Part shown: positions 1-27,228 of the stretch, one piece after another
Position numbering within the stretch: position 1 is the first letter of the stretch
Layout: each line of letters begins with the position of its first letter
Source of the DNA: Bacteroidales bacterium
GTDB lineage: Bacteria; Bacteroidota; Bacteroidia; Bacteroidales; UBA4417
Reading direction: 5' to 3'
Length of the DNA: 27,228 nt
NCBI GenBank assembly: GCA_038250985.1
Contig: JBBSBT010000001.1
Coordinates: 1 to 27,228, forward strand
Notes under the pieces: model-generated
What the model saw: the letters and a program-made list of their open reading frames with translations, nothing else
The model's database searches: none
What the model was told of the DNA's origin: nothing
Program-made: the position numbers and the translations under genes

Positions 1-176
1 AAGTTTTAAAGCCAAACTACTCGAATCCCACTTCGAACCGCCCAGTCATTTTTCCCAATGTCTTTACTTTTGGTACGCCAAATGCCACTTCAAGGCCCAC
101 ATATCGGTATTTTTACGCCCACTAAAAACAGCGTAGAACCACTATTAATAATGATGATTATTCAACAACTGATTCT

Positions 177-785
177 ATGTTGCATATTAAAAATGCAGAC
201 GGAGCGAAATATTTGAGAGTTGATTGGATTGTCTGCCCAAATACAAGTTGCAAAAAGATTACATTGTATGCTCTTCTGCATGAATACAATTTCATACCAA
301 ACGTTTGGCAAAAAGGAGAGTTGATCAAAAAATGGACTTTATTGCCAGACACAATATCTAAAGTGTTTCCAGAATATATTCCACTTGCACTTAGAACTGA
401 CTACCAAGAGGCATATTCAATTCTGGAGTTAAGCCCTAAAGCTGCTGCTACTCTTGCAAGAAGATGTATTCAAGGTATAATTCGAGACTTTTGGGGAATT
501 AGCAAAGTTAGATTAGTTGATGAAATTAATGCCCTAGAAGATAAAGTTGACCCTTTAACATGGAAATCTATTGATGCAATAAGAAAAGTTGGAAATATTG
601 GTGCTCACATGGAGAAGGACATTAATCTAATAATTGATGTTGATGTAAAGGAAGCGACCTTATTAGTTCAACTAATCGAAATGCTATTTGTAGAATGGTA
701 TATTCATCAACATGAAAGGGAAATAAAATTGAATGCTATTGTTGGCATGGCAAAGGACAAGGACGAATTAAAAAAAGGTAAGTAA
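177..785 (+). CDS. DUF4145 domain protein (HEPN/Abi-like helical domain), possibly 5'-truncated
   Basis: C-terminal pattern AAATLARRCIQGIIRDFWGI...IDAIRKVGNIGAH typical of DUF4145; one CPNxxC zinc-knuckle half at the N-terminus. Confidence 0.75.
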   Translation: MLHIKNADGAKYLRVDWIVCPNTSCKKITLYALLHEYNFIPNVWQKGELIKKWTLLPDTISKVFPEYIPLALRTDYQEAYSILELSPKAAATLARRCIQGIIRDFWGISKVRLVDEINALEDKVDPLTWKSIDAIRKVGNIGAHMEKDINLIIDVDVKEATLLVQLIEMLFVEWYIHQHEREIKLNAIVGMAKDKDELKKGK

Positions 786-789
786 CTGT

Positions 790-913
790 GCATAACAGCA
801 CCTACAAGAAATTGGCAGTTCAGTGGTTAAATAAAACTTTGTGCTTCGTATCAAGTTTTTGTGATGGCAGACAGTTTAGTGCTTTGAAATCGCCAGCTCC
901 CGAACATTTGGGC
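790..913 (+). repeat. Eroded attC-like cassette repeat
   Basis: Starts GCATAAC 5 nt after the stop; shares sub-motifs with the intact sites in this window (ggcagttcagtg vs ggcggttcagcg at ~18658, aaatcgcca at ~18731, gcagacagtt at ~23279). Right arm is shortened and the GTT appears as ATT (906-908). Confidence 0.55.
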
Positions 914-949
914 AAGAAATGAGCAGACAAAAACAAATATATTAACCAC

Positions 950-2077
950 ATGGAATTATTTTTTAAGAACTGGTTTAAGAAACTGCTTGACGAACTTCCA
1001 AAGACGAAGGAGTTAAAAATAATTTCGCCATTTGTGAAGGAACAAGTCGTAAGAAAAATTCAGAGCCAGTTTGATTTCAACAACCTTGAACTGATTACTC
1101 GTTACAACTTGCAAGATTTTGCAATGACGGTATCAAGTTTAAGCGGTTTAAAATTTTGTGTTGAAAACGGAGCAAGTGTTTTTGGAATTAAAGAACTTCA
1201 CAGTAAGGTTTATCTGTTTGACAAAAGAGCGGCTATAGTTACATCTGCTAACTTGACAAACGGTGGACTTGTTAGCAATTACGAATGTGGCATTTTTCTT
1301 ACAGACAAGATTGTAATTCAAAATCTGAACAAATATTTTGACGACCTCAAGACAATTGCTTCCAGGAAATTGACGATTAGCAAGTGTGATGCTTGGGAAA
1401 TAGAACTTTCAGGGGTTGAAGTTCGCAAAGGAAAAGCAACCACTCTTCCTGACTATGGAGCATCGCTTAATAAGTTTGACAAGACAAAGAATTACTACAT
1501 AAAATTTTTTGGCAATGCAGACAATAGAGTGGACTTAGATTTTCCTATTACCAAGGTAATTGACAATGCACTTTGCCATTACGCTTGTGGATTTCCTTTA
1601 AAGAAACAACCGCGACAAGTAAATGAAGGTGACATAATTTTTATGGCTCGCATGACAAATAACCCTTATGACTATGCAATCTTTGGAAAAGCAGCTGCAC
1701 TTAAATACACAGAAGGGAGAGACAGAGCATCAAAAAAAGAAATTGCGGAACGACCTTGGAAATCGAACTGGCCAATTTATTTGAGGGTTAAAAATCCTGT
1801 TTTCATAAACGGGACAATGGCAGACGGAATTCTACTTTCAGATTTACTTTCTAAATTTGACTACGATAGTTTTCCATCAACCAGAAAAAGATACGATGAG
1901 GGAGAGAAAAATATTAAACCGACAAAATCGCTAATGAGAAAAGCATATGTAAAACTGACTCACAACTCTGCTGAATGGCTGGATCAAAAATTTGATGATG
2001 CACTTACCAATATAGGACAAGTGGGTGACAAATTCTTACAAAGTTTGCCGCAGACAACAACTGACATATCCTCGTAG
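950..2077 (+). CDS. PLD/HKD-family nuclease (NgoFVII-like N-terminal domain) with a distinct C-terminal domain
   Basis: LHSKVYLFD...TSANLT...NYECG is a single HxK(x4)D PLD nuclease motif; preceded by IISPF, typical of this domain. Confidence 0.75.
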   Translation: MELFFKNWFKKLLDELPKTKELKIISPFVKEQVVRKIQSQFDFNNLELITRYNLQDFAMTVSSLSGLKFCVENGASVFGIKELHSKVYLFDKRAAIVTSANLTNGGLVSNYECGIFLTDKIVIQNLNKYFDDLKTIASRKLTISKCDAWEIELSGVEVRKGKATTLPDYGASLNKFDKTKNYYIKFFGNADNRVDLDFPITKVIDNALCHYACGFPLKKQPRQVNEGDIIFMARMTNNPYDYAIFGKAAALKYTEGRDRASKKEIAERPWKSNWPIYLRVKNPVFINGTMADGILLSDLLSKFDYDSFPSTRKRYDEGEKNIKPTKSLMRKAYVKLTHNSAEWLDQKFDDALTNIGQVGDKFLQSLPQTTTDISS

Positions 2078-2093
2078 TGAGAATAGAAGGAAG

Positions 2094-2211
2094 GCATAAC
2101 ATATAGTGTAAATGAAATTTTTAAAAAAGGCGGCTTTGAATGGTTAACGAACATTTCTACTTCTATCAAACAATGGTGCGTAATTTAAGAGTTAGATTAT
2201 ACGCGTTGTGA
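2094..2211 (+). repeat. Strongly eroded attC-like repeat
   Basis: GCATAAC at 2094-2100 shortly after the stop, internal ggcgg...tggttaa motif like the 790 site, GTTGTGA at 2205-2211 before the next gene; arms pair poorly. Confidence 0.35.
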
Positions 2212-2250
2212 TGAAGTGAGAATATTCATACAAACTATTATTTTTAAACC

Positions 2251-2877
2251 ATGGAAAAAGAAATCGGACTCGTATATGTTTTAACAAACCCCGCTATGCC
2301 TGGGATTGTAAAAATCGGAATTACCACTCGTCCGAATATTGAAGTTAGGCTAAAAGAACTCTTTACTACAAGTGTTCCCGTCCCGTTTAAGTGCGAATTC
2401 GCTTGTCAGGTAGAGGATTGCAGCAAGGTGGAATCTGCTTTACACAAAGCATTCCGACCCTATCGATTTCCCCAGAGAGAGTTTTTTAAGATTGAGCCAG
2501 ACCAGGTAATCCCCATTCTGCAACTTTTCGAGAAGAAAGATATCACTGCGGAAATCACTCAGGAAATAAAGGAAAATACCACACCCGAAGAAAGGGATGC
2601 GGGTGAAAAACTTGAGAAACAACGAAGACCTCCATTTAATTTTACCGAAATGGGGATTCCAATAGGTTCATATTTAAAATTCACAGAAAGCGACATTGAA
2701 GTGCAGATTACTGGAGAGAAAAAAGTGAGATTCAATGGTGAAGATGTAAGTCTAACAAAAGTCACAAGAGATCTTTTGAAAATTGACTATTCAGTCCAGC
2801 CGACAGTATACTGGTTTTACAATGGGAAAAATTTGAGGGAAATATACAATGAAACGTATGTGACTGAGGAATTATAA
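2251..2877 (+). CDS. T5orf172-type GIY-YIG nuclease family protein with a RAMA-like C-terminal domain
   Basis: VYVLTNPAMPGIVKIG.T...RLKEL and ESALHKAF...REFF are T5orf172 motifs; C-terminal GIPIGSYLKF...YWFYNGKNLREIY resembles RAMA (pattern recognition only). Confidence 0.75.
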   Translation: MEKEIGLVYVLTNPAMPGIVKIGITTRPNIEVRLKELFTTSVPVPFKCEFACQVEDCSKVESALHKAFRPYRFPQREFFKIEPDQVIPILQLFEKKDITAEITQEIKENTTPEERDAGEKLEKQRRPPFNFTEMGIPIGSYLKFTESDIEVQITGEKKVRFNGEDVSLTKVTRDLLKIDYSVQPTVYWFYNGKNLREIYNETYVTEEL

Positions 2878-2949
2878 AAAGTCATCTGGCAAATAGCAAA
2901 CGACCTCCAATGTACTTTAGGCATTCAAGACTTCAAATTGTTTTTACCA

Positions 2950-5900
2950 TTATCCACCCTCCACAATCCCTATCTCCTCCTCCGTCAAACCATAAAGCTG
3001 GTAGACAAGCTGGTCGATTTGTGATTCAAATGATGATGTATCATATGAAGAATCAGTTTGACGAAGTTCTTTTATTGTTTTAACAAGATTTGAGATTTCT
3101 GAACTGTTAACGTCAGTACCTAATACAATTGGCAGTTGTGAAACATACACAGGTTTATACTCGAAGTATCCATTTTGTTTAGTTGATGCAATTTGTTTTA
3201 GATAGAAGTCAACAACTCGTGAGTTTAACATACCTAATAGATAAAGGTCTTCCAATGGAATAATGGAGGTTTTATCGTTACTGTAATGAGATAATGAATC
3301 AATTTGATAAGAGGCTGCCTTCACAATGGCTGGAATAATAATTTTTGGTTTTTCAAACTCTGAATAATAATCACAGGCTCGCAATTCCCACCAGTATTGT
3401 CCCTGATCATAGCGGGCAATCGCCTTTTCTTTAAATGGCAATAAATGGTCTATAACCGATGGGAATGCATCACGAATTTTAATTAAGGCCTCCTCTGATT
3501 CTAATTTACCAAATCTGGATTGAGTAAATCCATTTTTGAAGAGAATTAAATACTTGTCAGTATGTGGTTGCTGATATCGCTTTATATCCCTGCCCGCCAG
3601 AAAAGGCTTAATTATCTCATTACTTCCTGGATCAACTGCAATTAATTTATCCCGTGTTGACTTGTCGATAACGAATGCTTCATTCAATCCTGTTTTTATT
3701 CCGTAATAGATATTACCATCGACATATTGAGAAAGGGGTATTCCCTTGCTTTTAATTTTTTTTAGTAAAGCCTGAGCTCCAGGTTCTTTGAGTACCCACC
3801 CTTTTTCGTTCAAATCACTATATGCTATGTTATTTGAATTTTGCAAAACAAAGGAATCAAGCCCATCAATGAAATTCAAAGTGTCTATGTTAACCGCCAC
3901 CAAAGAATCGCTCGCTATTGTTTTCCTAACATGAAGGATACACGGATAAGTAGTAGCTTCTTCAAAAACAGGCAGATCCCCAAAGTCTACAATCTTGTAA
4001 ATGGCAAACTCTTTTAAATAGCGACGCAGAGCAGCACCATACCCGGCCCGCATCCATTTATTCGGGAGTATGTAAATGAAATCACCACCACGTTTCAATA
4101 TTGAAATTCCTTTCTCCACGAAATAGACATACAAATCCGCTGTGCCGGCATACGTCGTAAAATTTCCCTGGAAATAATTTTTATATTCTTTGAGCTCTTC
4201 CTGTCGTATGTATGGAGGATTCGCCACCACCACATCAAACCCCACAAACTCCCCATCCTCATTCAACACCTCCGGAAATTCAAAGCGCCACTCAAAGGCA
4301 TTTTCATAGATCTTATTAGCCCTGATCTCTTCAATCTCCGCTTCCAGCTTTTCAATATCCTTCGCAAACTGCAGTACCTTTTTTTCCCGCGAGGCTTTCT
4401 CATCTTTCGTTTGCTCAAACAAACCACCCGGATTGGCCGTGTAGTAAAGATCATCTTTCAGCTTGTTCAGCTTTTTGATCTTCGGATCATTGGCCGAGAT
4501 CTCACTACGGAAGTCAGACTTAATATCCGAGATCAGGCTCAGCATCTTCCGCTTCTGCTCACGGTTTTCAGCATTGCGATATGTGTCCACCGCAATGCGA
4601 TAACTATCAATCGTCCATTTGCTTTTTTTCAACGCCTGCTTCAAATCCGAATCAATCGCAAACCGACTCACGAGAGAATTTCCACACTTGATATTGATAT
4701 CAATATTGGGCAGGGTCTCCAGCTCGGTAGCATTTTTATAATACGCATGCTTCAGCAATTCAATCCACAAGCGCAGCCGGCAGATCTTGACAGAATTGGG
4801 ATTGATGTCCACACCAAAAAGACAATTTTCAATGATGGTTTGCTTTTCATGAAAGAGCGCTTCCTGCACACGTTGGCTTTCTTTATTGCCCGGACGGTAT
4901 TCGAAGAAATCATCTTCATCAGAAATGATAAGTTCATCATTAGAGACTTCGATCTTATATTCCTTCAGCCATTTGCCGTCACGGTCCAGCAGCACCCTGA
5001 GCTCACTTTTGATAGCGATGATCTCGTTGAGCGCCGACACCAGGAAGTGACCGGAACCCACCGCGGGATCACATATGCGCAGTGAATTGATGATGGCATT
5101 GGCTTCTCTCCGGTCCTCGATCTTATCATACAGATCATCAAGTGTCTCGCAAGTCCAGGTTTTGGTTTCATTAAATTTTTGCACCACGGCACGCCGGATC
5201 GTCTCGCGGCACATATACATGGTGATGAATCCCGGTGTAAAGAATGAACCGTCCTTGTATCCGTTGATCTTCTCAAAGATGAGGCCGAGCACAGAGGCGT
5301 TGATCAGTGTCTTGTTGTCTTCCTGGATCTCAACGGAACCTTCGCCACTGAAATCATACGCATCAAGAAAGCGGAACAAATATTCAAGCGTGCCAAGGGA
5401 ACCTGTATTCTTTTTACCGGTACTGTCTTTCAGCACCGTCTGAGTATGAAGCGGTATCGTCACATCGTCCCTGAGATTGCTGATGAGCAAGGTCTGGTGC
5501 TCAAGATCAGTAGGTTCGAAAAGCGAAGAATTGAGATACGGTACCTTTTCAAAAGCCTTGCGGATCTCCGGCTGTCGCTCATCATGTTGTCTGGCCAACA
5601 CCTGAAAAAACAAACTGTTGAGATCATCATAGCTACTGATACGATCATACTGCAGGAATCCATATGACTTGTCGCCTTTGTGATAACTGATCAGTTGCGC
5701 TTCAAGCAGCTTGAGGAAGAGTATGCGGTTGACCCACGTGATCGACAACTCAAGCGCAATGGCAAAGAGACGCTCTTCATGACTGGCACCGTATTGCGAT
5801 GGTTTGTCGAGGCGGCTTATTTTATCCAGCGTGTCAATTTGCTGGATCGCGTCTTCGAGTAATGTGCCTGCATGACGTTCGCCTTTCTTGCGGCGGTCGA

Positions 5901-6717
5901 TAAGTTTCTTGCCGCCCTCTTTTACTTCAGTCAGCCCGATGATATGAAGCAGTTCGGTGTAAAATCTGCGATCAAGGCTATTGCTGTCATTTGCAAAAGA
6001 CTGTTTGAGCAGGTGTGGCGGTGACAGCAGTTTAAAAAGTGCGATCAGCCGGGCATCATCTCCTTTGTCTTCATTGCGCAACGGTTTTTCATAATCGCGG
6101 ATGTCGAAGTGCGTGAATTCAATCTGGGCATCGATCGTATCAATGAATGGCTCTGCAATACTTTTATAAAAAAATGAGGTATTCGTATCTGCCAGTCGTC
6201 CTTCATCAAATTCTGTAAATTGGCGTACCAGGTTTTTGTTCTGCGCAAACAGACGGTCAAATTGTTGCGCATCGAAGATGAACCACTCGTGGATATTCGT
6301 AATGATCAGATGGCGGACTTCCGTATTGCTGTATGTAATGCGTTCGCGTAAATAGTACAGCACCAGTTCCTGGAATGCTTTTGCATTGAGCCTGGAGGTG
6401 GAGATCATTTCGGTCTTATTGCCCGGCTTTTTTGCTTCGATGATGACACCTACAGTAGAGTCTCTGTTGCCGTTGTGGATGACGAGGTCATTGCGGCCTT
6501 TTGTATTAATAAAATGATTTGGGTCGTACCAGGTTTTTTTGAGAAAGTCTGCGACTAGATTTTTATGGTGTTCTTCTGACTCTGTGGTGTTGATATGATC
6601 GAGGAGGTGGATGAGGTTTGTTTTAAAGGTATCAATTTCGGACCTGATCGGTCTTGCTTTGAGGAAGGCTTTATTGAGTGCCTGGCGGGGTTTGAGGATG
6701 TGGGTGTGCATGTGCAT
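2950..6717 (-). CDS. Type IIG fused restriction endonuclease / N6-adenine methyltransferase (Eco57I-like) with TaqI-C-like specificity domain
   Basis: N-terminal D...EAK (NDLVIHNG...IIEAKKP) nuclease motif, MTase motif I CDPAVGSGHF, motif IV NPPY, C-terminal YWWELRAC/FEKPKII TRD. Start placed at ATG 6717 (or 6711); the ORF-track extension to 6822 runs through repeat DNA. Confidence 0.9.
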   Translation of the reverse strand: MHMHTHILKPRQALNKAFLKARPIRSEIDTFKTNLIHLLDHINTTESEEHHKNLVADFLKKTWYDPNHFINTKGRNDLVIHNGNRDSTVGVIIEAKKPGNKTEMISTSRLNAKAFQELVLYYLRERITYSNTEVRHLIITNIHEWFIFDAQQFDRLFAQNKNLVRQFTEFDEGRLADTNTSFFYKSIAEPFIDTIDAQIEFTHFDIRDYEKPLRNEDKGDDARLIALFKLLSPPHLLKQSFANDSNSLDRRFYTELLHIIGLTEVKEGGKKLIDRRKKGERHAGTLLEDAIQQIDTLDKISRLDKPSQYGASHEERLFAIALELSITWVNRILFLKLLEAQLISYHKGDKSYGFLQYDRISSYDDLNSLFFQVLARQHDERQPEIRKAFEKVPYLNSSLFEPTDLEHQTLLISNLRDDVTIPLHTQTVLKDSTGKKNTGSLGTLEYLFRFLDAYDFSGEGSVEIQEDNKTLINASVLGLIFEKINGYKDGSFFTPGFITMYMCRETIRRAVVQKFNETKTWTCETLDDLYDKIEDRREANAIINSLRICDPAVGSGHFLVSALNEIIAIKSELRVLLDRDGKWLKEYKIEVSNDELIISDEDDFFEYRPGNKESQRVQEALFHEKQTIIENCLFGVDINPNSVKICRLRLWIELLKHAYYKNATELETLPNIDINIKCGNSLVSRFAIDSDLKQALKKSKWTIDSYRIAVDTYRNAENREQKRKMLSLISDIKSDFRSEISANDPKIKKLNKLKDDLYYTANPGGLFEQTKDEKASREKKVLQFAKDIEKLEAEIEEIRANKIYENAFEWRFEFPEVLNEDGEFVGFDVVVANPPYIRQEELKEYKNYFQGNFTTYAGTADLYVYFVEKGISILKRGGDFIYILPNKWMRAGYGAALRRYLKEFAIYKIVDFGDLPVFEEATTYPCILHVRKTIASDSLVAVNIDTLNFIDGLDSFVLQNSNNIAYSDLNEKGWVLKEPGAQALLKKIKSKGIPLSQYVDGNIYYGIKTGLNEAFVIDKSTRDKLIAVDPGSNEIIKPFLAGRDIKRYQQPHTDKYLILFKNGFTQSRFGKLESEEALIKIRDAFPSVIDHLLPFKEKAIARYDQGQYWWELRACDYYSEFEKPKIIIPAIVKAASYQIDSLSHYSNDKTSIIPLEDLYLLGMLNSRVVDFYLKQIASTKQNGYFEYKPVYVSQLPIVLGTDVNSSEISNLVKTIKELRQTDSSYDTSSFESQIDQLVYQLYGLTEEEIGIVEGG

Positions 6718-6754
6718 AGGGGTGTAAAGGTGATAAAAGTAGTGTGAAATTTGG

Positions 6755-7090
6755 ACGGTTACTGAGCTGCGGTTGGTGAGCTGCAGCACAAGGTTGAGTA
6801 ACAGCAGGTCGAACCATCGCACAAGGATGGGTATAGCAGGTCGAAGTATGCCGGATAAAGGGATGCCGGATGCCGGACTCTAGACGTGAATCATTGATGC
6901 CAGATTATTAGACGGTTGGTGAGCGGTTGCACAGGGATGAGTATAGCAGGCGCTGCACTGAGCTAGTCGAATGTGTCGAACCATCGCACACGGTTGGTGA
7001 GTTGTAGCAATAGGATGAGAGGGCGCATGACGAACCATGGTTGAGTATAGCAGGCGCCGCACTGAGCGCTAGTCAAACGTGTCGAAGTAG
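6755..7090. repeat. Cluster of short REP-like repeats
   Basis: cggttggtgag at 6770, 6913, 6991; gtcgaaccatcgcaca at 6808 and 6975; g(a/g)gtatagcagg three times plus a variant; gcactgagc twice. Confidence 0.75.
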
Positions 7091-7104
7091 GCCAATTGAG
7101 GAAC

Positions 7105-7151
7105 TTTCCAATATTTGGAAATAAATTGTAATTATTTCCAATTTATGGAAA
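7105..7151. promoter_or_regulatory. Paired palindromic operator sites upstream of the GNAT-HTH operon
   Basis: TTTCCAATATTTGGAAA (7105-7121) and TTTCCAATTTATGGAAA (7135-7151), 30 bp apart, 21 bp before the ATG. Confidence 0.6.
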
Positions 7152-7172
7152 CTTTATCCATATCTTTATGTT

Positions 7173-7643
7173 ATGCATGTTATTGAAGTCTCAACAGGAA
7201 AAAAGCTCCCGGCTTCAGTGCTTTCGGTAGAAAATGCTGACTTCAATAGGTTGTCAAAAAGCCGTTATTTTTTTGACTGGAAAGAAGAGAGAAATGAAGA
7301 GGTATACAAATTAGTCCTGAAAGGGGAAGACGACATTTTGGGACTGGTTTCAATAGAAAGAATTTCATCCGAGCAGAGAATTCACATAAGACTTTTGACT
7401 GTATCAAAGGAGAATAAAGGAAATGCTAAGGTATTTGAAAATGTCGCAGGAAACCTAATAGCTCATGTTGCTAAGATTGCAGTTGAGGAATTTGGAGAGT
7501 GGGCTTGCGTTTCTCTTGTACCCAAAAGTTCTATAGCTAAACATTATGTTGATAAATATAAAATGAATGTTACGGGAAAGACATTAAGTTTAGAAGTTCC
7601 GGAAATCCTAAAGCTCATCAACAAATATGACAATGATAAGTAA
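7173..7643 (+). CDS. GNAT-like N-acetyltransferase (putative toxin)
   Basis: ILGLVSIER...IHIRLLTVSKENKG...VAGNLIAHV strand/helix pattern of a GNAT fold; overlaps the downstream HTH gene. Confidence 0.5.
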   Translation: MHVIEVSTGKKLPASVLSVENADFNRLSKSRYFFDWKEERNEEVYKLVLKGEDDILGLVSIERISSEQRIHIRLLTVSKENKGNAKVFENVAGNLIAHVAKIAVEEFGEWACVSLVPKSSIAKHYVDKYKMNVTGKTLSLEVPEILKLINKYDNDK

Positions 7644-8166
7644 GAAAAAAAGAATCGATATTGATCCTGAGTATGGTGTCGATTCAAGATATAAGAATAG
7701 CAGGGAAAAAGAACACGATTCTGTTTCTCTGATGGAAGCACGGCTGGCGAGAATGAAAAATCTGCCCAAAGAGCAAGTGCTACGGGCAAAGCTTCTGCAA
7801 TTGAAATTGAAGATGGAAAATTTTCTGAACGATCCTGTCTATGATAAAAAAAATCAATTTGCCAGTTTCTTAGAGACCTATGTGGATACGCTGTATGAAA
7901 GAAGAAGCCAATTTGCAAAGGATATCAACGAGACACCAGGTTTCCTCAGTAAAGTGATCAACGTACATCGGGAGCCAAAAGAAGAATTTATTTTAAAACT
8001 CATGATCCATTCTGAAAAAGTTTTCAGACATGTGGGGGCATTTCCAAAGACGACCTGGTATCAGGTCTATCTGCGTGAAAAATTATGTAACACAATGTCT
8101 AATCAGGATGAATGGGGACCTGAAATTGAAAGGCAGGTTAAGCTTACTGAATCGATGGTGAAGTGA
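7627..8166 (+). CDS. XRE-like helix-turn-helix protein (putative antitoxin/regulator)
   Basis: RSQFAKDINETPGFLSKVINVHREP resembles an XRE HTH; overlaps the upstream gene by 17 nt. Confidence 0.5.
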   Translation: MTMISKKKRIDIDPEYGVDSRYKNSREKEHDSVSLMEARLARMKNLPKEQVLRAKLLQLKLKMENFLNDPVYDKKNQFASFLETYVDTLYERRSQFAKDINETPGFLSKVINVHREPKEEFILKLMIHSEKVFRHVGAFPKTTWYQVYLREKLCNTMSNQDEWGPEIERQVKLTESMVK

Positions 8167-8237
8167 TCATCAGGCATAAAACCGAGTGCCAAGCGACTCA
8201 TTATCAGAAATTTATAGAAATAATTATAACAATTATT

Positions 8238-8269
8238 TTTGGAAATCTGCTATTTTTTCTGTAAATTTG
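8238..8269 (+). promoter_or_regulatory. Bacteroidota sigma-A promoter (-33/-7)
   Basis: TTTG 8238-8241 and TAAATTTG 8262-8269 with a 20-nt spacer, 5 nt before ATG 8275. Confidence 0.6.
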
Positions 8270-8274
8270 TAATC

Positions 8275-8535
8275 ATGTCCGCAATTGAAATCGCAAGCAC
8301 AATGGGTACCAACGCAGTCAAAAAATTGCGTGAACAAAAACTTAGAAATGGGTTGCCCTTCATGATAAATGTTAAAGAGTTAGCTACAAATCAATGCTAT
8401 CTGGAATTTCCAAATGGAATCATTCAGTTAGTTACCGTAGAGCACAGTTCAAGAGACATGGATGTTATACGGGAATTAACTTCAATTGAGGCAACCAATT
8501 TGAGACGACGGTTTCAATTTTCCCTTATTGTTTAG
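8275..8535 (+). CDS. Small hypothetical protein (antitoxin-like partner of the downstream ATPase stub)
   Basis: ATG after a consensus promoter; stop abuts the ATG of a Walker-A stub. The ORF-track TTG start at 8239 lies inside the promoter. Confidence 0.55.
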   Translation: MSAIEIASTMGTNAVKKLREQKLRNGLPFMINVKELATNQCYLEFPNGIIQLVTVEHSSRDMDVIRELTSIEATNLRRRFQFSLIV

Positions 8536-8601
8536 ATGCCAATTTTATATATAATAACCGGCTCCAATGGAGCGGGTAAATCATCTGTAGGTCCAGACTT
8601 T
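8536..8601 (+). pseudogene. N-terminal stub of a zeta-toxin-like / predicted P-loop ATPase
   Basis: MPILYIITGSNGAGKSS is a beta-strand plus Walker A (GxxGxGKS); the ATPase-like sequence stops after about 22 codons and runs in frame into an unrelated ORF. Confidence 0.65.
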
Positions 8602-8616
8602 ATGAAATATAATACC

Positions 8617-8799
8617 ATGCTTACCATGGAAAAGCTTAATATGACAATGAATAACCTTCCTGATTCCTTCACGATTGGTGAATTGATAGATCAATTAATT
8701 TTTATAGAAAAGGTAGACGAAGGCTTTCAGCAATCTGAGAAGGGGAACATCATTTCGAATGAGGATGTTAAACTCATAATAGATAGGTGGTCACAATAG
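8617..8799 (+). CDS. Small acidic antitoxin-like protein (partner of the ParE/RelE stub)
   Basis: MLTMEKL...LPDSFTIGELIDQLIFIEKVDEGFQQSEKGNIISNEDV pattern of small antitoxins; its stop overlaps a RelE/ParE-like start. Confidence 0.55.
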   Translation: MLTMEKLNMTMNNLPDSFTIGELIDQLIFIEKVDEGFQQSEKGNIISNEDVKLIIDRWSQ

Positions 8800-8873
8800 T
8801 CTGGACTGAAATATCAATTGAAGATCTCAATGATGCAGCGCAAATCCTCATTGACAAATATTTCAAATCGTAA
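8787..8873 (+). pseudogene. N-terminal stub of a RelE/ParE-family toxin (28 aa)
   Basis: GTG start overlapping the antitoxin end; VVTIVWTEISIEDLND matches the first strand and helix of RelE/ParE, then ends in an unrelated IDKYFKS tail. Confidence 0.55.
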
Positions 8874-8877
8874 AATC

Positions 8878-9057
8878 ATGGGACACATTAAGGAACCAAA
8901 AGGTGTAGATTTTGTCATTGAAAGTGAACCACTCACGGATCAGGCAAGAAAGGAAATAAGTGAATTTATTCGGAATTATAAAAATAAATCCACTGAAAAA
9001 TTATCCAAACAAAAATTAAAATTGCGCAGACAAGAACACCAACCTTCTAAGCATTAA
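8878..9057 (+). CDS. Small basic hypothetical protein (antitoxin-like)
   Basis: ATG at 8878 gives MGHIKEPKGVDFVIESEPLTDQARKEISEFIRNYK; resembles small Bacteroidota proteins I recall next to toxin genes (not verified). Confidence 0.45.
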   Translation: MGHIKEPKGVDFVIESEPLTDQARKEISEFIRNYKNKSTEKLSKQKLKLRRQEHQPSKH

Positions 9058-9114
9058 AGCTTGGAAGGAAGGACCTGGATATACAAATTAGTCCATTTAT
9101 CATAAATTTCAACA

Positions 9115-9336
9115 AAAAGGGGATAAAGAATATCCGACCCCTCTGCTCCTTGCCCTCTGCTCTATGCTGTGCCTTGCGTCTTCCCTTTTCCCCATCGAAA
9201 TTGCAAAAGCAATTTCTCTCCCCTGAATTTTGAAATTATCCTTCTTTCAGAATTGGATCATTTCAGCAAAAGGGGATAAAGAATATCCGACCCCTCTGCT
9301 CCTTGCCCTCTGCTCTATGCTGTGCCTTGCGTCTTC
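9115..9336 (+). repeat. Tandem direct repeat, 153-bp period
   Basis: 69 bp identical at 9115-9183 and 9268-9336 (aaaaggggataaagaatatccgacccctctgctcc...gcgtcttc). Confidence 0.9.
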
Positions 9337-9410
9337 TCTTCCCCCTCGAATTTGTGAGTCCGCCCACCAGCATCGTGAGGAATGTTAGGCCTAAAAACGC
9401 CGCATTTTTG

Positions 9411-9435
9411 CGGCAAATAAACCCTATATTTGCCG
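9411..9435 (+). promoter_or_regulatory. -7 promoter box inside an inverted repeat upstream of fic
   Basis: TATATTTG at 9425-9432; CGGCAAATA (9411-9419) / TATTTGCCG (9427-9435) inverted repeat. Confidence 0.5.
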
Positions 9436-9452
9436 CAGAGTACTTTTTGGAG

Positions 9453-10556
9453 ATGCCAACATATATCTACGAACATAAAAACTGGACAGCATTCACCTGG
9501 CAAGACAAAGCCATACAGTCGGTATTTGGGGAAGTTCGATGGATGCAAGGCAAAATCATTGGCCAAATGAACTCGCTGGGCTTTTCTGCAAAGGAAGAAG
9601 CCACGCTAACGGCCTTAACCTTAGACGTCGTAAAATCATCTGAGATCGAAGGTGAAATGCTCAACTACGAGCAAGTGCGTTCGTCCATTGCCAGGCGGCT
9701 GGGTATTAACACTGGAGGGCTTGTACCCAGTAGCCGCCATATAGAAGGCGTAGTAGAAATGATGCTCGATGCTACACAACGCCACGCCTCGCCTTTAACC
9801 GAAAAACGTTTGCTTGGGTGGCACGCAGCACTTTTCCCCACAGGACACAGTGGGCCTTATGAAATAAAAGTGGGGCAATACCGAACAGGCGAAATGCAAA
9901 TCGTTTCGGGTGCAATGGGCAAAGAAAAAGTACACTACGTAGCGGTACCTCCGAAACTCGTAAAAAAGGAAATGGACAAATTTTTAAATTGGTTCAACAA
10001 CGACAGAACGCTTGACCCTGTGATGAAAGCTGCCATTGCACACTTTTGGTTTATCATCATCCACCCTTTTGATGACGGAAACGGCAGAATAGGACGAGCT
10101 ATAAACGATATGCTGCTGGCACGAGCCGAAGGCAGTGGCGAACGATTTTACAGTATGTCAAGTCAAATATTAGCCGAACGTAAACAATACTACAAAGTAT
10201 TGCAAAAAGTACAACATAGCACAGGCGACATTACGGAGTGGCTTGATTGGTTTTTACATTGTCTGACAAACGCAATTCTCGCCACCGAAAACACAACAAA
10301 AAAAATATTGCGTAAAGCAGAATTTTGGAAAATATATGAGCACACTTCTATAAATGAACGTCAACGCTTGCTGCTCAACAAACTTTTAGATGGATTTGAA
10401 GGAAAATTGCAAACTTCAAAATGGGCAAAAGTGACCAGGACTTCTACTGACACGGCATTACGAGATATAAAAGATTTGATAGCGAAAGGCATCTTGCAAC
10501 AAACAGACGAAGGAGGGCGAAATGCCAACTACGAATTAGCAGACTTTAAATTATGA
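9453..10556 (+). CDS. Fic family protein (DUF4172-Fic-HTH architecture)
   Basis: Complete HPFDDGNGRIGR motif; N-terminal YIYEHKNW..FTW and C-terminal wHTH (TALRDIKDL). Start taken at ATG 9453; the 9303 extension is repeat DNA. Confidence 0.9.
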   Translation: MPTYIYEHKNWTAFTWQDKAIQSVFGEVRWMQGKIIGQMNSLGFSAKEEATLTALTLDVVKSSEIEGEMLNYEQVRSSIARRLGINTGGLVPSSRHIEGVVEMMLDATQRHASPLTEKRLLGWHAALFPTGHSGPYEIKVGQYRTGEMQIVSGAMGKEKVHYVAVPPKLVKKEMDKFLNWFNNDRTLDPVMKAAIAHFWFIIIHPFDDGNGRIGRAINDMLLARAEGSGERFYSMSSQILAERKQYYKVLQKVQHSTGDITEWLDWFLHCLTNAILATENTTKKILRKAEFWKIYEHTSINERQRLLLNKLLDGFEGKLQTSKWAKVTRTSTDTALRDIKDLIAKGILQQTDEGGRNANYELADFKL

Positions 10557-10625
10557 TCAAAGAAGGCAATCACCTTGGCCTTGAGAATGATACCAGAATA
10601 TAGCATCTTTGAAAAAAGAATATTA

Positions 10626-10877
10626 ATGGCTAAAAACACTTCAATAATTTTGGGAGATTATTTTGAAGACTTCATTCAGGAGGAGTTGGCCAGTGGAAGG
10701 TATGCTTCAGCTAGTGAAGTCATACGATCAGGACTTAGAATACTAGAAGAAGACAGGAAATTAAAGGTGCTGATCGATGAAGCCATAGTGATTGGGGAGG
10801 AAAGTGGCGAACCAGGAGAATTTGACCTCAAGGCTTTCAGGAAGAAGATGAGAACGAAGTATGACACACAAGCATAA
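10626..10877 (+). CDS. parD: ParD-family ribbon-helix-helix antitoxin without an adjacent ParE
   Basis: MAKNTSIILGDYFEDFI...GRYASASEVIRSGLRILEE signature; next gene is RhuM-like. Confidence 0.8.
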   Translation: MAKNTSIILGDYFEDFIQEELASGRYASASEVIRSGLRILEEDRKLKVLIDEAIVIGEESGEPGEFDLKAFRKKMRTKYDTQA

Positions 10878-10883
10878 TTAACT

Positions 10884-11942
10884 ATGGCTAAGAAAAGAAA
10901 TATCCCATCTCAAAGTGGCTTTAACGAAATACTGCTTTATACCACTCCTACCGGAAATGTAAAAGTAGAAATCTATTTACAAAACGAAACCATATGGCTA
11001 ACACAGCAAAAGATAGCCGATTTGTTTGGAGTGCAACGTCCTGCAATAACCAAACACCTTAAAAACATATTTGAAACTGGTGAATTGAAGGAAGAGGTGG
11101 TTAGTTCCATTTTGGAACATACCACTCAACATGGTGCAATGAAAGGAAAAACACAGGAAACAAAAATTAAATACTACAATCTTGACGCAATAATTTCTGT
11201 TGGCTATCGAGTAAACAGCACACAGGCAACAGCATTTCGTATTTGGGCAACAGAACGATTGAAGGAATACATCATCAAAGGTTTTACAATGGATGATGAA
11301 CGGTTGAAAAATCCGAATAACATTTTTGGCAAAGATTATTTTGAGGAACAACTGGCTAGAATCCGTGACATTAGGAGCAGCGAAAGAAGATTCTATCAAA
11401 AAATTACGGACATATACACACAGTGCAGTGCCGACTATAATGTAGAAACCCAAAGCACAAAAGATTTTTTTACCACTGTTCAAAACAAGCTGCACTGGGC
11501 AATTACAGGGCAAACGGCAGCAGAACTAATTGCATCTCGAGCCGACAGCGCAAAAGACCACATGGGCTTAACCACTTGGAAAAATGCACCTAAAGGAAGC
11601 ATACGTAAAACCGATGTAGGTATTGCAAAAAATTATTTGAATGAAAAAGAATTGGACGGTCTGAACCGAATCGTAACAATGTATTTGGATTATGCTGAGA
11701 GTCAGGCATTGAAAGGAGTTGTAATGTATATGAAAGATTGGATTGAGAAATTGGATGCTTTTTTACAGTTCAATGAAGAAGCAGTTTTAAAACATCAAGG
11801 CAAAGAATCACATGAAGTAGCTCTGGCATTAGCAGAAACAGAATATGAAAAATACAGAATTGTACAAGATAAAATAATGGAAAGTGATTTTGATAAAGCA
11901 ATAAAGAAACTATCAGCAACAACCAACAAAAAGAAAAATTAA
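10884..11942 (+). CDS. Virulence RhuM family DNA-binding protein
   Basis: IWLTQQKIADLF...YYNLDAIISVGYRVNS..AT.FRIWAT..LKEYIIKGF.MDDERLK and FTTVQNKLHWAITG motifs. Confidence 0.85.
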   Translation: MAKKRNIPSQSGFNEILLYTTPTGNVKVEIYLQNETIWLTQQKIADLFGVQRPAITKHLKNIFETGELKEEVVSSILEHTTQHGAMKGKTQETKIKYYNLDAIISVGYRVNSTQATAFRIWATERLKEYIIKGFTMDDERLKNPNNIFGKDYFEEQLARIRDIRSSERRFYQKITDIYTQCSADYNVETQSTKDFFTTVQNKLHWAITGQTAAELIASRADSAKDHMGLTTWKNAPKGSIRKTDVGIAKNYLNEKELDGLNRIVTMYLDYAESQALKGVVMYMKDWIEKLDAFLQFNEEAVLKHQGKESHEVALALAETEYEKYRIVQDKIMESDFDKAIKKLSATTNKKKN

Positions 11943-11973
11943 CAATGGCCGAATACACCAACGTAGAAAAACC

Positions 11974-12160
11974 TCACACTATCCTCCCCTCCCCCCACCT
12001 TCGCCACCGCCTCCGTCCCCGATTTAACATGCACCTTTCACAGATGTGGTCGATACGCGAATTGACACTTGAATAGGATACATTGCATTCGGCAGCGATC
12101 ACTTCGTAGGTGCTCTCTTCGACTTTGAATATCACAACCCCCCTGATGTTGACCGTGACA
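11974..12160 (-). pseudogene. Possible sigma-70 region 4 / LuxR-type HTH fragment
   Basis: VIFKVEESTYEVIAAECNVSYSSVNSRIDHI resembles an HTH; no credible start, ends in low-complexity DNA. Confidence 0.25.
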
Positions 12161-12180
12161 GGGCTGTGAGCCTTCCCTTC

Positions 12181-12336
12181 CTTTTCCCCTTCGAAATTGC
12201 AAAAAAGCAATTTCTCTCCTACTTCGGCTACTTCGACGAATGCTCAGCACAAGTAGCGCTCAGCACACCGCCTGAATTTTGAAATGATCCTTCTTTCAGA
12301 ATTTGATCATTTCAGCAAAAAGGGGATAAAGAATAT
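12181..12336 (+). repeat. Third, diverged copy of the 9.1-kb repeat carrying a 51-bp REP-like insertion
   Basis: Matches 9185-9287 (cttttcccc.tcgaaattgcaaaa...cctgaattttgaaat.atccttctttcagaatt.gatcatttcagcaaaaggggataaagaatat) with extra sequence at 12220-12270. Confidence 0.85.
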
Positions 12337-12364
12337 TATGCGGGATAAAGAGAAATTTGCAATT

Positions 12365-12383
12365 GTTACCTAAATTTGGTAAC
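12365..12383 (+). promoter_or_regulatory. parDE promoter/operator
   Basis: GTTACC (12365-12370) / GGTAAC (12378-12383) inverted repeat enclosing the -7 box TAAATTTG (12371-12378). Confidence 0.6.
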
Positions 12384-12401
12384 TATATGTATAATTTAAA
12401 A

Positions 12402-12653
12402 ATGGGAAAGAATACATCCGTAGCCTTAGGAGATCATTTCGAGGATTTTGTAAGGTTCAGAATCAATGAAGGAAGGTATAAAAATGCCAGTGAAGTCATT
12501 AGAGCCGGATTGCGACTTCTGGAAGAAGAAGAGCAAAAGTACTATGCGCTAAAAACTGCAATTCAAGAGGGAATCGATAGCGGAATAGCCACTGACTTTG
12601 ATCCAAAAGAGAATTTAAAACGACTCAAACTTGAAAGGTCAAAGACTATCTAA
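12402..12653 (+). CDS. parD: ParD-family antitoxin
   Basis: MGKNTSVALGDHFEDFV...GRYKNASEVIRAGLRLLEEEE; overlaps parE. Confidence 0.85.
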   Translation: MGKNTSVALGDHFEDFVRFRINEGRYKNASEVIRAGLRLLEEEEQKYYALKTAIQEGIDSGIATDFDPKENLKRLKLERSKTI

Positions 12654-12945
12654 ATATTCTCTTACAAATAAAGCGGTCAAAGACCTGGCCATTATTTGGA
12701 ATTATATTTTTGACACCTGGTCCGAAAAACAAGCTGATAAATACTATAAGGATATTCTCAAACACTATGAAAGTTTGGCAAAGAATCCTGAACAAGGGAA
12801 AAAGTATTTCACATCAGTTCAGGACTTAAGAGTATCTAAGATTAATAAACACATTTTATTCTTCCGAAAAACAGAAACGAATTTCATTGAAATAGAAAGA
12901 ATACTTCATGAACAAAGGGACTTGAAATCTAAGCTTGAGAAATAA
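12631..12945 (+). CDS. parE: ParE/RelE-family toxin (start codon uncertain, only TTG in frame)
   Basis: KYSLTNKAVKDLAIIWNY..DTWSEKQADKY...HILFFR...IEIERILHEQRD signature. Confidence 0.8.
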   Translation: MKGQRLSKYSLTNKAVKDLAIIWNYIFDTWSEKQADKYYKDILKHYESLAKNPEQGKKYFTSVQDLRVSKINKHILFFRKTETNFIEIERILHEQRDLKSKLEK

Positions 12946-13589
12946 GATTACTCCACATTACAATGTACTTGTCCTTGATGCGCGCTATAAGCTGCCACGA
13001 CACATGCACTCAAACGTGTCTGTCTTGAATCGCCCTTTTAAAAAAGAGTGAATGCGGCGTAAATGATGGAAGACTTTGAATATATAATGAGGATCTCCGT
13101 CTCCAGATCCGAAAGATTGAAATCAACAGATGATTTTGTCGAAGGGACATCGCTCACTGCTTCGACGAAAGAATGATCGGGATTATGAAATGATTTAGTT
13201 TACTTTCCTTGTTTTGCTATCCAAGCTCTATTTCAATATGTCATGACGGCACATTAAGATAAATCGTCTACTGTTGAAGTCATCATGATTGAATTTTTGT
13301 CGTAAACTTGTGCTTCTATAGCTATACGCAGGAGCGGATGCGGACGTCACATTGAATGAATCCAATTCCTGTAACAATTCCTCCTCCTGATGGGCAAGGA
13401 TTAATGGCAGCAAAATGTGCCCTAAATCCAAAGGATGATCATTCAAACGAACAGAATTAAAATAAAAAATGTGGAGACCAGACACCACAAAAAAAAAACG
13501 TGGCGTAAACCGAAAAGCCATACGACCAGGATTAAAATAATTGCCAGGATATGTTTACTAAATTCAATTTGACAGACAGGTTGCTATTT

Positions 13590-13699
13590 GTAGCGGCTAT
13601 GGCTTCGTGTTCTTCGCTGGCATTTTTGTGGTTAATCAAACATTGGTTCTCCGCAGAGAACCTCGGGGTGATATTCCTCGGGCTGACTCAATTAGGCGT
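13590..13699 (+). repeat. Eroded attC-like repeat upstream of the AraC cassette
   Basis: 13625-13655 matches 18684-18714 of the intact site at 27/31 nt; ends ATTAGGCGT (13691-13699), like GTTAGGCG at 23321. Confidence 0.6.
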
Positions 13700-13767
13700 A
13701 ATACTCAGACCGACCGTACCAACAATAACCGCAAACAAAATAGTAACTTTGGATTTTAAATTAAACT

Positions 13768-14631
13768 ATGGCGGACGGGATAAAAAAACTAAAATTTAAG
13801 CAAAATGCACCTATTCAAATTGAAGTCGTTCCTTTAGACAGTTTGACCAAAGTCAACAAACCGCATTTAATAACGCCACATCGTACCAATTTTTACCATG
13901 TTTTTCTCTTTGATAATTGCCGACCGACACACTACATCGATTTTGAAAAAATAAAAATTCAACCTTATACTTTATTGTTCATTGACAAAGATCGGGTACA
14001 TCAGTTTGACAAATTGCTCAACTATGAAGGACGGATACTCATTTTTACAGACGACTTTTTCCCGGACACTAAATTTTTACGTAGTTCTATATTGTTCAAT
14101 GACCTTTCACATCAAGCGACTATTAAACTAAATCAACAATCTTTAAAACGATTTATTTCGATTTGTGATAATATTACAGAAGAGTTGAGTATGCCAAATG
14201 ATGAGACAAAACCAATTGTACTCAAAAATCATTTACACAATTTTTTATTGTTAGCTGAAAGGGAAAAACGGAAACATGGTTTTGGAGATGCAAAAAAAGG
14301 TGCTGATCTTGACTATACTTTGCTATTCCGTGATTTATTAGAAGCTAATTTCACAAAACTGAAAGCTGTAAATGACTATTCTTCTCAACTTTTTATTTCA
14401 GAAAAGCGATTAGGACAGGCAACTTCAAAAATTTTAGGAAAAACGCCCAAAGAAATCATCAACGAAAGAATATTGCTGGAAGCTAAACGTCTTTTAGTCT
14501 ACAGCCATCTTACAATTAAAGAGATTGGACAAGATTTAGGCTTTGAAGACCCTGCTTAATTTGTACGCTACTTCAAAAAAAACATCGAAACTACGCCCGT
14601 AGAATTTCGACAAAAATACCTATCAAAATAA
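13768..14631 (+). pseudogene. AraC-family regulator with a premature stop in the second HTH
   Basis: Typical AraC C-terminus ...IGQDLGFEDPA*FVRYFKK...TPVEFRQK; TAA at 14557-14559 where Tyr is expected, frame continues to TAA 14629-14631. Own -7 box TAACTTTG at 13744-13751. Confidence 0.8.
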
Positions 14632-14735
14632 ACTTTCCCAAAAGTACCATACAACGGCTGATTTGTCCATTGGTCAATATTTGAAGCAGCTTCATCTTTG
14701 CATCTTTACTATTAACAATATAAACATTAATAAAA

Positions 14736-15146
14736 TTGGACAAAAACAGAGAAGCGTTAACTGCCTTTTACAGAAAAGCACTAACCGTAAACACAGAAAC
14801 AACACCAACAGCAATACTAACCGAAGTGTTAGCCGATGATTTTATTTCATCAGGTTCGGTTGACAGCAAAGGAAAACCTGCCTTGATTGGACAAGTAGAA
14901 CATTTTTGGAATCTTATTCCAGACCTTAAATGGGAACCGCAAGAAATGATAAACGAAGGCAACAAATTTGTTGTTCGTAGCAAAGTAAGTGGCACACCCA
15001 ACGGCGACTTTATGGGCTTACCTACTGACGGCACTAAATCATTTGAAATTATGTCCATTGATTTTCATTCCATTGATAACGGACAATTAAAATCTGTTCA
15101 CCATTTAGAAGATTGGGGAACAGCTATGAAACAATTAAAATCTTAA
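14736..15146 (+). CDS. SnoaL-like ester cyclase / NTF2-fold protein
   Basis: PDLKWEPQEMINEGNKFVVRS...GTPNGDFMG.P..G..FEIMSIDFH...HHLED pattern; TTG start. Confidence 0.8.
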   Translation: MDKNREALTAFYRKALTVNTETTPTAILTEVLADDFISSGSVDSKGKPALIGQVEHFWNLIPDLKWEPQEMINEGNKFVVRSKVSGTPNGDFMGLPTDGTKSFEIMSIDFHSIDNGQLKSVHHLEDWGTAMKQLKS

Positions 15147-15150
15147 ATCG

Positions 15151-15555
15151 ATGAGCAAAGCATTAGAACCCAAACCTGGAGATAAAAAATTCAAAATCAT
15201 TGCTTACGTTTTAGGTGTCGCACACTTAATTTTTGGAATTACCAAATTAATTGGTCAGGCAGATTTGACAAAAGAGTTTACAGAAATATGGCATTTTCCA
15301 TTGTGGTTTATGTACTTCGTTGGCGTTGCGCAAGTATTGGGTGGCATCGCACTTTTCACTCGTCAGTTGCGTATGCCCGCATCTTTGGAAATGGCATTGA
15401 TTATGATTGGCGCAATAGTAACTACCATTATTTCAGGTCAAATTTCTAACGTGATTATTTGCTTTGTTGTTTTGGTATTGTGTGTGCTGGTTTTTAAGCA
15501 CAGAGTAGAGCAATTGGCCATGGAATTGGCAGCTGAAATCAATGACAAAAAATGA
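15151..15555 (+). CDS. DoxX-family membrane protein
   Basis: Four hydrophobic segments with G..KL.G, FP.WFMYFVGVAQVLGGIAL and IMIGAIVT motifs. Confidence 0.75.
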   Translation: MSKALEPKPGDKKFKIIAYVLGVAHLIFGITKLIGQADLTKEFTEIWHFPLWFMYFVGVAQVLGGIALFTRQLRMPASLEMALIMIGAIVTTIISGQISNVIICFVVLVLCVLVFKHRVEQLAMELAAEINDKK

Positions 15556-15939
15556 ATAAACTATTAGCTATAAGTTTTTTTTTGCATTGCATTTATTATC
15601 AATTCAAATGCTCAAATTACCAATCAAAAAGAAATTAAAATGGAATATACAGAAATTGCCAGGTTCAAACTAAAAGAAGGTTTTTCCGCAGAACAATTTC
15701 TTGAAGCAGAAAAGGAAGTAAGAGCAGGAATTATCAGGCATGCCAAGGGATATATCAGCAGAGAACTTTTTAAAAATTCAAATAACGAATGGGTTATTAT
15801 ACTCCGCTTTGATAACAAAGAAAATTTGGAAATTTTCTTAGCCTCATTAAAACAAGAATTACATCAAAGTTTTAGGAATTACGCTTCGATGATTGAGTTC
15901 TCAACTATGAGAATGGAATTCTATAACAAACAAATCTAA
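15552..15939 (+). pseudogene. ABM/dimeric alpha-beta-barrel-like protein; signal peptide out of frame at a T9 run
   Basis: ATG 15552 is 88 nt from ATG 15640; removing one T from T9 (15575-15583) gives MNKLLAISFFCIAFIINSNAQITNQKEIKMEYTE. The mature part 15640-15939 is open. Confidence 0.6.
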
Positions 15940-15949
15940 AATCAAATAT

Positions 15950-16357
15950 ATGAGATACTTAAAATTTATTGGAGCTGTAATAGCAATGTTCGCAATCACC
16001 AGTATTGCGACAGCGCAAACGAACAAACAATCAAATAAATCAAATAATATGGAAGTAAAATCAATGTACGTAGAAACAGGAAAAATGAAACTCAAAGAAG
16101 GCGTAACTGACGAGCAATTCATAGAAATTGAACGAAACATTCGCAAAGGCATCATTAATCAACAGGACGGTTTCATAAGCCGCGAGTTTGGAAAAGACAC
16201 AGATGGTTTTTGGCATTTCAGAATATGCTGGACGCGTAAAGAAGCTGGTGATGCCTGGACACCTATTTTTCAAAAAGACCCAAATGGCCAGGCGATGATG
16301 AACGCTTTAGATTTTAGTAGTGTTCGACAAGAGCATTACACAGTTATAAACCCATAA
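15950..16357 (+). CDS. Secreted ABM-like paralogue of the upstream gene
   Basis: Signal peptide ending ATAQ; KMKLKEGVTDEQF...GFISREFGK aligns with RFKLKEGFSAEQF...GYISRELFK. Confidence 0.65.
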   Translation: MRYLKFIGAVIAMFAITSIATAQTNKQSNKSNNMEVKSMYVETGKMKLKEGVTDEQFIEIERNIRKGIINQQDGFISREFGKDTDGFWHFRICWTRKEAGDAWTPIFQKDPNGQAMMNALDFSSVRQEHYTVINP

Positions 16358-16380
16358 GACAAATCAAAAATAATTTCGAA

Positions 16381-16411
16381 AGTTTCTTGTTTGCCAACAA
16401 GGAACTTTTTT
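16381..16411 (+). terminator. Intrinsic terminator
   Basis: agtttcttgtt-tgcc-aacaaggaact hairpin followed by a T tract. Confidence 0.7.
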
Positions 16412-16450
16412 GTTTTTAAGTAAACTGTAACCACAAAAGAAAAAGCACAT

Positions 16451-16482
16451 ACGTCTAGCAGCGGTTTGGCAAAAGTGGCGGT
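16451..16482 (+). repeat. Left arm only of an attC-like site
   Basis: ctagcagcggtttggcaaaagtggcggt matches the left arm at 18638 (ctaacaggcatttggcaaaagcggcggt) and is then abruptly replaced by the WG-remnant element. Confidence 0.65.
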
Positions 16483-16483
16483 C

Positions 16484-16747
16484 GTTGATCAAAAGATAAC
16501 CCATGACGAAGTCCCGAAAGAACAAAACGATTGAGAAAAGCAGATGGTTACATTTTCATTTGTGACCAACTACAGCCGTTACCGGATTACGGGCTGTGTC
16601 TCATCAGGAAAACCCGGCATCGGATTTATTGAATTTAGAAAAAACGTGAATCTCTTTTCCCTCATGGGTACAAATGGCTACTCCGGGTTTTGTGACGGCG
16701 AGGGCCATATTTTTCTACCTAAGGAATGTGGGTGCATACAGGAGTAA
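16484..16747 (+). pseudogene. WG-repeat protein 3' remnant, copy 1
   Basis: NGYSGFCDGEGHIFLPKEC resembles the WG repeat (GxxGFIDxxGxxxIP); homologous to 21133-21432. Confidence 0.5.
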
Positions 16748-16878
16748 GGTGGTATGATCCAAATTAAATTTGAAAAAAATTGTTGCACCTGAAGATCTCT
16801 TCCTCTTGCAGCAATCCACCTCAGACGTCCATAATTTGAGTATATTTCGGGGACTGCAGGTGCAGGTATAAACTAGTT
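16610..16878 (+). repeat. Three-copy attI-like element, copy 1
   Basis: Aligns end to end with 21295-21562; core 16803-16872 then 3 nt then GTT 16876-16878. Confidence 0.85.
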
Positions 16879-16934
16879 AGCTACAAGCGTAAAAACGACC
16901 CTGTGAATTTGAACAGAAATATATAACAATAGAA

Positions 16935-18614
16935 ATGCGACATATTTTAAAATTTATTTTCTTTCTTCCGACAGCTTTTACCGCATCGGCTCAACAAACA
17001 AAACTTGCTGACAGTATTTATTCTATTCAAGACAGCATTTGCATTCCGACTAAAAGCGGAGTAAATATTTCCGCTATCATTGTTCGAAAAAAAGCAAATA
17101 TTCAACCTTTACCAGTTATTCTTTTCTACACGACTTACTATCAAGGCGCAGGTGACGACATTCTTGGGAAAAAGTCTGCAGATAGAGATTATGTTGGCGT
17201 AGTGGCTTATGCTCGTGGCATTCGGACAAATCTAAAAGATTATGCACCATACGAACATGAAGGAAATGATATTTACGATATTATTGATTGGATAAGTAAA
17301 CAGACATGGTGCAATGGAAAAGTTGCAATGTATGGTGGGAGTTATACAGGTTTTTCGCAGTGGGCAACGGCTAAATATTTGCACCCAGCATTGAAAACTA
17401 TTGTTCCGCAGGTAGCGGTGATGCCAGGATTTGACGCACCAATGGAAAACAACGTTCCTTATGGAAGTATTTTAAGTTGGGCTAACGACAATATTTATAA
17501 AAACAAACCTTATAATAGAGGTTTGGTTTTTGATTGGTTTGAAAAAGGCACTTCTTTTCGTAGTTTGGATAGCTTGGGCGGGCAACCAAATCCCATTTTT
17601 CAAAAGTGGCTTAACCACCCAGCTTATGATAATTATTGGCAATCATTAGTGCCAACACCAAATGAATATGCAAAAATCAATATTCCAATTTTAACAACAA
17701 CGGGCTACTATGACGGTTCGCAAATTGGAGCAATTCAGTATTTCAAATTGCATACTAAATACAACAAAAAGGGAAATCATTATTTTGTTATTGGACCTTA
17801 TGACCATTGGGGCGGACAAAGAAAAGCATCGCCAAACTTAATGGGCTACGACATTGACAGTGTTGCGAATATTAGTATGGAAAACTTGGCTTTTCAGTGG
17901 ATAGATTGGATTTTAAAAGACGGCAAAAAGCCCGACTTACTAAAAGGCAAAGTGAATTATGAAGTGATGGGAACTAACAAATGGAAACACACTGCTTCTT
18001 TAGACAAAATGAATAATGACACTTTGAAATTTTATCTAAACAACAATTTTACTCTTGATGATAAAAAGCCAATTGACAACCAATTTGTAAAGCAGACACT
18101 AGACTTTAAGGACAGAGAAACCCAAAACAATTATTTTACACCAACAATTGTTTTTGACACGTTAGATGCCAGTAATGGTTTGGTTTTTACGACTAAGCCA
18201 TTTGACAAGGAGTTTTCAATTAATGGTTCGTTTACTGGTAATTTGTATGCAACCATCAACAAAAAAGATATGGACGTTTCGATGGCTTTATACGAATTGA
18301 TGCCAAACGGTAAATATTTTTTTCTAACCCGTTACATTGGTCGTGCCAGTTACGCCAAAGACAATAGTAAAAGACAATTACTAAAACCTAACCAAAAAGA
18401 ATTTATTCCATTTACGAATACACGTCTTATCAGCAAGAAAATCAGCAAGGGGAGTAAATTGGCAATACTTTTAAATATCAACAAGCATCCATTTGAAATT
18501 ATAAATTATGGTTCAGGCAAAGACCCCAATGACGAAACAATTAATGATGCGAATGAGCCCTTGCAAATTAAGTGGCACAACGACAGTTTTATTAAAATCC
18601 CAATATGGAAATAA
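16935..18614 (+). CDS. CocE/NonD (peptidase S15-like) serine hydrolase, secreted; gene cassette
   Basis: Signal peptide ending SAQ, GKVAMYGGSYTG nucleophile elbow, GYYD and GPYDH, C-terminal jelly-roll region. Confidence 0.9.
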   Translation: MRHILKFIFFLPTAFTASAQQTKLADSIYSIQDSICIPTKSGVNISAIIVRKKANIQPLPVILFYTTYYQGAGDDILGKKSADRDYVGVVAYARGIRTNLKDYAPYEHEGNDIYDIIDWISKQTWCNGKVAMYGGSYTGFSQWATAKYLHPALKTIVPQVAVMPGFDAPMENNVPYGSILSWANDNIYKNKPYNRGLVFDWFEKGTSFRSLDSLGGQPNPIFQKWLNHPAYDNYWQSLVPTPNEYAKINIPILTTTGYYDGSQIGAIQYFKLHTKYNKKGNHYFVIGPYDHWGGQRKASPNLMGYDIDSVANISMENLAFQWIDWILKDGKKPDLLKGKVNYEVMGTNKWKHTASLDKMNNDTLKFYLNNNFTLDDKKPIDNQFVKQTLDFKDRETQNNYFTPTIVFDTLDASNGLVFTTKPFDKEFSINGSFTGNLYATINKKDMDVSMALYELMPNGKYFFLTRYIGRASYAKDNSKRQLLKPNQKEFIPFTNTRLISKKISKGSKLAILLNINKHPFEIINYGSGKDPNDETINDANEPLQIKWHNDSFIKIPIWK

Positions 18615-18634
18615 CTACTTAGAACAACGCCAGC

Positions 18635-18766
18635 AGCTAACAGGCATTTGGCAAAAGCGGCGGTTCAGCGCTCAGTAGACACCTTTGTGGTTAATCACAA
18701 TTTGGTTCTTCGCATCAACATTGGTGCTAAAAATCGCCACCTTCGCCAAGATGCAAACCGTTAGCC
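18635..18766 (+). repeat. Intact attC-like site (132 bp)
   Basis: AGCTAAC-aggcatttggcaaaagcggcg ... cgccaccttcgccaagatgcaaacc-GTTAGCC imperfect inverted repeat 20 nt after the stop. Confidence 0.85.
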
Positions 18767-18973
18767 CTACACGAAGTTGTAAACGAATACGGTAACGTCG
18801 CCGCCTCACCAATGCGATCTCTAGTCAAATGGATCGGGCGATATGGTTGTCTGTTCTACGATAACCAAAAACCGTCATTGAAACAACCCAAACCAGGGAT
18901 ATCACGTATCATTGTTATCCTTAGTTATTTTAGGACTACCACCCACTCACCTTCCCTTACTTAAAAAAGAAAA

Positions 18974-21100
18974 ATGAAATCTCTATTTATCACCCTCATG
19001 ATCCTTTGTTATGCCTCTGCAATGATGGCTCAACATGTTGAAGTGGCTGGCCAAATGCGTATTGACAACATGGATAAAGTCAATTCAGCAGACAGCGTCG
19101 TGGTGCGGCTTGCCGATGGCACACTGGCTGTCAGGGATGTCTCTTCGCTGACAAAAGAAACCGGTTGGACCCTTGTGGCGGATACAACATCAACAACAAA
19201 AATGGTAGGCATCGGGACTTCCTCTCCCAGTGCACCACTGCATCTCGTGGGCAACCAGCGAATTGAAGGACGCCTGGAGATCCTCAAAGCCATTGGTGAT
19301 TCTTCTGTCTTTATCGGGATTAATGCGGGCATGAATGACCTGGGCGGCAATGAGAATACGTTTGTCGGCCATGATGCAGGCAGGTACAACACCACTGGAT
19401 ATTACAACACCGGTGTTGGCGTAGCTGCCCTGCAAAATAATAGCACAGGAACTCAAAACACCGCAATCGGAGCAGGCGCCCTTTGGTACAACACTACAGG
19501 ATACAATAATACCGCAACCGGAACAGGCGCCCTTTTAGCCAACACTACAGGATCCGCAAACACCGCAACCGGAGTAGGCACCCTTGAGTATAACATCACA
19601 GGATATAATAACACCGCCAATGGTAACTTAGCACTTTATAACAACACATCCGGGTTCAACAATACAGCAACAGGAAAATTCACTCTTCTAAACAACACCA
19701 CAGGATATGGCAATACTGCAATAGGAGAAGCTGCCCTTTTTTCGGACACCACGGGATACTACAATACCGCAACCGGATTCAATGCACTTTATAACAATAC
19801 CACGGGATATGTAAACACTGCGATTGGAACCGGTTCACTTCAATCCAACACCACTGGAATTGCAAACACAGCAAGTGGAATTAATGCACTTGTTTTGAAC
19901 ACTACAGGAAATTATAACACAGCCAATGGATCAGCTGCGCTTTACGCCAACACCACAGGCAGGTCCAATGTAGGTATAGGTACGTTTGCATTATTCCAAA
20001 ATACGGATCGAAATAATCTTGTGGCTGTGGGGGATTCAGCGCTTTATCATAACGGCTTTGGCGCAACAGAAACTTACCATGCCATATCAAATACAGCGTT
20101 AGGGTCAAAAGCACTATACGCCAACACGACAGGATATCGCAACACCGCGGCAGGAAGCCGGGCCCTCAATGCAAACACAGAGGGATTCCACAACACGGCT
20201 TTCGGAAGCCAAGCCCTTTACGCCAATACGACAGGCTATCAAAACACAGCTACCGGCCTCTGGGTACTTTATAATTCCACGACAGGAAATGAAAATACAG
20301 GTACAGGAGCCGGGGCCCTTTTCGCTAACACCGAAGGCAATCTGAATACGGCAGTTGGAAGTGGAGCGCTATATGCCAATACAACGGGGTCAGAGAATAC
20401 GGCTACCGGAGGATATGCACTCTTTAATGATACGACCGGAATAGAAAACACAGCCCACGGATTTCATTCGCTTTATAACAACTCCTCAGGAAATCGAAAT
20501 ACCGCCATAGGCGATAGTTCGCTCTGGTCCAACGCTACCGGAACCGGTAACACAGGTCTGGGAAATGGCGCCGATGTTGCATCCGATAACCTAATCAATG
20601 CCACAGCTATTGGATACAAAGCAATGGTCGATGCCTCCAATAAAGTAAGAATTGGGAATGAAAATGTAACGGTCATCGAAGGACAGGTTCCATTCACGTC
20701 TTCTTCCGACCGGCGTTTGAAAGAAGATATTGTCCCTGTACGGCTTGGACTGGACTTTGTCAATGATCTGAACCCCGTACAATATCATCGCATCAACAAT
20801 CCAGATCCGGATCTGGAAATGGGCATTATTGCCCAGGACTTATTGACAGCTTTGGAGCTTCATGATGCAAAACAATCGGGGATGGTGAATCATAACGGGG
20901 ATGGGTATATGTCGGTGCGTTATAATGATTTGATCGCGCCCATGATAAAATCGATGCAGGAACTCAGTGATGAAAATGACAAGCTCAAAGCTGATCTTGA
21001 TTACTGTAAAACCAAATTGAAAAGATTGGACGATATAGAATCTGAACTTGCGCAGGTGAAAGCACTGTTGACTCCGGCAAGTTCAGTGGGTTCTGATTGA
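18974..21100 (+). CDS. Secreted fibre-like repeat protein with a C-terminal peptidase S74 intramolecular chaperone domain
   Basis: Signal peptide ending MAQ; about 24 units of a 17-aa xNTTGxxNTAxGxxALx repeat; SSDRRLKEDI...GLDFVNDLNPVQY S74 motif; C-terminal coiled coil. Confidence 0.85.
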   Translation: MKSLFITLMILCYASAMMAQHVEVAGQMRIDNMDKVNSADSVVVRLADGTLAVRDVSSLTKETGWTLVADTTSTTKMVGIGTSSPSAPLHLVGNQRIEGRLEILKAIGDSSVFIGINAGMNDLGGNENTFVGHDAGRYNTTGYYNTGVGVAALQNNSTGTQNTAIGAGALWYNTTGYNNTATGTGALLANTTGSANTATGVGTLEYNITGYNNTANGNLALYNNTSGFNNTATGKFTLLNNTTGYGNTAIGEAALFSDTTGYYNTATGFNALYNNTTGYVNTAIGTGSLQSNTTGIANTASGINALVLNTTGNYNTANGSAALYANTTGRSNVGIGTFALFQNTDRNNLVAVGDSALYHNGFGATETYHAISNTALGSKALYANTTGYRNTAAGSRALNANTEGFHNTAFGSQALYANTTGYQNTATGLWVLYNSTTGNENTGTGAGALFANTEGNLNTAVGSGALYANTTGSENTATGGYALFNDTTGIENTAHGFHSLYNNSSGNRNTAIGDSSLWSNATGTGNTGLGNGADVASDNLINATAIGYKAMVDASNKVRIGNENVTVIEGQVPFTSSSDRRLKEDIVPVRLGLDFVNDLNPVQYHRINNPDPDLEMGIIAQDLLTALELHDAKQSGMVNHNGDGYMSVRYNDLIAPMIKSMQELSDENDKLKADLDYCKTKLKRLDDIESELAQVKALLTPASSVGSD

Positions 21101-21132
21101 CTCACTGAACTAAAAGTCAAAATGGAAGTTGA

Positions 21133-21432
21133 ATTCTAAGTTCAGCATGCCGTTTAATTCTTGAGTGTGTCTACACAAAACTAACGGCGCTCCTTTCAGA
21201 CTTCGATGACGATGAGAAGGATGACAAATTCTATGTCGTGATCTCAGACTATAGCATCTCGGGATTGATGAACATGAACGGAAAGGTTCTCTTTAACCCT
21301 GGCTTCGGATTTATTGAATTTTGAAAAAACGTGAATCTGTTTTCTCTCATGGGTCCAAATGGCTACTCCGGATTTTGTGACGGAGAAGGCCATATCTTTC
21401 TACCTAAGGAATGCGTATGTATTCAAGAGTAA
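21133..21432 (+). pseudogene. WG-repeat protein 3' remnant, copy 2
   Basis: SGLMNMNGKVLFNP and NGYSGFCDGEGHIFLP WG-like units; in-frame TGA at 21322-21324 where copy 1 has AGA; no start codon for the upstream part. Confidence 0.55.
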
Positions 21433-21562
21433 TTTGGTGTGCTCCAAATGAAGTTTGAAGAATATTTTTGAACCTGGAGATTTCTTACTCTTGCAGCAAT
21501 CCACCTCAGAAGTTCATAATTTGAGTATATTTCGGGACTGCAGGTGCAGGTATAAACGAGTT
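21295..21562 (+). repeat. Three-copy attI-like element, copy 2
   Basis: Core 21488-21556, then 3 nt, then GTT 21560-21562. Confidence 0.85.
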
Positions 21563-21643
21563 GTGTGTCAGCTTGATTGACACTTTCATTAATCGGGTAC
21601 TCCATTAACTTTATAAACTAAATTGTTCACATTCAAAAAAAAA

Positions 21644-23092
21644 ATGAAAATACTTCATCTCTCTATTTTATCGCTATTATTCGGGTGCGAATGCATGGCA
21701 CAAAAAAGTGCGCTTGATAAAACACTAAATCCTTTAAAAAATGAAGCGGCAAATTATCTTCAATCCAATTACGGAAAGTATAAAACAATTGCAGTAAGCA
21801 TTTGGGATTATGCTGAAGCTGGTTTTAAAGAAAATAAAAGTTCATTATTATTACAAAATACGCTAAAGGAAAATGGATTTAATGTGGAAGCTGGTGTTGC
21901 CGGTATGCCTACCGCATTCGTAGCAACTTACGGAACCGGGAAGCCCGTAATAGGGATACTTGCTGAGTTTGATGCACTGCCTGGCTTTTCGCAAGACAGT
22001 TCTTACACTAAAACACCTATAGCTAATAAAAGTAATGGTCATGCCTGCGGGCATAATTTATTTGGAACAGGTTCTGTTGCTTCGGGTATAGCGATTAAAA
22101 AATTAATAGAAGAAGGCAAAATTATAGGCACTATAAAAGTATATGGATGCCCTGCAGAAGAAGGTGGTGATGGAAAAGTGTATATGGTAAGGGAAGGTTT
22201 ATTTAATAATGTAGATGTAGTTTTGCATTGGCATCCGGATGAACATAATGCTGTTACTTATACAAGTTCTTTGGCTATTAAAACTGCTAAGTTTAGATTT
22301 TACGGTATCTCTGCTCATGCTGCGGCTGCTCCTGACAAAGGACGCTCAGCTTTAGATGCTGTTGAGAGCATGGATTATATGGTAAATATGATGCGTGAGC
22401 ATATTCCACAGGAATCACGTATTCATTATGTAATTACTAATGGAGGAAAAGCCCCAAATGTTGTTCCTGACTTTTCAGAAGTTTTTTACTATGTAAGAAA
22501 TCCTGATAGAGCCATGGTAGACAGCTTATTTAAAAGAGTGGTAAAAGCTGCTGAAGGTGCTGCTTTGGGTACGGAAACAAAAATGGAATATGAAATTATC
22601 AGTGGCTCGCATGACTTACTAATTAATAAAACACTAGCTGATGTTATGCAAGCTAATTTAGAGAAAGTGGGTGGAGTAACTTATACTGCTGATGAAGTAA
22701 AATTTGGCAAACAGCTTCAGACAACATTTTTGGGCAATGTATCTTCCTTAGATTCTGCAGCTTTTGTAAAGCCATTACATTATGAAAAAAATCAAGGGTC
22801 AACTGATGTTGGTGATGTAAGCTATACAGTACCAACTGTTGGATTAGAAGCTGCAACGTGGGTACCAGGTACCTCAGCACATAGCTGGCAGGCGGTTGCC
22901 TGCGGCGGCAATGATATTGGCATGAAAGGAATGATGGTCGCTGCCAAAACAATTGCATATACCGCTATTGACCTATTTTTAAATCCTGCACTTATTATCA
23001 AAGCAAAAGAGGAGTTTAAGAAAATGAAAGGCGACTATCAATACAAGGCATTATTAGGTGACAGAAAGCCTGCATTAAATTATAGGGATTGA
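21644..23092 (+). CDS. M20-family amidohydrolase (AbgB-like), with signal peptide; gene cassette
   Basis: LAEFDALPG, GHACGHN, GCPAEEG, HWHP, GSTDVGDVS, HSWQ motifs; ATG 21644 after an A tract. Confidence 0.9.
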   Translation: MKILHLSILSLLFGCECMAQKSALDKTLNPLKNEAANYLQSNYGKYKTIAVSIWDYAEAGFKENKSSLLLQNTLKENGFNVEAGVAGMPTAFVATYGTGKPVIGILAEFDALPGFSQDSSYTKTPIANKSNGHACGHNLFGTGSVASGIAIKKLIEEGKIIGTIKVYGCPAEEGGDGKVYMVREGLFNNVDVVLHWHPDEHNAVTYTSSLAIKTAKFRFYGISAHAAAAPDKGRSALDAVESMDYMVNMMREHIPQESRIHYVITNGGKAPNVVPDFSEVFYYVRNPDRAMVDSLFKRVVKAAEGAALGTETKMEYEIISGSHDLLINKTLADVMQANLEKVGGVTYTADEVKFGKQLQTTFLGNVSSLDSAAFVKPLHYEKNQGSTDVGDVSYTVPTVGLEAATWVPGTSAHSWQAVACGGNDIGMKGMMVAAKTIAYTAIDLFLNPALIIKAKEEFKKMKGDYQYKALLGDRKPALNYRD

Positions 23093-23128
23093 CTTATCTC
23101 TTTTTATACATTATACACTAAAGCCGAA

Positions 23129-23327
23129 CACACAACAAAAGTATTGCTGCAATTGGGGCTTGACGGAAGAACATTCATCAGCTGTACATATCCAAGCTTT
23201 GGTTTCGGCGGACGGAATTCTGTTGAGCTTTTGTAGGTTAACTTCGGCTTTTGTTTATTAATTTAGCTTCAGTTCCGGGCAGACAGTTGGTCAATTCCCC
23301 AACTGCAGCAATACTCGAACGTTAGGC
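23129..23327 (+). repeat. Intact long attC-like site (about 199 bp)
   Basis: CACACAAC 23129-23136; arms agtattgctgcaattgggg (23140-23158) and ccccaactgcagcaatact (23297-23315) are complementary at 18/19; GTTAGGC 23321-23327. Confidence 0.85.
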
Positions 23328-23388
23328 GCAACCAAAGCTATATTTTATGATAAATCTCGAATCAGATGAACAATTAAAAGGACAATCG

Positions 23389-23589
23389 ATGAACAATCAA
23401 CGCAGGGTTCCTCGCATTTTCTTCGTGCTTACTTTCTTTGGGGTCATGAACCTTTTAGCCATGCTAAGTAGCCCCGCTTGGGCGAACATTCGAGGGGTAG
23501 ATGTTGTGCGCCTCATCGGCACAGGTATGTGCTTTGGAGGTGCAATCGTTTCTTTTGTGGCATACTTTCTAGACCGTCGCTCATCCTGA
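23389..23589 (+). CDS. Small two-helix membrane protein
   Basis: Two hydrophobic segments; ATG 23389 preceded by AAGGA; immediately after the attC GTT. Confidence 0.5.
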   Translation: MNNQRRVPRIFFVLTFFGVMNLLAMLSSPAWANIRGVDVVRLIGTGMCFGGAIVSFVAYFLDRRSS

Positions 23590-23799
23590 AGACCAGGAAT
23601 ACCACGCAATAATGTATTCCCAATTGTTCGAACAACCATTCAGATCCGCTGGTTTATAAAGATGCGGTGTTCGATAGTGTTGCAGGACAAGAAGTATGCA
23701 CTTGCAGAAAATTATTTCGCTTGTTGGTTTTATCAACGATGACTCTGTCTAGGCAACAAAAGTGTGATGTATCACAGGAAAGTCTTAACTTCACAGAGA

Positions 23800-24024
23800 A
23801 TGAAAACAATTAAAGAGCTTACGCCAATTATAGAGCGAGAAGGCGATGGTTATGTCGCGCTTTGTGCTGAACTTGATGTAGCAAGCCAAGGTGATACCAT
23901 TGAGGAAGCCCGCTCAAATCTCATTGAAGCTCTTGAACTTTTCTATGAAACAGCTTCAGAAGAAGAGATATCAAGAAGATTTCATGAAGAAGTGCTGATC
24001 ACTCGTGTCCAGGTGGCTATATAA
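23800..24024 (+). CDS. hicB: HicB-family antitoxin (short form)
   Basis: IIEREGDGYVALCAELDVASQGDTIEEARSNLIEALELF signature. Confidence 0.85.
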   Translation: MKTIKELTPIIEREGDGYVALCAELDVASQGDTIEEARSNLIEALELFYETASEEEISRRFHEEVLITRVQVAI

Positions 24025-24206
24025 TGAAACCCCTATCCGGGAAAGAAGTTTGTTTGATTTTAATGAAGCATGGTTTCATTCAAATATGACAGCGCGGAAG
24101 TCATATCATCATGCAAAAACAAATATAAGGTTCCACTACGACTATTCCTGTTCCAAATCATAAGGAATTGCGAACAGGAACACTGGGCTCAATAATGAGA
24201 AAATAA
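24024..24206 (+). pseudogene. hicA: HicA-family toxin pseudogene
   Basis: TAATG coupling to hicB; MKPLSGKEVCLILMKHGFIQI*QRGSHIIMQKQI*GSTTTIPVPNHKELRTGTLGSIMRK*; stops at 24087 and 24126; GSH and VP.H.EL..GTL motifs retained. Confidence 0.85.
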
Positions 24207-24223
24207 CAAAATAAAAAAAACGC

Positions 24224-26770
24224 ATGAAAATAGTTTCTTCAATTATACTCGTATGTGCCAGCATCTTAATGAATGCGTCACAATATGTACAGGCACAGTG
24301 CCCTATAGGTAACTCACAGATCATTGTCAATATTATTCCTGATACTTACCCGAATGAAACCAGTTGGGATATAAAAGATTCGTCAAACATTATTATTGCA
24401 AGCGGCACGACCAATAATGATACGATTTGCTATCCCACAGGCAACTTGCTTTATTTTACCATTTATGATTTATATGGGGATGGAATATGTTGCGGTGGTT
24501 TTGGGGATGGCTCTTACAACGTTTATGTTGATGGCAATTTAGTTGCATCAGGTGGTAAATTTGGTTTCAGTGAAACAACTACTTTTAATTACCCACCAGG
24601 TGAAATCAGCGCAATCCTGATCAACGATTTACAGCAGTTGATGGAGCATTGCAATAACGCTACCCTGCTTTCTGCGGCTCAAATCAATTCTTTATCCGCT
24701 GACATTCTTCAAAACCATTTTTATATCGCCGATGATCTTCCGGTCATTACAACAGCCTTTGATCTTATAAATTGTTATGAGGCCAATTCGGGTCCTGTTT
24801 TTTTAAATGCCACGACTACGGGTGGTTTCCCAAACGCGCCGGGAGCCCTTGATGGCTTTGAATATGACCGCGCGATTTTTACCATCCAGCAGGAATTGTT
24901 CAATGTCCTCTATGTCAAAAACAAAATATCGAAATACCGTACCTTCTTACAAGGCAGAAAATATCTGACTTCCAATTATTTTCCCGGTGCCTGTCCATTA
25001 CCCGTTGACTCCACTCAGGTATTCAATGCAACTGTCAATGCGTCGATGCCGACCGATTGGGGGAAGCCTACAGCATGGTCTACAACCCCTGCAAGAAGAC
25101 CTACTGGTTATTACCTGTCTCCCGGTTCGATTGGAAAAGTTACGGTGCCAAATGTCATGGTGAATGCAGGATATAAAATACTTGTAGGTGCACACCCCCT
25201 CATGAATAACACTATACATCCCACTGTTCAGAGGTTTTTCGGAATTTCTAATACGTACGACATCACAGATTCTGTAACCCTTATCGCAAATCCTTTTGGA
25301 GGAGGAATTTATATTATTACTCCTTACCAGGCTTCTGCGGGTTTGCAACAGATTGAATTAACCAATGTCGTTCCGGCACCGTTCTTTTCGGCAAAAAGTT
25401 TTGATCAGACCACCTTAAGCGAATGGCGAAATGTCCAAAGGCAAAATCCGGCACCCTGGGCAGATTTTGAATCTGAAAAATTCATGATGCAAGTGCCATC
25501 AAATTATATATACAACTATAGCGACCCTGTGACGCTGATGGCCGACTGGGATGCACGCATGGATGTGGTTTCAAATTTATTGGGGTATCCTCTGCTTCGC
25601 AATAATCCAGTTCTATATGTTATGCTGGACGTTCAAATTTTGCATGGTGCGTATGGTATTGGATTTCCTCAGATTAATAATCCCTACAGCCCATATGATG
25701 CGCAAGATGGGAATAGTCAAATGTGGTTTTTAGTACCGGGAGCCGCACATATGTGGGAATCTGAGTTCCACGAACTTGGACACGCCCAATCCATGGAAAA
25801 ATTTCCGGGTGAAGAAGAAGCCATTGTGAATCTACTCTCCGCAGCAATCTATAATGAGTTATATGGTATGGGCATCGACAGCGCCTTTGGTATGTCGTTT
25901 GACAATGAGTATTGGCGCGGTCGTGATCAGTCGGCAATTAACTGGATGATTACGCATAATTTCCGCATCGGGAACCCCATGGATATTTCCGATTCAACTA
26001 TAAATGAAGTCCGGTATCAGCACCGTGGGTATGCTAAATATGTTGAAATCGCTGCACTATTTGGCTGGGAAGCACTTGAGAATTATTACCATCAGGTAAA
26101 TCTCGATTACATTAATGGAGTGCCCCCGGGACCTCTGGGAAAAATTGATGATCGTATACTGAAATTATCAATTGCAGCGGGTGTAGACTTGCGTCCATTA
26201 ATTCATTTCTGGGGTGTGCATCCGCAGGATCCGGTTGCACTTGCTCAGGCAATAGAAAACAATAATTTACAGCCCTCGCCTCTCATTTGTAATCGCCTGG
26301 CGCATTATCAATCCATTATTCCAATGGACAGCGCTCAATTTAGCCAGCAAGCTCAGATTTACTTTAATGGCCCTGTACCTCCCGGTGGTAATCCGGATTA
26401 TGAAAATGGTTGGTATAACGTTTGGCTTCCTCGTTATAATCATTTACATGGAGACTCAGCAGTAGTTGCATTGCAAACCATTATCGACACCTACTTCCCT
26501 GATGGTTGTGCGGATATCACAGGGTCCCAGGAAATCATTGATGATAATACCGTTTCCGTCTTTCCCAATCCGAACAGTGGACAATTTACGATTTCACTTC
26601 AGGATGATAATGCGGAAATAATCGTTACGGACTTACTGGGTCACCCCATCCTTAAAACACAAGCAACGCAAAAGACAACAAACCTGCAACTTGACAACAA
26701 CGGAGTTTACATTATTTACATAAAGACAAAACGAGGAACAGCAACACAAAAAATAATTGTAGACCGCTAA
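24224..26770 (+). CDS. M60-like (enhancin/mucinase-type) metallopeptidase with a T9SS C-terminal sorting domain
   Basis: Signal peptide ending QAQ; RPTGYYLSPG, APWADFE, HELGH followed by EEE (HExxH...E); C-terminal VFPNP...GVYII T9SS CTD. Confidence 0.85.
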   Translation: MKIVSSIILVCASILMNASQYVQAQCPIGNSQIIVNIIPDTYPNETSWDIKDSSNIIIASGTTNNDTICYPTGNLLYFTIYDLYGDGICCGGFGDGSYNVYVDGNLVASGGKFGFSETTTFNYPPGEISAILINDLQQLMEHCNNATLLSAAQINSLSADILQNHFYIADDLPVITTAFDLINCYEANSGPVFLNATTTGGFPNAPGALDGFEYDRAIFTIQQELFNVLYVKNKISKYRTFLQGRKYLTSNYFPGACPLPVDSTQVFNATVNASMPTDWGKPTAWSTTPARRPTGYYLSPGSIGKVTVPNVMVNAGYKILVGAHPLMNNTIHPTVQRFFGISNTYDITDSVTLIANPFGGGIYIITPYQASAGLQQIELTNVVPAPFFSAKSFDQTTLSEWRNVQRQNPAPWADFESEKFMMQVPSNYIYNYSDPVTLMADWDARMDVVSNLLGYPLLRNNPVLYVMLDVQILHGAYGIGFPQINNPYSPYDAQDGNSQMWFLVPGAAHMWESEFHELGHAQSMEKFPGEEEAIVNLLSAAIYNELYGMGIDSAFGMSFDNEYWRGRDQSAINWMITHNFRIGNPMDISDSTINEVRYQHRGYAKYVEIAALFGWEALENYYHQVNLDYINGVPPGPLGKIDDRILKLSIAAGVDLRPLIHFWGVHPQDPVALAQAIENNNLQPSPLICNRLAHYQSIIPMDSAQFSQQAQIYFNGPVPPGGNPDYENGWYNVWLPRYNHLHGDSAVVALQTIIDTYFPDGCADITGSQEIIDDNTVSVFPNPNSGQFTISLQDDNAEIIVTDLLGHPILKTQATQKTTNLQLDNNGVYIIYIKTKRGTATQKIIVDR

Positions 26771-26855
26771 CGACCAGGGGAAAGAAGCCACAACGTCTCA
26801 TGACGCTGTTGTAAATTTCTCTTTTGGCGTAATGGCTGAATTATGACTGGTATGA

Positions 26856-27090
26856 GCTGAACGAAAGTAAACGAATGACGAAGCCCCGAAAGAGTAAATC
26901 GATTAAGAAGTGGGCCATATTTTTCTACATATAAAATGCGAGTGCATTCAGGAGTATGACACGGTGAACCAAATGAAGTTTGAAGATAATTTTTTTTGCA
27001 CCGGGAGATTTCTTCCTCTTGCAGCAATCCACCTCAGAAGTCCATAATTTGAGTATATTTCGGGACTGCAGGCGCAGGTATAAATAAGTT
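26856..27090 (+). repeat. Three-copy attI-like element, copy 3 (internally deleted)
   Basis: 26875-26909 matches 16503-16537 (30/35); 26912 onward matches 16702 onward; core 27016-27084, 3 nt, GTT 27088-27090. Confidence 0.85.
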
Positions 27091-27132
27091 AGTGGCAATA
27101 AAAGATTTTCGTCCTTTGGAAATTATATATCA

Positions 27133-27228
27133 ATGCATTACAGTTTACGTTTGACTATATTGCTCTATTCGTGCTTTGGCTGTCTCACAAGTAGTAAGAC
27201 GGCAAAATATCAGATTGGTGGCACAAAT
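27133..27228 (+). CDS. 5' end of a probable secreted or lipoprotein cassette gene, runs off the window
   Basis: ATG 27133 open to the window end: MHYSLRLTILLYSCFGCLTSSKTAKYQIGGTN; 42 nt after the GTT of copy 3. Confidence 0.45.
   Translation, partial: MHYSLRLTILLYSCFGCLTSSKTAKYQIGGTN

Follow-up and report, generated by a model that had tools for sequence, protein, structure and literature searches.

Copies of a probable attI-type site in the interior of a gene cassette array from a sediment Bacteroidota genome

Integron biology assumes a single entry site and a single promoter at the head of the cassette array. What, then, is a non-palindromic sequence that recurs inside an array and is followed each time by a different gene? 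Three such copies were noticed in the window analyzed here, a stretch of 27,228 nt from a Bacteroidales genome, and the initial annotation proposed that they are attI-like acceptor sites of a cassette capture platform, with the integrase supplied in trans. To our knowledge, internal attI copies had so far been met only in clinical class 1/2 integrons, as rare curiosities. Judged from its sequence, the repeat is probably an attI-type (double-strand, non-hairpin) site that belongs to an integron-like cassette system in this genus and was copied into the interior of the array.

Copies of the repeat and their place in the array

The three direct copies (16780-16877, 21465-21562, and 26993-27090) proved to be real; they are 91-93% identical over 98 nt, versus 66-75% in the 32-nt spacer that follows the WG stop codon. 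The 69-70-nt core first described at 16803, 21488, and 27016 falls within these blocks, and the repeat exceeds it. The whole unit of ~180-430 nt consists of the 3' end of a WG-repeat gene and ~128 nt of non-coding DNA with the terminus nnnG/TT (the slash marking the crossover), and it starts at ~16527/16610 in copy 1, at 21149 in copy 2, and at ~26875 in copy 3, where an internal deletion is present. The WG coding remnant is conserved at 88-93%, similar to the site, so that the conservation need not reflect selection on the site alone. The terminal 14 nt of the repeat are TATAAACTAGTTAG, as carried by copy 1; the 3' end includes GCAGGTATAAAnnnGTT, beyond which the continuation starts with TT, and the end motif can also be written AGG.TATAnAnnAGTT.

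A search of the same genome returned three copies, all within the window. Two further copies are carried by L040, a 3.8-kb contig from another assembly that continues the window, which brings the total to at least five site copies spread over ~14.5 kb of array. No Rfam family covered the repeat, which was absent from 44 congeners and from a 60-genome draw of relatives, and its exact 18-22-mers gave chance matches only in JGI metagenomes and GTDB genomes. We rejected a minus-strand ORF running through the repeat: its start is not conserved, copy 2 contains a stop, and the changes are mostly non-synonymous.

The copies in the window do follow WG-repeat remnants, as had been reported, but the idea of a free-standing platform was not borne out. 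Each copy closes a unit built on a WG gene; this unit is intact once (a 400-aa WG gene on L040) and 5'-truncated four times, with the site always retained. All truncation points differ (L040 positions 1975, 2014, ~2160, and 2249), and the five copies have four distinct 5' limits and one common 3' end. The truncation points were considered as GTT secondary-site crossovers, and this was rejected: they do not lie at GTT, so IntI-type secondary-site crossovers are not obviously their cause. Remnant 1 corresponds to the C-terminal 85 aa of WG proteins of 373-400 aa, and remnant 2 is 90% identical to a further sequence (L029); neither the remnant ORF nor HicB had an exact protein match.

A constant 3' end with 5'-truncated copies resembles one-ended transposition. 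The repeat could accordingly be read as the fixed end of some other mobile element (one-ended rolling-circle or IS-type), or else as a product of assembly joins across the repeat, since the read depth of run X1 drops from 62-75 to ~38 at copy 2, possibly because two strains were joined there, and since runs X1 and X2 both contain hybrid contigs. We regard both versions as highly improbable. No transposase or HUH gene was found in or near the units, and the junctions follow the R'/R'' logic of attC sites. In addition, a zero-mismatch Logan contig covers copy 1 together with its junction (16639-17508), and L040, from an independent assembly, has copies 4 and 5 and begins right at the junction of copy 3.

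Table 1. Features of the array in the window, with the basis of each assignment
Feature	Position	Strand	Basis or remark
attC_A-family left arm only, R''-like ACGTCTAGC + L''	16448..16482	+	Right arm missing; WG remnant 1 next
WG-repeat gene remnant 1, 3' end, decayed upstream	16527..16747	+	Intact WG gene of L040 from 16610, 87-93%
Probable attI-type site, copy 1	16748..16878	+	Variable 32-nt spacer, conserved 98-nt block, GTT 16876-16878
Cassette A: secreted S15-family peptidase 16935-18614 + canonical attC_A 18633-18766	16876..18762	+	Pfam, hairpin
Unit B: 708-aa repeat protein 18974-21100, small hairpin 21105-21145	18760..21148	+	Pfam Peptidase_S74, 51-nt repeats, fold
WG-repeat gene remnant 2	21149..21432	+	In-frame TGA 21322-21324; intact WG gene from L040 2014, 89%
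Probable attI-type site, copy 2	21433..21562	+	Putative crossover GTT 21560-21562
Cassette C: M20/AbgB-like amidohydrolase 21623-23092 + canonical attC_C 23128-23327	21560..23323	+	Pfam
Unit D: 80-aa ORF, HicB-like gene, M60 peptidase with T9SS tail 24224-26770	23321..26874	+	Pfam, fold
WG remnant 3	26875..26956	+	Internal deletion; short 5' piece in common with copy 1 + last ~45 coding bases
Probable attI-type site, copy 3	26957..27090	+	Putative crossover GTT 27088-27090; L040 begins exactly at its G
Cassette E start: WG-repeat lipoprotein gene from 27134	27088..27228	+	L040 overlap 100% over 141 nt

As shown in Table 1, the sites alternate with canonical cassettes. The GTT of attC_A lies at 18760, and its word depth of ~2400 in sediment runs marks a large attC family; attC_C has its GTT at 23321 and an arm duplex of -21.8 kcal/mol, and alignments of cassette C with homologues elsewhere are confined to 21578-23131. 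Unit D ends in a degenerate attC-like hairpin (26764-26838) with a terminal GTA and probably consists of several fused cassettes; contigs of two runs break at 23766, a boundary noted for the HicB-like gene. L040 contributes attC_E (hairpin z -2 to -2.75), site copy 4 at the end of the intact WG gene, a toxin-antitoxin cassette of the Gp49/HTH type, and site copy 5 behind WG remnant 5, the genes being assigned from ORFs and Pfam.

With attC_A, attC_C, attC_E, and degenerate sites and no integrase gene nearby, the array falls under the definition of a CALIN (at least two attC sites, no integrase gene nearby). It also bears signs of decay, namely crossover (R') triplets of the form ATT and GTA and an attC that is reduced to its left arm. 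Over 28 nt, this arm (16448-16482) shares 82% identity with the attC left arm at 18637-18664, and in metagenome contigs position 16482 is continued by the middle part of attC_A-type sites. No pairing partner for the arm was found, and attC right arms are absent upstream of copies 1 and 5.

Junctions at GTT and folding of the repeat

Behind each copy in the window come three variable bases and then GTT, with the G at 16876, 21560, and 27088, and identity among the window copies drops to 18-41% past this point. When we included L040, the five copies continued into five distinct sequences, each starting exactly at GTT. The start of cassette A pairs with the left end of its own attC at 8/9 bases (GTTAGCT against AGCTAAC, 7/7), as had been pointed out, and the start of cassette C, GTTGTGTGT, complements ACACACAAC at 9/9. 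The same holds behind copy 3, where the R'' of cassette E, TGCCACTAAC, complements the cassette start at 10/10, and behind copy 4 (10/12). Because in four cassettes the left attC box thus complements the first bases of the same cassette, the junctions behave as integron-type crossovers. As in an attI, the site is non-palindromic, and for copies 1-4 its right end is the apparent G/TT crossover of incoming cassettes.

These sites are not attC hairpins, in agreement with the initial annotation; no attC-type left arm or hairpin was found at any copy. DNA folds of the repeat on both strands had z values of -0.5 to +0.8, versus -1.6 for the true attC at 18633-18766, and structure was absent when single copies and three- and five-copy consensus sequences were folded as DNA or RNA. 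The five-copy alignment contained no compensatory pairs and had a positive covariation term (+1.4). An upstream AAC box complementary to the unit start (RYYYAAC against GTTRRRY) was missing in five of five copies, in scans that did recover the true attC sites of the array, and the repeat had no similarity to the arms of these sites. Of what defines an attC, the repeat therefore shares GTT and lacks both the inverted box and the hairpin. Two apparent resemblances were rejected: TGCAGCAAT, common to the repeat and attC_C, is at chance level, and CTAAC in copy 2, considered as an R'' relic, belongs to the WG coding sequence.

The site nevertheless stands where an attC would, closing a gene unit at its 3' end. 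It might then be an unusual attC belonging to a WG cassette, with a left arm that is distant, is hidden in the coding region, or has given way to protein-assisted bending; a weak long-range stem from RNAalifold and the length of the smallest retained unit (~180 nt, copy 3) would suit this reading. We consider it very unlikely, given fold energies no better than those of shuffled sequence on either strand, proposed pairs that are broken in several copies and compensated in none, and the lack of both the RYYYAAC box and any likeness to true attC arms.

Recombinases and recombinase-proximal sites in congeners

No integrase gene is present in the 27 kb, as originally stated, nor in the 3.8-kb continuation, nor, for the family of array recombinases, in the 82%-complete assembly; the recombinases of this assembly are XerC/D-like genes and one 430-aa integrase, all on other contigs. 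No site copy adjoins a recombinase gene, as an attI would, and tblastx of the window and L040 against classical intI loci from the order revealed no intI remnant.

An array-associated tyrosine recombinase family was present in 29/44 congeners. It is not a classical IntI. We took as classical those proteins that reach the TIGR02249 cut-off and carry the IntI-specific insertion of ~35 aa; the array recombinases of the genus, whose best NCBIfam match is integrase_gron, scored 197-207 bits against a cut-off of 265 and matched TIGR02249 in two stretches, skipping model positions ~180-237. At E<=1e-40 the genus yielded no classical IntI, and true IntI occurred in 5/301 genomes sampled from the order. 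Because these recombinases lie below the IntI cut-off, a search relying on the IntI model would miss them.

In the complete congener G005, both arrays start beside a co-oriented tyrosine recombinase, and the first cassette begins with GTTATGCACC, 170 nt past the stop codon, with an R'' complement of 10/10. At 6/26 same-genus loci, the 200 nt past the recombinase stop contained the terminal 14-mer of our repeat with <=2 mismatches, two of these loci (L117 and L105) having it exactly, whereas the rate in 5000 random 200-nt pieces was 0.02%. When sequences were right-aligned on G/TT, 12 recombinase-proximal sites showed TATAnAnnA followed by GTT. This recurrence downstream of array-linked recombinases indicates that the repeat ends in an attI-type site, and the attI-like reading was largely right in that the 3' end of the repeat is the same sequence as the sites just downstream of the recombinases of congeners. 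The shared part is the terminal 14-18 nt alone; the other ~80 conserved nt match nothing. The cassette promoter proposed from a -7 box is backed indirectly: the box TAnnTTTG is enriched near recombinases (10/26 recombinase-proximal regions versus 7.6% of random pieces), and TATATTTC, which departs from it by 1 mismatch, is conserved in all five copies of the repeat.

At the congener loci of the TATAAAC type, the contigs end before an R'' complement could place the first cassette boundary at their GTT. In a relaxed pattern, the short end motif had 34 matches genome-wide versus 22 expected and is non-specific alone; a look-alike on contig C30 was rejected as an ordinary divergent promoter region. 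The attI sides of the classical intI loci of the order (n=4) were likewise rejected as relatives of the repeat, with which they had only 10-11-mers in common (p 0.01-0.07).

These comparisons also bear on whether the conserved block might simply be the WG gene's own 3' flank, kept as a promoter or terminator for the next gene, with GTT as the relic of a truncated attC and no recognition by a recombinase. The invariance of the near -7 box TATATTTC in the five copies is consistent with this, as are the decay of the array (R' triplets ATT and GTA, an attC with its left arm only) and the existence of truncated attCs as a known unusual cassette class (PMC12901181). We think it unlikely, however. 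Five different sequences starting at the exact GTT, four of them with complementary R'' boxes, require repeated crossovers at the junction, and the end of the block equals the recombinase-proximal sites of congeners. Moreover, WG orthologues at 45-65% amino acid identity (L030, L054, and L056) lack the site in their flank, so that it does not represent an ancestral 3' flank of the WG gene.

Possible origin and comparison with known systems

According to the reading we prefer, in which the repeat is an attI-type site copied into the array, the usual layout in congeners is a 460-590-aa IntI-related tyrosine recombinase gene, a same-strand attI of 30-170 nt that often ends in ...AGG.TATAnAnnA before GTT and often has a TAnnTTTG promoter box, and then cassettes with attC hairpins. 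Here, ~128 nt with the same ending instead stand behind the WG-repeat gene, with a different cassette continuing from each G/TT. The copies may have arisen as in deltaattI-type cassettes of class 1/2 integrons, either by imprecise excision of an attI with an upstream flank of variable length or by duplication of a unit of WG gene and site, followed by deletion from the 5' side. A recombinase acting in trans, or since lost, could have inserted or exchanged cassettes at each copy, and each copy may provide a putative promoter for the cassette behind it.

The array is a natural counterpart, in a sediment Bacteroidota genome, of the rare attI-ended clinical cassettes. Cassettes of the deltaattI type are reportedly the type ii unusual cassettes of Partridge in 2009. 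In clinical cases from class 1/2 mobile integrons, their sites are proven IntI1 substrates (Gonzales Machuca et al. 2026, PMC12901181). The statement that known integrons have one attI was thus too strong, as arrays with internal attI or deltaattI sites have been described and are functional (PMC12901181). As in those cassettes, an attC is replaced here by attI-type DNA with the crossover G as its end, the original attC may survive only as R'' or a left arm, and several attI-type sites are interleaved with canonical attCs in one array. The retained attI-side length is variable in both, from -8 to -238 there (PMC12901181) and from ~-180 to at least -1700 here. In contrast to them, our array is chromosomal and comes from an environmental member of the Bacteroidota, no recombinase is encoded in cis and that of the genus differs from a classical IntI, a passenger WG-repeat gene makes up the retained flank in place of intI-proximal DNA, and at least five copies lie within ~14.5 kb. 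As a test of a deltaattI origin, the match to congener sites is confined to the end motif.

Like attI1 and attI2, the repeat would be a double-strand, non-palindromic site with a G/TT crossover and a cassette promoter, putative here, in or near the site. Before GTT there is an A-rich run in each: AAACAAAGTT in attI1 and AATAAAATGTT in attI2 (PMC12901181), and TATAAACnAGTT in the repeat. Homology is limited to this short run, and the repeat, unlike attI1 and attI2, does not lie beside a recombinase gene.

If the sites are active, capture and expression would extend beyond the first position, and cassettes would be mobile without a hairpin of their own, in an environmental array whose unit boundaries are mostly attI-type sites. 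It is also conceivable, although rather doubtful, that selection maintains cassette-borne attI modules as a regular part of a Bacteroidota cassette system with a non-IntI recombinase, each module being a portable entry site and promoter. Were the modules selected, they would offer more places for capture and allow deep cassettes to be transcribed, with no dependence on a single attI/Pc beside the recombinase. The comparison also yields a concrete candidate attI end for the Bacteroidota system, ...AGG.TATAnAnnA before GTT with an upstream TAnnTTTG box, which enables recombination assays and systematic site searches.

CALINs and sedentary chromosomal integrons (Cury et al. 2016, PMC4889954) resemble this array in their co-oriented attC-hairpin cassettes without a nearby integrase gene, in their toxin-antitoxin cassettes, and in attC families common across congeners. 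They differ from it in that most unit boundaries here are not attCs; in addition, the recombinase of the genus stays under the IntI cut-off, and its gene has the same orientation as the cassettes. Finally, attG, a non-classical genomic insertion site for cassettes cited in PMC12901181, is a double-strand site that looks like neither attC nor attI and has cassettes inserted outside the canonical position, as the sites do here; attG sites are scattered single genomic targets, whereas here one site sequence is repeated within an array and its end matches recombinase-proximal sites.

Extent and copy number of the repeat

The window contains three copies of a direct repeat (Table), whose coordinates and description in the initial annotation were correct. 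The terminal 98 nt are 91–93% identical among copies 1–3, and past GTT, at an equal distance in every copy, identity falls to 18–41%. The repeat exceeds the length first described, as the 3' end of a gene lies 5' of ~128 non-coding nt. This remnant corresponds to the C-terminal 85 residues of WG-repeat proteins of 373–400 aa: copy 2 retains 284 nt of the gene, including an in-frame stop, copy 1 ~140–220 nt, and copy 3 ~45 nt plus a short piece common with copy 1. The coding remnant is about as conserved as the site, and only a 32-nt spacer is clearly more variable. The downstream block was absent behind WG orthologues (45–65% amino acid identity) from other metagenomes.

A related small ORF pointed to L040, a contig of 3.8 kb in a different public assembly. 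Over its first 141 nt, L040 matches window positions 27088–27228 at 100% identity, and its first base is the G of the third GTT. L040 is therefore the continuation of the array. It carries two further copies and the third canonical attC, which raises the number of copies from three to at least five; the own assembly, with 701 contigs and a completeness of 82%, has none beyond the three in the window. Each of the four truncated copies begins at its own position within the WG gene, and in no case (0/4) is this a GTT.

Features of the array and window
Feature	Position	Remarks
DUF805 RNA motif (Rfam RF03081)	13466–13536 (+)	63.3 bits; gathering score 51.1
82-aa ORF	13551–13799	directly 3' of motif
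Incomplete attC at copy 1	16448–16482	R'' and L'' only
Repeat copy 1	ends 16878	
Canonical attC	18633–18766	folds with z -1.6
Tandem repeats, 708-aa cassette protein	19406–20490	at least 16 of 51 nt (17 aa)
Repeat copy 2	ends 21562	
Canonical attC	23128–23327	arm duplex -21.8 kcal/mol
Repeat copy 3	ends 27090	
WG-repeat lipoprotein gene	L040 unit 1	
attC hairpin	L040 unit 2	z -2 to -2.75; left box TGCCACTAAC complements cassette's first bases 10/10
Intact 400-aa WG gene, then repeat copy 4	L040 unit 3	
Gp49/HTH toxin-antitoxin cassette	L040 unit 4	
Fifth WG remnant, 5'-truncated, with copy 5	L040 unit 5	at contig end

A 942-nt Logan contig from another sample (L029) is orthologous to the end of the toxin-antitoxin cassette plus WG remnant 5. 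Its WG remnant is cut off on the 3' side, with no attI-type block behind it, so some units do not have this site.

In the sediment run X1, assembler depth over window positions 16300–27228 is 62–75 up to 21225 and ~38 from 21533, with the step at copy 2, a pattern suggestive of strain heterogeneity or of two strains joined across this copy. A contig of runs X1/X2 fuses a repeat copy to position 23766. Because such hybrid contigs indicate a further copy before the HicB cassette, more copies or strain variants exist, and the assembly of the window may have merged strains at the repeat. Homology of contigs from the unrelated runs X1 and X7 breaks exactly at 23766, upstream of the HicB-like gene, and this region has ~2-fold the neighbouring depth in X1. 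Given these observations and the junction to the repeat, the small HicB cassette seemingly occurs in two contexts.

Crossover at G|TT

The canonical attCs have word depths of 4–40 times the local baseline in four sediment runs, which fits large attC families. The repeat, folded on both strands, did no better than shuffled sequence; no compensatory pairs were present across the five copies, and a scan found no AAC box complementary to the unit start. These results uphold the view that it is not an attC hairpin. The left ends of the attCs complement the first bases of their own cassettes, at 8/9, 9/9, 10/10, and 10/12 positions behind copies 1, 2, 3, and 4, respectively. This indicates that integron-type recombination at G|TT brought these cassettes and the repeat together, and bears out the proposal that GTT marks the crossover. 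The right arm of the preceding attC is missing at copies 1 and 5. With the crossover triplets ATT in L040 and GTA at 26836, the array looks partly decayed.

Array recombinases of congeners and the end of the repeat

A second, homogeneous attC family of ~125 nt occurs in the own genome on contigs C48 (3030–3161, 3661–3810), C160, C201, C71, and C276, and in 38 of the 44 congeners (same-genus species; G005, G014, G066, and others), where as many as 26 matches are listed for a single genome. In G005, whose genome is complete, both arrays start beside a tyrosine recombinase gene of the same orientation; the first cassette begins GTTATGCACC, 170 nt past the recombinase stop codon, and its attC starts GGTGCATAAC. 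Arrays in G005, G015, and G067 adjoin such co-oriented recombinases, of 460–610 aa, whose scores fall slightly short of the IntI model cut-off. Relatives of the G005 enzyme were found in 29/44 congeners, frequently at contig ends, and none in the own assembly (82% complete). The best NCBIfam matches of the array recombinases are integrase_gron and an archaeal XerA/integron-integrase model; integrase_gron scores are 197–207 bits against a cut-off of 265, and the match is split into two stretches that leave out the IntI-specific region.

We compared the repeat with the DNA 3' of the stop codons of 26 congener array recombinase genes. The terminal 14-mer of the repeat, TATAAACTAGTTAG, is exact in two loci (G026:C288 and G020:C551) and recurs with at most 2 mismatches in six, every one 28–121 nt past the recombinase stop; in 5000 random pieces of 200 nt, the rate of matches at this level is 0.02%. 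In an alignment anchored on the right at G|TT, ...AGG.TATAnAnnA|GTTR is common to the five copies and to twelve recombinase-proximal sites. TAnnTTTG, the Bacteroidota -7 box as seen in Bacteroides promoters, occurs in 10/26 recombinase-proximal regions versus 7.6% of random pieces, and the repeat carries TATATTTC, unchanged in all five copies. Overlap with true recombinase-proximal sites is limited to the last 14–18 nt; the other ~80 conserved nt matched nothing in the congeners, relatives, metagenomes, and recombinase flanks searched. At the sequence level, these comparisons support the reading that the repeat ends in a putative attI-type site belonging to the cassette system of this genus.

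Relation to known cassettes and other features

In the unusual ΔattI-type gene cassettes of class 1/2 integrons, between 8 and 238 nt of attI, or the whole of it, stand in place of attC; the rearrangement is frequently at R'', and the units remain substrates for excision and insertion by IntI1 (PMC12901181). The present array resembles them in that the site follows a passenger gene, the 5' limits of the copies vary, and the preceding attC has lost its right arm (copies 1 and 5). Two routes fit the data. A cassette with upstream attI-side DNA could have been excised imprecisely and then reinserted via the attI-type site; or a unit of WG gene and site could have been inserted repeatedly and then trimmed by 5' deletions, often ending inside the neighbouring attC hairpin. 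Since either route demands it, the site would have recombined several times. The claim that a multi-attI platform is entirely without precedent is tempered by the ΔattI-type cassettes.

Over 21578–23131, the M20/AbgB-like cassette gene has homologues of 83–87% nucleotide identity in metagenome contigs L031, L032, and L033; homology begins 16 nt past the cassette's GTT and ends at the R'' box. L033 has the native 3' flank ACACACAAT at the position of the cassette R'' ACACACAAC, possibly a trace of how this cassette was made. The 708-aa cassette protein with tandem repeats has a C-terminal Peptidase_S74 (endosialidase chaperone) domain and resembles a phage tail-fibre or adhesin module. The 3' part of the 82-aa ORF overlaps an eroded attC-like segment, of which 13625–13655 is similar to the centre of attC_A, the attC of the S15-family peptidase cassette. 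Non-coding repeats at 9115–9345 and 12180–12350, upstream of the Fic gene and of a ParD/ParE pair, include a duplicated 78-nt unit, 153 nt apart, and the two promoter regions have in common a ~80-nt block (94%) ending AAAAGGGGATAAAGAATAT.

Follow-up and report, generated by a model that had tools for sequence, protein, structure and literature searches.

Background

The closest described systems to the locus analysed here are the gene cassettes of class 1 integrons and of the Vibrio chromosomal integrons. In these, each unit carries one gene, the units lie on a single strand and include TA modules and defence genes, and the attC sites have RYYYAAC and GTTRRRY ends around an imperfect internal inverted repeat. 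In the established integron model, each cassette would once have been a circle, the attC hairpin of which recombined between the G and the TT of the R' box. Once inserted, the linear cassette would begin with the old R' box, which would therefore still be complementary to the cassette's own R'', and the R' now at the 3' end of the cassette would be a hybrid with the next unit. Conserved attC sites typical of the genus are found beside foreign attC sites on imported cassettes.

Arrays of attC sites that have no integrase nearby are called CALINs; these are thought to be degraded integrons and are overcounted in draft genomes (PMC9024848). IntI can also insert cassettes at minimal GWT sites (attG), from which they can be expressed by resident promoters and excised again (10.1101/2022.09.11.507474). 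Cassettes that end in a delta-attI instead of an attC are likewise functional (PMC12901181). In Treponema, intI is transcribed toward the cassettes and the enzymes have been described as integron integrases (PMC3607928).

Results

Comparison of the locus with described integrons

The window, which is the whole stretch of 27,228 nucleotides from a Bacteroidales bacterium (GCA_038250985.1) analysed here, is one entire contig of a MAG that is 82% complete and made up of 701 contigs. Two of its segments, one with a CocE/S15 hydrolase gene and attC1 (16877–18760) and one with an M20 amidohydrolase gene and attC2 (21561–23321), are very probably integron-type gene cassettes in a decayed, integrase-less array, with a 547-aa recombinase a better candidate for the cognate enzyme than canonical IntI. 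The features of the window are given in Table 1.

Table 1. Features of the integron-type array in the window.
Feature	Position	Strand	Remarks
Eroded attC	790..912	+	model R1 53.3 bits, E 1e-9
Possible attC loop remnant (site 2094)	2132..2205	+	model R1 11.6 bits, E 0.59, loop positions only; marginal
attC left arm only	16451..16482	+	R'' box degraded to GTCTAGC
Repeat copy 1	16486..16878	+	WG-repeat gene 3'-end remnant (stop 16745–16747); 130-nt tail ...GGTATAAACTA/GTT
Cassette 1 start	16876..16882	+	G/TTAGCT; circular unit would be 16877–18760, 1884 nt
Cargo 1, CocE/NonD (peptidase S15) hydrolase	16935..18614	+	559 aa; Pfam PF02129, PF08530
attC1	18635..18766	+	132 nt; R'' AGCTAAC 18635–18641; R' GTTAGCC 18760–18766
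Next unit	18760..21185	+	708-aa repeat protein, peptidase S74 chaperone domain
Repeat copy 2	21190..21562	+	longer WG-gene remnant with in-frame TGA; tail ...AAACGA/GTT
Cassette 2 start	21560..21568	+	G/TTGTGTGT; unit would be 21561–23321, 1761 nt
Cargo 2, M20 amidohydrolase (AbgB-like)	21644..23092	+	482 aa; Pfam PF01546, PF07687
attC2	23130..23327 (R'' word from 23128)	+	long class, 198 nt; R'' ACACACAAC; R' GTTAGGC 23321–23327
Repeat copy 3	26858..27090	+	WG part internally deleted; tail ...AAATAA/GTT
Third unit start	27088..27228	+	GTTAGTGGCAA...; ORF from 27133 runs off contig

The likeness to class 1 and Vibrio integrons extends to the end boxes and the imperfect inverted repeat of the attC sites, to a G/TT crossover with cassette starts complementary to their own R'' and a hybrid R', to the single-gene units on one strand in an array that also carries TA modules and defence genes, and to the presence of a conserved, genus-typical attC beside foreign attC on imported cassettes. 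Unlike in those systems, the attC sites are tightly grouped around 132 nt, beside another class of 165–200 nt, and lack obvious extrahelical bases. The cargoes are 1.8-kb hydrolases with predicted secretion, there is no canonical IntI, and the partner upstream of the cassettes is not an attC.

attC sites

attC1 and attC2 are real attC hairpins. Each lies 3' of an ORF and co-oriented with it, has inverse core and core boxes at both ends (ACACAAC...GTTAGGC, 23130–23327, in attC2), and folds into a hairpin of which the structure, not the sequence, is conserved. A search of Rfam gave no attC-type match, and a custom model, as the preliminary description had proposed, was used instead. This covariance model, R1, was built solely from 24 sites at 14 other loci in other Bacteroidota genomes, and attC1, which was not part of it, is matched over its full length (70.9 bits, E 2e-13). 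Among these 24 sites all 16 of the predicted stem pairs show compensatory changes, and the consensus has an asymmetric spacer (3 nt versus 4–5 nt), a conserved A.C mismatch (bottom strand G.T), an A.A mismatch, and no clear extrahelical or bulged bases. In integron attC sites it is extrahelical bases and an unpaired spacer at the centre that determine the choice of strand. The family is present in 43 of 45 genomes of the genus, and a near-identical counterpart of attC1 is found on contig L034. Of 33 family sites, 28 have a more stable bottom strand (mean -2.0 kcal/mol), with -22.1 against -17.8 kcal/mol for the top strand in attC1; attC2, taken over its whole length, is an exception (top -28.5, bottom -25.8 kcal/mol).

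The stem of attC2 (23140–23158 and 23297–23315) is a 19-nt inverted repeat of 95% complementarity, in which the lone mismatch is A.C on the top strand and G.T on the bottom strand. Its architecture is that of six attC sites on the unrelated contig L028, and an attC at L028:1-61 is identical to it at 57 of 61 bases and diverges after GTTA.

Of the four eroded attC sites that had been described in the window, the one at 790 is solid, with left arm and loop intact, 9 nt missing from the right arm and the GTT changed to ATT. At 16451 the left arm alone is left; this matches its counterpart in the L034 attC at 27 of 28 bases, and the source metagenomes are rich in intact attC sites with such an arm (joints from 16482 to 18708). 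The site at 2094 is marginal, and that at 13590, which model R1 did not detect, is unsupported. The window thus holds two intact and one strongly eroded attC, which agrees with its description as a CALIN-type array (two or more clustered attC, no integrase) within the limits set by the contig ends.

Cassette ends, cargoes and boundaries

The cassette starts had been described as complementary to the starts of their own attC sites, and both pairings were found as reported, at 7/7 for GTTAGCT (16876–16882) with AGCTAAC (18635–18641) and at 9/9 for GTTGTGTGT (21560–21568) with ACACACAAC (23128–23136). Each of AGCTAAC, GTTGTGTGT and ACACACAAC occurs once in the window, and the R'' words of both cassettes are placed exactly at the hairpin base, right after the stop codon. 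Read by eye, the pairing extends to 11/14 bases in the CocE cassette and to about 14/16, with one base bulged, in the M20 cassette. The chain of complementarity is broken by the neighbouring units. The R' of attC1, GTTAGCC, matches the R''-like AACTAAC (21179–21185) at 5/7, GCCTAAC is absent from the whole window, and AACTAAC, which has no right arm, runs straight into repeat copy 2. The third unit, the ORF of which has a lipoprotein-like N-terminus, shares its first 11 nt without a mismatch with one of the cassette starts on L028 and with the first cassette of L116.

The CocE unit is found at 87–90% nucleotide identity in three unrelated contexts (L028, L029-33 and L034), with upstream flanks that are unrelated in all three as judged by eye. 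It had been expected that homology would break at the GTT; by BLAST it does so at the GTT of 16876 in L028 and L029-33, and at 16867, 9 nt upstream, in L034. The right boundary in L034 is at the R' GTT(A), the attC diverging after GTTAGC, and in three metagenome runs contigs leave attC1 after 18762/18763 into three different sequences. No excision or circle joints were present among the metagenome contigs, which cannot show absence. Confirmation for the M20 cassette covers its right end and its complementarity only, the copy of attC2 on L028 diverging at the R' GTTA. DNA shared with the nearest relatives begins no earlier than 21578, which bounds the left end to within 18 nt; the homology of the upstream repeat ends at the AGTT of the cassette start. 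Some close M20 relatives adjoin yebC in ordinary chromosomal contexts.

Relatives of the CocE protein with 84–92% amino-acid identity are found in other metagenomes, one of at least 90% being in an Aquaticitalea MAG. No match at E<=1e-40 was found in 44 other genomes of the genus and the gene is therefore regarded as accessory. The homologs of the M20 protein likewise have 482 aa. Both cargoes had been described as large secreted hydrolases. The Pfam domains bear out the hydrolases; secretion is predicted from N-termini, that of the CocE protein resembling a signal peptide and that of the M20 protein looking signal-peptide-like.

The repeated upstream element

Both cassettes are placed behind a 270-nt element that has three copies in the window. 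Copy 2 has 88% identity to copy 1 over 269 nt, and copy 3 is 83% identical across some 180 nt and also has a 52-nt segment, further upstream, in common with copy 1. The full-length relatives of the WG remnant are proteins of 363–400 aa, with WG repeats in 3 of 4. The upstream partner of both cassettes is a repeat without a hairpin and not an attC, which counts against the cassette interpretation.

The tail of the repeat was rejected as an attC, having no conserved fold, no partner arm and no match to model R1. It was also rejected as an attI of the 547-aa recombinase family, in which left and right ATATA.ACGC-type boxes lie 4–6 nt before the G/TT. There was no HMM match, and in an attI PWM the three tails score 2.5, 0.3 and -3.1, ranking 37, 80 and 223 among 907 GTT sites, where true attI score 8–16 in 10 of 12 cases (leave-one-out).

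Discussion

Integron-type excision and integration with a crossover at G/TT, as first proposed from the cassette ends, is supported by the boundaries and by comparison with chance, the two tests put forward with the proposal, neither of which refuted it. Words of the GTTAGC type are common, a 7-mer complement lies 0.3–3 kb downstream of 20% of the GTT sites in the window, and when the R'' and R' of 24 independent sites in this attC family are paired at random, 26 of 576 combinations match at 7/7 (4.5%). Such figures could suggest that the complementarity is accidental and that REP-like elements or terminators, unconnected with site-specific recombination, account for the hairpins. This is extremely improbable and was rejected, given the breaks in homology at or within 9 nt of the GTT, the covariation of the stem pairs, and the strict strand and position of the sites relative to the recombinase gene. 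The same is evident from the 9/9 match of the M20 cassette, since a 9-mer complement 300–3000 nt downstream is found for only 4 of 332 GTT sites in the window. In situ, the R'' matches its own R' in only 1 of 24 attC sites of the family. All six consecutive cassettes on L028 have a 7/7 match of start to R'', and all 15 integrase-proximal first cassettes have a single 9-mer complement between the recombinase stop codon and the first attC. Counting against the integron-type reading are the missing integrase, the upstream repeat, the lack of clear extrahelical bases, the better top-strand fold of attC2 as a whole, the left end of the M20 cassette, the broken chain of complementarity in the neighbouring units and the lack of circle joints in the metagenome contigs. 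It is plausible, if tentative, that the repeat is a functional double-stranded acceptor of the attI, delta-attI or attG type, each copy of which caught a cassette independently through recombination of attC with a double-stranded site, and that it perhaps serves as a promoter too. The three copies share a constant 3' end at AGTT with a different unit behind each and varying 5' extents, none has a hairpin or partner arm, and both attG insertions and delta-attI cassettes provide precedents for a G/TT junction with a partner other than a folded attC (10.1101/2022.09.11.507474; PMC12901181). Unlike in those cases, a single non-attC partner is seen three times with a different unit each time, and this putative acceptor does not resemble the attI that belongs to the associated recombinase family. 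The sequences following attC1 and attC2 show no homology as the right half of a common target, and searches beyond the contig gave no further copy of the element. Alternatively, the repeat could be the fossil 3' end of an ordinary duplicated cassette, with a WG-repeat gene and an attC that has since lost its left arm, so that the three junctions would be remnants of standard attC x attC or attI x attC recombination. Chromosomal arrays often contain duplicated cassettes, other attC sites in this array are truncated, and the element opens with the remnant of a gene for which full-length relatives are known. The attC model finds not even a partial match in the repeat, however, and the three copies agree on a sequence without an inverted repeat, yet have three different units behind them; their common ancestor was therefore already without a hairpin, and a fossil cassette end is unlikely.

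That the array lacks an integrase, as had been stated, holds for the contig and the 82%-complete MAG. Canonical IntI is absent from both (best TIGR02249 score in the genome 79.9 bits, cut-off 265), and no integrase remnant is present in the window. The 547-aa IntI-like recombinase, which heads related arrays elsewhere, is also missing from the MAG, where the search for an IntI-like recombinase that had been suggested found none intact; the best match, a 339-aa ORF on another contig, has 38% identity in the catalytic core only. Neither the set of features of a complete integron with an IntI and its additional domain, nor that of a variant with the 547-aa recombinase, is therefore found. Because the window is a whole contig, the platform of recombinase and attI could lie beyond contig base 1, or else in the unassembled 18%, so that the absence of an integrase would be an assembly artefact of a complete integron. 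In keeping with this, genus mates and other Bacteroidota carry the recombinase upstream of and co-oriented with their arrays, many contigs end 0.1–2 kb past the recombinase gene, and CALINs are overcounted in draft genomes (PMC9024848). Against it, just 14 of the 36 genus mates have a recombinase match at E<=1e-30, whereas the attC family is nearly universal in the genus, and the attC matches in the genome itself are single or paired, scattered over 7 contigs. The heavy erosion of the array, with truncated attC sites and pseudogenes, fits long inactivity. In another member of the genus, the genome of which is complete, 23 attC sites are accompanied by no more than a 178-aa fragment of the recombinase, and the integrase-less state is therefore real in the genus. 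A platform hidden by the assembly is thus rather unlikely.

The cassette interpretation preferred here resembles a CALIN in its attC sites without a nearby integrase and in its signs of decay. IntegronFinder clusters attC sites by default within 4 kb, and the two intact sites differ from a typical CALIN in being 4363 nt apart, just above this distance. The acting enzyme is most likely not canonical IntI; the likelier candidate is the 547-aa IntI/Xer-like recombinase found at the head of co-oriented arrays of this attC family in Bacteroidota. All 52 matches to model R1 in a set of 80 loci are co-oriented with its gene, and 51 of these are just downstream of it. This co-orientation of recombinase and array is shared with the Treponema integrons (PMC3607928). 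Unlike the enzymes there, that of Bacteroidota is without the IntI-specific insert and has an N-terminal extension of about 270 aa. Many Bacteroidota "CALINs" may have an integrase that goes unrecognised by the definition of IntI used in IntegronFinder. As elements the cassettes are of a known kind, present here as an unusual lineage variant in which a known mechanism is found together with an unusual likely integrase.

Cassette ends

The preliminary description had claimed that the CocE and M20 amidohydrolase cassettes each start with a word complementary to the left-end box (R'') of their own attC, over 7/7 and 9/9 bases respectively, and had read this as the footprint of integron-type excision and integration. 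On re-reading the window the four end words were found at the positions claimed, with AGCTAAC, ACACACAAC and GTTGTGTGT occurring once each, and the observation is correct. The R'' word of both cassettes is at a hairpin base, 20–35 nt past the stop codon. For attC1 the folding energy is -22.1 kcal/mol in the bottom strand versus -17.8 in the top strand, and the stem mismatch of attC2 is G.T in the bottom strand and A.C in the top strand. The right-end boxes (R') present in situ match their own R'' at 6/7 (attC1) and 4/7 (attC2) bases, which is poorer than the cassette starts, as would be the case for a hybrid R'; across the attC family the R' in situ fits its R'' at 1 of 24 sites. Random pairing of R'' with R' inside the family gives 7/7 in 4.5% of cases, because boxes of the GTTAGC type are common. 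The 9/9 match of the M20 cassette is much rarer than this, with any 9-mer complement within 3 kb present for only 4 of 332 GTT sites.

The CocE cassette in other contexts

A search of 44 other genomes of the genus did not find the CocE protein. Relatives with 84–92% identity are present in other metagenomes, and the unit is found at 87–90% nucleotide identity on three unrelated contigs (L028, L029-33 and L034). Testing of the insertion boundary, as had been proposed for the footprint reading, placed it at the GTT (16876) in two contexts, L028 and L029-33, by the start of BLAST homology; for L034 the homology starts 9 nt upstream, at 16867. This supports that reading. Judged visually, none of the three contexts has a related upstream flank, and two have the right arm of a different attC in that position. 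A site of the attC1 type is also present 3' of CocE in L034, where the sequences diverge after GTTAGC. In Logan contigs from three sediment runs, too, an attC1-like site is followed beyond 18762/18763 by one of three different sequences. The depth of attC1-like sequence in sediment runs is 40–100 times that of its flanks, so that the site is a frequent repeat in these communities. No excision or circle joints were seen in the Logan contigs of four runs; apparent joints of 16482 to 18708 were rejected as excision events, these being other intact attC sites with a left arm matching an eroded site.

In L028 the CocE gene retains the R'' AGCTAAC followed by a different attC body (L028:5025-5225 compared with 18635-18766 in the window). 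R'' is similarly kept downstream of the M20 genes on L039 and L163, where the rest of the attC is absent or decayed. The breakpoint lies at or near AA/C of R''. Such changes could be exchange at R'', through top-strand events, or repeated decay.

One member of the CocE cluster at 90% identity or more carries the label Aquaticitalea, that of a flavobacterium. Unless this reflects a binning error, the cassette may have passed from one order to another, and putatively secreted hydrolases of 1.8 kb may be moved between Bacteroidota orders by cassettes.

The M20 cassette

The closest relatives of the M20 cassette, at 82–89% nucleotide identity, share coding DNA only, or at most 21578 to 23131/23135. 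Two of these adjoin yebC in ordinary chromosomal settings (L037:574-2022 and L038:1194-2642, with 88–89% DNA identity to 21644-23092) and have no attC. This gene is thus found both in cassette form and at ordinary chromosomal positions. On L039 and L163 the M20 R'' region (GCCGAACACACAA) persists 3' of the gene, with the remainder of the attC missing or decayed, and the final 57 bases of attC2 recur on L028, where they diverge after GTTA into a different cassette. No independent left boundary was found in four contig look-ups and 80 JGI loci, the only match being 30 nt to the R'' region, on L163. From the limits of the DNA shared with relatives and the remnants on L039 and L163, the right end and the complementarity are solid, and the left end is placed only within 18 nt. 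A third M20 context (L035:4934-6600 and L036) has another, GC-rich hairpin element (GACCCCC...GGGGGA) on both sides, possibly a repeat or recombination site of a different kind.

The attC family and the sites of the window

The window is a complete contig of a metagenome-assembled genome with 701 contigs and 82% completeness. Almost all of its genes are on the + strand, and one of its proteins carries a type 9 secretion sorting domain, which indicates Bacteroidota. At 23764-24200 an ORF for a HicB-like antitoxin (weak Pfam matches) precedes an apparent HicA toxin gene that is interrupted by in-frame stops.

AAC...GTT hairpins were gathered by an ad hoc scan, and 24 from 14 loci in other genomes were aligned. 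RNAalifold found in these a 16 bp stem with compensatory changes in every pair. A covariance model was made from the 24 sites, excluding those of the window and of relatives of its cassettes, and was then run on the window.

Features of the window and covariance-model matches to its attC sites
Feature	Position	Strand	Details
270-nt repeat copies	16486-16878, 21190-21562, 26858-27090		each ends AGTT before a different secreted-enzyme unit
attC1	18635-18766	+	R' GTTAGCC at 18760; model match 70.9 bits, E 2e-13, full length
attC2	23130-23327	+	19-bp stem, single mismatch
Model match, part of attC2	23186-23327		15.4 bits, E 0.09; attC2 is of a longer class
Model match	790-912		53.3 bits, E 1e-9; part of the right arm lost, GTT changed to ATT
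Model match	2132-2205		11.6 bits, E 0.6; loop positions only
ParD and ParD/ParE modules, Fic protein, RhuM, PLD nuclease, T5orf172 nuclease genes
Type IIG restriction-modification gene		-
Three large putatively secreted enzymes

Four eroded attC sites had also been proposed. The site at 790 is borne out by the model and that at 2094 is marginal, its match being confined to the loop; there is no model match at 13590, at 16451 or in the tails of the 270-nt repeat. The sole support for 13590 was a 31-nt similarity to the attC1 loop, inside an 82-aa ORF, and it was rejected as an attC. This hydrophobic ORF (13551-13799), which has no Pfam match, lies directly 3' of a match to the Rfam DUF805 RNA motif at 13466-13536 (+; 63.3 bits, E 1.3e-9). 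Reversed orientation of the attC sites was considered because of the spacer asymmetry on the 3' side and was rejected, the homology breaks sitting at the + strand GTT.

Members of the attC2 class are 165–200 nt long, and six of them follow one another on L028 with 7/7 end complementarity throughout. The attC family is present in 43 of 45 genomes of the genus. The genome of the window has eight more matches, single or paired, on contigs C48, C276, C160, C71, C203 and C339, the C48 site being almost the same as the attC of G015, which is typical of the genus. Nearly all members of this Bacteroidales genus have attC arrays, which are also widespread in Bacteroidota; a survey found integrons to be few in Bacteroidetes proper (PMC9024848).

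The integrase

As had been claimed, there is no integrase beside the array in the window. The 82%-complete genome has no canonical IntI either, its best match scoring 79.9 bits where the cut-off is 265. In genus mates a 547-aa recombinase is encoded; of the family models, that for the integron integrase fits it best, at 207 bits, below cut-off. Its N-terminus is extended by about 270 aa, and model positions of about 180-235 are missing; on alignment to true IntI the gap falls at the IntI-specific domain. This insert is held essential for attC recombination.

In the complete genome G005 the first cassette begins 170 nt past the stop codon of the 547-aa gene, with end complementarity of 10/10. 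The stretch between the gene and the first attC contains the 9-mer complement of the first R'' just once, at 15 of 15 loci. Over 80 loci of the family (655 kb, both strands) the covariance model found 52 sites, all on the strand of the 547-aa gene and 51 of them downstream. Examples among L056-L135 are L056:6001-7641 (G005), L083 (Arundinibacter roseus) and L100 (Arcicella aurantiaca), and representative genomes throughout Bacteroidota contain at least 227 relatives, cultured Arundinibacter, Arcicella and Solitalea among them. Many contigs carrying the gene end directly after it. A second attC array in G005 (C1:2607836-2627537, -) lies downstream of a second recombinase copy (C1:2627923-2629307, -), matched as two separate pieces, residues 1-164 and 330-545.

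A hairpin scan beside a canonical IntI locus in the same order (G060) gave no array of the window attC type. No description of the 547-aa recombinase as an integron integrase was found in the literature searched; a tyrosine recombinase survey describes an integron-like subgroup in which the insert is "not fully conserved" (PMC8138268). The 547-aa recombinase is probably the non-canonical integrase of these arrays. It has no ortholog in the 82%-complete genome of the window and no remnant in the window itself. Integrase-less arrays are a real state in this genus, since attC sites are present in 43 of 45 genomes, no more than 14 of 36 genus mates have the recombinase (E<=1e-30), and the complete genome G027 has 23 attC sites with the 547-aa gene as a fragment only.

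The 270-nt repeat

Cassette 1 (CocE), cassette 2 (M20) and a third unit at 27088 are each preceded by a 270-nt element, the three copies having 83–88% identity, a common 3' end and a variable 5' extent. The element is made up of what remains of the 3' end of a WG-repeat gene and a 130-nt tail ending in GGTATAAA(C/T)NA/GTT. The tail is not an attC, with folding z-scores near 0 on both strands and no attC-model match, and a search for a partner arm found none. Nor does it resemble the attI of the 547-aa family, to judge from an attI HMM and from a PWM made with 12 recombinase-proximal junctions. Exact-pattern scans of metagenome and genome collections did not find the repeat core, and DNA searches of 60 relatives and 300 genomes of the order gave chance A-rich matches only. 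The source run contains additional tail variants with other upstream sequence (loose ends at 16764 and 16776). Precedents for an upstream partner that is not an attC are the attG sites (10.1101/2022.09.11.507474) and delta-attI cassettes (PMC12901181). The element may be a working double-stranded acceptor or a fossil.

Implications

The footprint at the cassette ends is textbook integron biology, and shows that cassettes can be delimited by reading sequence alone. This kind of element is already known; the variant in this lineage is unusual in its attC family, its probable non-canonical integrase and its non-attC acceptor. It is conceivable, though on balance doubtful, that two things hold together: that the window cassettes belong to a Bacteroidota-wide integron variant whose integrase is the 547-aa recombinase without the IntI-specific insert, and that the three-copy non-hairpin repeat is a working double-stranded acceptor for capture, and perhaps expression, at several places in the array. 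The near-identical M20 genes in chromosomal and cassette form are material for the open question of cassette origin. Bacteroidota attC arrays follow a recombinase that fails the accepted definition of IntI. If this enzyme is the integrase, standard screens would label these arrays integrase-less, and what the IntI-specific domain does, as well as what "CALIN" means, would need revisiting for Bacteroidota.
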